Of a DNA stretch of 51,894 bases, positions 1 to 51,894 are shown piece after piece. The translations under genes and the position numbers were made by a program. Location of the stretch: the sequence record NC_042122.1; one strand, written 5' to 3'. The notes under the pieces are model-generated. The model did no database searches. It was not told where the DNA came from and saw only the letters and a program-made list of their open reading frames with translations. Numbering within the stretch: the first letter of the stretch is position 1; each line of letters begins with the position of its first letter. The DNA comes from Enterobacter phage Ec_L1.

Positions 1-353
1 CGTTAGAGTCAAAGCGAAGGTCTGGACGGCAATAGGTTGCTCGGAATCCTTGGCACTTATTCCGGACATAGTCGCGATGAATCGCCATAGCTCCTGACAC
101 AGAAATCATACCACGCTTGCGCCATTCGTAAAGTGTGGCGTGCGAGATCTTAATGGCCTTGACAAGTGCAGCGGGTGAGCCGTAGTATTCAATCACTTTT
201 TCAAGGCGGTGAGCTAATCCGGCCTTTACCTCATCTTTCAGAACGTAATAGCCAGTTGGCTTTTTGCGCGCTTTCTTATCAGCGCCGCGTGAAGTCCCGT
301 TGTTACCGTTGAGAGAGCGCTTATCGACAGCGCCGGATTTAGTCAGTTTCGTC
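1..353 (-). CDS. Partial (3'-truncated by window edge) small HTH DNA-binding protein, Cro/CI/XRE-like
   Basis: Minus-strand ORF starting at the ATG at 353-351 with RBS gaggaaaatatc, and open to the window edge. Helix-turn-helix-like segment GSPAALVKAIKISHATLYEWRKRG. Divergent from the helicase promoter at 368. Confidence 0.45.
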
Positions 354-367
354 ATGATATTTTCCTC

Positions 368-412
368 AATAGCACTTTTTGTTAAACCATTCGTCTTGTT
401 GAGTGTTATTAT
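368..412 (+). promoter_or_regulatory. early promoter cassette P1: AATAGCACTTTTTGTTAAAC, 19-nt spacer, TGtTATTAT
   Basis: 20-bp palindromic element followed by an extended -10; no -35 at 17 bp. Confidence 0.6.
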
Positions 413-450
413 ATCGGAATATTACTGCAAACGTAAGAGATAAATACGCT

Positions 451-2484
451 ATGACTATGAGCATTCAAAAGCAAATCGCCGCTCTTGATCCTGCATACAT
501 GAAGCGAATCAAAGAGCGATTCACATTTGGCGATGTGGTTCCATACGACTACCAGGTTGTGATGTACGGAGAGACGGCTAAGCGTATCGCCAACTATGAG
601 CATCCTTTCTACATCAAGGCTTCAGTTTCTGCTGGTAAGACAGTTGGCTTTGCTATGGTGGCGGCTCAGTGCCAGGTTATGAATCTGCCCATGCTTATTC
701 TTGCTAGACAGGCCGAGATTGTTCAGCAGGATAGCGAAGAGCTTTCAAACTTTGGCGTTAAAAACTCCGTTTATTGCGCCGGACTGAACACCAAATCTGC
801 ATACTTCCCGATCGTTGTTGGCTCTGAGGGTTCGGTGGCTAACGGCCTGGATAAGGCGCTGTCAGACTTCTATCCGATGGTTGTCGGAATTGATGAGTGT
901 CACCAGGTGGATTGGGAAGATCTGGCAGAGGCGATTGAGAACAACGAGTCACGGGAGTTGATGTCAAGAGCTAAAGATAAGCCATTCATGGTTAATGATC
1001 ATCCGGTTCCCGAAGATTACAAGCCTCATGATTTTGACGTTGTTGAGTACGGAACAGGGAGAGCGCAGTACACAATAATAATCATGGAATTGATGCGTCG
1101 TTGCCGTGAGCGGTACGGACGAGAACTTCGAGTCTTTGGGATGACTGGATCTGAATTTCGCGGAGTTGTTCCAATCCTGGTTGAAGATAAGAAACATCGC
1201 GGCTTCTGGCGCGAGCAGGTTACGGACATCAACACATCATACCTTGTTGATTTCGGATCTGTTGTGCCAACAATCTTCGGAGGCACCGATGGACTGAAAT
1301 ACGATCTGGATGAGTTTAAGGCGTCCGGTCAGGACGGAACGGCTGATTTCGGCTCGAAAGAAATGAAAGCAATGGAGAAGAAAATCCATGAATCAGCGAG
1401 CCTGACCAAGCAGATCATGACCAAGGTTGCAGCTATGGCGGAGACCCGTAACGCCGTCCTGATAACTTGCGCGGGGCAGCGACATTGTAAGGAGGCGGCT
1501 GAGTCGTTGCCACCTGGCAGCACTTACGCGATCATTACCGAAAAGACTAACGCCAAGAAGCGACAGCAGATCTTGGATGACGTAAGGGCGGGTAAAATAA
1601 AATACACGTTCCAGGTTATGGCTTTGACTACTGGAGTCAACGTTCCAAACTGGGATTTCAGCGTCATCCTTCGCAAGATCGGGAGCCTGACATTGCTTAT
1701 CCAGTTGCTTGGTAGAGGTATGCGACTGCTCAAAAAGCAACAGATTGAAATGGGGATGGTCAAGAATGACCACCTGGTATGGGACTTTGCCGGAACGATG
1801 GACGAACTCGGACAGCTTTACTTTGATCCGATTCTTGAACAGTACCAATATCAGCGTAAAGGAGACCGCACAAAAGACCAGGAAAAATGCCCTTTATGCG
1901 GGACGATGAATAGTGGGTTTGCTCGCCGCTGTATGCACAGAGACGAACACGGAAACCGTTGTGAGTATTTCTGGAAGTCTCAGATCTGCTCTGATATCGT
2001 CGACAAGAGAACAGGGGCAATCATCAAGAAAGGTTGCGGAACCGAAAATGATGTGGTAGCAAGAGTATGCAGGTGCTGTGACGCAACTCTAATCGATCCT
2101 AACAAGAATCTATCCGGAAAGATGTACACCAAAAACGACTGGTGTGACGTTCTTGATTTCAAGGTCGGGATGACCAAAAGCCAGACTGGAATATTGTATC
2201 ATTACAGGCTTCGTGACGCCGTTGGGGTTGAATTTGACGCTGTAGAGAAGTTCTTTCCAGAGAGCGATAACAAGATCTGTAAGACGCTTTGGCGGACAAA
2301 GGGGGTTACTCCTCACGTAGTCGGAAAGGACAATCGTAACTTGCTCGGACTGACGAAAAACGCCGTCAAGATCATGAGCATGAAACATTTAATTCTCGCC
2401 CCTTCTCGCGTAACTCACAGAAAGAACGGGAAAGGTGAGGACATCATTAGCCGAAAAGATTTTGGAGGGGAAATTGATAACTGA
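451..2484 (+). CDS. SF2 DEAH-box helicase with C-terminal Cys-rich zinc-ribbon region
   Basis: Walker A SAGKTVGF and DECH box GIDECHQV. Helicase C motifs, then several CxxC pairs. Start moved to the ATG at 451 because the listed GTG at 403 lies inside the promoter -10 region. Confidence 0.8.
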   Translation: MTMSIQKQIAALDPAYMKRIKERFTFGDVVPYDYQVVMYGETAKRIANYEHPFYIKASVSAGKTVGFAMVAAQCQVMNLPMLILARQAEIVQQDSEELSNFGVKNSVYCAGLNTKSAYFPIVVGSEGSVANGLDKALSDFYPMVVGIDECHQVDWEDLAEAIENNESRELMSRAKDKPFMVNDHPVPEDYKPHDFDVVEYGTGRAQYTIIIMELMRRCRERYGRELRVFGMTGSEFRGVVPILVEDKKHRGFWREQVTDINTSYLVDFGSVVPTIFGGTDGLKYDLDEFKASGQDGTADFGSKEMKAMEKKIHESASLTKQIMTKVAAMAETRNAVLITCAGQRHCKEAAESLPPGSTYAIITEKTNAKKRQQILDDVRAGKIKYTFQVMALTTGVNVPNWDFSVILRKIGSLTLLIQLLGRGMRLLKKQQIEMGMVKNDHLVWDFAGTMDELGQLYFDPILEQYQYQRKGDRTKDQEKCPLCGTMNSGFARRCMHRDEHGNRCEYFWKSQICSDIVDKRTGAIIKKGCGTENDVVARVCRCCDATLIDPNKNLSGKMYTKNDWCDVLDFKVGMTKSQTGILYHYRLRDAVGVEFDAVEKFFPESDNKICKTLWRTKGVTPHVVGKDNRNLLGLTKNAVKIMSMKHLILAPSRVTHRKNGKGEDIISRKDFGGEIDN

Positions 2485-2902
2485 TAAAGGCGATTACCTG
2501 GAATATTACGAACGCGATCCAAGCGACACGCGAAAGGAGGAGGCGCACCAGAACGAAAGCGCCTCTTGGGTAAAACTTCACTACCCTGAGATCATATTCT
2601 GGCACACGGTCAACGAGGGCAAGAAAACAATCACCCAGGCAGACCGAGATCAGAGAGCCGGATTATTGAAAGGGGTGAGCGATAACGTATTCCTGAATGG
2701 TGTTTGCTACAAATTCCCGTTTGGAGCTATAGAGTTGAAGCGCGTCAATAAGAGCGGGAAAGGAAAGGCCTCACCAGTCAGCGCAGATCAGAAGGAATAC
2801 TTACGGCGCGTCAGGGAAAGGGGAGGTTTCGCCGCCGTCGCTTACGGATCTGAACAATTCAAACTGGCTTTCCTTGATATGATAGGAGAACAGCACGAAT
2901 AG
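2435..2902 (+). CDS. VRR-NUC (PD-(D/E)xK) nuclease domain protein
   Basis: VRR-NUC-like motifs WHTVNEG, GVSDNVFL and AIELKRVNKSGK...SADQKEYL. No internal ATG; probably a GTG or TTG start overlapping the helicase 3' end. Start is uncertain. Confidence 0.5.
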   Translation: MRTSLAEKILEGKLITDKGDYLEYYERDPSDTRKEEAHQNESASWVKLHYPEIIFWHTVNEGKKTITQADRDQRAGLLKGVSDNVFLNGVCYKFPFGAIELKRVNKSGKGKASPVSADQKEYLRRVRERGGFAAVAYGSEQFKLAFLDMIGEQHE

Positions 2903-2933
2903 CTAAAACAGGTGCAATGGAATGCGCTATTAT
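2889..2933 (+). promoter_or_regulatory. early promoter cassette P2 (degenerate element AACAGCACGAATAGCTAAAAC + TATTAT)
   Basis: Element, an 18-nt spacer containing hairpin GTGCA/TGCGC, then a -10. The dam gene follows. Confidence 0.55.
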
Positions 2934-2960
2934 CATCCCATCTTAAACAGGAGATTGATT

Positions 2961-3692
2961 ATGAAAGACGTTGCAGACAAAGACACCCATGACGCTTTTG
3001 TCACTTTTGAACAGCTTGAGCGTGAGAACTTCATCACCAACGCGCTTGTTCCTGGATGCGGTCATTATTCAGCCGTCAAGCCTGAAACATACTATCGCGT
3101 TTCCGGTCATCGTTATTTGGGTAGCAAGACACCTGATATCGTTCGCGACTTGTGGGCTACTGATCGCGAAGTTATTGAGTATATGGAAAAGCGTTTCGGC
3201 AAGTACGATCTTGACGCGGCGGCAAGCGAAAGTAACGCGGTTTGTGAAAAGTTCTACGACGAAAAAACCGACTGCCTGAAACGCTGGTGGGGCAAGAACA
3301 AGCACGTTTGGCTCAACCCTCCATACTCGCACCCTGACGTTTTCGTAAAGAAAGCCATTGAGCAAATGGAGCATGGAAATCAGATTGACATGCTACTGCC
3401 TGGCGATAACTCTACGGCATGGTTCGCTGAAGCTCGCCGTAATGCCGCTGAAATCATCTGGATCGAGGGCGATATTGAAATCGTCGACGGCGTAGAGTAT
3501 GCCAGAACCGGACGGCTATCTTTCATCTCGGCTCTCACCGGAAAGCCAGTTGACGGAAATAACAAAGGCTCTGTGATCTTTATCATGCGAGAGCTTGAAG
3601 AGGGTGAGGAGCAGAAAACTCACTACATCCCAATTACTGAAATTTGCCCAGGCGTAAGCCGCAAGCGTGCTAAGAAACGGAGCGTAAAATAA
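2961..3692 (+). CDS. dam: DNA N6-adenine methyltransferase (phage Dam family)
   Basis: NPPY catalytic motif (WLNPPYSHP). RBS aggagattgatt before the ATG at 2961. The listed start at 2922 would lie inside the promoter -10. Confidence 0.8.
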   Translation: MKDVADKDTHDAFVTFEQLERENFITNALVPGCGHYSAVKPETYYRVSGHRYLGSKTPDIVRDLWATDREVIEYMEKRFGKYDLDAAASESNAVCEKFYDEKTDCLKRWWGKNKHVWLNPPYSHPDVFVKKAIEQMEHGNQIDMLLPGDNSTAWFAEARRNAAEIIWIEGDIEIVDGVEYARTGRLSFISALTGKPVDGNNKGSVIFIMRELEEGEEQKTHYIPITEICPGVSRKRAKKRSVK

Positions 3693-3919
3693 TGAACATC
3701 AACAAAAATCTTTCAAAGTCTGATAAGTGGGCTGTATATCGCGCTCTGGTTGTCCTAGTTCTGGTTGAGGCCGGATATAACAAAGACCATTTCGAGCTTG
3801 CTGATTCGCTTGATATGTCATTCGAGGAGGTGGAGAATATCCCGATTGAAGAATGGCACGCCGTCATCATGAAAGACCTGCACGAGATGATCGCAGATTG
3901 TCCGGAGGACTTTGGATAA
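3692..3919 (+). CDS. hypothetical protein
   Basis: ORF with a TAATG overlap to dam; acidic 75 aa. Confidence 0.45.
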   Translation: MNINKNLSKSDKWAVYRALVVLVLVEAGYNKDHFELADSLDMSFEEVENIPIEEWHAVIMKDLHEMIADCPEDFG

Positions 3920-4161
3920 TGGATATTCGCGAGGGTAGGGCGGCAGTATGGGAGCACGCAAAAGAGTGCGGGATTGATGAAGATATAGCACGAATTGCTA
4001 AACACTTCGACATCAAAGAGATTAATATCTTTACTCCTGGCGACGGCGGAAAACTCACATATTTAAACGAGCGCCCTCGCAAATTCCACAAGATAGCGGT
4101 TGCAGCTAAACCAGAAAAAACGCTTGACCAATATCTCAAAGAGGCAAGAGGCAAAAAATGA
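3919..4161 (+). CDS. hypothetical protein
   Basis: ATG at 3919 overlaps the upstream TAA, suggesting translational coupling. 80 aa. Confidence 0.4.
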   Translation: MDIREGRAAVWEHAKECGIDEDIARIAKHFDIKEINIFTPGDGGKLTYLNERPRKFHKIAVAAKPEKTLDQYLKEARGKK

Positions 4162-4412
4162 ACTTACCAGGCTTGAGTTTTGACGAAACAGTTTACTCCA
4201 TAACCTGGAGGGGGAACATAAAGTTCCGTGAGATTCCTTTTGCTGACTGGTTGCCTCCAGATCACAAGGACGTTATTTGCTACGGCGGCGGTAAAGTTTT
4301 CGAGGCTTACTTATCACCATTATCATGCATGATGGTTCCGTCAGAAAACTCTACTGCGAATCGCGCCTTTGAGCCGTGCGAGCTTGATTACTGGTTGAAA
4401 GAGGTGGAGTAA
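4158..4412 (+). CDS. hypothetical protein
   Basis: ATGA overlap with the upstream gene; 84 aa. Confidence 0.4.
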   Translation: MNLPGLSFDETVYSITWRGNIKFREIPFADWLPPDHKDVICYGGGKVFEAYLSPLSCMMVPSENSTANRAFEPCELDYWLKEVE

Positions 4413-4489
4413 TGCGATACGCTTTGATCCCGTTGGCGACACTAATTGCAGTTGTCGCACTCTTTCAAACCATCATGATTTACAACTAA
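4412..4489 (+). CDS. 25-aa hydrophobic micro-protein (MRYALIPLATLIAVVALFQTIMIYN)
   Basis: TAATG overlap with the upstream stop. Single predicted TM helix. Not in the supplied ORF track because it is shorter than 60 aa. Confidence 0.3.
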   Translation: MRYALIPLATLIAVVALFQTIMIYN

Positions 4490-4498
4490 GGAATAAAC

Positions 4499-5632
4499 AT
4501 GCAACAGAAAATCACAGACGAGCAGTTGATCGCAGAGCGAGAAGCGGGGAAGACTCAGCGACAGATCGCTCAAGAGTACGGCATGAACATCCGAACCATT
4601 GAGCAGCGATGCTCTCGCCTGGCAAAGAAAGGTCACGGTCACGGTAACGCTCACGTATCGAAACATGTTCCGGAAGGGTTCGCCGTCAAAGGAACATCAA
4701 CCATGATTCGTGAGGACGGTACTGAGATTGTCCGTTGGGTTAAGACGGATCAGGATCGCGAAAAGCTGGCTGCAATGATGGACGCCGCTATCGATGCGTT
4801 TTGCATTGAGATCCCACGAGCCAAGCCTCAACCAATGCTTGACGTAAAGTTTGTTGAGGGTCAACTCGCACTATATCCGGTATTCGATCTGCACATTGGC
4901 GCTATGGCTCACAAGCACGAATGCGGAGAGAACTATTCAACAGACATCTCTGAGAAAGTTCTTAAGGACTTCTTTGATTACGCTGTTGAAATCGCACCTA
5001 ACGCAGAGAAAGCGGTTCTGTTAATCGGCGGTGACTTCCTTCACTCTGACGGGCTTGACGCTGTAACACCTGCAAGCGGTCACGTCCTGGATCAGGACTC
5101 TCGTTATGCAAAACTCGTTCACGTCGCTATCCGATCCGTTCGTCGCGCCGTTTCCAAAATGCTTGACAAGCACAACGAAGTTGAGATCCAGATTATTGAG
5201 GGCAACCATGACCAGGCGGGTATGATCTGGCTCCGTGCTGCAATGGCGGCGTTCTATGAGGATGAGCCTCGCGTTAAGGTTGACGTTAGCCCTATGATTT
5301 TACACCGCACGAAATGGGGTAAAACACTGCTCGGTTATACTCATGGTCACACCATGAAAAAAGCTGAGACGCGACTTGCAGCAATGGCTACGGATTTCCG
5401 TGAGGAGTTCGGATCTAGCAAGTACATCTACACCCACTCCGGACACTGGCACCACCAGACAATCACCGAGCATAGCTTGGGTATTGATGAGGTTCACGGT
5501 CAACTCGGAGCTAAGGATGCGTATGCGGCTCGCGGTGGCTGGCGCTCTTACCGTCAGGCTGCTGTCATCGTTTACTCGAAAGAGTTTGGCGAGATTGGTC
5601 GATTCGTGTATCGACCAGAAATGAGCAAGTAA
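4499..5632 (+). CDS. N-terminal HTH domain fused to a calcineurin-like metallophosphoesterase
   Basis: HTH-like TQRQIAQEYGMNIRTIEQRCSRLAKKG. Phosphoesterase motifs GGDFLHSDG, EGNHD, GHTH and GHWHH. RBS aaggaataaac before the ATG. Confidence 0.7.
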   Translation: MQQKITDEQLIAEREAGKTQRQIAQEYGMNIRTIEQRCSRLAKKGHGHGNAHVSKHVPEGFAVKGTSTMIREDGTEIVRWVKTDQDREKLAAMMDAAIDAFCIEIPRAKPQPMLDVKFVEGQLALYPVFDLHIGAMAHKHECGENYSTDISEKVLKDFFDYAVEIAPNAEKAVLLIGGDFLHSDGLDAVTPASGHVLDQDSRYAKLVHVAIRSVRRAVSKMLDKHNEVEIQIIEGNHDQAGMIWLRAAMAAFYEDEPRVKVDVSPMILHRTKWGKTLLGYTHGHTMKKAETRLAAMATDFREEFGSSKYIYTHSGHWHHQTITEHSLGIDEVHGQLGAKDAYAARGGWRSYRQAAVIVYSKEFGEIGRFVYRPEMSK

Positions 5633-5680
5633 ATAACCACCAGGGGCGACTATCGCCCCTTAACCAGGGGAATCATCAAC

Positions 5681-6187
5681 ATGATTTTTGAACCTTACTA
5701 CGACGCTCCAAGAGTTGTTATTTTTGATTACGACGGAACATTATCTGACGGAACTCACCGTCTGCACCTGCTGCCAACGAAAGACCAGCACCTAACGGAA
5801 ACCTGGATTCCCTTTAACGCTGCCTGTGTTGATGATGCTCCAATCCAGGACACCATTGACGTGATGAATGCAATGTATGACGCTGGGTTCTACGTCATCA
5901 TCCTGACTGGTCGAAGTGATCATGTATATGATGAGTCCGTGAAATGGCTGAAGGATAACGGCGCTCGCTATCACCATATTGAGATGCGCAAAAAGACCGA
6001 CAATCGCAGAGACACTATCATCAAGGAGGAGTATTTGCGCGGCATTGGTCTTGAAAATATCGTAGCGGCTTGGGATGATAGCCCGAGTGTTATTGAACAT
6101 CTGCGCGGCCTGGGCCTTACCGTTTACCAGGTTTGCGACTACGGCGACAAACTTCACACCAGAACCGATTTAAACAGAAAGGATTGA
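5681..6187 (+). CDS. HAD-superfamily phosphatase (polynucleotide 3'-phosphatase-like)
   Basis: DxDGT motif VIFDYDGTLSDG. hhhhTGR motif IILTGRSD. C-terminal WDDS acid motif. Confidence 0.6.
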   Translation: MIFEPYYDAPRVVIFDYDGTLSDGTHRLHLLPTKDQHLTETWIPFNAACVDDAPIQDTIDVMNAMYDAGFYVIILTGRSDHVYDESVKWLKDNGARYHHIEMRKKTDNRRDTIIKEEYLRGIGLENIVAAWDDSPSVIEHLRGLGLTVYQVCDYGDKLHTRTDLNRKD

Positions 6188-6191
6188 GATC

Positions 6192-6773
6192 ATGATTATT
6201 ATTCTGAACGCACCAGCCGGAGCCGGAAAAGATACCATTCAGCAAGCAATTGCGGATCTGCATGAGGTTTCACAACTGAGCTTCAAAAAACCAATGTTTG
6301 CTATGGCTAAGGCCATGCTTGGCGATATGGGGTTTGCTGAATTTATGGATGCTTACAATAACCGCGAGCGAAAAGAAAAGCCTCTTGATCTGCTTCACGG
6401 CTCAAGCCCTCGTCAGTTCATGATCTGGTTAAGTGAGAGCGTTATTAAACCGCACTTTGGAGACCAGCATTTTGGGAATCTGCTTTATGACGATTACATA
6501 ATGCACGAGAATGACGGCTACTATGTCGGAGTTGTCAGTGATGGCGGGTTTGAGAGCGAGACCATAGCCTTGATCGAAACTGGCGTTCCGGTTCGCCTGG
6601 TTCGACTACATCGTGACGGCTACACGTTTGCCGGAGACTCTCGCGATTATGTCAACCTGCCGCTCTACGCCAATAGTCCAACGTATGACTACCAGGAGTT
6701 TGACGTGCAGCTAACTGAAGGTTTACCAGTTGTGGCGGCGCTGGATATTCTTTCAATTGTCGGGTTGAAATAG
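6192..6773 (+). CDS. P-loop kinase (dNMP kinase / polynucleotide kinase-like)
   Basis: Walker A NAPAGAGKDT at the N-terminus, resembling phage dNMP kinases. Confidence 0.55.
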   Translation: MIIILNAPAGAGKDTIQQAIADLHEVSQLSFKKPMFAMAKAMLGDMGFAEFMDAYNNRERKEKPLDLLHGSSPRQFMIWLSESVIKPHFGDQHFGNLLYDDYIMHENDGYYVGVVSDGGFESETIALIETGVPVRLVRLHRDGYTFAGDSRDYVNLPLYANSPTYDYQEFDVQLTEGLPVVAALDILSIVGLK

Positions 6774-6813
6774 CACGAATTGCTAAAACTGGCGCAACGG
6801 AATGCGCTATTAT
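6769..6813 (+). promoter_or_regulatory. early promoter cassette P3 (AATAGCACGAATTGCTAAAAC + TATTAT)
   Basis: 18-nt spacer with hairpin GCGCA-acggaa-TGCGC. Leader caacgaaacgaaac. Confidence 0.6.
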
Positions 6814-6852
6814 CTTTTCAACGAAACGAAACACCCAAACAGGAGATACACC

Positions 6853-6957
6853 ATGAAAAACGCAATCAACTACATCCTTTCTACTGCTGGCGGCGTCATG
6901 GTTGTTGGCTTTATGATTTGGGTTATCACTTTGGCTTCTAACTTCAATGGGTTCTAA
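6853..6957 (+). CDS. 34-aa single-TM micro-protein (MKNAINYILSTAGGVMVVGFMIWVITLASNFNGF)
   Basis: Sits directly downstream of promoter cassette P3, the conserved leader and a strong RBS caggagatacacc. Absent from the ORF track because it is shorter than 60 aa. Confidence 0.45.
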   Translation: MKNAINYILSTAGGVMVVGFMIWVITLASNFNGF

Positions 6958-6958
6958 A

Positions 6959-7159
6959 ATGTCAAAATCAATCGCTGTAAAATGCATTCGCAACGATTCT
7001 AAAACACTTCCTTTCGCTGTTAATGGCGTATATAACGCGGAGGATATCGGAGGGCAGTACAAGATCAGTTACATGACTGGCGTTAACACATCAGACTTTA
7101 TTCACGCACCGTTAAATGGTCACTACCTTGAATTTATTCCGGTAGATATTCAGAAGTAA
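6959..7159 (+). CDS. hypothetical protein
   Basis: ATG at 6959 overlaps the upstream TAA (taaaATG). 66 aa. Confidence 0.4.
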   Translation: MSKSIAVKCIRNDSKTLPFAVNGVYNAEDIGGQYKISYMTGVNTSDFIHAPLNGHYLEFIPVDIQK

Positions 7160-7170
7160 AATCAACACTT

Positions 7171-7197
7171 TCCACTACGGGAGCCTTTAGGCTCCCT
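7171..7197 (+). terminator. intrinsic terminator GGGAGCC-ttta-GGCTCCC + T5
   Basis: GC hairpin plus a T-run before the lysis cassette. Confidence 0.6.
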
Positions 7198-7271
7198 TTT
7201 TGCGTTGTTCCATTCCATTCTCTCTTCGGTTATTATTGAACCAACTTTCACCATCAACCAAGGCTAACGTT

Positions 7272-7487
7272 ATGAGAGACTTTATTAACTCTATCGCTGG
7301 CACTGGCGGCGGCGTTACCCTTGGCGGCGCGGCGGCTGGTCAGCTTATCATTGCCGGAATCGGCTTAATCATCATGACTGCTTTTGGAGCCTGGGGCGCA
7401 TATTTGCGCTGGAAGGACTCAAAAGCTCTACACAAGGCACTGGCAAACGGCGACGTGAAAGAGGCCGTCCGGATCAGGAGCAAGTAA
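7272..7487 (+). CDS. holin, pinholin-like (two TMDs, TMD1 Gly/Ala-rich)
   Basis: 71 aa. TMD1 SIAGTGGGVTLGGAAAGQLIIAG and TMD2 IGLIIMTAFGAWGAYL, then a charged C-terminus. Lies immediately upstream of the endolysin. Confidence 0.6.
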   Translation: MRDFINSIAGTGGGVTLGGAAAGQLIIAGIGLIIMTAFGAWGAYLRWKDSKALHKALANGDVKEAVRIRSK

Positions 7488-7970
7488 ATGAACAACATCA
7501 TAAAATCAACGCTAGCTGGCGTCATGCTCGTTACTGCTGGGTTACTCTCCCAGCTTGAGGGAACTCACTATGTCCCATATATCGACATAGCAGGCGTCCC
7601 AACCGTGTGCGAAGGAATCACGGGTTCGGATGTAGTTTGGGGCAAGACATACACCAGGCGAGAGTGTGACAAGCTGTTAGAAAAGCACATCGGCGTTGCT
7701 GCAAGGGCTGTCGATAAAGCTGTCAAGGTTGAAATCCCTGACACCATGCGATCCGCTCTGTATAGCTTCACATTCAACGCTGGTCAAGGAGCTTTCCGCT
7801 CATCAACCCTGTTGCGTTTAACTAACCAGGGGCGTCTATGGGAGGCTTGCGGCGAGTTGCATAAGTGGATTTACTTCTACAACCCAAAAACCGGAAAGAA
7901 AGAGGTCTCGAAAGGCCTGAAAAACCGTCGCGCTGTTGAATATCAATATTGCGTTAAGGATCTGAAATGA
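7488..7970 (+). CDS. endolysin, GH24 lysozyme with N-terminal SAR-like signal-anchor
   Basis: T4-lysozyme-type E-8aa-D-5aa-T catalytic triad (QLEG...YIDIAG...GVPTVCEG). N-terminal weakly hydrophobic Gly/Ala-rich segment [15 protein letters not shown]. Confidence 0.85.
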
Positions 7971-8374
7971 AAAAGACAATCATCGCTTGTTGCGTATCTC
8001 TGGCTTTAGTCGTATCCGGTTGCTCTGCTACGTCTGCTCTGACTGGTCTGATCGGTAGCAAGCCGGATGTCACAGCACAGGCCGGAGCCGAGAATACGAA
8101 ACAAACCCTCGGTCTGAACAGCAAAATTGACCAGTCCAGCAAGTCTGACAACACGATCAAAGACTCTTCTGTCGGGGCGGTTGATAGCTCCAATGCCAAG
8201 CGTGTAAACGCGTCAAGCATTACAGCAGATATGATTAAGGCTGATAAGATCGAGATCCGTAACAACGAGTCTTACGCCTGGGAAATGGCGGCTGGGATGT
8301 TCGTTGTTGGTCTTATGGTTGGCGCTCTCGCAGTAACCATTTACGCGACGCGCAGAAAGAACAAAGGAGCCTAA
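7967..8374 (+). CDS. unimolecular spanin (u-spanin), outer-membrane lipoprotein with C-terminal TMD
   Basis: Lipoprotein signal [20 protein letters not shown]-terminal [19 protein letters not shown] plus RRKNKGA. Same architecture as T1 gp11. Confidence 0.7.
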
Positions 8375-8393
8375 CGGCTCCTTTTTTATACCA
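8360..8393. terminator. bidirectional terminator GGAGCC-taac-GGCTCC + T6 at convergent junction
   Basis: Lies between the plus-strand spanin and the minus-strand gene. A/T runs on both sides. Confidence 0.65.
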
Positions 8394-8637
8394 GGATGTC
8401 AATGTTCTCCGAATCCTTAACAGAGTAAGGGATTCCACACTCAACAGCGTGGATAGTTACCGGACTTGATACCATTATAGGATCTGACGCAAATTCGTAA
8501 CCCATACAGGCAACCAGCGTCGCACATATTGCTCGGTTAACAGCATGGAATGGGACGCAATCAGGCAATTCAACCGTTTCAACCTTGCGCTCATCGGTGC
8601 GAGGATTTGATTTAAAGTTTACGCGATATTGTTTCAT
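8386..8637 (-). CDS. hypothetical protein
   Basis: Start refined to the ATG at 8637 with RBS gagaggtg. The listed TTG at 8667 falls inside the promoter -10. Confidence 0.5.
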   Translation of the reverse strand: MKQYRVNFKSNPRTDERKVETVELPDCVPFHAVNRAICATLVACMGYEFASDPIMVSSPVTIHAVECGIPYSVKDSENIDILV

Positions 8638-8666
8638 GGATAGCACCTCTCGTTTCGATGGAGCCA

Positions 8667-8710
8667 ATATAACAAAACCCGCCGAAGCGGGTTTGACAAA
8701 AAGTGCTATT
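8667..8710 (-). promoter_or_regulatory. early promoter cassette P13 (minus strand) with embedded terminator hairpin
   Basis: AATAGCACTTTTTGTCAAAC, then CCCGCTTCGGCGGG-TTTT, then TGtTATATT. Confidence 0.55.
8678..8695 (-). terminator. terminator hairpin CCCGCTTCGGCGGG + TTTT (inside P13 spacer)
   Basis: UUCG tetraloop hairpin plus a T-run on the minus strand. Confidence 0.55.
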
Positions 8711-8942
8711 CATACAGCTTGACATGAAGAATGCAAACGCCGTCCTCGTCGTTAAGACCGTGCTCAAAGTAACCGCTAGCCCTCATGCTGGTTGTCAGCA
8801 TCGAAAGGAGGGCGCAGTTAAGCCCCTCCCCACTTATCTGGTTCACCGCAACGCACTCTACTATAGAGTCAATTACCGTTTGCGCCTCCATGTAAGGATC
8901 TTGCTCTTTCAATTTCATGCCTCCTGAAAAGATACTCGTCAT
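8706..8942 (-). CDS. hypothetical protein (start uncertain)
   Basis: The ORF overlaps the upstream gene by 74 nt; an internal ATG at 8891 is an alternative start. Confidence 0.3.
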   Translation of the reverse strand: MTSIFSGGMKLKEQDPYMEAQTVIDSIVECVAVNQISGEGLNCALLSMLTTSMRASGYFEHGLNDEDGVCILHVKLYE

Positions 8943-9255
8943 CCAGCTTTCCGATGTTCATCATCTCCTTCATGTAAAGGCTCTCGCTCGCTTCAAGTGA
9001 GTGTAGCTCAAAGTCAAATGGTCTGTTCTCCTTGCTCTTCACCCAAGCCTTTCCTCCGGACATATCCAGATAGCCAAGAGTGCAAAGACGAGGTATAAAC
9101 TCGCGACCAACACAGGCGGCGAATTGTTTAGGAGTAACTCCGGCGCTCCTGGCTAATCGCTCACACTCGCGATGACCAAACACAAACATAGATAGCTCCT
9201 GGCGGGTAAATTCCCGCCGTGACTCTGCGAACCGATACAGATCAAGAATGAACAT
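8869..9255 (-). CDS. hypothetical protein
   Basis: 128-aa ORF immediately downstream of the helicase gene. Confidence 0.45.
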   Translation of the reverse strand: MFILDLYRFAESRREFTRQELSMFVFGHRECERLARSAGVTPKQFAACVGREFIPRLCTLGYLDMSGGKAWVKSKENRPFDFELHSLEASESLYMKEMMNIGKLDDEYLFRRHEIERARSLHGGANGN

Positions 9256-9257
9256 GA

Positions 9258-10838
9258 TTACCCCAGTAGACGAGGGTTAATGTAAACGTCATCACCAATC
9301 AGGCAGACGTACCCTAATCCCTCAAGCCTTGGTAGCAGGTGATCACGAATGCGCTTCGTAACTCCAGACTGACCAAAGAAAGGCTTGATCTTTCGCACAC
9401 CCTCATAGATTGAGCGGAACTTGATCACGCCTTTCGCGTTCTTCCCTCGCTTAACGATGAAGTCAACCAATACCCTCATTTCAGCGTCATCACCAGCATG
9501 ACCAGCCGAGTTAGCGGATGAAAGATAGGTCTTGCTCAGTTCATAGAACATCGCAACCGCCTCCTGCATGGTGTCAAGATCGATCGTCTTTGACTTCTGA
9601 GGATTAGAGTTATCGCTTGACCAGTTCCGGATCACGTGAATTACGGATGCGATTCGAATTGCCTGCTTGTCAAACTTACCCATAGCCCCGCGCAACATCG
9701 TGTGAGAATACTTCCCGCCGTCAGCCAAGTGCGGCTCCATCTCCTGGCGCGCTCGGTTCAGGTACTTCATTGCAGCAGTTCCAACTTTCAGCTTGATATC
9801 TGTCTCGCTCATGATCTCGTGAATCAGCTTGTAGTATTTCGCGACAAGCTCACTGTCGATAGGGGTGTATGTGCTGTTACCCTTCTCGTCAACAAACTTA
9901 CGGCGACCGAGATATGATTCTTCTCGAACCAGCAAGAAACGCTCTGAAACACCGATACCGCGTGAACCAGCCGCCATAATGCCCTCAATCGTCTCGTCCT
10001 GAGCAATGACCGCAATGGCACCCATGGCAACAAAACTCATGTTGTTGTCAGCGTTTGCACGAGCGATAGATACGTGCCCGCTATCCCAGGCCTTAAGGAC
10101 AAGCTCACTGTTCGTTTTCCGGCTCGCGTCCTGGTATGTCATACCAAGAAGGGAGTTAATACTCGTCGCCTCATCGGATATTACCGAGAAGTTGCCTTGA
10201 CGGTTGTTGATTCGCGCCAATCCTTCTGGCGTGGTATCGGATACGGGAAAAACGATGTCGCACATCTTTTCTAACTTCTCCTCCAGATCTTCCAACTCCT
10301 CATAAAGCGAGGCGAGATCGGACTTTGATTTCTCTCCCTTAAGTTCAGTTTTGCAGGCTGAGATCTTAGCCATTAAACGCTTGCGCTCCTTCTTGCGCTG
10401 CTCGTTAATGCGATCAACTTCTGCAATCATTGGTTTGATTGCCATTGAGTTAATGGCTGATTTCCCTGTCGACGGCGGCTGACTGGTCACGACATAAAGT
10501 GATGTTGGCTGGTCTGTTCCGTGATAGTCAACGGTGAATCTCCCCAGCATTGCAGCAGACACGCACGCCAGGAAGTGCATGTATGCGGATGACTCCGGAA
10601 ACTGAACAGAACGCGCCGCGTTAGCAGATAGCTTTCCGACGATGTCCAGATCGTTACCGAGGGAGATTACCGGATATTTATCATTGCCGCCGTCAACGTC
10701 CTTAACTTCCGTCCAGAATGACGAAGAGTGACGATAACCATTAGCCTTGATTGCCACGCGAAGAGGTGAGATCCCCTCATTCTCTGCGATAACAATAATC
10801 TGCTGCGGCGTCATGGTTTGTTGCATGTTGTCAAACAT
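9258..10838 (-). CDS. replicative helicase-like protein, DUF3987 / P4-alpha C-terminal (SF3-like) family
   Basis: Walker A QPPSTGKS and Walker B VISDEAT, separated by a charged coiled-coil insert. 526 aa. RBS aaggagcaaag. Confidence 0.6.
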   Translation of the reverse strand: MFDNMQQTMTPQQIIVIAENEGISPLRVAIKANGYRHSSSFWTEVKDVDGGNDKYPVISLGNDLDIVGKLSANAARSVQFPESSAYMHFLACVSAAMLGRFTVDYHGTDQPTSLYVVTSQPPSTGKSAINSMAIKPMIAEVDRINEQRKKERKRLMAKISACKTELKGEKSKSDLASLYEELEDLEEKLEKMCDIVFPVSDTTPEGLARINNRQGNFSVISDEATSINSLLGMTYQDASRKTNSELVLKAWDSGHVSIARANADNNMSFVAMGAIAVIAQDETIEGIMAAGSRGIGVSERFLLVREESYLGRRKFVDEKGNSTYTPIDSELVAKYYKLIHEIMSETDIKLKVGTAAMKYLNRARQEMEPHLADGGKYSHTMLRGAMGKFDKQAIRIASVIHVIRNWSSDNSNPQKSKTIDLDTMQEAVAMFYELSKTYLSSANSAGHAGDDAEMRVLVDFIVKRGKNAKGVIKFRSIYEGVRKIKPFFGQSGVTKRIRDHLLPRLEGLGYVCLIGDDVYINPRLLG

Positions 10839-10914
10839 CTTTGCTCCTTAGTAGGCGGTGAATATTACACCGCCGATCATAAAACACTATCAGTCAAAAA
10901 GCCAGTTGGGGCGC

Positions 10915-11331
10915 TTACAAATATTTCGCTTCGAAAGTTGTTCCATCAGCGACACTGAAACCTACGTCCTCGCGGTACAGGTTCCACGGGCAACCGTCCT
11001 CATCAAAGATGTAGCCAGCTACACCGCCGAGCGCCCGACCGGAATCGACCTGGTAACGCTTGCCAACCTTGAAGGATTTCTTCATTGGGTTTTTGTGATC
11101 AAGTGACATGCACTTGAGGGTTTTGGTTTTCAGTTCAACGAACGTTGCCGCAACTACTCCGCCACTTGAGATAAAGATGTCACCGCTAACGCCAACAGAC
11201 AGGGCAATTTTTTCCTTTCCTTTGCCGACAGTCACATTCCCCTCATCGTCAACTTTTGCCTTTATCATATGGTTGGCGTTGAATGTTTTAGTCAGTGACA
11301 TTGTGCATTTCAGTTTGATTGACTTAGCCAT
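10915..11331 (-). CDS. hypothetical protein
   Basis: 138 aa; first gene downstream of promoter cassette P14. Confidence 0.5.
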   Translation of the reverse strand: MAKSIKLKCTMSLTKTFNANHMIKAKVDDEGNVTVGKGKEKIALSVGVSGDIFISSGGVVAATFVELKTKTLKCMSLDHKNPMKKSFKVGKRYQVDSGRALGGVAGYIFDEDGCPWNLYREDVGFSVADGTTFEAKYL

Positions 11332-11368
11332 TTTGAGATCCTCTTGTTGTCTCGTTTCGATGGGGCTA

Positions 11369-11412
11369 ATGTAACAAAACCCGCCGAAGCGGGTTTAACA
11401 AAAAGTGCTATT
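11369..11412 (-). promoter_or_regulatory. early promoter cassette P14 (minus strand) with embedded terminator hairpin
   Basis: Roughly 60-bp near-repeat of the P13 module. Confidence 0.55.
11380..11397 (-). terminator. terminator hairpin CCCGCTTCGGCGGG + TTTT (inside P14 spacer)
   Basis: Identical to the hairpin at 8678. Confidence 0.55.
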
Positions 11413-12091
11413 TTCGGTTGGCCTGGAATACGGCGCGAGCGAACCCGCGAGGAGTCAGTGACCGGAGTTGTTTAGTCCTGGCAGACTTTCCGCCGAGGAA
11501 CTTCCAGCCCCAAAAGAACATGATCCCTTCATCCTTCGGTAACTCCATCTTAACTGGCTCCTTGAACCCGTTACCGAACCAAATACAGGTTTTCTTTGTG
11601 TACCCGTCTCGCAATGGCATTTTCGGATGCCAGGAACCCTCACGAGCATCCACGTAATAACCGAAATCACGAGGATGAAAATAAAAGTTCGGCTTACCGA
11701 GCTTGTCCTTGTTCGACATCTTCCCTACCGGATTTTCAATCATCCATGGGATGTTAAGATCCTGGCCGATATTCTTGACAACCTTGGCACACTCAAAAGC
11801 GTAATCCATTTCGTTATCATCGCGCTCGTGCTTAGCGCCGGATTGAGCAAATAGCGTGCAATCAGGGAACCCGAATATAATGTCAGGTCGCGGAATTCCA
11901 AGTAGATCGCACTTGATGAGGAAGTCCTTATCGATCCACATGTTGACGTAACGCACCAGGGGGTGATTCATCTTCACGACATACTCACCATGATTTCCTG
12001 AGTCAGCATTGAAACAGTAAACCGTGTGACCATGCTCCGCCCAGGGTAAACCCATAATTCCGGAGCCGTCGAACAATGACCATACAACCAT
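11408..12091 (-). CDS. DNA (cytosine-5)-methyltransferase-like protein (small orphan C5-MTase)
   Basis: Motif I-like LFDGSG, motif IV-like FPDCTLFAQSG (Cys nucleophile context) and motif VI-like IENPVG. 227 aa. Confidence 0.45.
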   Translation of the reverse strand: MVVWSLFDGSGIMGLPWAEHGHTVYCFNADSGNHGEYVVKMNHPLVRYVNMWIDKDFLIKCDLLGIPRPDIIFGFPDCTLFAQSGAKHERDDNEMDYAFECAKVVKNIGQDLNIPWMIENPVGKMSNKDKLGKPNFYFHPRDFGYYVDAREGSWHPKMPLRDGYTKKTCIWFGNGFKEPVKMELPKDEGIMFFWGWKFLGGKSARTKQLRSLTPRGFARAVFQANRK

Positions 12092-12100
12092 ATTTTCACC

Positions 12101-12364
12101 TCACCAGAAAGGGATACATTCTTTGCAAGCGCCATTCTTCCGGCACTCGTCATTGCAATACGTCATTCCGTCATCGGCAACCATCGTCGGAACTACCGCG
12201 CCACTCTCTGCGATCATATCCATATCGCCAAGAGCATCATCAAGGGTGATCTCTTGAGTTGCAACCTTCTCAGCCCACTCCGGATCTAATCCAGCCTTGC
12301 GAGCTTCATAATAGCGGAATCTCTCTGAACGGTTCATTTTTGTCTCCTGTATGCGGCGGCGCAT
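12101..12364 (-). CDS. hypothetical protein
   Basis: 87-aa ORF with a Cys-rich C-terminus. Confidence 0.4.
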   Translation of the reverse strand: MRRRIQETKMNRSERFRYYEARKAGLDPEWAEKVATQEITLDDALGDMDMIAESGAVVPTMVADDGMTYCNDECRKNGACKECIPFW

Positions 12365-12660
12365 GACTTGCTACAACACAAGCCCCAGCCGCGATCTAAA
12401 TCAGATTTTCGTGCTTCGTATACAACACCGCATCCTTTCGCACAACAAACACGCCTTACCTTTCCATTTTTTAATGTTGGAACGTGCTTAGGATTTTCGC
12501 CTAAAACAGGCTCGGTCTTTCTCCAAAACTGCTGGATTTTTGCCACCTGCTCACCTTCTTCATTCACCAGAATAATTACGGATTTTAATTCGCTGGCGAT
12601 CACATCACAGTGATGAGACTCGCCGTTTATTTCAATGAGAACGCGATCACCAGCTTTCAT
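12334..12660 (-). CDS. hypothetical protein with C-terminal Cys cluster (putative Zn-binding)
   Basis: CCAKGCG...CCSKSC motifs. TAATG overlap with the upstream gene. Confidence 0.45.
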   Translation of the reverse strand: MKAGDRVLIEINGESHHCDVIASELKSVIILVNEEGEQVAKIQQFWRKTEPVLGENPKHVPTLKNGKVRRVCCAKGCGVVYEARKSDLDRGWGLCCSKSCAAAYRRQK

Positions 12661-12890
12661 TATTTCACCTCGGAAATGATTGGGAGCATTTCATTAACCA
12701 AACGGATAGCTGATTCAATGCTAACACGCTTAATTCCCGTTTCGTTATTCTTGCACAAAATAACGCTACCGATACTTGAGCGAGTTATCACCAGGCGCTT
12801 AATATTGTGGCCTTTGCTCGTGCGAATATCAACAGAGCCATTAACAGCTACATTATTCATAATTTCGGTGACGCTGAATTTGTTTGACAT
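12660..12890 (-). CDS. hypothetical protein
   Basis: 76 aa; first gene after promoter cassette P15. Confidence 0.45.
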   Translation of the reverse strand: MSNKFSVTEIMNNVAVNGSVDIRTSKGHNIKRLVITRSSIGSVILCKNNETGIKRVSIESAIRLVNEMLPIISEVK

Positions 12891-12922
12891 CTCATTACCT
12901 TACTGTTTTGTTGGATTGAGTA

Positions 12923-12969
12923 AAGTTTACCGCCTTACTCTATATTTGTCTTTAGCAATTCGTGCTATT
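12923..12969 (-). promoter_or_regulatory. early promoter cassette P15 (minus strand; -10 assignment uncertain)
   Basis: AATAGCACGAATTGCTAAAGAC abuts the upstream stop; the downstream -10 is poorly defined. Confidence 0.4.
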
Positions 12970-13328
12970 TAATCGCGGGTTGTCTTTCCGTCGAAAGCTC
13001 TGAATTTAAAGTTCACTGTTGAATTATAATGTGCTCGCGAATATCCGTCAGGGAAGTTAAACCCAGGCTCAACATAACCAACGAAACATATAAAGTCGCC
13101 GTTGTGGTTGATCAGGTTAATTCCACCATCAGCAAAGCTCAACTTGATTAAATTAGCGTTATCTGCGGCCTTATATCCCTGAGGGAAGAATCGATCACAC
13201 GCCGCGATAATCTCAGCTTTCTGCAATTCCAATATCTCAGCGGTTGTTCTCTCAACGGCATCGGAAACAGATCTCACAGTCTCAACCGGAGCGTAATATA
13301 GAGAGATACTTACGTTTACATTTTTCAT
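12969..13328 (-). CDS. hypothetical protein
   Basis: 119 aa; its stop codon abuts promoter cassette P15. Confidence 0.5.
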   Translation of the reverse strand: MKNVNVSISLYYAPVETVRSVSDAVERTTAEILELQKAEIIAACDRFFPQGYKAADNANLIKLSFADGGINLINHNGDFICFVGYVEPGFNFPDGYSRAHYNSTVNFKFRAFDGKTTRD

Positions 13329-13564
13329 TCAACCACCTCGAACTTTGCAACGCCAGGTATTAACCAAACCCCAGCAGGCCAGCCGGAAATGACAATGAAG
13401 TCACCGCCTGTTTTCTTTTGACGCTCACCCTTGACAACAAACTCATTCGGGATCTGCTTGCCGTCAACAGTTAAAGGCGTGGCCTCATAAGTTTCCTTCT
13501 CCTTAAAAGGAGTCAGGATCTTCTTGTCTGTCGACGCGATTACGCGAACACATTTGAGTTTCAT
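13325..13564 (-). CDS. hypothetical protein
   Basis: 79 aa; 4-nt overlap with its neighbours. Confidence 0.45.
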   Translation of the reverse strand: MKLKCVRVIASTDKKILTPFKEKETYEATPLTVDGKQIPNEFVVKGERQKKTGGDFIVISGWPAGVWLIPGVAKFEVVE

Positions 13565-13812
13565 AATTTGCGCCCCTCGTCAATGAAGCATTCAAGAAAT
13601 ACGCTCTTATCTTCAACGTCAAGCGTTGAATGGTTGAGCCATTCGATCACAGTGCCAAGCTGAACGTTATCGGCGTAAGCCTGGCGACCTTCGTTGCAAA
13701 GGTCAACCGAGTTAACAACCGGAGCCTCTACAGTAATTTTTTCTGCCTGAACATCCCAGGATGAGCCAAGGATGCAAGCAGTTGCGATAATGATTGCGGT
13801 GATACGTTTCAT
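13561..13812 (-). CDS. small secreted/periplasmic protein (signal peptide, two Cys)
   Basis: N-terminal signal MKRITAIIIATACILGSSWDVQA with an AXA cleavage site. 60-aa mature part. Confidence 0.5.
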   Translation of the reverse strand: MKRITAIIIATACILGSSWDVQAEKITVEAPVVNSVDLCNEGRQAYADNVQLGTVIEWLNHSTLDVEDKSVFLECFIDEGRKL

Positions 13813-13820
13813 GATTTACC

Positions 13821-14000
13821 TCACTTAGCGAATTTTCTGAGAGCATTGGTGAATTTGTCTTTACTGTTGGCTGACTTAACAACCCCGCCAGTTCTTGATT
13901 TGAACTCAGCTTTTGCAGCGGACAGTGACCATCCGTGAACATCTACAAGGTCAGCAACTTCTAAGGCGATTTTCTTTACTTCTTTGATGTCCAGTTTCAT
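13821..14000 (-). CDS. hypothetical protein
   Basis: Start refined to the ATG at 14000, directly downstream of promoter cassette P16 and the leader caacgaaacataggagagacacc. Confidence 0.45.
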   Translation of the reverse strand: MKLDIKEVKKIALEVADLVDVHGWSLSAAKAEFKSRTGGVVKSANSKDKFTNALRKFAK

Positions 14001-14028
14001 GGTGTCTCTCCTATGTTTCGTTGAGATA

Positions 14029-14073
14029 ACTATACCAAAGCCAGTCAGATCTGTTTTAGCAATTCGTGCTATT
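14029..14073 (-). promoter_or_regulatory. early promoter cassette P16 (minus strand)
   Basis: AATAGCACGAATTGCTAAAAC, 18 nt, TGgTATAGT, then leader caacgaaaca. Confidence 0.6.
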
Positions 14074-14117
14074 TGGAAAGGCGGCGCGGAACATCCGCCT
14101 TTAATGTTTTTGACCAT

Positions 14118-14378
14118 TCAGGCGAAACGTCTTGCTTTCTTCACTCCTTTAAACCGGATGCCGGAGCAAAGCAACTCAGGCCTTACCGATGCGTTGAACC
14201 ATCGACCGGAATGAACCTGGCGAATGTACTCCTCACAGATCTGATTGTTGGTCTGATTCATTGGGATGTACTCCCACCACTTGCGATAACTATTCCAGCG
14301 ATACACAAGAGGCTGGCTATCGCTACAGAAGAAAGTCCCTTGAGTTCCTTCGAAGATAACACCGTCAACGCGATTCAT
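14118..14378 (-). CDS. hypothetical protein
   Basis: 86 aa, Trp-rich. Confidence 0.45.
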   Translation of the reverse strand: MNRVDGVIFEGTQGTFFCSDSQPLVYRWNSYRKWWEYIPMNQTNNQICEEYIRQVHSGRWFNASVRPELLCSGIRFKGVKKARRFA

Positions 14379-14788
14379 TAAATTTCCTCCGGCCAGTACA
14401 TTTTAGTGCGACGAACCTTGATATCTCCGATCCGCTTCATGGTTGATTCGATATGATGAACGGATGAGATCGCAAGTTGCCACAACTTAAGACTCCGATC
14501 CCACACGAACGAATTACCCGCAATGACAGCGAAATCTAATCCGCTCGCTGATTGGTACAGTACGCCATGGAATTTGGCGTTAACCACCTGCATGATCATA
14601 TCAACAGTGCGGCTGATGAATGCCGCCTGACCGATCGCGTTGCCCGTTGTGTAAACCTTGCGCCGAACCAACTCCCAATTCCATGACACGACAACCTCAG
14701 TGTGACCGATTGAGTTGTGATTGCGCTGCACGTCAATACCATGCTCAAGCGCTTCATTAATCGCCAGTGACAGAAAATAGTTTTTCAT
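14378..14788 (-). CDS. hypothetical protein
   Basis: 136-aa ORF. Confidence 0.5.
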   Translation of the reverse strand: MKNYFLSLAINEALEHGIDVQRNHNSIGHTEVVVSWNWELVRRKVYTTGNAIGQAAFISRTVDMIMQVVNAKFHGVLYQSASGLDFAVIAGNSFVWDRSLKLWQLAISSVHHIESTMKRIGDIKVRRTKMYWPEEI

Positions 14789-14988
14789 TTGCCTTGCTCC
14801 TCAATAGCGGCGTCAATTCGTGCCTGTGTTACCGGATGGTTAACCGCACGCCAAACATATCGGCAGTGCTGATCAAGTCGATTAGTCTTGACGGTGTAAA
14901 AGCACTCACCGCTTGCATACTTCATACGGGAATACTCACGCTCGCCAATCGTGACAAATACGAGCTTTGATTCGTTGTTGGTGATCAT
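14785..14988 (-). CDS. hypothetical protein
   Basis: 67-aa ORF. Confidence 0.4.
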   Translation of the reverse strand: MITNNESKLVFVTIGEREYSRMKYASGECFYTVKTNRLDQHCRYVWRAVNHPVTQARIDAAIEEQGK

Positions 14989-15170
14989 TTCTTGCTCCTG
15001 TTATATTCAGCCCCAGCCGCTACCGACTCGGATAAGTAAGTATGACCGCAAGCGCATTCGCACACATAACGCTTGCCCTTCATTTTCAGAACGCGAACCT
15101 GATCCCGAACGCCGCACTTGACGCAACGGAGTGATGACGCGTGAGAGGTTGAACTCATTTCTTGCTCCAA
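14985..15170 (-). CDS. small zinc-ribbon protein
   Basis: CVKCG...CECACGH Cys pairs. Confidence 0.45.
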   Translation of the reverse strand: MEQEMSSTSHASSLRCVKCGVRDQVRVLKMKGKRYVCECACGHTYLSESVAAGAEYNRSKK

Positions 15171-15358
15171 CGTTCGTTAGCCTGGATGGAATACATCTCG
15201 TCGAGAAACACCTCTTTACGGCGAGCCTTAAGCGCAACTTCAAACGGTGCCAGGTCAAGACCACAATCACGAAGGTAGTTCTTTGCGTGCTTCATGGTGA
15301 ATGTCTGACAAGCGTACTCGGCGTAAGCTGCCGCGTGTGCAATGTTAGGTGCTTTCAT
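15155..15358 (-). CDS. hypothetical protein
   Basis: Start refined to the ATG at 15358 with RBS aaggagacatctc. The listed GTG at 15400 lies upstream of the -10 of P17. Confidence 0.45.
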   Translation of the reverse strand: MKAPNIAHAAAYAEYACQTFTMKHAKNYLRDCGLDLAPFEVALKARRKEVFLDEMYSIQANERWSKK

Positions 15359-15386
15359 GAGATGTCTCCTTGTTTCGATGGGGTAA

Positions 15387-15430
15387 TGATAGCGCATCAC
15401 CCCGAACGCGTTTTAACAAAAAGTGCTATT
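15387..15430 (-). promoter_or_regulatory. early promoter cassette P17 (minus strand)
   Basis: AATAGCACTTTTTGTTAAAAC, 17 nt, TATCAT. Hairpin GGGGT..ACCCC around the -10. Confidence 0.5.
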
Positions 15431-15671
15431 GAACCGGATCACCATCAAGCAACTCAGTTACAGCGTCAACGATGCAATGAGCTTGGGTTTGAGGCTTAAA
15501 ACCAGCCTTGACGATACGCCATTTCTTACCGCCGCAATGCTCAACCTTTAACTGCTTATCGCCACGCTTAACGCGGAAGTATTTGCGTTCAAGCATACCC
15601 TCCGTGAATGTAGCCCCAACAACTACGCCATTGTCAGTGGCAAAATCGATCGCGCCTTGAATAGTTACCAT
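15426..15671 (-). CDS. hypothetical protein
   Basis: RBS ggaggcgcatc; first gene after P18. Confidence 0.5.
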   Translation of the reverse strand: MVTIQGAIDFATDNGVVVGATFTEGMLERKYFRVKRGDKQLKVEHCGGKKWRIVKAGFKPQTQAHCIVDAVTELLDGDPVQ

Positions 15672-15698
15672 GATGCGCCTCCTATGTTCCGATGAGAT

Positions 15699-15744
15699 GA
15701 TTATGCACCATTCGAGCCTGATTGGTTTAGCAAAAAGTGCTATT
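15699..15744 (-). promoter_or_regulatory. early promoter cassette P18 (minus strand; leftward promoter of divergent control region)
   Basis: AATAGCACTTTTTGCTAAAC, 19 nt, TGcATAATC. Confidence 0.55.
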
Positions 15745-15929
15745 TCTCGCAGAGTGTCAAAATGACTATATTGTTGCTGTATTGTTCATGATCTCATAAC
15801 ACTGTTGCTCATATAGCAATAGTGATTGTTGCTGTGATTGCAAAAGTCGACTCTCATTATTGCCTGATATGCATTAAGTTGAGAGGGGTAGAGATGGTGT
15901 TTCGCTGTTCGCCTGGTGCTCGTGGAAAT

Positions 15930-16465
15930 TTCTGTGGAGGATTTGGGGAAAGTTACGGAGGATTTTTCGGACTCAATGCAGCGAACCATTCAGAGATAAC
16001 GCTCATCGTTTCCCCTCCCTGGTGTGCGTGATGTGCTGCGGAGGGTTGCGGAGGATTACGGAGGATTTGCAATTCGGCTCTAGCCCTTGGTGCGTCTGGT
16101 CTGCGAGAGATTTACGCCGGATAATGTCGATTTTTGTGCTGGGGCTGGTATATGTATACATAGAGAAATGATGTGAAAGTGATGTGCTCATACACGTAGA
16201 GAAAAAATGCAATAGTCCAATAATCCGCATAATCCTCCGTAAACTATGAAGAGAGAGACATATACCAATAGAGTAATATAGTAATAATATATATAAAAAC
16301 CCTTATATTACATATATATATAGTATTATTATATACTATTGTATATGAGTTGCTTGGTCATAAAATGAGCTGATTTTACGGAGGATGGTTCCGGCGCAAT
16401 CCTCCGCGATTTAACTAAGTACATGATTTACAAGGCCGCATTTACGGAGGATTTTTTCCGCAAAA
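15930..16465. repeat. iteron cluster A: about 9 copies of (A/G)CGGAGG(A/G)TT in both orientations, flanking a roughly 90-bp AT-rich core (16258-16350); candidate replication origin
   Basis: Tandem block gcggagggttgcggaggattacggaggatt at 16038-16067. Inverted pair at 16381-16412. AT-rich tract with polypurine/polypyrimidine runs. No credible coding capacity. Confidence 0.6.
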
Positions 16466-16483
16466 ACACGTAAAACCGCCCAA

Positions 16484-16528
16484 AATAGCACTTTTTGCTA
16501 AAACAGCACCCCTGGCTTTTGGTATTAT
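16484..16528 (+). promoter_or_regulatory. early promoter cassette P4 (AATAGCACTTTTTGCTAAAAC + TGgTATTAT)
   Basis: Rightward promoter of the divergent control region. Confidence 0.6.
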
Positions 16529-16564
16529 TATCTCAACGAAACGAAAGGCACAAAGGAAAACGTC

Positions 16565-16843
16565 ATGAAACTTAAGCGCGAAGCAATCAAACTCGGTAGC
16601 GAATACAACGGCAAGTGGAACTTTGTCATCATGGATAACGACGCCGAGAAGATCGAAGTTGTTGAAGAGGCGCTTTGTGCAATGGATACTGGCTTCTCCC
16701 TCGGTGGCGAAGAGAAAACCTGGGGCGACTACTGCGACCAATGCCCTTGCTATGAAGATGGTTATGGCTCCGGCTTCTGGATTGAGATCGAAGATGTTCC
16801 AGCATTCAAAGAAGCATACAAGGCCGCGAAGAAATCCATCTGA
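16565..16843 (+). CDS. small acidic protein (possible DNA-mimic-type accessory protein)
   Basis: 92 aa, about 24% Asp/Glu. First gene rightward of the control region. Its stop TGA abuts the next promoter cassette. Confidence 0.5.
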   Translation: MKLKREAIKLGSEYNGKWNFVIMDNDAEKIEVVEEALCAMDTGFSLGGEEKTWGDYCDQCPCYEDGYGSGFWIEIEDVPAFKEAYKAAKKSI

Positions 16844-16886
16844 TAGCACGAATTGCTAAACATGAGCCGGAGCAATCCGGCATAAT
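16842..16886 (+). promoter_or_regulatory. early promoter cassette P5
   Basis: Element, hairpin GCCGGA-GCAA-TCCGGC, then CATAAT. Confidence 0.6.
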
Positions 16887-16916
16887 GCACCCATACCAAC
16901 CAGTGAGGAAAGAGAA

Positions 16917-17246
16917 ATGGCATACCAGGACAAAAGAATCGAGATCGTAGAGAAGGCTGAGGAAATTCACAATCAGGTGCGACTTGCCAGAAAGATGGGT
17001 GTCAGCAACAAGGATATTATCCTTGGCATCGTTGAACAGCACAGCCCTATCAACGTTCGATACGTCGCTTTCATGGTTGAGACTGGACTGTTCGCCTTGC
17101 ACGGATATGGTCATCAATTCTTTAACTACATCAGCGATAAAAAGATGGCATACCAGGCCGCTAACCCTGTCGGGGTGAGCCGATCCGGTTTCATCGTTGA
17201 CCACGAGGATTTCACGCGATTCATCCTGGATAGCACGAATTGCTAA
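16917..17246 (+). CDS. hypothetical protein
   Basis: 109 aa; its 3' end runs through the next promoter element, with the stop TAA being the CTAAAAC of the motif. Confidence 0.5.
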   Translation: MAYQDKRIEIVEKAEEIHNQVRLARKMGVSNKDIILGIVEQHSPINVRYVAFMVETGLFALHGYGHQFFNYISDKKMAYQAANPVGVSRSGFIVDHEDFTRFILDSTNC

Positions 17247-17273
17247 AACTCCTGATCGGGGCTATGCCATAAT
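17229..17273 (+). promoter_or_regulatory. early promoter cassette P6
   Basis: Element, 18 nt, then TGcCATAAT inside hairpin GGGGCT/AGCCCC. Confidence 0.6.
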
Positions 17274-17304
17274 AGCCCCACTGAAACGAAACGAGGATTA
17301 AATC

Positions 17305-17499
17305 ATGATTCAGATCAACCAGACAACAAGCACCCTGGAGGCTATCTCCGCACTCCGCAAACTGGCTGACATGCTGGAAAGCAAGAGCGCATTTCTCTTA
17401 AGCGGAGAGGTCAACGACAGGCGCAACTATTGCGAAGGTCGCACAATCAGCATCGACATCTCAGTATTCACCGATTCAGATGAGGAGATTTGCATATGA
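17305..17499 (+). CDS. hypothetical protein
   Basis: 64-aa ORF. Confidence 0.45.
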   Translation: MIQINQTTSTLEAISALRKLADMLESKSAFLLSGEVNDRRNYCEGRTISIDISVFTDSDEEICI

Positions 17500-17687
17500 T
17501 TAGCGCTGAGGCCTGGGTGTTCCGAGCGGGGTTCTATGCAAAAATCGGATTTGATTTCTACATCTGGCACCCAATCAAGAAGATTTGGATCAGAATCTAC
17601 TGGCTTTGTGGCAACACTTACGAAAGGGCGCGTTGCAATCGCAAGTTAATGAAGGTCAAGATCCTGCTAGAAAAGATCCGACTATAG
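17496..17687 (+). CDS. hypothetical protein
   Basis: ATGA overlap with the upstream gene; the stop TAG is the TAG of the next promoter motif. Confidence 0.4.
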   Translation: MISAEAWVFRAGFYAKIGFDFYIWHPIKKIWIRIYWLCGNTYERARCNRKLMKVKILLEKIRL

Positions 17688-17727
17688 CACTTTTTGCTAA
17701 ACGCCGCCCGACGCAATCGGGCATAAT
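17683..17727 (+). promoter_or_regulatory. early promoter cassette P7 (TTTTT-centre variant)
   Basis: Element, hairpin GCCCGA-cgcaa-TCGGGC, then CATAAT. Confidence 0.6.
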
Positions 17728-17757
17728 GCAGTTACACCAAACAAACGGAGCAATACC

Positions 17758-18051
17758 ATGAAAAAGAAAACCAACCTCGTTCGCGTTCGTCTACTCACTG
17801 ACGGATATTTCCGTGACAGCGACAATCTGAAAGTATGGCTCAAGCCTCGCACCTTCCCTGTTATCGTCAACGCTGAGATTGTGAAGTCTGAAAGCGGGTT
17901 GCCAGTTTTCGCAAAAGTGCCAATGTCCGAATGCGTTGCTATCGGCATGAATCCGGCAATCTTTGGTAACGGCCTGGAAGGGTGCGGATTGTCCTGGGCG
18001 CTGCATGAGGTTGATGACCTGTGCGGCAACCCTGAAGCTGAGATCCTGTAA
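17758..18051 (+). CDS. hypothetical protein
   Basis: 97 aa; RBS ggagcaatacc. Confidence 0.5.
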   Translation: MKKKTNLVRVRLLTDGYFRDSDNLKVWLKPRTFPVIVNAEIVKSESGLPVFAKVPMSECVAIGMNPAIFGNGLEGCGLSWALHEVDDLCGNPEAEIL

Positions 18052-18278
18052 TGGCACGCCGTCAAGTAACCTGCACGTGTGGAGCGTATAGTTTCCCGCA
18101 TCGGTTCGGTGGCGGCAAGTGTGACGGCCTGGTCATCGTGATAGCGGCGGCGGGGTCATCCCACTGCCACTATTGCCATTTGAATAATAACGGCTGTGAA
18201 GTGATTAAGGGTCAGGAGCATCCGCGAGAGTGTCCGGCTGTTGTTGACTTCTGCGAATATAACGAGGTGAAACTATGA
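18051..18278 (+). CDS. Cys-rich small protein (putative Zn-binding)
   Basis: 11 Cys in 75 aa. Confidence 0.45.
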   Translation: MARRQVTCTCGAYSFPHRFGGGKCDGLVIVIAAAGSSHCHYCHLNNNGCEVIKGQEHPRECPAVVDFCEYNEVKL

Positions 18279-18475
18279 AAACCTTCGAAACCAAAGAGTA
18301 CCATGACGAGGACGGCGACGGCTTAACTGTTGACTGCCACGACACGCACGTCGAGATCATGACCTGGAGCACTACGGGGTGCGGTGTATTCTCCGATCCG
18401 AAAGTGTTGCGTGAAATTGCCGCTCAACTGGTACGCGGCGCGGAAGAACTGGAGCGAATCAATGAAAAAGGTTGA
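18275..18475 (+). CDS. hypothetical acidic protein
   Basis: 66 aa, ATGA overlap. Confidence 0.4.
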   Translation: MKTFETKEYHDEDGDGLTVDCHDTHVEIMTWSTTGCGVFSDPKVLREIAAQLVRGAEELERINEKG

Positions 18476-18728
18476 CAAGGGATTATCCTTATTTGCTGCC
18501 TTGGCTATCGTGGCTGCTGTAATCGGCGGGGCTACAGTGTCCGAGGGATATCGCATTCACAAGCTGGTGAACAGCGTCGATGATGAAGGAAAAGTTATCT
18601 GTGCTCTGACTGGTAACGAGCGAACGCGAAACACTACGGTTATTGTAGGAAAGCTGATTCTACCTGAAACTGTCGAGGAGCAAGAATATTATTGCGCCCC
18701 AGGTAAATTCTACTGGGTTGCGAAATAG
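18462..18728 (+). CDS. membrane-anchored small protein (N-terminal signal-anchor)
   Basis: ATG at 18462. N-terminal hydrophobic segment LSLFAALAIVAAVIGGATV. Confidence 0.45.
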   Translation: MKKVDKGLSLFAALAIVAAVIGGATVSEGYRIHKLVNSVDDEGKVICALTGNERTRNTTVIVGKLILPETVEEQEYYCAPGKFYWVAK

Positions 18729-18768
18729 CACGAATTGCTAAACCTTCCGCAAGGCCATTTGCTAAAGT
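18724..18768 (+). promoter_or_regulatory. early promoter cassette P8
   Basis: Element, 19 nt, then TGcTAAAGT inside hairpin GGCCA/TGGCC. Confidence 0.55.
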
Positions 18769-18809
18769 GGCCTTATTGAAGCAACAGCAACCAATCAGAG
18801 GAAATTAGC

Positions 18810-19124
18810 ATGCAAGTATTCGTTAAGCTCGTCGATACGTATTACATGGCCGCGCAAGGTATGGATGGTGTAATCGTCAAAGGTGAAACCTTAAGCTCGC
18901 ATCCGGATTACGCGGCAAAGCCTGGAGATTCAGTTTTCGTGGACATCCGTGACATGCGACCGTTCATGCGTCCTGAACATCATCATCTGTGTGACGAATG
19001 GCTTGATAAGCCCATGCGTTACCTTTACACCATCCCAGGGGTGTACGACACAAGAGCGACGTGTGATGTTGTAGATAACCCGTTCGCGCACTGGAACACA
19101 CTCAAGAGCGGCGAACTCCACTAA
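18810..19124 (+). CDS. hypothetical protein
   Basis: 104-aa ORF. Confidence 0.5.
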   Translation: MQVFVKLVDTYYMAAQGMDGVIVKGETLSSHPDYAAKPGDSVFVDIRDMRPFMRPEHHHLCDEWLDKPMRYLYTIPGVYDTRATCDVVDNPFAHWNTLKSGELH

Positions 19125-19182
19125 GACGATAAACCACCAGGGGAGAATTTACTCCCCTCACAAAGCGATAGAGGGCGTTTAA

Positions 19183-19500
19183 ATGGCATCAAAAATCAAC
19201 GTAAATCCTAAGCACCACGATTTGAAGATTGCTCCCGAGCATTTCCGCAACGTGTGCCTGGGGCTGAAAACGGCGGAGTACCGTCGCAATGACCGCAACT
19301 TTGAGCAGTTTGATATTATCCGATTGCGCGAGTATGACAACGGGCATACGGGTAATGAGGTTTCCGCTGTGATCTCTCACGTCCTGGATCTGGATGAGTT
19401 TCACAAGCTAAGCGGTGATGAGTTCCAGATCGGCTATGTGGTTCTGTCAATCCAGTTAATCAACGGGAGCCGGAAATGCGCCACTACAGAATTGCAGTAA
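19183..19500 (+). CDS. ASCH-like / DUF3850-like protein
   Basis: HDLKIAPEHF...LKTAEYRRNDRNFEQFDIIRLREY matches the ASCH/DUF3850 fold pattern from memory; weak. Confidence 0.4.
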   Translation: MASKINVNPKHHDLKIAPEHFRNVCLGLKTAEYRRNDRNFEQFDIIRLREYDNGHTGNEVSAVISHVLDLDEFHKLSGDEFQIGYVVLSIQLINGSRKCATTELQ

Positions 19501-19691
19501 TCGAAACCACAACGGCGTTTGGCGATCCGGTAAAGCGATACGCCATTCAGTTGCGCGTTGCGTTCTTCTGGTGGGTGACGGTAGAGATTTGCGGCTCACT
19601 ATTCCAGGCTCGCTACTGGCTGAACGAGAGCAAGGCTCCCATTCGAAAAGAGCGAATCATCAAGGTCATTGAGAATAGCACGAAAAGCTAA
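19476..19691 (+). CDS. hypothetical protein
   Basis: Overlaps the upstream gene; ORF runs into the next promoter motif. Confidence 0.35.
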   Translation: MRHYRIAVIETTTAFGDPVKRYAIQLRVAFFWWVTVEICGSLFQARYWLNESKAPIRKERIIKVIENSTKS

Positions 19692-19718
19692 AACATCCAG
19701 GCGTGGTATTGCTATAGT
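19674..19718 (+). promoter_or_regulatory. early promoter cassette P9 (CGAAAAGCTA variant)
   Basis: Element, 18 nt, TGcTATAGT, followed by the palindrome GTGAGATCAC. Confidence 0.55.
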
Positions 19719-19747
19719 GAGATCACACCAAACGAGAGGATTCGAAC

Positions 19748-19978
19748 ATGATCGTAAAGAATAAGTTAGGCGACTACCACGTCAGCGACAAAACCGTAGA
19801 GCATGGTTTTGGCTGGGGCGGCGGTATCTACTTTCGCACCAAATCAGGAAAGTGGAAGTTTAACGGCATTGGTCAGCCAGTAGCCAACGCTCAAGAGGTC
19901 GACAAGAACGACATCAACCAGGAAACTAAACTCCCATGGGGCTTAGATCCAGAAACTTACCAGAAGGTGGAATCATGA
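19748..19978 (+). CDS. hypothetical protein
   Basis: 76 aa; RBS gagaggattcgaac. Confidence 0.45.
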   Translation: MIVKNKLGDYHVSDKTVEHGFGWGGGIYFRTKSGKWKFNGIGQPVANAQEVDKNDINQETKLPWGLDPETYQKVES

Positions 19979-20292
19979 AACTGTTATGTGTCAACTCACC
20001 AGTGAAAGGCCTCATCAAAGAGGGTAAGGCTTACGACATCGCTAACGAAAGCAGCGCGGCGACAACCAAAGTCATCTTTGACGAATTCGGCGTCCCGCTC
20101 TACCTGAATCCGGTCCCTGGCTCTGCTGGCCTGTATCAATCACGACTCGGTAACGGCGTGTTCCTGTTCCGCATGGTTGACAGCAGCTTCGAAAAGCACC
20201 AGAAGAAGCTACGCAACGAGCGCCGGATTGAGCTTGCGATCCTGTTCGCTGGCGCAATCCTGGTAACGGCTTACATGTTAATGCAGGGGTAA
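19974..20292 (+). CDS. hypothetical protein with C-terminal TM helix
   Basis: ATGA overlap; C-terminal IELAILFAGAILVTAYMLM. Confidence 0.45.
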
Positions 20293-20295
20293 ACG

Positions 20296-20586
20296 GTGGA
20301 CGGCGAAAACATGCGCTTTTACCCTTCCACGGCTGGAGGGGTTAAAACTCACTACATGCACGACTTGCCGCCAGGCATGACGATGAAACGTATTCGCGAG
20401 GTTGGCAAGGAGTACGCAAAGAACGCGGGGCTACAGTTCAAAGCCAAGAAGATCAGAGGCCGCAACCTCCTGGTCATTCGGATGAGCTTCGTCCCCTGGT
20501 TGATGGATGACTTCTCTTTTGCAGATGGGGTTAAGGGTTGTCAGTGTGACGCGTGCGAGCGCTGGTATAAAGAATCCGGCAAATAG
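20296..20586 (+). CDS. hypothetical protein
   Basis: Start is ambiguous (GTG at 20296 or ATG at 20311). C-terminal CQCDAC. Confidence 0.4.
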   Translation: MDGENMRFYPSTAGGVKTHYMHDLPPGMTMKRIREVGKEYAKNAGLQFKAKKIRGRNLLVIRMSFVPWLMDDFSFADGVKGCQCDACERWYKESGK

Positions 20587-20626
20587 CACGAATTGCTAAA
20601 ACGGGATGCTCGCTGACTGGTATATT
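20582..20626 (+). promoter_or_regulatory. early promoter cassette P10
   Basis: Element, 18 nt, then TGgTATATT inside hairpin GGGATG/CATCCC. Confidence 0.6.
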
Positions 20627-20658
20627 GTGTTCATCCCAACACGAAAGAGAAATTCAAA

Positions 20659-20907
20659 ATGATGAGACATGCTGAAGTATTACATATGGTGACTAAATCT
20701 ATCGCTGACGACAGCCAGGTCATTATTAACTTCAACCAAACCATGTCAAAGGGTATCGCGTGTATAACCATCGAAAGCGATATCGTGGCTGGACTTACAG
20801 CAAAGATAATCGCAACAGGAACCCACTGGGACGGCGAGCCAATTACGCCGGAAAAGGCATGTGAGTATATTTACATGCATTCATCAGCCATTACGGAGAT
20901 TATTTAA
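20659..20907 (+). CDS. hypothetical protein
   Basis: 82-aa ORF. Confidence 0.45.
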   Translation: MMRHAEVLHMVTKSIADDSQVIINFNQTMSKGIACITIESDIVAGLTAKIIATGTHWDGEPITPEKACEYIYMHSSAITEII

Positions 20908-20908
20908 C

Positions 20909-21421
20909 ATGAAAGAAAAATACATGCGCGCAACATCCGTTTCATTCGTCGCACCATACACGATGAACGGATTCACGGCTGGCAAGCGCTACTTCTCTAA
21001 CGAGGGCGCGTATATCTGGCAGCGAGAAAACGGAGACGTTTACGGAATTAGCCGGACTGGTGTTACTGACGATGACGGTCAAGATCGCGTTGTCTGCCTG
21101 GTTGAGACAAGCATTTTCAACGGTGAAACGCTCGTTGCTCGAATCGAACACGAGTATGACGAAAACGCCGTAATCCGTAAGCGCAACCGCTATCGCCACA
21201 TGGTCATTAACGCCTTTGCTATGTATGCCCGTCGCTGGTGGAACATGAGCAAGAAACAGGCTCGTGCCTGGGGTCGCATGCATGCGGAGCCGTTCTTCTA
21301 CAATGATGGTTCTCTCGTTGAGGACACGATCGTAAGCGACTATGTCGACTCGGCTAAGTTGTGGGAAGTGGATCAAGAGCTTTTCAACGATGCTGTTTAC
21401 GAAGAAATGTCATGCTGGTAA
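20909..21421 (+). CDS. hypothetical protein
   Basis: ATG at 20909 overlaps the upstream stop (taacATG). 170 aa. Confidence 0.5.
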   Translation: MKEKYMRATSVSFVAPYTMNGFTAGKRYFSNEGAYIWQRENGDVYGISRTGVTDDDGQDRVVCLVETSIFNGETLVARIEHEYDENAVIRKRNRYRHMVINAFAMYARRWWNMSKKQARAWGRMHAEPFFYNDGSLVEDTIVSDYVDSAKLWEVDQELFNDAVYEEMSCW

Positions 21422-21465
21422 ATAGCACGAATTGCTAATCTTGCGCGAGGTCATTTTGCTATAGT
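21421..21465 (+). promoter_or_regulatory. early promoter cassette P11
   Basis: Element, 19 nt, then TGcTATAGT inside hairpin GGTCA/TGACC. Near-duplicate of the P8 cassette and leader. Confidence 0.55.
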
Positions 21466-21505
21466 GACCTCATTAAAGCAAAGCAACCAATCAGAGGAAA
21501 CACCC

Positions 21506-22234
21506 ATGAAATTATCACTCAAAGCACTCGCAACCAACCGAATCAACGGATCTGTAACGGCGTTCAAAACCTACCCAGTCTTAAATGACGTGCTGGCAAA
21601 CCTGACGGATTCGGGGTATTGGTTCATCAACGATAACGGTGAAAAGCAGTTCGCATATAAGTTTGCAGTTAAAGACGGATTCAGCGATCCGAAAAAACAA
21701 TACAGCTTTGAGCTTGCGCTACAGGTTGACACCTTGCAAGAAACGATCAACTCAGATGTAAAGGCAGCAATCACAAATGCATGTCGTTCCGGTGGTCACA
21801 TTTACGATAAATTCCGTAGCGGGATGTACTCACTTGGCGGTCACTTTGGAGGACTGGCGACAACCCACAAGTCAATCGTTGGGTCTGAAAAAGATTCATT
21901 CAATGTCTGTGACGCGGATGGAAACGTGAGAGTTCAGATCGGTAAGATTAAACCCGCTCAGAGCGTTAAAGAGGATGAGCGTGACGCGGCGGTTGTCGAA
22001 CTCGACAAGCACCTCCCAGCATACCGCCGATCTGATAAAGGTTTCAACCTGGTAGATAGCATCGCGTGGCTCGGAAAACTGAACACGGCTCACGCGTCGG
22101 ATTGCCAGAAATATGAGGGAATTCTTGAGGATTTGATGGAGGCGTTCGATATTCGAACCATTGACGGACTCAAGCATTTCGCCTCTAACCTGAAACGCTC
22201 CGCAGACATCATCGATACAGTTCGCAAGAAATAG
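21506..22234 (+). CDS. hypothetical protein
   Basis: ATG at 21506 with RBS cagaggaaacaccc. The listed upstream extension would overlap the promoter. Confidence 0.5.
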   Translation: MKLSLKALATNRINGSVTAFKTYPVLNDVLANLTDSGYWFINDNGEKQFAYKFAVKDGFSDPKKQYSFELALQVDTLQETINSDVKAAITNACRSGGHIYDKFRSGMYSLGGHFGGLATTHKSIVGSEKDSFNVCDADGNVRVQIGKIKPAQSVKEDERDAAVVELDKHLPAYRRSDKGFNLVDSIAWLGKLNTAHASDCQKYEGILEDLMEAFDIRTIDGLKHFASNLKRSADIIDTVRKK

Positions 22235-22274
22235 CACGAAAAGCTAAAACAATGCCGGAGCAATCCGGCATAAT
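22230..22274 (+). promoter_or_regulatory. early promoter cassette P12
   Basis: Element, hairpin GCCGGA-GCAA-TCCGGC, then CATAAT. Same hairpin as P5. Confidence 0.6.
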
Positions 22275-22304
22275 GAACTCATCGAAACAAACGGAGCTAT
22301 AGAG

Positions 22305-22538
22305 ATGAGCAAGGCACAATATAAACTGATTCAGATCGTGAACGTAGAATCTCGCTTTGATGATTATAGTCTCACGCTTCACGAGTGCGGGATTGAGGTT
22401 AACGAAAGATTTTACGCTGACGTTTACGGCGGTGGCACTGCCTGGATTCGCGCAAAGCGTGACAATGCTGACAAAAGCATTCTTGCAGGCGACAACCTTT
22501 CAGTTGACTTTGGCGATTATATCGAGGTGGCAGAGTGA
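22305..22538 (+). CDS. hypothetical protein
   Basis: 77 aa; RBS ggagctatagag. Confidence 0.45.
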   Translation: MSKAQYKLIQIVNVESRFDDYSLTLHECGIEVNERFYADVYGGGTAWIRAKRDNADKSILAGDNLSVDFGDYIEVAE

Positions 22539-22816
22539 AAATCATCTGGGTTCACACGTACGAAACAGGAACGGCAACCAATCGGAAAACGGTTGATAGC
22601 GTGCATCACGTATACAACGAGGCGCTTGAGCAGCAAACGCTACTCGGCGGCACGGTTGAGGAGTTCAACCAAATGCCAACGATTGCATGGTTCCGCGAGC
22701 AGTACCTACAGCAGCCAAAGCCGGAGCCGGAGCTTGTGCAAACTTTTGGTCGCGGGTTGCGCGGCAACAGTGCCAAATGTATCATGGTCGACTTTAACGA
22801 CGGAGAGAATGAATGA
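22535..22816 (+). CDS. hypothetical protein (GTG start)
   Basis: 93 aa; GTGA overlap. Confidence 0.4.
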   Translation: MKIIWVHTYETGTATNRKTVDSVHHVYNEALEQQTLLGGTVEEFNQMPTIAWFREQYLQQPKPEPELVQTFGRGLRGNSAKCIMVDFNDGENE

Positions 22817-23184
22817 AACTGACTATCAATATGCCAGCAAGTGCGATCTATATGGCTCACACCGCGCCAAGCGTTGAAGGTTCCGCGTGTGTCCTGGTTC
22901 ACTTTGACCGCTATGGAGTTCCTCGCTCTTTGATGTCAGGGACATTTGGCGAATCTACTTTCTTAGACATCCCTGATGATGTCTGGATTGGCAGCGATTT
23001 CCATTGTCACATGGTTGCCAGCTATGAGCCAGATCACAAGAGGATTTCTCGCCGAACCATTAAACGCATCATCAAGCACTGGCAGCGAAACGCTGACATC
23101 TGCAATAATGCGGAATTCGCTGGAAATCTCTCGGTTGTATTGTCCTGGTACGGCGGTTTCGTACCAAGCCCACAAAACAAATAA
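22813..23184 (+). CDS. hypothetical protein
   Basis: 123 aa; ATGA overlap. Confidence 0.45.
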   Translation: MKLTINMPASAIYMAHTAPSVEGSACVLVHFDRYGVPRSLMSGTFGESTFLDIPDDVWIGSDFHCHMVASYEPDHKRISRRTIKRIIKHWQRNADICNNAEFAGNLSVVLSWYGGFVPSPQNK

Positions 23185-23250
23185 TTTTCACCATAGTTTA
23201 AAGCGCCTCAATCGCATTGTGAGAGGCGTAAATTTAAGAGGTATGTTTTT

Positions 23251-23481
23251 ATGTTTGGACTGTCAGAAGCACACTGGAACATTGTCAAGCGATCCGCTCG
23301 CGGCCTTAACGACGCGGTCAGTGAGCTACCAAAAGCAGACCGAAAGAAAGAGGCCATTGTGATTGAGGTTATCACCAAACATCACAAGCCAGTTGAAACT
23401 TTAATTGACCGATACAAATTCGTCTGGACTGCTGGTTATTTGGCTGGGCGAGTCGGCAGCAAGGAGAACGATTATGAGTAA
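23251..23481 (+). CDS. hypothetical protein
   Basis: 76-aa ORF. Confidence 0.45.
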   Translation: MFGLSEAHWNIVKRSARGLNDAVSELPKADRKKEAIVIEVITKHHKPVETLIDRYKFVWTAGYLAGRVGSKENDYE

Positions 23482-23671
23482 GATCAAGAAGGGTGACATC
23501 ATCAAGTGTGTAACATCTTTGATGGATGGTTGCTTTATGGCTGGGTGTGAGTATCCGGTCGAGAAGGTTGACTCAGACGGTTTCGCTTTTGTGTACAACG
23601 ATAACGGCGAGCAATGCGCGATCGACTACCCTCACGATCCTGATTACGGAAAGTTTGAAAAAGTAGATTGA
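23474..23671 (+). CDS. hypothetical protein
   Basis: ATG at 23474 with RBS aaggagaacgatt; 65 aa. Confidence 0.4.
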   Translation: MSKIKKGDIIKCVTSLMDGCFMAGCEYPVEKVDSDGFAFVYNDNGEQCAIDYPHDPDYGKFEKVD

Positions 23672-23696
23672 CGGCATCATCCCTGACTGGTACATT
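23668..23696 (+). promoter_or_regulatory. sigma70-type promoter TTGACG-17-TGgTACATT
   Basis: -35, 17-nt spacer and an extended -10. Lies in a 158-bp non-coding region. Confidence 0.45.
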
Positions 23697-23829
23697 AACA
23701 ACCGTAGACAGAAGAGGCGCTTACATGCGCAACTTGCCGAGAAAGGCGACATAAAATAAATCGGGCATCCGTGAATGCGTAGACGCCGGGGGGAGTCGTA
23801 ACCCCCAACCATTCAGAGGAGATTGACGA

Positions 23830-24015
23830 ATGCTTTACGACGTCAAAATCACAATCCGCAAGCTAGGCCGAGCGTGCGCCACTTGCAAGCAAGATCTCGT
23901 TGGTCAGTTTGAAGCTGACTCAGCAGAAGGAGCGGTCAAGGCCGCAAAAGATAGCGTGAGCGTCGATTGGGATACTCACCAGGCGTTAATTAACTATGTA
24001 AGGAAATCATCATGA
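23830..24015 (+). CDS. hypothetical protein
   Basis: 61 aa; RBS cagaggagattgacga. Confidence 0.4.
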   Translation: MLYDVKITIRKLGRACATCKQDLVGQFEADSAEGAVKAAKDSVSVDWDTHQALINYVRKSS

Positions 24016-24377
24016 TTACTACGATCCTGTTGTGCATTATCTTCTTTGTTTGCGGCGGCGGCTTAACCTTCCTCGCCGTTGCTGCTGGAATCCATGAGTG
24101 TGCTAAAGATGGTGTGTTAGCGGCAGCGTTCTACTCAGAAAAGCGTGGTCGCTGGGAGGTGCTCGGTAGCTACCTGACGGTAGCAGGAAAGATCAGCAAA
24201 ATCCTACGATCTAACGAGGCAGTAGAAAAGCTGCATTACGTAGAGCTTGAACCCACACCAAAGAAAAGCAAAGAGTCATTAAGCAAGCGTTTCAAAGTGA
24301 AGTTGGGCATCAAGCGATCCGGTAAAGGCTGGCGACTTGGCAAGAACAAGTCGGGCAACTTCAAGCAAAGTGAATAA
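24012..24377 (+). CDS. hypothetical membrane protein (N-terminal TM)
   Basis: N-terminal ILLCIIFFVCGGGLTFLAVAAGI; basic C-terminus. Confidence 0.45.
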   Translation: MITTILLCIIFFVCGGGLTFLAVAAGIHECAKDGVLAAAFYSEKRGRWEVLGSYLTVAGKISKILRSNEAVEKLHYVELEPTPKKSKESLSKRFKVKLGIKRSGKGWRLGKNKSGNFKQSE

Positions 24378-24384
24378 AAACTAA

Positions 24385-24405
24385 CCCGCTTCGGCGGGTT
24401 TTTTT
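24385..24405 (+). terminator. intrinsic terminator CCCGCTTCGGCGGG + T7 ending the accessory array
   Basis: The same hairpin again, now on the plus strand with a strong T-run. Confidence 0.7.
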
Positions 24406-24416
24406 TCGTCTGCAAT

Positions 24417-24425
24417 CTGGTATAA
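24417..24425 (+). promoter_or_regulatory. extended -10 promoter TGgTATAAT for packaging/late operon
   Basis: Perfect TGnTATAAT, 10 nt after terminator 24385-24405 and 28 nt before the TerS ATG. Confidence 0.55.
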
Positions 24426-24452
24426 TCAGGCAACCAACAAAGGAGCGCAAAA

Positions 24453-24983
24453 ATGAAAGACATCAAGAGCGCAAACGAGCGCATTACAGAGCGCGGCAAC
24501 TTCAAAGAGTTGTACCGCAAAAAGTATGGTGAGGTGATCTCAAGAACCAAGAGCATAACTCCAGAGCAGCTATTTGAGATGGGGGTCGCTTATTTCGAGT
24601 GGGCTGAGGCGAACCATATCAAAGCTGCTGAAACCGCATCATTCCAGGGTGAGGTTAGCGAAAGCCTGGTTCACAAGGTTCGCGTTTTCACGATCAACGG
24701 ATTCGCGCTGTTCGCTGGTTGCACCCTGAACACCCTGAACAGATATCGATCTGAACCAGGTTATGCCGAGGTGATGGAGTTCATCGACTCCGTTGTTTAT
24801 GAGCAGAAATTCCAGCTTGCAGCCAACGGCATGGTCAACCCTGGCTTTATTGGTAAAGACCTGGGAATCGACAAGCCAGCAAATATCACGGTTGAAACAG
24901 TAGCCAGCGCACAAAGCAATGCTGTTGGCACGGTTGAACAGCAGATGGAGCAGGCAGTTTCCAATGTGCTTAACAGCCTGTAA
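24453..24983 (+). CDS. putative terminase small subunit
   Basis: 176-aa ORF immediately upstream of TerL. Preceded by a terminator and an extended -10 promoter. Confidence 0.5.
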   Translation: MKDIKSANERITERGNFKELYRKKYGEVISRTKSITPEQLFEMGVAYFEWAEANHIKAAETASFQGEVSESLVHKVRVFTINGFALFAGCTLNTLNRYRSEPGYAEVMEFIDSVVYEQKFQLAANGMVNPGFIGKDLGIDKPANITVETVASAQSNAVGTVEQQMEQAVSNVLNSL

Positions 24984-24992
24984 GGAGGCTCT

Positions 24993-26555
24993 ATGTTACT
25001 GTGGGAAGATATGACCGCACAGGAAAAACTTGCGGTCAAGATGATGAGCAAGCACTCGTTTGAGAAGATGATCCGGATCTGGTTCCAGTTGCAACAGGCG
25101 CAAAAGTTCCTTCCAAACTGGCACCATTTATGGCTATGTCACGAGGTTGAGGAAATTATTGCAGGCCGAAGGGGTAACACGATCTTTAACGTCACCCCAG
25201 GCTCCGGTAAAACGGAGGTGTTCTCTATACACCTCCCTGTATACTCAATGATAAACCTCAAGAAGGTTCGAAACCTTAACATATCGTTTGCTGACAGTCT
25301 GGTTAAACGAAACTCAAAACGAGTGAGGGAAATCATCGCCTCTAAAGAGTTCCAGGAGCTATGGCCTTGCAAGTTTGCAACGTCAAAGGATGACGAAATC
25401 CAGATCCTAAACGGTGACGATAAGGTTTGGTTTGAGCTTATATCAAAGGCGGCTGGCGGTCAGATCACAGGCTCGCGCGGCGGCTATATGACTGATGGTT
25501 TTTCCGGCATGGTTATGCTTGACGATATCGACAAGCCTGACGACATGTTTTCAAAGGTAAAGCGCGAGCGAACTCACACGCTTTTGAAAAACACCATTCG
25601 ATCACGACGCATGAAGGACTCAACCCCAATCATCGCAATCCAGCAGCGGCTACACGCGCAGGACTCCACCTGGTTTATGATGAATGGCGGCATGGGTATA
25701 GAGTTTGACCAGATTTCGATCCCAGCCCTCGTAACGGAGGAATACGGCGAATCTCTACCTGACTGGTTGAAACCTCATTTCGTTAAAGACGTCTTGAGTT
25801 CGGAGTTCGTTGAAATTGACGGCGTTAAGCATTACTCATTCTGGCCTGAAAAGGAAAGCGTTCACGATCTCATAGCGTTGCGCGAGGCTGACCTTTACAC
25901 GTTTGAATCGCAGTACCAGCAGCGCCCTATTGCGCTCGGCGGCTCCGTGTTTAATGCGGATTGGTGGACGTATTACGGACACTCACTGGAAGCGCATGAG
26001 CCATACCCTGAAAAATGGGAGTACCGATTCATAACGGCGGATACCGCTCAGAAGAAAGGCGAGCTTAATGACTACTCGGTCTTTATCCTGTGGGGTCGCA
26101 AGGGTGATAAGGTCTACTTCATCGACGGCGTAAGGGGTAAGTTTGACGCGCCGGAATTGAGGACTGAGTTTGAGGCGTTCGTTAAAAAGTGCTGGCGTGA
26201 CAACAAGGCACAAGGCGTGCTACGTAAAATCTACGTAGAGGACAAAGCGAGCGGTACGGGTTTGATTCAGGATATGGAGAAGAAGCTCCCGATCAAGATC
26301 ACACCGCTACAGCGTGATAAGGACAAGGTTACTCGCGCGATGGATGCTCAGCCAGTTATCAAGGCTGGTCGCGTAGTATTGCCTGAATCTCACCCTATGC
26401 TTGCCGAGTTCGTTGCGGAGCACAGCGCTTTCACGTATGATGATACACACCCACACGACGACATCGTTGATAACACGATGGATGCAGTGAACGAGGAGCT
26501 TAACATTGCGAGCGATCCTGTCGCACGAATGAAGCGACTCGCTGGGATGAAATAA
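24993..26555 (+). CDS. terL: terminase large subunit
   Basis: 520 aa. Walker A-like TPGSGKTE and Walker B-like VMLDDID. Strong RBS taaggaggct. Located upstream of the portal gene. Confidence 0.8.
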   Translation: MLLWEDMTAQEKLAVKMMSKHSFEKMIRIWFQLQQAQKFLPNWHHLWLCHEVEEIIAGRRGNTIFNVTPGSGKTEVFSIHLPVYSMINLKKVRNLNISFADSLVKRNSKRVREIIASKEFQELWPCKFATSKDDEIQILNGDDKVWFELISKAAGGQITGSRGGYMTDGFSGMVMLDDIDKPDDMFSKVKRERTHTLLKNTIRSRRMKDSTPIIAIQQRLHAQDSTWFMMNGGMGIEFDQISIPALVTEEYGESLPDWLKPHFVKDVLSSEFVEIDGVKHYSFWPEKESVHDLIALREADLYTFESQYQQRPIALGGSVFNADWWTYYGHSLEAHEPYPEKWEYRFITADTAQKKGELNDYSVFILWGRKGDKVYFIDGVRGKFDAPELRTEFEAFVKKCWRDNKAQGVLRKIYVEDKASGTGLIQDMEKKLPIKITPLQRDKDKVTRAMDAQPVIKAGRVVLPESHPMLAEFVAEHSAFTYDDTHPHDDIVDNTMDAVNEELNIASDPVARMKRLAGMK

Positions 26556-26596
26556 CCAGAGGGGCGAAAGCCCCTCATTATCAAAGAGGGCACCAA

Positions 26597-27883
26597 ATGA
26601 AAAAGGTAAAGTCAGACGGTTATAACCAAGTATTTGGCAGCGATGACGGATCTGAGGGTTGCGGTATTGTCTCATTCCTTGGGACGGGAACGACTGCTCA
26701 AGATCCGCTTGTTGCTTTTTATTACGAAAACAACATTGCACGACGCATCGTTGATGTGATTCCTGAGGAGATGGTCGCGCCTGGGTTCAAGGTTAACGGG
26801 ATCAGTGATAACGACGCTTTTCAGTCCGAATGGACTGCCAAAAAACTTGACGCTCAGATTATTGACGCTCTTTGTTGGTCTCGTTTGTTTGGTGGCGCTG
26901 CTATACTGGCTATGGTTAATGACAGGCGTAGCCTCAAATCCGCAGTCGGTCAGGGTGCTCTTGAATCTGTTCGGGTTTACGATAAAACTCAGATCGAGAT
27001 CGCAGAGAAGGAAAAGAACCCTCGAAACGTTCGGTTCGGCCTGCCTAAGATGTACACCATCAAGCCGGAGGAGGGTCTTGAGTTTGACGTTCATTACAGC
27101 CGCCTGCACATCCTGGACGGCGATCGAATCCCAAACAAGCTGCGAAAGGATCTTAATGGTTGGGGTGTCAGTGTATTATCTCCGGATCTGGTAAAGGCCA
27201 TTAAAGACTATTCAAACTGTCATTTCCTGGCTACCGAGCTTTTGAAGCGCAAGCAACAAACGGTATGGAAAGCTAAAGACCTTGCAGCGCTTTGTGATGA
27301 CAACGATGGCATGTACGCCGCTCGCCTGCGGCTGGCTCAAGTTTCCGAAAACTCCGGAGTAGGTAAGCCAGTAGGTATTGACGCAGACGACGAGGAGTAC
27401 AACATCCTTAATAGTGACATAACTGGCGTGCCTGAGTTCATGGTCATGAAAATGGATCGCATCGTTGAATTGTGCGGCATCCATGAAATCATCATCAAGA
27501 ACAAAAACACTGGCGGCGTAAGCGCGAGCCAAAACACAGCATTGCAGACCTTCTATAAGCTGATCGAGCGCAAGCGCAAAGATGATCTTCAACCAATCCT
27601 TGAATTCCTCTTGGGATTCCTTCTTAATACGGAGGAATGGTCAGTTGAGTTTGAGCCGTTATCAATTCCGTCCGATAGCGAGAAAGCGAAAATCCTCAAG
27701 GATAACGCCGAGTCAGTTAGCAAGCTGGTAACAGATCAGGTTATGGATACGGAAGAGGCTCGCGAAACACTCGACAACATGAACCTCGGACTTAAATTTA
27801 AGACTGGCTCTCCCAAGCTACCATCACGGGAAGAGGTGAAGAAACAGCAGGCGCAGGAGAAAGAGAATGAGGATAATTCCTAA
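26597..27883 (+). CDS. portal protein
   Basis: 428 aa; sits between TerL and the MuF-like head morphogenesis gene. Confidence 0.6.
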   Translation: MKKVKSDGYNQVFGSDDGSEGCGIVSFLGTGTTAQDPLVAFYYENNIARRIVDVIPEEMVAPGFKVNGISDNDAFQSEWTAKKLDAQIIDALCWSRLFGGAAILAMVNDRRSLKSAVGQGALESVRVYDKTQIEIAEKEKNPRNVRFGLPKMYTIKPEEGLEFDVHYSRLHILDGDRIPNKLRKDLNGWGVSVLSPDLVKAIKDYSNCHFLATELLKRKQQTVWKAKDLAALCDDNDGMYAARLRLAQVSENSGVGKPVGIDADDEEYNILNSDITGVPEFMVMKMDRIVELCGIHEIIIKNKNTGGVSASQNTALQTFYKLIERKRKDDLQPILEFLLGFLLNTEEWSVEFEPLSIPSDSEKAKILKDNAESVSKLVTDQVMDTEEARETLDNMNLGLKFKTGSPKLPSREEVKKQQAQEKENEDNS

Positions 27884-28619
27884 CTGGCGCTTTCCTGAAT
27901 CAAGCGAGCGGCAATTAAGCCGCTCCTTACAGGAGGCAACAAAAGAATCCATGATCCTGATGCGTGAACGACTCGACTCATTGAAGTTTGACGCGGAAGA
28001 GTCGGAGATCGCACAGGCTGAGGAGGATTTAGAGGCGGAGATTCTTGCCATATTCCTTAGCGTAGCTTTCGGGCTTTACGCCATAGGCCGGACGATTTAC
28101 CGATTCAACTCCCAGCAATGGCTTGCAATTGCGATCGCATCTGGCGGGAAGGACAACGCCGCCGTGATGACTCTCGAAAGGTTCGGGGCGAATGAGCAAG
28201 AGCCTTGGTTTAAGCAAAAAATTGACCTGTGGGAAGGTACGGCAAGGAATAGCATAACCAAGCTGGCGAAAGACATCGTCGCTGACTGGTCAACAAACGT
28301 CAGAGTTGAGGCGATGAAAGGCGCAAGCCGGAAAGAAGTAGACGCCACAATCGAAAAGCGTTACGCAATATATGGAAGCTGGTCAAAGAATCGCGCTAGT
28401 GGTATTATTGGCACGTTCAACTCCATGCTCATGAAGCAACGACTTTATGACGCTGGGGTTGCATTCTATATCTGGCGCGGCAAGATGGACGATCGCGAAA
28501 GGGAATCTCATATTCTCCTGGAGGGTGTAAAGCGCTCCGTGTTTGGTGAGGGGATATTCCCTGGCGAGGAGTACGGTTGTCGTTGCTGGGCTGTTCCATA
28601 TTGGGGAGATAAAAAATGA
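27867..28619 (+). CDS. head morphogenesis protein (Mu gpF / SPP1 gp7-like)
   Basis: 250 aa. Mu_F-like C-terminal segment YIWRGKMDDRERESHILLEGV. Located right after the portal. Confidence 0.55.
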   Translation: MRIIPNWRFPESSERQLSRSLQEATKESMILMRERLDSLKFDAEESEIAQAEEDLEAEILAIFLSVAFGLYAIGRTIYRFNSQQWLAIAIASGGKDNAAVMTLERFGANEQEPWFKQKIDLWEGTARNSITKLAKDIVADWSTNVRVEAMKGASRKEVDATIEKRYAIYGSWSKNRASGIIGTFNSMLMKQRLYDAGVAFYIWRGKMDDRERESHILLEGVKRSVFGEGIFPGEEYGCRCWAVPYWGDKK

Positions 28620-29755
28620 AGAAGCAACGCTATGATAGCGTAAAGGTAAAGGCGCGATTCGATGAAAACGGCTTTCTTGTCGACACTCCAATCGTTGCCC
28701 GCATCGGTGCGCAGACTTACTATAAAGCCGACGGAACGCCGCGAGTAGAGTTCCGACCTGCATCCGAAGTGTTCAAAGCTGAATCGCTGGCTACCTATCA
28801 GGGCAAGCCGATTACTCTCGGTCACGTCACCGTTAGTAGCAAAAATGCCAAGGGTGTTGTCGTGGGATCTTGTTCTGGTGCTGGCGTACCTGCCGGAAAC
28901 GGGGTTGAGGTTCCGGTAACGGTTTACGATGGTGAGGCAATCGCCAAGGCCAAGAAGAAGATCGCAGCCGAATTGTCTGTAGGCTATACCTCGGTGGATA
29001 TTGAGGAACCTGGTTGGGGTTGTAACGAGACTGGCGAATACATCCTTGATAAGGACAAGAATGATTCAGATCACATTCCGGCGTCGTGGGTTCGCTTTGA
29101 TGCGTTGCAGACTGAGATCACAGTTAACCATGTGGCTATGGTTTTCCGTGGTCGCGCTGGTATCGCTAAATTAAACCTTGATAGTGAGCAGGAGTTCCCG
29201 TATGATGAGCTTGTTCCTAACAAAACTGATGAGGATTTGGAAATGAAAAAAATCAAGATTGACGGTGTTGAGTATGAGGTTCCGGTTCAGGTAGCTGCTG
29301 CTCTTGAAAAGGCTGACGCTGCTGTTTCTGGCATCTCCGTAAAAGTCGACGCGGCTGTCGACGCTGCTGTTGCTGTAATCACGGCGGAGCGAGATCAGCT
29401 TAAAGCAAAGGTTGACTCAATCCCAAGCATGATTGAAGAAGCGCTGGAAAAGGCCAAGACCGATGAGGCCGCGCTTGTTGCGCTGGTAGCTACAGCGGCA
29501 GACTTCGGCGTTAAAGCTGACGGGATGGACGCCAAAGCGATCAAGCTGGCGGTAATCAAAGAGGCATCCGGCATCGACGCTAGCGACAAAGATGACGCGT
29601 ATATCGACGCATCGTTTGATTTTGCCGTTAAGTCTGATAAAATGGCACTACAGCGAATCGCTGTAAACGGAAAAGAAAATTCCGACAAGAACGACAAAAA
29701 CGACAAAGACGACGCTGACGAGATCCCTAACCCTCAGAATCGTTTCCGTAAGTAA
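28616..29755 (+). CDS. putative scaffolding / prohead protease-like protein with Ala/Asp-rich coiled C-terminus
   Basis: 379 aa. C-terminal low-complexity AAVDAAVAV...DKNDKNDKDDADE. Position before the capsid genes. Confidence 0.45.
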   Translation: MKKQRYDSVKVKARFDENGFLVDTPIVARIGAQTYYKADGTPRVEFRPASEVFKAESLATYQGKPITLGHVTVSSKNAKGVVVGSCSGAGVPAGNGVEVPVTVYDGEAIAKAKKKIAAELSVGYTSVDIEEPGWGCNETGEYILDKDKNDSDHIPASWVRFDALQTEITVNHVAMVFRGRAGIAKLNLDSEQEFPYDELVPNKTDEDLEMKKIKIDGVEYEVPVQVAAALEKADAAVSGISVKVDAAVDAAVAVITAERDQLKAKVDSIPSMIEEALEKAKTDEAALVALVATAADFGVKADGMDAKAIKLAVIKEASGIDASDKDDAYIDASFDFAVKSDKMALQRIAVNGKENSDKNDKNDKDDADEIPNPQNRFRK

Positions 29756-29809
29756 TACCGATCAGGGAGGGTAACTCCTCCCTAAAAATCCAAATCAAGG
29801 AGAAATATC

Positions 29810-30337
29810 ATGGCTCTAATTCGTGCATCTTATACGGTTCATCGTGGTCAGGCTTACGTAGGTCAGATTGCTGATACCTCTCTTTACAACATCGACGGCG
29901 CTTGCGCTGCTGACGGTTCTGTTCCTATTGGTATCCCAGTAGCAGTTCAGGAAGTTCAGCCTATCGAAGGTCACAAGGTTGTTAAGCTGGCTGTTGATAA
30001 CTCACTTCCAGTGCTGGGCGTAACAATCATGTCACACTCAAACTCCCCTGCTGGCTCATACGACGACGGCACCGCAGTTAACGTAATGACTCACGGTCGA
30101 GTGTGGGTTCAGGCGTCAAATGACCTGACTGAAGAGCAGGCGGCATTTGACAAGGTTGTTTCGTTTGACAGCAATGGCGTTGTCGTTGACGGCGGCGCTG
30201 TTAAGACTGGTTATAAGTTCACTGGCGAGATCCTACAGGGTCAGCAGGAACCAGGCGGTCAGCCTTTCAAGCTGGTTAAAATTCAGGTTCTGCAATCAGT
30301 TGCAGCACCTTCAACTGGCGGCGGTACTGGAGAGTAA
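29810..30337 (+). CDS. head-associated structural protein (possible decoration protein)
   Basis: 175 aa; strong RBS caaggagaaatatc. Gly-rich C-terminus. Lies between the scaffold and the major capsid gene. Confidence 0.4.
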   Translation: MALIRASYTVHRGQAYVGQIADTSLYNIDGACAADGSVPIGIPVAVQEVQPIEGHKVVKLAVDNSLPVLGVTIMSHSNSPAGSYDDGTAVNVMTHGRVWVQASNDLTEEQAAFDKVVSFDSNGVVVDGGAVKTGYKFTGEILQGQQEPGGQPFKLVKIQVLQSVAAPSTGGGTGE

Positions 30338-30342
30338 TTAAA

Positions 30343-30360
30343 GGGGCGAAAGCCCCTTTT
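30343..30360 (+). terminator. terminator GGGGC-gaaa-GCCCC + TTTT
   Basis: GNRA-loop hairpin plus T-run. The same hairpin without a T-run occurs at 26559-26576. Confidence 0.55.
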
Positions 30361-30379
30361 CTGATAACACAAATAACTG

Positions 30380-30407
30380 TTGACCGTTTAACAAAAAGTG
30401 CTATTAT
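30380..30407 (+). promoter_or_regulatory. canonical sigma70 promoter TTGACC-16-TATTAT for major capsid gene
   Basis: -35 and -10 at the right spacing. Overlaps a reverse-oriented copy of the 20-bp element. Confidence 0.6.
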
Positions 30408-30457
30408 AGAGCCGTGCTCAGCCAAACGGCTCTATCAACCTAAAGAGGATAATCATC

Positions 30458-31411
30458 ATGACGATGAAACTTGATTCATTCGAACAGAACGACATTGTAA
30501 ACGGCCTCCGTAAGATGGGCGTTGAAGCAGACAAATGCGACCAGTTAGGTATTTGGACTGTTAACCAGTTGAAGCAGACGCTAAAGCGCCAATACGAAGC
30601 GATGTATCCAGAGACTTCCGCGCTCAAGCTGTTCCCAGTGACAACCGAACTCGCTCCGACAACCACTAACTTTGAGTATCTCAAGTTTGACGGCGTAGCA
30701 ATGGCGAAAATCATCGCTGACTATACCGATGACCTGCCAACTGTTGAAGCGATGTCAAGCGTTGAAACTGGCCGCGTTCACCGCCTCGGTAACGCCTGGT
30801 TAATCTCTATCGACGAGATCAAAACTGGCGCTGCAATGGGTAACAGCCTGTCAGACCGCAAAGCTACCCTAGCTCGCGAAGCTCACGAAACACTGGTTAA
30901 TAAGCTGGTATTCAAAGGCTCCAAGCCACACAAAATCGTAAGCGTGTTCGATCACCCGAACATTTCCCGAATCACTTCAGCGCCTGGCGCGTGGGCTGAT
31001 CCGGAAAAAGCAAGCGAAGAGTTGACCGACCTGATTGAGAAAATCGAAACCGTTACAAACGGCCTGCACCGTGTGACAGACATCGTAATTCCTCCTTCTC
31101 AGCGTCGACTGCTGGCTAAGCGTATGCCTGAGACCACGATGACCTATCTGGACTGGTTCAAGTCTCAGAACAACGGCATCGAAATTACTTCCATCGCGGA
31201 ACTGGAAGATATTGACGGCGCTGGCACTAAAGCGGTATTGGCTTACGAAAAATCTCCGATGAACATGTCCATCGAGATTCCGGAAGCGTTTAACATGCTG
31301 CCAATGCAGCCTAAAGACCTGCACTTTAAAGTTCCTTGCACCTCTAAAGCAACAGGCCTGATCGTGTATCGCCCTCTGACCATGGCAATGCTCATCGGCG
31401 TAGGTAAGTAA
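30458..31411 (+). CDS. major capsid protein
   Basis: 317 aa. Canonical sigma70 promoter, a 10-bp-stem 5' hairpin, a strong RBS aaagaggataatcatc and a downstream terminator, consistent with the most highly expressed head gene. Confidence 0.65.
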   Translation: MTMKLDSFEQNDIVNGLRKMGVEADKCDQLGIWTVNQLKQTLKRQYEAMYPETSALKLFPVTTELAPTTTNFEYLKFDGVAMAKIIADYTDDLPTVEAMSSVETGRVHRLGNAWLISIDEIKTGAAMGNSLSDRKATLAREAHETLVNKLVFKGSKPHKIVSVFDHPNISRITSAPGAWADPEKASEELTDLIEKIETVTNGLHRVTDIVIPPSQRRLLAKRMPETTMTYLDWFKSQNNGIEITSIAELEDIDGAGTKAVLAYEKSPMNMSIEIPEAFNMLPMQPKDLHFKVPCTSKATGLIVYRPLTMAMLIGVGK

Positions 31412-31416
31412 TAGAA

Positions 31417-31446
31417 AGCCCCTGATTAATTTCAGGGGCTTTTTTG
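31417..31446 (+). terminator. intrinsic terminator AGCCCCTGA-ttaat-TCAGGGGCT + T6 after major capsid gene
   Basis: 9-bp stem plus a T-run. Confidence 0.7.
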
Positions 31447-31463
31447 TTGACTATTCAATTCCT

Positions 31464-31469
31464 ATAATG
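31464..31469 (+). promoter_or_regulatory. -10-like TATAAT downstream of capsid terminator
   Basis: Position only. Confidence 0.3.
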
Positions 31470-31511
31470 GTAATCTACAGACCTCAACAACAAATGACGA
31501 AGGAGTCAAAA

Positions 31512-31877
31512 ATGGCTGGTTTAACCAAAGAGCAGAAAGCAGAACGAGCGGCGGCAGCAGCGGCAGCGGCGGCAGCGGAAACCGTAACCATTCCTGAGAA
31601 TGAGTTGCCTCGCGAAAATCACAAGATCGTTATCCTTGTTCATGGCCTTGTGCGAATCGGTAAAGAGGATTTCGTAACAGACGATGTTGTAGAAATCACT
31701 GACGAGCAATTGCATTCACAGGCGATCAAATATCTGTTCGTTAAAGGTTTCGTTGAGTTCCTGGATGCTCGCGATAAGACTCGCGAATACGTGAAAGAAA
31801 TCCGCTCCGGCAGCCGAATCAAAGAGCAACCAGAAAAGACGGTTGAGGAACTCGAAAAGGGCGCTGAAATCAAGTAA
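31512..31877 (+). CDS. hypothetical head/neck protein
   Basis: ATG at 31512 with RBS aaggagtcaaaa; poly-Ala N-terminal stretch. Confidence 0.45.
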   Translation: MAGLTKEQKAERAAAAAAAAAAETVTIPENELPRENHKIVILVHGLVRIGKEDFVTDDVVEITDEQLHSQAIKYLFVKGFVEFLDARDKTREYVKEIRSGSRIKEQPEKTVEELEKGAEIK

Positions 31878-31882
31878 CCTAA

Positions 31883-31910
31883 CGGGGCGCTACGGCGTCC
31901 CTTTTTTTTA
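31883..31910 (+). terminator. terminator GGGGCGC-tac-GGCGTCCC + T8
   Basis: Hairpin with one G.U wobble plus a T-run. Confidence 0.55.
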
Positions 31911-31924
31911 ACTGGAGAAAAGTT

Positions 31925-32335
31925 ATGAACGATTACCAGGAAATTTTAGTCATCATGCGCCGACTGGCTCCGCCTCTCAACAGCGTTCCAGATGAACTAT
32001 TGACGGCTTGGGTTGAGCTTGCAAGCATGTTTGTTTGTGGTCACAAGTTCAAGGATAAATACCCGCAAGCCCTCGCGCTATACACCATGCATCTTATGTT
32101 CCTTGACGGAGCGATGAAAACGGAAGATGAGGACGTTGAAAGCTATTCACGCCGGACAACGGAATATTCCCTGAGCGGTGAGTTTACTGAACGTTTCGCG
32201 AGTATCTCAAGCGAAAACCAGTCAGGGAAGGTGATTCGCTCAACACCTTGGGGCAAGATGTACGAGATCCTAAATAAGAAAATGGGCGGCGGTTTCGGAC
32301 TCATCACCGGATTTAAGAAGGGAGGTTGCCGATGA
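31925..32335 (+). CDS. head-tail connector-like protein
   Basis: 136 aa; located in the head-tail joining block. Confidence 0.4.
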   Translation: MNDYQEILVIMRRLAPPLNSVPDELLTAWVELASMFVCGHKFKDKYPQALALYTMHLMFLDGAMKTEDEDVESYSRRTTEYSLSGEFTERFASISSENQSGKVIRSTPWGKMYEILNKKMGGGFGLITGFKKGGCR

Positions 32336-32706
32336 ACTATAAGCACATTCAGAAAATGGCTACTGCTGGGATCAATCGATTCTCAGACGATAATGGATGG
32401 TTTGACATCATAATTAGCGGCGGCGGCAAGAAAGTGATTGGCGGAAAAGAGGTTGTGATTCCGGAGGAGCGTAGCGTCATCAAGGGTGCTGTTCGTGACG
32501 TAAATGATCGTGACGTCAATGGCGATTCAATTCGTGCTGGTGACAAGCGCGGATTCTTCACTTGCGATCAGGAGATCAAGCAGGGGATGAGGATAATCAT
32601 TGATGGTGAGGCTTACACTGTCGTCAACGCCAGGCCAATAAAGCCAACTGGTACTGTCGTGGCGTATCGACCAATACTAAGACGCGTGGCGGTGGCAAAT
32701 GGCTAA
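32332..32706 (+). CDS. head-tail joining protein
   Basis: ATG at 32332 with RBS gggaggttgcc. Confidence 0.4.
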   Translation: MNYKHIQKMATAGINRFSDDNGWFDIIISGGGKKVIGGKEVVIPEERSVIKGAVRDVNDRDVNGDSIRAGDKRGFFTCDQEIKQGMRIIIDGEAYTVVNARPIKPTGTVVAYRPILRRVAVANG

Positions 32707-33127
32707 TTACACAATAAAGCAGTTTCACAGCACGGTTGACGAGTGGATTAAGGCGGCTGAGAACAACCTGTTTGAGGTTGTGAAAATAGCCTGCTCAGAC
32801 ATACACCGAGACCTTGTTATGAATTCTCCGGTCGATACAGGGCGCTTCCGTGGCAACTGGCAAATCACTTACAACCACATGCCACTTTACGCCCTGAACC
32901 AGTATGACAAAGAGGGCGCGAAAACTATCGCGGAAGGTCAGAGGGTGCTCAACCTTTTCGGTAAAGGATCCGGCATAACGACTATCTATTTTTCTAACAT
33001 GCTCATCTACGCTAACGCGTTGGAGTACGGTCATTCAAAACAGGCTCCGGCTGGCGTTCTTGGTATCGTCGCTGTCAGGTTGAGATCGTACTTTGCGAAG
33101 GCGGTGAGAGAAGCGAGGGCTAAATAA
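32699..33127 (+). CDS. tail component (HK97 gp10-like)
   Basis: 142 aa; position only. Confidence 0.4.
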   Translation: MANYTIKQFHSTVDEWIKAAENNLFEVVKIACSDIHRDLVMNSPVDTGRFRGNWQITYNHMPLYALNQYDKEGAKTIAEGQRVLNLFGKGSGITTIYFSNMLIYANALEYGHSKQAPAGVLGIVAVRLRSYFAKAVREARAK

Positions 33128-33531
33128 TGCACTTTGAACTATATGAGGCAAGCGCCGAGTTTGTTGCGTCAATCATCCAGGACAGTGACAACCTTGTCGC
33201 CTGGGAGAACATCGCTTTCACTCCTCCGGCTGATGGATCTGAGTATTACCGATTCAACTACAAGGAGGCCGACACGGTTACAACTTCACTTGATCGCAAG
33301 TGCGCCTATTTTGTCGGAATGGTTCAGGTAGATGTTGTGTTTTCGCCTGGCTCCGGCATTAGTGTAGCAAGAAAATTAGCGGCTGATGTTGCAAAAAGTG
33401 CTATCGATGGTACAATGCTTTCGACAGGTTATATTTTATCTCGTGGGGCGGTTCATCCCGCCCAGAAATCAGACACGGGCTGGTTTATTCCGGTTCGGTT
33501 CTATGTTCGATGTGAAACAAAAGGAGCATAA
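33127..33531 (+). CDS. tail completion / terminator-like protein
   Basis: 134 aa. Contains an internal extended -10 promoter for the next gene. Confidence 0.4.
   Translation: MHFELYEASAEFVASIIQDSDNLVAWENIAFTPPADGSEYYRFNYKEADTVTTSLDRKCAYFVGMVQVDVVFSPGSGISVARKLAADVAKSAIDGTMLSTGYILSRGAVHPAQKSDTGWFIPVRFYVRCETKGA
33388..33416 (+). promoter_or_regulatory. intragenic extended -10 promoter TGgTACAAT (upstream of major tail gene), preceded by GCAAAAAGTGCTAT half-element
   Basis: Same TGGTACAAT nonamer as the tail-fibre promoter at 45453. Lies inside CDS 33127-33531. Confidence 0.45.
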
Positions 33532-33532
33532 C

Positions 33533-34189
33533 ATGCACTTACCTAACGGTTCTCAAATCTTTGTTGAAAACACTCGTGATACAGAGGTCGCAGTTTCAGC
33601 AATCACCAACTCTACTTCTCCGGTTTTTACCGTCGCTGATGGTACTAAGTTTAAAGCTGGTGATTACGTTCTGGTCACTTTCGCAAGCTGGGCGGCTCTT
33701 ACCAACCGCGTTGTGCGAGTCAAGAGCATCGCAGAAAACAAGCTGACGATCGAGGGGTTCGATTCATCCGACACCAACAAGTATCCTGCTGGCGCAACCG
33801 CAACAGTCGTCAAGATCGTAACTTGGGTTGAAATCCCATGCGTTCAAGATCTGGCTCAGGAAGGTGGTGAGCAGCAGTTCTATAACTACCAGTGTCTGGC
33901 AGATGACCGAGAGCAGCAGTTACCGACTTTCAAGTCAGCGGTTTCACTGACTTATACTTTCGCTCACGAATACGACAACCCGATCTATCCGGTTCTGTCG
34001 AAAGCTGAGGATTCAGGCGAAGTTAAAGCACTCCGCATGTTCATCCCTAAAGCTAAAGAAATGCGCATGTATTCCGGCGTGCTGTCGTTCAACGACATCC
34101 CTCAGACCACTATGAACGAGATGGAAACCGTCTCTCTCTCCGTGGCTCTGAAAGGCAAGTTCGAATCAGTTCCGGCTGAGTCAGTGTAA
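33533..34189 (+). CDS. major tail protein
   Basis: 218 aa. ATG at 33533 with RBS aaggagcataac. Directly upstream of the G/GT chaperone pair. Confidence 0.6.
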   Translation: MHLPNGSQIFVENTRDTEVAVSAITNSTSPVFTVADGTKFKAGDYVLVTFASWAALTNRVVRVKSIAENKLTIEGFDSSDTNKYPAGATATVVKIVTWVEIPCVQDLAQEGGEQQFYNYQCLADDREQQLPTFKSAVSLTYTFAHEYDNPIYPVLSKAEDSGEVKALRMFIPKAKEMRMYSGVLSFNDIPQTTMNEMETVSLSVALKGKFESVPAESV

Positions 34190-34195
34190 AATTAA

Positions 34196-34225
34196 GGGGG
34201 AGCTATTGCTCTCCCTTTTCTTTTG
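34196..34225 (+). terminator. terminator GGGGGAGC-tatt-GCTCTCCC + TTTTCTTTT after major tail gene
   Basis: Hairpin plus a T-rich run. Confidence 0.6.
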
Positions 34226-34232
34226 TGTATAA
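34222..34232 (+). promoter_or_regulatory. -10 TATAAT after terminator, followed by conserved CAACGCAACGAAAC leader (G/GT-TMP operon)
   Basis: The tgtgTATAAT and leader motif are shared with the early cassettes. Confidence 0.4.
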
Positions 34233-34269
34233 TCAACGCAACGAAACAACAAACCACTGGAGTAAATGA

Positions 34270-34597
34270 AATGGCTAAGATGAAACTCACTATCAAAAAA
34301 CGTCCTAACTTCAATCTGAAACTTGAGTTGCAAATGCCGGATACTGATGATCTGGCAGTGGTTAACCTCACTGTTGAGCACCGCAAGGCCAAAGAGCTTG
34401 GCGCTCTGTTTAATGCCCCTCCAGAGGAGCGACTTGATGACGTTACGTTCTTCAAAGAGTTCGTTAAGGGCTGGGATCTGGAAGAGGAGTTTAACGACGA
34501 GAACATTCGCGAGGTGATCGAGTGGTTCCCTAACATCATGGTAACGTTCACTTACGAATACATGAAAGCCCTGACTGGTCAACGCGTAAAAAACTAA
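34270..34597 (+). CDS. tail assembly chaperone (lambda gpG-like)
   Basis: 109 aa. Ends at the slippery A_AAA_AAC heptamer immediately before the tape measure gene. Confidence 0.65.
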
Positions 34598-34920
34598 AAC
34601 GGGCTATTTTCTTACTTCATCAAAAGCCACCAACAGATGCGGAGCTTGAGGCGGCAGGCTTCACCCGCGCTGATTATGAGGATGACGAGGACAATCTTGA
34701 GGAGGTCATTTTCTCTGAGGAAATGGCTCAATCTTGGGAGTTGTTCTCAGCTATGTCAACCCAGTGGAGATACGCTCCAAGCGGGGTTATCACTGGTCTT
34801 GATTATAATGTCTTTCCAATGCTGGCAAAACTCTATAAAATAGAGGACGAGGAAATAGCCTTTGAAGATATACGCGTCCTTGAGCGTGCAACGCTTGAGA
34901 TAGCACAACAAAGCAAATAG
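34270..34920 (+). CDS. tail assembly chaperone GT-like fusion produced by programmed -1 frameshift near 34588-34594
   Basis: The -1 frame is open from 34594 to 34920 and is continuous with the G reading frame after slippage on gtA AAA AAC. This is the classic lambda G/GT arrangement. Confidence 0.55.
34588..34594 (+). other. programmed -1 ribosomal frameshift slippery heptamer A_AAA_AAC (G/GT)
   Basis: The zero-frame stops 1 codon downstream; the -1 frame is open for 109 further codons. Confidence 0.55.
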
Positions 34921-34958
34921 CGCTCCTCGTGGGCGCTTTTTTTATACCTGGAGGTTTT

Positions 34959-37907
34959 ATGTCTGAAAATCAAATCGCTGGCTTGAGTATGTCAGTGGAC
35001 GTAAGCCAGGTGAATGATGCAGCTAAATCATTAGCCAACTTTAAGCAGGCGAACAACGAGACAAAGCGAAGCGTTGAGGATCTTGCGGCGGCTGAGGCAA
35101 TGGCGCGAGCCAAAGCCAAGGCACTTAAAGAAGAGCAGGAAAAATTAGCGGCTGAAACACGTGAGCTTAAGCGAGGCCTTGACGGTATCGTGAAGTCAAT
35201 CGATCCGACTGCTGGAAAGATGCAAAAGCTAGCCGAGGCAGCTCGACAGTTAGACCGAGCCTGGGAAAAGGGAATAGTTCCGGACAAAGAGTTTTTCCGC
35301 CTCGGTGAGGTCATCGATAACCAGTCAGCGAAGCTACGCAACGCACAGCTTGCTCTAACTGAGGAAGGTCGAGCGGCGATTGAAAACTCAAAGGCCAAGC
35401 AGCGAGCTACCAGCGCGAGCAAGTCATTCCTGGACAGCCTGAAAGAGCAGGCAGAAACGACAGGGATGAGCAAGATCGAATTGCTTGAGTACAAAGCCGC
35501 ACAGATGGGAGTTAGCCAGCAGGCCGCGCCGTTAATCGCAAAGCTGAACCAGCAGAGTAAGGCGATGGGGGTTGCAGGGTTGAGCGCCGGACGTTATCGA
35601 ATGGCTATGCAACAATTGCCTATGCAGATCACTGACGTTGTGACCTCACTGGCATCCGGTATGCCTATCTGGTTGGTTGCAATCCAGCAGGGCGGTCAGA
35701 TCAAAGACAGCTTTGGCGGCGTGAGCAACACGTTCAAACTTCTGTTACAGCAAATCACGCCTTTGCGCGTGGCAATGGTTGGGTTCGTTAGTGCGCTGGC
35801 TGGGGTGGCTCTTTCAGCTTATGACGCATACAAGGCGAATCGGCAGTTTGAAACGTCACTCATCATGACTGGTAATTATGCGGCGGCATCAACCGGACAG
35901 CTTGCGGCTCTTACGGAAGAGTTAAACAAGAACAGCCTTTCGACAATCGGCGCTCTTGATAAAGTAGCGGCTACGCTTGCGGGGTCTGGTAAGTATACGC
36001 TGAACCAGATCAAGCAGATCACGGCGGTAACGGCGGATTGGTCAGAGGTTACAGGTGAATCTACGGACAAAATCATCGGTTACTTTGATGACATCGCAAA
36101 AGATCCGGTTAAGGGGCTTGCTAAGCTGAATGAACAATTCAACTTCTTAGATAAGGGTCAGTTGACCTACATCTCAACCCTGGAAAAAACCAAAGGGAAA
36201 ACCGCAGCGGTGACTGAGGCGACAAGACTTTTCGCTGACGTGATGGAAGATCGAATCGGCAAGATAGCAGACTCCGCGACTCCACTTGAACAGATGTGGA
36301 CTAGCATTAAAAAATGGTCTGCTGACGCCTGGCGTTGGGTTGGTGATCATACGATTGGCGCTCTCAACCTGATCACTGACGTTGTGGCAGGCACGATCGA
36401 ACAGGTTCAATATCTGCTTAACTCAGGTGATAGCCTGATTCGTGGTTTCGTTTTGTCTGCTCAGGAAGCATTTCAGAAAATCCCTGGGTTCAAATCCATT
36501 GGACAGGATGCAATTGCGCAAAACAAAAAGATTCTGGCTGACAACGAGGAGACTAACAAGAAACTCCTGAAGTCAATCGCTGAGCGTGACGCACGAATCC
36601 GTAAGGGTGAAATGGGTTACATCGAGGCGGCTAAGAAACGCGGCGAAATGGATAAGCAGTATGCAGCGGAAACAAAGGACGCGGTACGCAAAGAGGCTGA
36701 GGAGTTAGCCAAAAAGAACGCGGTAAGGAAAAAAGGCGTTGCTGATGGTGTTAAAGTTTCCGAGCAGTACCAGGCTGAACTACTGGCTCTTGAGGCTCAG
36801 CTTAAAGTTCTACAGGATCACAAGGCGCTTGACGACAAGATTTCACAGCAGCGTAAAACCTACTGGAATGACGTCGCTAAATTCCAGATCCTTGAGCAGG
36901 CAGCAAAGACCAGGACGCTTACGGCAGATGAGAAATCACTGTTAGCTAATAAGTCGATCATCCTCGCCTACTCAGAGCAGAAAGCACTGCTTGGTGATAA
37001 GATCGTAAGCCAAGAGCGAATGAACGCCTTGCTCGACAAGAGCGCCAAGACGATTCTTGAGCTTGATCAGAAAATGGCTGCAATGGACGCAACTAAAGGA
37101 ATGGGCGACATGGCTAAGCGCCGAGCCGATGAGATTGCCAAGATGAAAGCCGACTGGGAAAAGGGCGGCGGTAGTCTTGACGATAAAGCCTATCAGGACA
37201 TGGAGAAGAAGCAGCAGGACTACTACAAGCGAGAGGACGCATTACGCTCTGATTGGTTGGCTGGTGCTGAGAGTGGTTTCGCTACGTGGGCGGAGAACGC
37301 TGGCAACATGTATGCTCAGACAGGTGCTATAGCGCAAGCGACCATGGAGGGAATGACGGACGAGATCACAAACTTCGTTACCACTGGCAAGGCTGATTTT
37401 GCTGACTTCACAGCAAACATCCTGAAGATGATCTCCAAGATGCTTGTTCAAATGGCGTTGCTTAACGCTATGAAAGCGGCATTTGGTGGTACGGCTTTCG
37501 GTGCTGGTATGGGGTGGACGAGTCACGCAAACGGCGGTGTTGTTGGTAACGGTTTCGCACGCGGCGGATACACTGGCGACGGTGGCAAGTATGAGCCAGC
37601 CGGAATTGTTCACCGTGGAGAGTTCGTTTTCACCAAGGAGGCAACTAAGCGAATCGGAGTTGGCAACCTGCACAGGATGATGAGGGGCTACGCGAATGGA
37701 GGCGTTGTTGGTGGTTCTTCTTCTGGCGGTGGCGGATCAGGTAATGGCGTTGTCGTTGGTATCGGTGATGTTAATATCAACGGAATGGGTGGAATCGACC
37801 AGTCAGCAGCCAAGGGCATGGAACAGGGAGTTAAACAGATTGTTCTGGATGTTCTCACCAGAGAGTGCAGCCAGGGCGGGCGAATCTATCAGCTTGTTAA
37901 GGGGTAA
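34959..37907 (+). CDS. tail tape measure protein
   Basis: 982 aa. Coiled-coil N-terminal half, hydrophobic middle and Gly-rich C-terminus. Sits downstream of G/GT. ATG at 34959 with RBS ctggaggtttt. Confidence 0.85.
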   Translation: MSENQIAGLSMSVDVSQVNDAAKSLANFKQANNETKRSVEDLAAAEAMARAKAKALKEEQEKLAAETRELKRGLDGIVKSIDPTAGKMQKLAEAARQLDRAWEKGIVPDKEFFRLGEVIDNQSAKLRNAQLALTEEGRAAIENSKAKQRATSASKSFLDSLKEQAETTGMSKIELLEYKAAQMGVSQQAAPLIAKLNQQSKAMGVAGLSAGRYRMAMQQLPMQITDVVTSLASGMPIWLVAIQQGGQIKDSFGGVSNTFKLLLQQITPLRVAMVGFVSALAGVALSAYDAYKANRQFETSLIMTGNYAAASTGQLAALTEELNKNSLSTIGALDKVAATLAGSGKYTLNQIKQITAVTADWSEVTGESTDKIIGYFDDIAKDPVKGLAKLNEQFNFLDKGQLTYISTLEKTKGKTAAVTEATRLFADVMEDRIGKIADSATPLEQMWTSIKKWSADAWRWVGDHTIGALNLITDVVAGTIEQVQYLLNSGDSLIRGFVLSAQEAFQKIPGFKSIGQDAIAQNKKILADNEETNKKLLKSIAERDARIRKGEMGYIEAAKKRGEMDKQYAAETKDAVRKEAEELAKKNAVRKKGVADGVKVSEQYQAELLALEAQLKVLQDHKALDDKISQQRKTYWNDVAKFQILEQAAKTRTLTADEKSLLANKSIILAYSEQKALLGDKIVSQERMNALLDKSAKTILELDQKMAAMDATKGMGDMAKRRADEIAKMKADWEKGGGSLDDKAYQDMEKKQQDYYKREDALRSDWLAGAESGFATWAENAGNMYAQTGAIAQATMEGMTDEITNFVTTGKADFADFTANILKMISKMLVQMALLNAMKAAFGGTAFGAGMGWTSHANGGVVGNGFARGGYTGDGGKYEPAGIVHRGEFVFTKEATKRIGVGNLHRMMRGYANGGVVGGSSSGGGGSGNGVVVGIGDVNINGMGGIDQSAAKGMEQGVKQIVLDVLTRECSQGGRIYQLVKG

Positions 37908-37909
37908 TT

Positions 37910-38260
37910 ATGGCACTTGAAACTTTTACCTGGTGTACTCAGGTTCAAAACAACGGGGGCGCTGGGAGCGTCTCCGACAACGTGAGAGGGATTCAATTCG
38001 GTAACGGGTTCCGGCAGTTGGCAACGGCTGGGTTGAACACGATCCGAAGGGAGTTCAACATTGTGTATGGTGGTAGCAAGTGGGAGGATGTTTATAACTT
38101 CCTTACCAGGCATACATACAAGCCATTCATATGGAAAGCACCTGATGGAAAGTTAGGAATCTTCACGGTCAAGAGCGGCTCCATCGCTATGAGGCCGATA
38201 AAGGATGGAATGCTTGAGGTCACTTGCCAGGTAAGCGAGGAGTTCACAAGCGCACGATAA
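37910..38260 (+). CDS. minor tail protein (lambda gpM-like)
   Basis: 116 aa immediately after the TMP. Confidence 0.55.
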   Translation: MALETFTWCTQVQNNGGAGSVSDNVRGIQFGNGFRQLATAGLNTIRREFNIVYGGSKWEDVYNFLTRHTYKPFIWKAPDGKLGIFTVKSGSIAMRPIKDGMLEVTCQVSEEFTSAR

Positions 38261-38296
38261 GCTAAAAGGTCGCCTTTCGGGGTGGCCTTTTTTATT

Positions 38297-38302
38297 GTAC
38301 AA
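38297..38302 (+). promoter_or_regulatory. -10-like TACAAT downstream of terminator-like hairpin
   Basis: Position only. Confidence 0.3.
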
Positions 38303-38332
38303 TGTTCGAACCATTTAACAGGAGGTCTTGAC

Positions 38333-39088
38333 ATGACACCGAAAATTAGTGAGAAGTTTGTTAACTGCCTGCAAAAACTTTATCCTGGAGAAATACTCAC
38401 CCTCGTTGAGGTTGACGGAACTCGCTTCGGGGCGCAGGTGTACCGATTCCACAACGAGAATATCCAGTTCACACAGGAAGAGTTACTCCTTGCCTCTTCA
38501 ACCGGATCTCTTCCAGACAAGGTTATTCGATTCAACGGCAACGAGTTCGGCGGTCGTCCTTTCGGCCTTTCCGGTTTCACGATGTCCAGTGACGGGACTC
38601 CTGACAAGCCTCAGTTAACCCTGTCGAATATTGATTCGCAGGTTTCAGCGTTAATCCGTTCCTACAACGGTATGATGCAAGCCAAGGTTACGATCTGGAT
38701 TATCGTTCGAGATCTTCTTAAAGATGACTGGACGGTTGACGAGGGTGATTTCCGCAGGCTGGTTTACTACATCGAGCGACCAAACTACTGCGACCACACT
38801 CGCGCCACGTTTGATCTAACGTCTCCATATGATATGGATGGGATCATGATACCTGGGCGCTTATCTCAGAGTGTTTGCTACTGGGCGCAACGTGGATGGT
38901 ACAAGAGCGGAAAGGGCTGCATGTACAACGGAGAAAACGGTTACTTTGACAAGGATGGAAACCAGGTTTCAGATCCTTCTCAAGACTTCTGCCCTGGCAC
39001 TGTCAGCGCTTGCAAGCTAAGATATGGGACTGGAGAGCTTGACTTCGGCGGTTGCGCTGCCGCATCCATCATAAGGAGGAAATCATAA
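38333..39088 (+). CDS. minor tail protein (lambda gpL-like)
   Basis: 251 aa with a C-terminal Cys cluster. RBS caggaggtcttgac. Confidence 0.6.
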   Translation: MTPKISEKFVNCLQKLYPGEILTLVEVDGTRFGAQVYRFHNENIQFTQEELLLASSTGSLPDKVIRFNGNEFGGRPFGLSGFTMSSDGTPDKPQLTLSNIDSQVSALIRSYNGMMQAKVTIWIIVRDLLKDDWTVDEGDFRRLVYYIERPNYCDHTRATFDLTSPYDMDGIMIPGRLSQSVCYWAQRGWYKSGKGCMYNGENGYFDKDGNQVSDPSQDFCPGTVSACKLRYGTGELDFGGCAAASIIRRKS

Positions 39089-39834
39089 TGCTACAGCCAA
39101 AAATTAATCTGCACATTTTCCAGCACGCCAAAGAGGTATACCCTAACGAGTGTGCGGGATTGATTACGCAAAAATCTCGCGTACAGAAGTACCACAGGAT
39201 CGACAACGTAAGCAAAACTCCTGAGGAACATTGTGAACCAGATCCCCAGCAATATGGCGAGGTTGTTCTTTGGGCTGAGGAGAACGGTCATGAAATTATC
39301 GGGTTCGTTCACTCCCATACAGGGGATGGGGCAACCACATTGCCGAGCGCACACGATCTGTGCATGTGCAATGAGTTCAAGATCCCGTTTGTGATTGTCA
39401 GCATTCCAGAGGGTGATTTGCGAATTGTTGAACCAAAGGACATGCCTCTGACTGGTCGCCCGTGGTCTCTTGGGTCTTATGACTGCTGGGGTTTGATTAT
39501 GGCTTTCCATGAGCTTCACGGCGTCAAACTTAATGATTTCCGTAAACCATACGAATGGTGGAAGGAAGGAGAAAACCTTTACCAGGATAACTACCTCAAA
39601 GAGGGGTTCATCCCCGCCGATGGTCGAGATCCTGTATTTGGTGATATGATAATCTTCCAGCTACAGGCTGACGTTTGGAACCATGCAGGGATATTTGTTG
39701 GTGACAACCAAATATTACATCATGCGTTTGGAAAGTTATCGCGTAGAGACATATATTCAGGCTGGTACGAACAGCACAAGGTAATGATTTGCAGACATAA
39801 GGATCTGAGTTATGACATCACTCAAACGTATTAA
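39088..39834 (+). CDS. tail tip assembly protein (lambda gpK-like): JAB/MPN + NlpC/P60 domains
   Basis: JAMM-like FVHSHTGDG...SAHD. NlpC/P60 Cys-His (YDCWGL...H). RBS ataaggaggaaatcata with a TAATG overlap. Confidence 0.75.
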   Translation: MLQPKINLHIFQHAKEVYPNECAGLITQKSRVQKYHRIDNVSKTPEEHCEPDPQQYGEVVLWAEENGHEIIGFVHSHTGDGATTLPSAHDLCMCNEFKIPFVIVSIPEGDLRIVEPKDMPLTGRPWSLGSYDCWGLIMAFHELHGVKLNDFRKPYEWWKEGENLYQDNYLKEGFIPADGRDPVFGDMIIFQLQADVWNHAGIFVGDNQILHHAFGKLSRRDIYSGWYEQHKVMICRHKDLSYDITQTY

Positions 39835-40411
39835 ATTGACCGGATCACTCGGAAAGCGGTTCGGCGTTTTTCATGAGCTAGCCATTGACTCATTCACTGA
39901 GGGAATCCGCGCTCTATCATCACAGGTAGAGGGGTTCAGGGATTTCATGAACAGTGAGGTCGGGCAGAGAATGAGGTTCGCCTTATTCGTAGACGGAAAA
40001 AACATCGGACTGTCAGACGACAGAGCGTTTAAGTGCGCAAAGGAAATACGAATTATTCCGGTTCCAACTGCATCAAAGAGCGGCGGGCTGCTAAACATTG
40101 TGATCGGTGCTGCCATTATGGTTGCGGCTTTCTACACTGGAGGCGCTTCACTTGCTGCTATGGGTGCTCTATCCTCAGCGGCTTTTATGGCTGGCGGTGC
40201 CATGGTTCTTGGTGGTGTTACGCAAATGCTTTCTCCGCAGCCAGGAGGAATGGACATGTCACCTAAGTCAGCGTCAAACACTCCGTCTTATGCATTCGGC
40301 GGCGCGGTTAACACAAGTGCGGCAGGATACCCCCTGGCGCTACCGTATGGTGAAAGAACAAACGGCGGTGCTGTTTGGTCTGCTGGTGCTTATGCAGAGG
40401 ATATAGCCTAA
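39812..40411 (+). CDS. tail assembly protein (lambda gpI-like)
   Basis: 199 aa with a Gly/Ala-rich hydrophobic C-terminal half, as in gpI. Confidence 0.6.
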   Translation: MTSLKRIKLTGSLGKRFGVFHELAIDSFTEGIRALSSQVEGFRDFMNSEVGQRMRFALFVDGKNIGLSDDRAFKCAKEIRIIPVPTASKSGGLLNIVIGAAIMVAAFYTGGASLAAMGALSSAAFMAGGAMVLGGVTQMLSPQPGGMDMSPKSASNTPSYAFGGAVNTSAAGYPLALPYGERTNGGAVWSAGAYAEDIA

Positions 40412-40415
40412 TTAA

Positions 40416-40450
40416 GTCAATGCCTCCTATGGTATAGGGGGCTTTTTTTG
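40416..40450 (+). terminator. terminator hairpin + T7 before J
   Basis: cctcctat-ggt-atagggggc followed by ttttttt. Confidence 0.5.
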
Positions 40451-40452
40451 TT

Positions 40453-40458
40453 TATAAT
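40453..40458 (+). promoter_or_regulatory. -10 TATAAT downstream of terminator, upstream of J
   Basis: Position only. Confidence 0.35.
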
Positions 40459-40485
40459 GGGCGCTCTATTAATGGAGGGTCAGTT

Positions 40486-43400
40486 ATGGCTAAAATCATT
40501 TCAGCCCGTAAGGGTGGCGGCAGCAAGCCGCATCAACCTCGCGAGATGGATGACAACCTAATCTCACGCGACAAAATCAAGATCTTACTTGCTCTCTCTG
40601 ACGGCGAAGTTGACGAGGAGTTTTCCCTCAAAGATTTGCTGTTCGACGACGTTCCGGTTGTCGGGGCTGACGGCACAGTAAACTACCCAAACGTGAGCGC
40701 TGAGTTTCGAAGCGGAACTCAGACTCAATCGTACATCCCAGGGTTTACTGAGTCCAACAATGAGGTGACGGTACAGCGTGACGTTTCGACGGAAACACCT
40801 TACGTTATCAGCGTAACCAATCAGGTTCTTAGCGCCATTCGAATCCGAATGATGACGGATCGAATTGCTCACACCAAGGATAACGGAGACACCGTAGGCT
40901 GGAATGTTGAATACCGTTTTGACATGGCTGTGAATGGCGGCGCTTATGAGGAAGTAACTCGCACGGTCTTTGAGGGTAAGAACACGAGCGGATACGATCG
41001 CTCAATTCGAATCAACTTGCCAGAGTCTTACCAGCAGGTTCTGATCCGAGTGGTGCGACTGACTCCGGATGACAACAGCGACAGGACTCAAAGCAAGTTC
41101 AGGGTTCAGAGTTACAGTGAGGTCATTGACGCCAAGTTTCGATATCCTCTAACCGCGTTGCTTTTCGTTGAGTTTGATTCCGACTTGTTCCCGAATCAGT
41201 TGCCGACAATATCGGTCAAGAAGAAATGGAAAAAGATTCAAGTTCCGGTTAACTATGATCCGGTAGCTCGAACTTACTCCGGCTCCTGGAATGGCATGTT
41301 TAAAACGGCGTGGTCGAATAACCCCGCGTGGGTTCTGTATGACCTGATCATGAATCAGCGCTATGGACTTGATCAGAAGGAGTTAGGCATTGACGTAGAT
41401 AAGTGGAGCCTCTACGAGGTTGCTCAATACTGCGATCAGATGGTTCCAGACGGACACGGCGGTCAAGAACCGCGTTACTTGTGTGACATGGTTGTTCAGT
41501 CGCAAGTTGAGGCTTACAGGCTCATTCGTGATGTGTGCTCAATCTTCCGTGGTATGTCGTTCTACAACGGCGAAAGCCTGTCAATCGTCATCGACAAGCC
41601 TCGCGATCCGGTTTATCTGTTCACGAATGACAACGTTGTAGATGGTGCTTTTGCTCGCGTGTTTGCGTCAGAGAAAAGCATGTACACGAGTGTTAACGTG
41701 ATGTTTGATGACCGTGAGAACATGTATAACCAGGACGTAGAGCCTGTGTTTGACAACGAGGCATCTCGTAGATTCGGTAACAACCCGACAGACATCACAG
41801 CGATCGGATGCACTCGACGTAGTGAGGCTAACCGCCGTGGGCGCTGGATTATCAAGACGAACCTCAGAAGCACCACGGTTAACTTTGCGACTGGTCTTGA
41901 GGGTATGATTCCGATGATTGGCGACGTGATCGCGGTGTCGGATAACCACTGGCAACACAACATCATGTATAACCTTTCCGGTCGATTGATGGAAGTTTCA
42001 GGGGTTCAGGTGTTCACGTCATTCCGAGTTGACGCAAGACCAGGTGACTTCATTATCGTTAACAGGCCTGACGGCAAACCGCAGAAGCGAACAATTTCTC
42101 GCGTTTCCTCTGACGGTAAAACGATAACACTGAACGTAGGTTTCGGGTTCTCTGTTCAGCCTGACGCTGTTTTCGCAATTGAACGATCAGACCTGACGTT
42201 TGAGCAGTATGTTGTTACCAAGATCGAGAAGGGCGACGGCGATGAGGAGTTTGTTCACCGCATCACGGCGATTGAATACGATCCAACCAAATATGACGCC
42301 ATTGACTATGGTGTTGTGATTGACCAGCGACCAACGAGCATTGTTGATCCTGACCACCTCAAAGCGCCGGAGAACGTTAAGATCTCATCTTTCTCTCGCG
42401 TGGTTCAGGGGATGAGCGTTGAAACGATGGTTGTTAACTGGGACAAGGTTCAGTATGCGAATCGCTATGAAATGCAGTGGCGAAAGGATAGCGGGAACTG
42501 GAACAACACCCCACAGACGGCGGCGACAGAGATTGACGTCGAGGGCATTTACTCCGGAGTTTACGAGGTAAGGGTTCGGGCAGTGTCGGCAGCGGGTAAC
42601 GTTTCCCCATGGTCAGAGATTGAGGTTAAATCCCTGACTGGTAAAACTGGCAAGCCTAACAAGCCTATCAACCTCACTGCTACTGATGACGAAGTGTTCG
42701 GGATTCGCGTTAAATGGGGTATGCCTGACGGATCAGGTGATACAGCATACATTGAGTTGCAGCAGGCTCCGGATGATAATGCAGGTGGATATTTGCCGGA
42801 GGCGGCGACACTGGTTAGCATGGTTCCCTACCCACAACATGAATACTGGCACAGCGTTTTACCAAGTGGTTTCATTAACTGGTATCGCGTAAGGGCTGTT
42901 GACAAGATCGGTAACGTGTCGGACTGGACTGATTTTGTAAGGGGTATGGCTACGGATGACGTGGACAAGATTGGAGAGGTTGTCAAGATTGAGTTTGAAG
43001 AGACGGAAGGATTCAAGGAGTTGAAAAAAACCGTTGACGAGTTAATCGGTCAGCTTGACGAGCAAAGCGAGGAACTCAAAGAGACTGGCGACACCATGAA
43101 GGATTACGGTTCTAAGCTCAGGGCACAAGCCGAGGCTGATATTGAGAACGCACTAGCGAACAATACAGACGTTATCCGGATGACCAAGGAGAACGGGAAG
43201 AGAAAAGCAGAGTTCAGATTCGCCGTTAATCTGGTTGCTACAGAGAGTGAAGCGAGAGCCGAGGCTATCTCTAAACTTTCAGCGCAGTTTGACGAGGAAA
43301 TTGGGGCGGCTGTAACCAGAATGGATCAGGCAATCGCGGCGGAGGGTGAGGCGCGAGCGAAAGCAATTGCTGACCTTAAGGCTCAGATCGACGACGATGT

Positions 43401-44388
43401 TGTTGCTCAGATTACAACCGTTCAGGAGGCATTGGCTAAGGAAACTGAGACTCGCGTAACGCAGTACCAGGAAATGACTGCTCGAATGGGTAAGGCGGAA
43501 GGTAGCATCACCAACAACGCAACTGCTATCGTGACGGAGAAAGAGGCGAGGGTTCAGCAGTACAACCAACTCAACTCTAAGATCGACACGAACCAGACTC
43601 AGACGAACGCAAGTATCGGGAGACTTGACCAGGCGATCACGGATGAGAAGAACGCAAGGGTTAGCCAGTACAACGAGCTAAACGCAAGCGTGAAGAGTGT
43701 CGACACGAAAGTTGATGGACAGGTTAAGCGTCTTGACCAGGCTATTGTTGATGAGCGTAACGCTCGCGTGACTTCTGTTAACCAGGTTACTGCAACCGCT
43801 AACGCGGCTCAGTCAACCGCTAACACAGCGAACGGTAAAGCAGATCAGGCAAATACGAAAGCTGGACAGGCTCAAACGACAGCTAACCAGGCGCAGGCAA
43901 CGGCAAGCACGAAGCTGGACGCAAACGCAAGCACTAGCGGAGCAGTAAACGCCTCTTACACTGTCAACCTTGGAGTGAGGATGCAGGATGGGAAGCAGGT
44001 TAACGCTGGCATGATGGTAGACATTACCGGAACGACAGCAGCGCCAAAAGGAAGGGTTTTCTTTAACGTAGATCAGTTTGCTGTTGGTAGGGTTTCTGGT
44101 GGCAAGATTGTTTCAATGCCATTCTTTATGGAAGGTAACTCGGTTTATATGCAGAACGCTTTCATCAAGAACGGGTCAATTGACAACGCCAAAATCGGTA
44201 GTTTTATCCAGTCAAACAACTACGTAGCTAACTCTGCTGGTTGGCGTCTTGATAAGAACGGCACGTTTGTTAACTTTGGTTCTACTGCAAACGAAGGTTC
44301 AATGAAGCAAGACAACCAGACAATTACAGTTAGAGATAAAAACGGAAGGGTAAGAGTTCAGATTGGACGAATCACTGGCGTGTGGTAA
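40486..44388 (+). CDS. tail tip / host-specificity protein (lambda gpJ-like)
   Basis: 1300 aa downstream of K and I. FN3-like middle region and an internal roughly 40-aa repeat region. Confidence 0.85.
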   Translation: MAKIISARKGGGSKPHQPREMDDNLISRDKIKILLALSDGEVDEEFSLKDLLFDDVPVVGADGTVNYPNVSAEFRSGTQTQSYIPGFTESNNEVTVQRDVSTETPYVISVTNQVLSAIRIRMMTDRIAHTKDNGDTVGWNVEYRFDMAVNGGAYEEVTRTVFEGKNTSGYDRSIRINLPESYQQVLIRVVRLTPDDNSDRTQSKFRVQSYSEVIDAKFRYPLTALLFVEFDSDLFPNQLPTISVKKKWKKIQVPVNYDPVARTYSGSWNGMFKTAWSNNPAWVLYDLIMNQRYGLDQKELGIDVDKWSLYEVAQYCDQMVPDGHGGQEPRYLCDMVVQSQVEAYRLIRDVCSIFRGMSFYNGESLSIVIDKPRDPVYLFTNDNVVDGAFARVFASEKSMYTSVNVMFDDRENMYNQDVEPVFDNEASRRFGNNPTDITAIGCTRRSEANRRGRWIIKTNLRSTTVNFATGLEGMIPMIGDVIAVSDNHWQHNIMYNLSGRLMEVSGVQVFTSFRVDARPGDFIIVNRPDGKPQKRTISRVSSDGKTITLNVGFGFSVQPDAVFAIERSDLTFEQYVVTKIEKGDGDEEFVHRITAIEYDPTKYDAIDYGVVIDQRPTSIVDPDHLKAPENVKISSFSRVVQGMSVETMVVNWDKVQYANRYEMQWRKDSGNWNNTPQTAATEIDVEGIYSGVYEVRVRAVSAAGNVSPWSEIEVKSLTGKTGKPNKPINLTATDDEVFGIRVKWGMPDGSGDTAYIELQQAPDDNAGGYLPEAATLVSMVPYPQHEYWHSVLPSGFINWYRVRAVDKIGNVSDWTDFVRGMATDDVDKIGEVVKIEFEETEGFKELKKTVDELIGQLDEQSEELKETGDTMKDYGSKLRAQAEADIENALANNTDVIRMTKENGKRKAEFRFAVNLVATESEARAEAISKLSAQFDEEIGAAVTRMDQAIAAEGEARAKAIADLKAQIDDDVVAQITTVQEALAKETETRVTQYQEMTARMGKAEGSITNNATAIVTEKEARVQQYNQLNSKIDTNQTQTNASIGRLDQAITDEKNARVSQYNELNASVKSVDTKVDGQVKRLDQAIVDERNARVTSVNQVTATANAAQSTANTANGKADQANTKAGQAQTTANQAQATASTKLDANASTSGAVNASYTVNLGVRMQDGKQVNAGMMVDITGTTAAPKGRVFFNVDQFAVGRVSGGKIVSMPFFMEGNSVYMQNAFIKNGSIDNAKIGSFIQSNNYVANSAGWRLDKNGTFVNFGSTANEGSMKQDNQTITVRDKNGRVRVQIGRITGVW

Positions 44389-44395
44389 TATTTCG

Positions 44396-44425
44396 GGACT
44401 GCTTTAGCAGTCCCATTTTTTTTGG
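44396..44425 (+). terminator. intrinsic terminator GGGACTGC-ttta-GCAGTCCC + T8 after J
   Basis: Perfect 8-bp stem. Confidence 0.7.
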
Positions 44426-44437
44426 AGGTTAATTATT

Positions 44438-44752
44438 ATGGCTGAATACGGTGTTGCAACGTGGGACGGTAATGGAAAAGCTAACAACTACGGCATAAAG
44501 CCAGTTAGCGTAAGCGGATCTTTGTCTCTATCAAGCGGTCAAAAATCAGGTTCTTACTCAGTGATTGTCCCGCCAGGCTGCAAGCTAACGTACTTCCAAG
44601 TGTCAAATGACGCAAACTACACAACTCAGAGGAGGAAGATAAACATAAGTGGTGGAAATGTGTCTATTACCGGAGTTTCAGATACTGATTATTCTGCAAA
44701 CACAGAACCCGCAATAGCGGCTTTCCTTATATTTCAGATAGAGGCTTCTTAA
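44438..44752 (+). CDS. hypothetical tail-associated protein (paralog of next gene, MAEYGV N-terminus)
   Basis: 104 aa; RBS tggaggttaattatt. Confidence 0.45.
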   Translation: MAEYGVATWDGNGKANNYGIKPVSVSGSLSLSSGQKSGSYSVIVPPGCKLTYFQVSNDANYTTQRRKINISGGNVSITGVSDTDYSANTEPAIAAFLIFQIEAS

Positions 44753-45418
44753 ATGGCTGATTATGGTGTTTTACTATCAACGACAAGCGGTGGAGTGTGG
44801 GTTACTCCAGAAAGCACCCCCATAGCATTACAGGCGAAGAAAACAGCTACATTACAGGCAACCTCAGGGTTTAACGTGAAAATATCTCACACCTTTCCCG
44901 CAGGGAAACCAGTGATACCCTTCGTCCATGTTACTGCTGAGTGCGAGATAACCTCATCAATAAGTGGAAATGTTATAACCATTGATTTCCTTAGGCCTAC
45001 AGCCAACGGTGTTGCGGAGGTGTACTTCTTTAGTATATTCCCACAAACAAAACCTCAATACGGCTTAGCCGTTTGGGATGCGTCTGGTGTTTTGGTTCTA
45101 ACAAATGAAACCAGAACTCTTACAGACGTTGAGAGGATTGGCACACCAGGAGTGGAAAGTTCAGGCTACAACATAAATGTGACAAGATCCGGTAAGTGGG
45201 CTTGCATACCTGGAATGCTTGGATTGATAACAGGCGTAATATCAACTGGTATGCCAAGGCCTTACCAGGCAATATACAAAACAATAGCCTTAAGGGAGGG
45301 AGCTAACACGAGGATAAAAGCTAGACCTCAATCAGCCCCAGGAGGTCCGATCCAAAACGTCATGTACAGCAATATGAGAAATTCCATAATGGCAATAAAC
45401 GTTGCTAACTATGATTAA
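44753..45418 (+). CDS. hypothetical tail-associated protein (MADYGV N-terminus)
   Basis: 221 aa; shares its N-terminal motif with the upstream ORF. Confidence 0.45.
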   Translation: MADYGVLLSTTSGGVWVTPESTPIALQAKKTATLQATSGFNVKISHTFPAGKPVIPFVHVTAECEITSSISGNVITIDFLRPTANGVAEVYFFSIFPQTKPQYGLAVWDASGVLVLTNETRTLTDVERIGTPGVESSGYNINVTRSGKWACIPGMLGLITGVISTGMPRPYQAIYKTIALREGANTRIKARPQSAPGGPIQNVMYSNMRNSIMAINVANYD

Positions 45419-45419
45419 G

Positions 45420-45441
45420 CGCCTACGGGCGCTTTTTTTGT
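45420..45441 (+). terminator. terminator GCGCC-tac-GGGCGC + T7
   Basis: Hairpin plus a T-run before the tail fibre promoter. Confidence 0.6.
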
Positions 45442-45452
45442 TTCTTACTCAA

Positions 45453-45484
45453 TGGTACAATAGCGTTTAGCAAAATGTGCTATT
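45453..45484 (+). promoter_or_regulatory. extended -10 promoter TGgTACAAT for tail fibre gene plus reverse-oriented element copy in leader
   Basis: Follows terminator 45420-45440. GTTTAGCAAAATGTGCTATT lies between the -10 and the RBS. Confidence 0.5.
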
Positions 45485-45504
45485 AATAAAATGAGGGCTT
45501 GACA

Positions 45505-47961
45505 ATGGCAATTTACAGAAAAGGTGAAGCGTCGCTGGCTGCTGATGGAACCGTGACAGGATACGGGACAACCTGGAAAGATCAGCTTGCTCTGATTCGA
45601 ATTGGGGCGACTGTCGTTTTCCTGAGCGGTAACGAAATTGGAGCTATAGGCACCATCTCAGCGATCGTTTCCGACACTCAGATCCAGACAATCCAGACGG
45701 ATGGGGCTACCGTTTCACGCGGTAAGTATTTCATCCTCCTGCATGACTCACTAACGGTTGACGGCCTGGCACAAAACGTCGCTGAGACACTCCGTTACTA
45801 CCAGTCAAGCGAAACAGAAATCGCTGAGGCTATGGATTATTTTAAAACGTTCGATTGGGAGAAATTTGAGGCCATCGCTAAGGGCGTTAAAACGAACGCT
45901 GAGGCGGCGAAAGTTTCAGAGACCAATGCCAAGGCTAGCGAGACGAACGCCAAGCAGAGCGAGAGCGCGGCATCCTCAAGCAAGAATGCGGCGGCTGCTT
46001 CTCAGGCGGCAGCTAAAACCTCTGAGACAAACGCTAAAACCTCTGAGACGAACGCCAAGGCAAGCGAGAATGCGGCTAACGGCAGCAAGGTAGCGGCGGC
46101 TGGATCAGCTACGGCAGCGGACAACTCAGCTAAAGCGGCGGCATCTTCACAGGCAGCGGCTAAGACCAGTGAGACTAACTCAAAGTCGTCTGAGACAAAC
46201 GCAAAGTCTAGCGAAAACGCAGCACTGCAAAGCAAGAACGCGGCGGCTGGTTCGGCAACTGCGGCTAAGACCTCAGAGACTAACGCCAAGTCCTCAGAGA
46301 CAAAGGCCAAGACTTCAGAGACTAACTCAAAAACCTCTGAGACCAATGCCAAGAACTCTGAGATTAACGCTGAAAACTGGGCTAAGAGCGTGAATCCCGC
46401 TAACCTGGCTCAACTGGACGCCGAAAACACGTTCCAGAAAAAGCAGACATTCAATAACACGATCCAGCTTGCTTCAAGCTATGCGATCCCGATGGTTATT
46501 CAGAGCGCTAACCCGACAATTAGATTCAATGAAACCGATAAGCCGTCTGGAGCACCTGATTACGCTCTCGTTTTCGACGGTGGAAACTTCAGGATTCAGA
46601 AGGAAGATGGTGGAGGTGAAAACATCCTTTCTTATGATCGCATAAGTAACACCGTTACGCTTTCGAAGGGTGGATTTGCTGACAAGGCTGGTACTCGTAA
46701 TAACCTGGATCTTGGGACTGGTAACACGCCAGAATTTGGTGGGCTTTACTTGACTGGAGGAAGTCTTGAAGTTAGACGCTATAGCGACGACTCCGCTCCT
46801 TCCGGTTCTCTTGTTGCTCGCCGAGCAAGAGCCAATGGAACAACGATTGTTTCCAGTGAAATGCGAGCCAACCCAAACGGATCTGTTGAATGGATTAAAC
46901 GAGATGCTGGCGGAACACCTAGAAGCATCTCGCTTTCTGAAAATAATGAGGTCGTCTTTAACGGGCTTGTGCTTGCTCCGCCAAACATTGAAATTGGCAA
47001 GGCGAACAGTGCTGGGACGTCTTACATCGACCTGCACTATGACGGAACGAAGAACTATGACTATTCTGCGAGAATCTCATGCGATGGTATGAACCGCGAG
47101 CAATCCGGTTATGGAAACTTGAGGTTCAACGCCGGATTTATGTCGTTCTCTGCTCCTGGCGGTCATCGATTTGACTATCAGACGACTTTTATTAACGATG
47201 GAGCACCGATTGTGTCGCAGGCAAGGTCAAATGGTCAGTCATCATACTTGCTATTTAAAGATGGAGCTTCGAATTACGGATATGTCGGTTTTCCTTCTGC
47301 TGCATCCAAAGATATTACGCTTTATAACTACACAACCGATAAGGGAATTAAGGTTTCTGATAAATTCTACGCTGATAACATGGACGCACAAATCGGCGGT
47401 AACATTATGTGCTACGGTTCGAGCGTATATGTTCGTGGCGGATCAGGTGCAAGCAATACTCACTTATGGCTTGCCAACAATGCAGGAAGAAACAGGGCGG
47501 TGTTTTTCGCGAACGACAATTTCTCCTGGAACATTCGAGCAGATAACGGCGCTTCGGGAGCGAGTGGTCAGGCCTTGTCATTCAACGGATCTACTGGTGA
47601 GGCAAGGGCGACGACATTCACAAACACATCTGACGAGCGCGCTAAATTCTGGATCAAGCCAGTAACAAGCGCCCTTGATAAGATTTGCTCACTGCGCGGG
47701 GTAACTTACTCAATGCACCCAACGCTGCAAAGTACGGTTAGAAATGCTGGAGTAATCGCTCAGGACGTTCGCAAGGTTCTTCCGGAGGCGGTGAAGGAGG
47801 GGAATCATAAGGATGTGCTTGATAAAAACTGTCAAGTTGTTGAGAATCCTTTATCTCTTGACTACAACGCACTTGCGGCTTTATATGTTGAGGCGATCAA
47901 GGAGTTGAAAACCGAAATTGACGCACTTAAGGAAGAGGTTAAAGCACTGAAAGGAGAGTAA
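45505..47961 (+). CDS. tail fibre protein with SETNAK heptad-repeat shaft and C-terminal intramolecular chaperone (peptidase S74-like)
   Basis: ATG at 45505 with RBS tgagggcttgaca. About 20 TSETNAK-type heptads. C-terminal DERAKFWIKPV...LDYNALAALYVEAIKELK, typical of autocleaving chaperone domains. Confidence 0.8.
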   Translation: MAIYRKGEASLAADGTVTGYGTTWKDQLALIRIGATVVFLSGNEIGAIGTISAIVSDTQIQTIQTDGATVSRGKYFILLHDSLTVDGLAQNVAETLRYYQSSETEIAEAMDYFKTFDWEKFEAIAKGVKTNAEAAKVSETNAKASETNAKQSESAASSSKNAAAASQAAAKTSETNAKTSETNAKASENAANGSKVAAAGSATAADNSAKAAASSQAAAKTSETNSKSSETNAKSSENAALQSKNAAAGSATAAKTSETNAKSSETKAKTSETNSKTSETNAKNSEINAENWAKSVNPANLAQLDAENTFQKKQTFNNTIQLASSYAIPMVIQSANPTIRFNETDKPSGAPDYALVFDGGNFRIQKEDGGGENILSYDRISNTVTLSKGGFADKAGTRNNLDLGTGNTPEFGGLYLTGGSLEVRRYSDDSAPSGSLVARRARANGTTIVSSEMRANPNGSVEWIKRDAGGTPRSISLSENNEVVFNGLVLAPPNIEIGKANSAGTSYIDLHYDGTKNYDYSARISCDGMNREQSGYGNLRFNAGFMSFSAPGGHRFDYQTTFINDGAPIVSQARSNGQSSYLLFKDGASNYGYVGFPSAASKDITLYNYTTDKGIKVSDKFYADNMDAQIGGNIMCYGSSVYVRGGSGASNTHLWLANNAGRNRAVFFANDNFSWNIRADNGASGASGQALSFNGSTGEARATTFTNTSDERAKFWIKPVTSALDKICSLRGVTYSMHPTLQSTVRNAGVIAQDVRKVLPEAVKEGNHKDVLDKNCQVVENPLSLDYNALAALYVEAIKELKTEIDALKEEVKALKGE
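45915..46375 (+). repeat. 21-bp tandem DNA repeats encoding TSETNAK heptads in tail fibre gene
   Basis: About 20 imperfect copies of tctgagacNaacgcNaaR. Confidence 0.7.
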
Positions 47962-47990
47962 AAGAAAGCCCCCATATGGGGGCTTTTTTA
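47962..47990. terminator. bidirectional terminator AGCCCCCATATGGGGGCT flanked by A5/T5 (tail fibre + / ssb - convergence)
   Basis: Palindromic 18-mer with A-run and T-run flanks. Confidence 0.7.
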
Positions 47991-48425
47991 TTAGAACGGG
48001 ATATCGTCGTCGAAATCCATTGGTGGGTTGTTTTGAGGCTTAGGCTTGCTTTGCTGCTGTCGCTGTTGCTGGTTTCCTTGTGGCTGTTGTGGCTCGCCCC
48101 AGCCGCCGCTCTGCTGTTGTGATCGCTGACTGAAGATCAGTTGGGCGAATCCGGCTGGCTGCAACGTTACATACGTCGTGCCATTGTGATCTCGGATATT
48201 TGTTTTTAACTGATCGCATTGAACCGTAATCACCTTCCCAACCTGGAACGCGTCGCGATACCAGTTTAGTAGGCCGTCAGTCTTTGCGTTGAAAAAGAAC
48301 GTGTAGTTCGTATACTCTCGCGTACCTTCACGGTTCTTGTAAGACTCGCTCAACTCAACGATGAACGTTGTTTCGTTGTGGATGCGAGGCTCTTTCCGGA
48401 TCTCGCCAGTAATGATATGTGGCAT
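47991..48425 (-). CDS. ssb: single-stranded DNA-binding protein
   Basis: OB-fold N-terminus, Gln/Gly-rich linker and a C-terminal acidic tail ending DFDDDIPF. Confidence 0.9.
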   Translation of the reverse strand: MPHIITGEIRKEPRIHNETTFIVELSESYKNREGTREYTNYTFFFNAKTDGLLNWYRDAFQVGKVITVQCDQLKTNIRDHNGTTYVTLQPAGFAQLIFSQRSQQQSGGWGEPQQPQGNQQQRQQQSKPKPQNNPPMDFDDDIPF

Positions 48426-48469
48426 GATTAACTCCTGATTGGTTGGCGGCTTTCGCCGCCTATTTTGAT

Positions 48470-49141
48470 TTAATCGAAGCTCTCAATATTTTGAGGCTCA
48501 GGTTGTTTTTTGGTTTCAGGTTCGGATTTTACCGCATCCTTTGACTTGCTTACAACTTTCTTTTGAACAGCAGCAAAACCTCCATTAGTGCCAACAGTCA
48601 ATGAGGCTTTACGCTTCTCATAATGCTCCTGAATAATAGGCTTATCGACTGGGCTTGAAGCGCCCCATGCCTTTTTGAACTGCTCTGCGAGTTCTTCCAT
48701 ATTTTCACATTTGTCAAGTCGCTTATTCCAGTCCTTGGCGCTCATTACGGCAACCTGTGCGTCATCGTCTGCCTGAGACAAACCAAGAGCAGAAACAAGA
48801 CCGTATCGACGGGCATAAGTGAAAGCCGATCCCATACCTTGAGGGTCAGCCTTTACTACAGGGAGCACCGTTAGGTATGAAATGAACTGTCCTGAAACAT
48901 GCCGGATTGTGGTAATAACGCGAATTTCTTTGCTGTTACTCTCCTCCGTCATCGACTGCTCAATCATGAGCATCTCACTTTCAAGAGGTGGCGTAACGGT
49001 ATCAAGGACGCTGTCGAGGGTCGCATACTTACCCTTGCCAGCACCTCCGTTAATCTTGTCTTTCAGAACCTTAACGAATTTCTGACGCGCCCTGAATATG
49101 GCTGGGAATAACTCGCTGGTCATGTTTGATTGCATTTTCAT
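48470..49141 (-). CDS. ssDNA-annealing recombinase (Erf/Rad52-like SSAP)
   Basis: 223 aa. Conserved-looking FTYARRYGLVSALGL block. Positioned between the exonuclease and SSB genes. Confidence 0.55.
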   Translation of the reverse strand: MKMQSNMTSELFPAIFRARQKFVKVLKDKINGGAGKGKYATLDSVLDTVTPPLESEMLMIEQSMTEESNSKEIRVITTIRHVSGQFISYLTVLPVVKADPQGMGSAFTYARRYGLVSALGLSQADDDAQVAVMSAKDWNKRLDKCENMEELAEQFKKAWGASSPVDKPIIQEHYEKRKASLTVGTNGGFAAVQKKVVSKSKDAVKSEPETKKQPEPQNIESFD

Positions 49142-49200
49142 GTATTTTTCCTTCTGATTGTTTCAGGTGGCAGTATATCACCGCCACCAACAAAAAGCCA

Positions 49201-50247
49201 TTAGTTATCTTGAGTGAATAACTCCTTAAACTGATACTTGACAAATTCAGGAGTTGGCAGAACAACCTCATCGGCGTTGTTTTCATAGCTAGGCCAAACG
49301 TCATGCTTCACACATTCAGAGAAAACATGAATCACGCTTGTGTACTGCTGTCGACCAATGGCTAACTGCTCATTTGTCATGGTGAACCCAAGCGGAAGAT
49401 ATGGGACTTTCTTTTCCTGAGCAAGGAATCGTATAACGATCGGTCGAGTCTCCTCAAATGCAGCCTTGAACAGATCTCTCTGTAGAGCCATCTTTAAGTA
49501 ATAGCCCAGGTTAAACGCGTGACGCGCAAAATCAGACGGCTTCACACTCTGAGTGGTCTTGTAATCAGTTATTACAACAATCTCAGGGTTAATATCAGGA
49601 TCGTAGCCATATTTTTTGATTAACTCCGGATCGGTTATTGTGTCTACGTGGTCAAGTCGAACCTTAACCTTAACCCCGAAAATGATCCCAAAGATTGATA
49701 TCTCACGCAATGCCGTATGGCTGTTTATCGTTGCGGCATGGCGAGGTATGTTAAGCAGCGTTTGGCGCATGTACTTGCAGGCGTCGTAATCCTCAGCCTT
49801 TACAAGCTCCTTACCTTCATGCTTTGCATTCCACTCAGCCAACATCTCTTCAAGCCACAACACATTGACCTCAATGTCGTTCTTTGCCGCCATAACCAGC
49901 AATTCAGGATAACCCTTTCCACTTGTACCAATCAGGCCGCATGCTTTCAGCTTGGAAGCGAGAGCGGATTGGCTTGTGATGCAGTCTTTGATCTCGCCAG
50001 CCATAACACCGCGAGCGTAAAGGCTATCGAACTTCTCAACCTCCAGCATCATGGTATGCGACTGTGTTCCGAATGCAAGAGCCTTACTCAATTCTCTGAT
50101 CCTGAATTTCCAGTCTGCCGGACATGTGGCATGAATATCAGCGAGAGAAGAACCTGAGACGTATTCTGAAACCCAACCCTCTGAGGCGTGGTATTCGTCG
50201 TTTGTCATTTCCTCGTTGAGGAAGTATTGAAAGCGAGGCTGTTCCAT
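49201..50247 (-). CDS. RecE/RecB-family PD-(D/E)xK exonuclease
   Basis: VVITDYKTT motif. Start refined to the ATG at 50247 with RBS aaaaggagtcatac. The listed start at 50295 lies upstream of the promoter -10. Confidence 0.7.
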   Translation of the reverse strand: MEQPRFQYFLNEEMTNDEYHASEGWVSEYVSGSSLADIHATCPADWKFRIRELSKALAFGTQSHTMMLEVEKFDSLYARGVMAGEIKDCITSQSALASKLKACGLIGTSGKGYPELLVMAAKNDIEVNVLWLEEMLAEWNAKHEGKELVKAEDYDACKYMRQTLLNIPRHAATINSHTALREISIFGIIFGVKVKVRLDHVDTITDPELIKKYGYDPDINPEIVVITDYKTTQSVKPSDFARHAFNLGYYLKMALQRDLFKAAFEETRPIVIRFLAQEKKVPYLPLGFTMTNEQLAIGRQQYTSVIHVFSECVKHDVWPSYENNADEVVLPTPEFVKYQFKELFTQDN

Positions 50248-50278
50248 GTATGACTCCTTTTGTGTGCGTGTGCGATGC

Positions 50279-50320
50279 AGTATACCCGATCTCATTCGTT
50301 GCGTTTAGCAAAAAGTGCTC
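50279..50320 (-). promoter_or_regulatory. early promoter cassette P19 (minus strand; exo-SSAP-ssb operon)
   Basis: GAGCACTTTTTGCTAAAC, 18 nt, TATACT, RBS aaaaggag. Confidence 0.55.
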
Positions 50321-50327
50321 ATTTTTA

Positions 50328-50795
50328 CTCAACGGAGGATTGCGGAAATTTACGGAGGATTCAAAAACAGCCTCCAGGCCTTGGTGTTACTGGCCTAAAC
50401 GACAATCTACGCCGGAAAATGTCGATTTTTGCGCTCTATAGATACCAAATTCACCAAAAACAGGCATGAAAAAAGATCCGACAACACAATAATCAACATA
50501 ATCCTCCGTAAATAAATAATACATACTACACATATAATAATAATATCTATATATATTAGATACTTATGTATGTCTAAAGGTTGAAAATAGCTCATTATTT
50601 GAGCGATTTTTGCGGAGGATTGATCCGGCGTAAATTCCGCAAATTCTGTAAGTGACTGATTTTGTTGAATGCAATTGCGGAGGATTTTTCGTTAAATCTC
50701 CCTTAAATCCGGCTTGTTTAAGTTTGTTAAATCTTTTTGTGGAGGATTGCGGAGGATTGCGGAGGGTTTACGGAGGGTTTACGGAGGATTTTTCC
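50328..50795. repeat. iteron cluster B: about 10 copies of the same GGAGGATT iteron (five tandem at 50739-50790, 10-11 bp period) plus AT-rich core (50500-50575); paralog of cluster A
   Basis: Shares non-iteron blocks with A: TACGCCGGA(T/A)AATGTCGATTTTTG(T/C)GC and ATAATCCTCCGTAAA. Confidence 0.6.
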
Positions 50796-50796
50796 G

Positions 50797-50825
50797 GCGT
50801 AAAAAAACCCGCCGAAGCGGGTTAG
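50797..50825 (-). terminator. terminator CCCGCTTCGGCGGG + T7 after primase gene (minus strand)
   Basis: Fourth copy of the same hairpin. Confidence 0.65.
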
Positions 50826-51760
50826 TTTTTGCGGTTGATTAAGACAAGTGGATCGTAAAGCGCTCGCTTGCAACCCGACTTGAATCCTGACTGGTCACTG
50901 TTTGGAATGATAACCTTTAACTCTCGGTCATCTGCCATATAAAGCGTATCTAAGTCATTAGACGGGCAAGCAACCCTCAACTCTCGCTCTCCTGTATACC
51001 TGTAAGCAACGATCTCAAGGTTGCTCGGTTCGATACAAGCCCAGCACTCCTGGCCTGTTGCATTATGAACCCTAACGGCGTCATACCACGAGTTGACCAG
51101 ATAGATCGCCTTATCAGTGCTGCCGACCTTTATCACCGCGCCTCGAGTGTAATCCTTGGCGTAGAACCGATCATTTCCGAGTTCATCTATGATCAGTAGG
51201 TTGCAAAACTCGTCGTCGAGTTCTTCACCCTGAACAAGCTGCATCGGGAGTACGTGAAAAACGCTCTCATCTCCATTCTCAAGGGTTTTCACACCCACAT
51301 CGAATGATTCACCTATAAGACCTTCAAAAATCGTTAGCGGAGTTTGTGCTCGCTTTTCGGTGCGGTCTAATATCGCCTGGCACTTGTCATGCTCCGCCGT
51401 AGCCCCGAATGAATAGCCTGGGTCTTTTGCAGCCCTCTTGTTCTGTTTGATAACGTACTCTTGCGGAACCTTTCCGAGGAATCGACCAAGAATGTTAATG
51501 CACTCGCTGTAAGGCTCTCCGGATAACTTCATCAACCAACCGATCCCCTTATCAGCGCCGCAATTATTGCAGTACGCCCAACCATCACCAACCTTGTTAT
51601 CTTTTTTATTCGTCCAACGAAATCTATCCTTACCTCCGCAGTGAGGGCAATCCTGGTGCTTGCCGTTGAAGTATTTCGAATTCAGGCCGCAAATGCTTTG
51701 CAATGCGTCCTGCCACATGTTGGACATGTACGGGATCACGTCCTCCTCTTGATACATCAT
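50822..51760 (-). CDS. DNA primase (zinc-finger CxxC...CxxC N-terminal domain, P4-alpha/primase-like)
   Basis: DCPHCGGKDRFRW...CNNCG zinc finger. The listed start at 51799 lies inside the promoter -10. Real start is probably ATG 51760, 51757 or 51727; start uncertain. Confidence 0.55.
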   Translation of the reverse strand: MMYQEEDVIPYMSNMWQDALQSICGLNSKYFNGKHQDCPHCGGKDRFRWTNKKDNKVGDGWAYCNNCGADKGIGWLMKLSGEPYSECINILGRFLGKVPQEYVIKQNKRAAKDPGYSFGATAEHDKCQAILDRTEKRAQTPLTIFEGLIGESFDVGVKTLENGDESVFHVLPMQLVQGEELDDEFCNLLIIDELGNDRFYAKDYTRGAVIKVGSTDKAIYLVNSWYDAVRVHNATGQECWACIEPSNLEIVAYRYTGERELRVACPSNDLDTLYMADDRELKVIIPNSDQSGFKSGCKRALYDPLVLINRKN

Positions 51761-51797
51761 CACTTTTATATTCTCCAAAATAGAAACGGGCGCGATC

Positions 51798-51843
51798 ATA
51801 ATAACCGCGCCCGCTTGGGATTGCTTAGCTTTTTGTGCTTATT
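51798..51843 (-). promoter_or_regulatory. degenerate early promoter cassette P20 (minus strand; primase)
   Basis: AATAAGCACAAAAAGCTAAGC, about 19 nt, TTATTAT, enclosed in hairpin GGGCGCG/CGCGCCC. Confidence 0.4.
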
Positions 51844-51894
51844 TCACCACTCTCAACATCTCACGCCGATCGCATCGTGTGGTAAGAGCCTTTC

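Follow-up and report, generated by a model that had tools for sequence, protein, structure and literature searches.

Paired iteron-plus-AT-rich elements as candidate replication origin modules in Enterobacter phage Ec_L1 and other T1-like phages

The genome of Enterobacter phage Ec_L1 (NC_042122.1), analysed here as one window of 51,894 nt that represents a complete Drexlerviridae (T1-like) genome, carries two diverged duplicates of an element with the iteron-plus-AT-rich anatomy of replication origins, an interpretation supported by their alignment: region A (15936-16456, plus strand) and region B (50325-50800), 17.4 kb apart on the circular map. Exactly two such elements are conserved throughout the family, and A and B are probably two copies of a single origin module, composed of iterons and a DNA-unwinding element (DUE) and recognised by a single protein of the phage. 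T1 belongs to the seven classic T phages, and the phages related to it are abundant, in therapeutic use and notorious as laboratory contaminants; to our knowledge, the replication origin has so far been undefined for the Drexlerviridae, an older passing mention of these AT-rich regions in the T1 or Rtp genome papers being possible. The 2024 reannotation of TLS reported no iterons anywhere in that genome (PMC11447400) and a 2020 study of SU57 likewise failed to locate the origin (PMC7718038). The GC-skew profile of the Ec_L1 genome tracks the orientation of genes and transcription and gives no origin position. The nearest relative is Enterobacter phage Phc, and close relatives are limited to Phc and the metagenomic sequence L021.

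Region B lies between the gene of a RecE-like exonuclease (49201-50247, minus strand), with which the exo-erf-ssb operon starts, and that of a primase with a zinc ribbon (50822-51799, minus strand; PF08273, PHROG 'DNA primase'). Its left boundary is the 21-nt promoter-associated repeat of the T1 family, AGCACTTTTTGCTAAA, upstream of exo (50304-50319, minus strand; PMC11447400), beyond which a putative -10 hexamer TATACT (50279-50284, minus strand) was assigned by reading the sequence. On the right, region B is bounded by a bidirectional intrinsic terminator (50806-50823) where the primase gene ends. The initial annotation had counted about ten iterons here, and ten good copies plus a degenerate one of TT(A/G)CGGAGG(A/G)TT were found (also written TTRCGGAGGRTT). 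When GGAGG[AG]T is allowed, the ten lie at 50334, 50354, 50501 (minus strand), 50614, 50679, 50741, 50751, 50761, 50772 and 50783. The window has 16 copies of GGAGGATT where 1.67 would be expected, about a 10-fold excess (the largest count in 100 shuffles was 4), and 15 of the 16 fall in A (seven, 15936-16453) or B (eight, 50334-50790), the other one being at 28022. A possible identity of the iterons with the 21-nt Drexlerviridae repeat (the 'DR' of TLS) was rejected because GGAGGATT is a different sequence; DR copies merely border the regions, at 50304-50319 (minus), 15726-15741 (minus) and 16487-16502 (plus).

From left to right, region B begins with an iteron group (50334-50361, plus strand) in which CGGAGGATT (50333-50341), the degenerate CGGAAATT (50343-50350) and a second CGGAGGATT (50353-50361) follow each other with 10-bp spacing, and which has the same sequence in Phc and L021. 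The non-iteron block TACGCCGGAAAATGTCGATTTTTGCGC (50408-50434, plus strand) comes next; it includes TACGCCGGA, the reverse of the TCCGGCGTA motif, a motif found again in the TLS and Vc1 elements. The left edge of the AT-rich core is marked by an inverted iteron, ATAATCCTCCGTAAA (50498-50512, minus strand); the reversed iteron copy, initially given at 50499, is located at 50500-50507. The core itself (50509-50588), a candidate DNA-unwinding element, is the 80-bp window of minimum GC in region B (16% GC) with many TATA and AAT/ATT runs, and its duplex stability of -79.0 kcal/mol ranks second in the genome for low stability among 80-bp windows (mean -111.9, sd 5.2). On the right side, an iteron GGAGGATT (50614-50621) forms an imperfect inverted pair with TCCGGCGTAA (50625-50634; pair 50614-50634, plus strand), followed by a lone iteron (50679-50686, plus strand) and by a tandem array of five iterons ending in another TCCGGCGTAA at 50795-50804 (50741-50804, plus strand). 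The array starts, at 50741, 50751, 50761, 50772 and 50783, are spaced by 10, 10, 11 and 11 bp, the helical repeat, as initially proposed; Phc and L021 have four units, the change in length being one clean 11-bp unit. Region B therefore presents plus-strand iterons on both sides of the core, a minus-strand copy at the left edge of the core and, additionally, inverted TCCGGCGTAA half-sites.

Region A has iterons at 15936, 15957, 16040, 16050, 16060, 16232 (minus), 16380, 16399 (minus) and 16446, with minus-strand copies on both sides of an AT core (16266-16345) that is the least stable 80-bp duplex in the genome (-74.5 kcal/mol). The two regions are colinear (16039-16456 against 50333-50689) with 62.4% identity over 420 columns, and A is the best non-self match of B in the whole window (E 3.9e-24). 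They share two non-iteron blocks that had already been recognised, with A coordinates one base off: TACGCCGGA(T/A)AATGTCGATTTTTG(T/C)GC, at 16113-16139 in A and 50408-50434 in B, and ATAATCCTCCGTAAA, at 16229-16243 and 50498-50512. The first of them is almost unchanged in all four copies, that is in A and B of both the window and Phc. Since both copies occupy orthologous positions in Phc and B is also present in L021, the pair is not an artefact of assembly or terminal redundancy, and the earlier view of A and B as diverged duplicates holds.

A comparison across relatives, suggested by the initial annotation to see whether both copies co-occur, was positive family-wide. In all eight Drexlerviridae reference genomes analysed (six genera), the two least stable 80-bp windows of the genome are the two cores, with stabilities from -72 to -80 kcal/mol, where the genome means are -108 to -115 (sd 5-6) and the third-ranked window is at -87 to -96. 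A is the best non-self match of B in 7/7 genomes of standard layout (E 1e-6 to 1e-34), and both cores, with mutually similar neighbourhoods, are present in 33 of 34 informative IMG/VR contigs (E 7e-6 to 9e-71). From genus to genus the sequence of the element is completely replaced, its anatomy remaining constant: repeats vary by lineage (CGGAGGATT, GGTAAGATT, TTGGGACAAA, CCCCTCCC, GTGTAACA or GTGAACA), each being common to A and B of its own genome, which implies that every genome has one cognate binder. When the window is compared with Phc, 158/162 iteron positions are identical against 712/876 other positions of the gap (OR 9.1, p 4.5e-9), and the gap is as conserved as coding sequence. The iterons of A and B thus evolve in concert, and iteron positions are selectively conserved. 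The B-type element is linked to the exo-erf-ssb operon throughout the family; its contact with the primase gene, emphasised initially, is true of Ec_L1 but is not a conserved linkage, given that in T1, JMPW1, TLS, IME253 and Vc1 the element lies upstream of exo-erf-ssb and apart from the primase. In Vc1, the second copy sits between convergent genes, the total still being two, which indicates that a promoter context is not needed.

At the nucleotide level, a search of region B among phages returned only Phc beyond the shared terminator hairpin, and no match was found in plasmids; no plasmid or characterised replicon has a similar sequence. A scan for tandem iterons gave 10 matches in IMG/VR and 105 in 596 Gb of genomes against about 69 expected by chance, with 0 of the 80 listed titles being enterobacterial. 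Four IMG/VR loci contain true clusters of the same core, two of them directly after genes of D5-type primase-helicases, and were set aside as a coincidence by ascertainment; no protein of these four loci was found in common with the window by blastp or hhalign.

The search of the region for host sites found no DnaA boxes, IHF sites or GATC clustering, and the absence of DnaA boxes and IHF sites points to a phage-encoded initiator. The likeliest candidate for the iteron binder is a DUF3987 (SF6, MCM-like) helicase of 526 aa (9258-10838, minus strand), assigned by Pfam and by an AF2 model (pLDDT 88.9) in which the C-terminus forms a winged helix with an H-b-H-H-b-b arrangement (about aa 450-522). 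The best structural matches of the model in the PDB are MCM2-7 subunits (>500 columns, E 3.6e-6); a PDB sequence search with the primase and the helicase returned nothing significant. DUF3987 proteins have been described as SF6, MCM-related predicted replicative helicases with a C-terminal wHTH (PMC4889955), and one of them has been proven to be a helicase and to bind a primase (PMC11724360). Identity of the helicase winged-helix domain tracks iteron sharing better than that of a Cro-like HTH regulator (pairwise comparisons of 24-30 genomes, the pairs being non-independent), and domain-wise divergence across eight genomes also favours the helicase over the regulator as iteron reader. This correlation could stem from physical linkage, the helicase gene being near A: it lies 5.4 kb from A and more than 10 kb from B, and 3.2-5.6 kb from the element in relatives. 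The alternative candidate is the Cro-like regulator itself (136 aa; 51839-51894 plus 1-355, minus strand, the gene spanning the window junction), encoded between the primase and a SF2 RadD-like helicase of 693 aa (403-2484). Small early proteins of unknown function are further possible binders, and no classical initiator was detected among the early proteins scanned.

The explanation that best survives besides an origin, although it appears unlikely, is that a phage regulator such as the Cro-like HTH protein uses the repeats as operators to time the divergent early operons at A and exo-erf-ssb at B, with the AT core as a cluster of promoters and UP elements or as bendable DNA. Consistent with this, the 21-nt promoter-associated repeat bounds both Ec_L1 gaps, the left iterons of B are 15-40 bp away from the exo promoter element, and throughout the family (IMG/VR contigs) the B core keeps a stereotyped distance of 125-351 bp upstream of exo. 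The predicted recognition helix of the Cro-like protein also changes from one lineage to another where their repeats differ, with no variation inside a lineage, and TATAAT-like hexamers inside several cores both fit operators and count against an origin. On the other hand, a consensus promoter scan of B is at background (2 sites against 1.6 expected), the five-unit array is about 450 bp from the exo promoter and just past a terminator, one Vc1 copy is between convergent genes, the promoter region of the regulator itself has no iterons and, as described above, iteron sharing is predicted better by the helicase than by the identity of the regulator. Additionally, cores that are 5.5-7 sd below mean duplex stability and occur exactly twice per genome in 8/8 genomes exceed what a promoter needs. 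It also counts against the origin reading that both Ec_L1 elements adjoin promoters, repeat-bearing AT-rich DNA being typical of regulatory regions as well, and that in T1 and TLS the repeats are short and few.

A role in packaging or recombination, as part of a pac-type terminase region, as hotspots or substrates for RecE/Erf or as an inversion system, is improbable. The T1 and TLS records begin within the A-type gap and the TLS pac was mapped experimentally nearby; however, T1-like phages package from a single pac site (PMC11447400) and the elements number two, B has no counterpart of the segment of gap A similar to the T1 physical end (15745-15935), and B is distant from the terminase genes. 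As for recombination, B-type elements always accompany the recombination operon, the two inverted Vc1 copies flank it, and the module is inverted between genera, but no site-specific recombinase was found among the proteins scanned and homologous recombination between the two copies accounts more simply for the inversion, as a by-product.

It is very improbable that the gap encodes a product, either a small protein or a non-coding RNA such as an sRNA whose end would be the hairpin at 50590-50604 or the terminator at 50806-50823. The gap does hold three small ORFs of 62-69 aa and terminator-like hairpins, and the stretch 50576-50700 folds slightly better than shuffled sequence (z -2.3 and -2.2). 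Nevertheless, none of the three ORFs is intact in Phc, the substitutions have no codon-position bias, an Rfam search of the element found no family, the covariation term of RNAalifold on the four-copy alignment is negligible, the modest z-scores are accounted for by the inverted iterons, and the sequence turns over between genera with a constant anatomy; the region is non-coding and does not specify an RNA. That the pair is a neutral or selfish duplication now devoid of function, which the restriction of close relatives to Phc and L021 could suggest, is scarcely credible in view of the strong argument from conservation, namely two copies retained in six genera and 33/34 informative contigs despite full turnover of the repeats, iterons more constrained than their surroundings and a gap conserved as much as coding sequence.

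The origin reading can be compared with several known systems. Satellite phage P4, with its ori/crr pair, was the analogy proposed at first. P4 similarly has two iteron-bearing sites per genome, both thought to be bound by its replication protein, and the Ec_L1 primase has the PF08273 zinc ribbon of P4-alpha/T7 gp4-type primase-helicases, the same Pfam family; the zinc ribbon is the only feature of the primase shared with that type. Alpha is a primase fused to a SF3 (D5_N/Pox_D5) helicase and an ori-binding C-terminus. No D5_N or Pox_D5 domain was found in the primase or in the two helicases, and the supposed 'P4-alpha-like helicase' is not supported, the helicases being the SF2 RadD-like and SF6 DUF3987 proteins. 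The P4 type I iteron, TGTTCACC, is present in the window as three scattered copies of the octamer with no cluster. Moreover, crr is a repeat-only cis enhancer, and B differs as a full paralogue of A with an AT core; ori/crr is consequently not the best analogy. Lambda and theta plasmids (pSC101, R6K, RK2, P1) place helically spaced direct initiator sites beside an AT-rich DUE, and extra iteron arrays can exert control by handcuffing. Ec_L1 differs from them by having no DnaA boxes or IHF sites and no detected Rep- or O-type initiator, by iterons that flank the core on either side and by its lytic phage context.

Because it has its own AT core and is a full paralogue of A, B is more like a second origin, as in the oriL/oriR pair of SPP1, than a repeat-only enhancer. 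SPP1 uses two similar origins, each with repeats and a DUE, and one initiator (PMC6316719). The likeness extends to a pac-type headful siphovirus of about 44-52 kb with two distant sites of direct repeats and AT-rich DNA, separated on the circular map by about 13 kb in SPP1 (oriL-oriR) and by 17.4 kb in Ec_L1 (A and B), and to an encoded 5'-3' exonuclease, single-strand annealing protein and SSB, proposed to act at forks stalled at the second site (PMC6316719). SPP1 differs in its initiator gp38, loader and DnaB-type helicase, in place of which Ec_L1 has an MCM-like helicase; no gp38-type origin binder, loader or DnaB helicase was detected when 26 proteins of the window were scanned with Pfam, PHROGs or NCBIfam. 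In addition, oriL is inside gene 38 whereas both Ec_L1 sites lie between genes, the two systems show no similarity in sequence, and the Ec_L1 sites are candidate origins.

The Rep proteins of SaPIs bind, through winged helices, iterons that flank an AT-rich ori, and the SaPIbov1-type Rep belongs to SF6 (PMC9371898). As in A and B, the SaPI iterons lie on both sides of an AT-rich centre and in both orientations. In SaPIs an initiator-helicase of SF3 or SF6 with a C-terminal winged helix works with a separate primase partner, and DUF3987 is of the same superfamily as the SaPIbov1-type Rep. The winged helix of SaPI Rep reads the iterons, and that of the DUF3987 helicase may do likewise. The SaPI ori is single-copy and immediately downstream of rep, whereas Ec_L1 has two elements at a distance from the helicase gene, a lack of adjacency that also counts against the origin reading.

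If A and B are origin modules, lineage-specific arrays of 11-12-bp iterons in both orientations would flank a DUE core of about 80 bp, one phage-encoded protein would bind the iterons at A and B and melt the core, the replicative helicase would be loaded at the melted core and the zinc-ribbon primase would then prime synthesis. The DUF3987 protein could act as a self-loading initiator-helicase through its C-terminal winged helix, like SaPI Rep. Within this origin reading, B may fire as a second origin; a function as an accessory site is somewhat less probable. An accessory B could handcuff or loop to A, looping or handcuffing between the two being possible, or could be an initiator-bound fork stall at which the adjacent exo-erf-ssb recombination functions turn replication towards concatemers, a role put forward for oriR of SPP1. 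A more specific and speculative scheme, to which a rather low expectation is attached, is a two-site replication system conserved in the Drexlerviridae with an MCM-like self-loading helicase, in which A, beside pac and the early operons, would fire and B would be a programmed initiator-bound barrier or handcuffing partner coupling origin activity to the RecE/Erf/SSB operon and triggering the switch from theta to recombination-dependent concatemer replication. The constant count of two, even when a copy has moved as in Vc1, would then reflect a division of labour.

The pair of elements points to the probable start or control sites of DNA replication in T1-like phages, and since it offers two precise, conserved and easily mutable candidate sites per genome together with candidate binders, the question becomes directly testable. 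If confirmed, A and B would provide an example from bacterial viruses of an MCM-like initiator-helicase at iteron origins and a Gram-negative counterpart of the two-origin model of SPP1. They would also supply lineage-specific origin/initiator pairs for phage engineering and would help to understand incompatibility and interference among co-infecting T1-like phages.

Region B (50325-50800) combines an iteron array with an AT-rich core (50509-50588, 16% GC). The motif GGAGGATT occurs 16 times in the window against 1.67 expected, and 15 of these copies lie within B or the paralogous region A (aligned part 16039-16456, iterons from 15936, AT core 16266-16345). When one degenerate position is permitted, B holds ten copies plus one decayed copy with the consensus TT(A/G)CGGAGG(A/G)TT; five are in tandem with spacings of 10, 10, 11 and 11 bp, and one, inverted, sits precisely on the left boundary of the AT core. 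These motif counts confirm the initial annotation, which had described about ten iterons in B, five of them tandem and one reversed, and both of the non-iteron blocks that it found common to A and B are present, although its coordinates for them in A were wrong by one base. Its view of A and B as diverged duplicates also holds, since the two are colinear over about 420 bp with 62% identity (E 4e-24); A is the best non-self match of B in the genome.

The window is the complete, circularly permuted genome (51,894 bp) of a T1-like siphovirus of the Drexlerviridae. Within the phage collection, only Enterobacter phage Phc (genus Eclunavirus) is closely related to it, with about 84-85% nucleotide identity. 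The alignment to Phc runs unbroken from 51894 to 1, so the window ends meet within a gene. Judged from its sequence, region B is constrained non-coding DNA. Between the window and Phc, 79 of 81 iteron positions are identical in A and 79 of 81 in B, excluding one cleanly deleted 11-bp unit, whereas the other gap positions are 78% (A) and 86% (B) identical (odds ratio 9.1, p 4.5e-9 for both regions pooled). A third relative, the IMG/VR locus L021, retains all B iterons and likewise has an array of four units. An Rfam search of the region gave no match, RNA covariation there was not meaningful and folding z-scores of B are weak.

On its right, region B is limited by the bidirectional terminator (50806-50823) of the primase gene (50822-51799, minus strand). 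The terminator hairpin AAACCCGCCGAAGCGGGTT, the sole part of B matching dozens of other Drexlerviridae, recurs at several operon ends (24376-24415 on the minus strand, 11371-11395 and 8670-8693). The left neighbour is the gene of a RecE-like exonuclease (exo), followed by the Erf and SSB genes; with its probable start at 50247, exo encodes 348 aa and has AAGGAG as ribosome-binding site. Upstream of exo, a 21-nt T1-family promoter-associated repeat (50304-50319, minus) forms the left limit of B. This repeat has already been described for TLS (PMC11447400). In the window, AGCACnnnTTGnTAAA has 26 matches with up to two mismatches against 4.7 expected, for example at 371-386(+), 15726-15741(-) and 16487-16502(+), and the exact or near-exact copies that were checked lie upstream of genes and are oriented along transcription; it is a candidate promoter, UP element or 'stoperator'. 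Region A is limited by two such repeats, both facing outwards, which places it between divergent early operons. Additionally, the promoter/5'UTR region of exo (50242-50319) matches the upstream region of the ORF at 17758-18051 with 74% identity (17686-17763, reverse complement), pointing to a common promoter cassette.

The pair extends across the family. In eight genomes of six genera (the window, Phc, T1, JMPW1, Klebsiella phage 1513, TLS, IME253 and Vibrio phage Vc1), the two 80-bp duplex windows of lowest stability genome-wide are always the core in the gap upstream of exo and the core in a second gap, at -72 to -80 kcal/mol; the genomes average -108 to -115 (sd 5-6), and the third-ranked window is at -87 to -96. 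The second core lies in the divergent early gap in seven of the eight, the window included, and in these seven the best non-self match of B is A (E 1e-6 to 1e-34). In Vc1 the divergent early gap is without an element; the second copy lies directly after ssb, between convergent genes, so that the exo-erf-ssb module is enclosed by the two copies (L019 20574-20695 and 23444-23550), which are inverted relative to each other. This module is inverted or relocated between genera with a B-type element always upstream, which suggests that recombination between the two copies drove its rearrangement. When exo-centred and helicase-centred IMG/VR loci were paired by contig, both cores were present in 33 of 34 informative contigs, which are non-independent because many belong to Webervirus and some repeat phages already in GenBank; in the exceptional contig no A-type core was found within the approximately 5.1 kb of upstream sequence covered. 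In these contigs the exo start is preceded by the B core at a distance of 125-351 bp (in the window, 262 bp); the A and B neighbourhoods resemble each other with E 7e-6 to 9e-71, compared to 0.001 or weaker for a control segment in all but two genomes. The check proposed initially, co-occurrence of both copies in relatives, is thus positive. That B abuts the primase gene is true of the window and not of T1, JMPW1, TLS, IME253 or Vc1, where the B-type element is invariably on the upstream side of exo-erf-ssb. From these comparisons, the paired elements can be regarded as a hallmark of the family.

The iterons themselves differ between lineages and evolve in concert inside one genome. The window, Phc and L021 share CGGAGGATT; Webervirus has the recognisably diverged GGTAAGATT (three copies in A, five in B and 0-2 in the remaining genome), one IMG/VR lineage has TTGGGACAAA (7-9 copies per element) and another CCCCTCCC. 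T1 and Rtpvirus carry GTGTAAC(A)/TTACGC, and TLS and Vc1 carry GTGAACA/GGAACA. The repeats in the TLS element gaps (L017 49708-588 and 28707-29117; GTGAACA/TGGAACA/GTTCAC) share their core with the P4 type I iteron TGTTCACC. TLS therefore has repeats, though short, contrary to its 2024 reannotation, which reported no iterons in that genome (PMC11447400). While iterons change, a second motif, TCCGGCGTAA (core TTACGCC), adjoins the AT core in several genera; it is found in the window at 50408-50416, 50625-50634, 50795-50804, 16113-16121 and 16390-16399, and in the elements of TLS (L017), Vc1 (L019), T1 (L014) and IME253 (L018). This motif may represent either a degenerate iteron in inverted orientation or a site used by a second, conserved factor. 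In other public DNA the tandem iteron occurs at about chance rate. Four unrelated IMG/VR loci, on low-GC and high-GC phage contigs, hold genuine clusters of the iteron core ACGGAGGGTT, with a tandem pair and both direct and inverted copies (L004 1243-1347, L006 10-310, L008 838-1110, L010 3604-3910). In L004 and L010 the cluster directly follows a D5_N/Pox_D5 primase-helicase gene, and L010 also bears ATGCCGATTTCTGCGC (compare ATGTCGATTTTTGCGC of the window). No protein homology between these loci and the phage was detected; the clusters are regarded as a probable coincidence by ascertainment.

The anatomy of A and B matches a replication-origin module: iterons occur in both orientations and on both sides of an extremely unwinding-prone core, exactly two elements exist per genome and evolve in concert, host-initiator sites are absent and the helicase is of a self-loading type. 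The region showed neither DnaA boxes nor IHF consensus sites, and GATC is depleted and not clustered. A pure operator array fits these features less well. So does a pac site: the T1 and TLS record starts do point to a pac function near gap A (the intergenic stretch holding A), but this function probably lies in its left part (15745-15935), since that part resembles the first 100 bp or so of the T1 record, the physical left end where the 2.8-kb terminal repeat begins, and is absent from B. This stretch, only about 60% identical to Phc, contains short TTGC/GCAA-rich repeats and GAGAGGGG...GTTCGCCTGGT. That the elements are a gene also fits less well; the three gap ORFs (62-69 aa) are interrupted in Phc and lack codon-position bias.

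The P4-alpha-like helicase of the initial annotation was not borne out, the 693-aa helicase beside the regulator being SF2, RadD-like. A 526-aa protein (9258-10838) belongs to DUF3987; its AlphaFold model (pLDDT 88.9, pTM 0.86) has an H-b-H-H-b-b winged helix at its C-terminal end, and its top PDB matches are MCM2-7 subunits (more than 500 columns, E 3.6e-6). In agreement with this, DUF3987 proteins have been described as replicative helicases of SF6 that are related to MCM and carry a wHTH at the C-terminus (PMC4889955), and one DUF3987 helicase is proven biochemically and binds its own primase (PMC11724360). The predicted C-terminal winged helix resembles that of SaPI Rep helicases (SF3 or SF6), which are self-loading and read iterons around an AT-rich ori with it (PMC9371898). 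The alternative reader is a 136-aa Cro-like HTH protein (51839-51894 and 1-355, minus), whose gene is split by the window ends; outside the HTH, its basic N-terminus (DKRxxNGNNG..R..DKK) is highly conserved and its C-terminal part contains Cys. No classical initiator was found among the other early proteins scanned. Among 24 genomes, iteron sharing follows helicase core or winged-helix identity (Spearman 0.83-0.84) more closely than regulator identity (0.54-0.70), also with near-identical pairs removed (0.70-0.72 vs 0.17-0.45); with the helicase core controlled, partial correlations are 0.44 for the winged helix and 0.38 for the HTH. The helicase gene is merely 3-5 kb from A, so physical linkage could account for its correlation, and the DUF3987 helicase is given only a modest preference over the Cro-like regulator.

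By anatomy, the pair is a candidate iteron/DUE origin, dual as in SPP1. As a precedent for the two-site layout, SPP1 oriL and oriR come nearest: the sites resemble each other, each combining repeats with a DUE, lie about 13 kb from one another on the circular map and are both bound by gp38 (PMC6316719). According to the proposed model, forks stall at SPP1 oriR, and the phage's exonuclease, annealing protein and SSB then shift replication to concatemers (PMC6316719). A similar fork-stalling role for B is attractive because B constantly accompanies exo-erf-ssb; a true second origin would be equally compatible with the results. P4 ori/crr, on which the initial annotation modelled the pair, is a looser analogy: comparative evidence supports a pair of origin type, while the P4-specific details fall away, the phage not coming out as a member in P4 membership tests. 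With these elements, the T1 family gains its first concrete, testable origin candidates.
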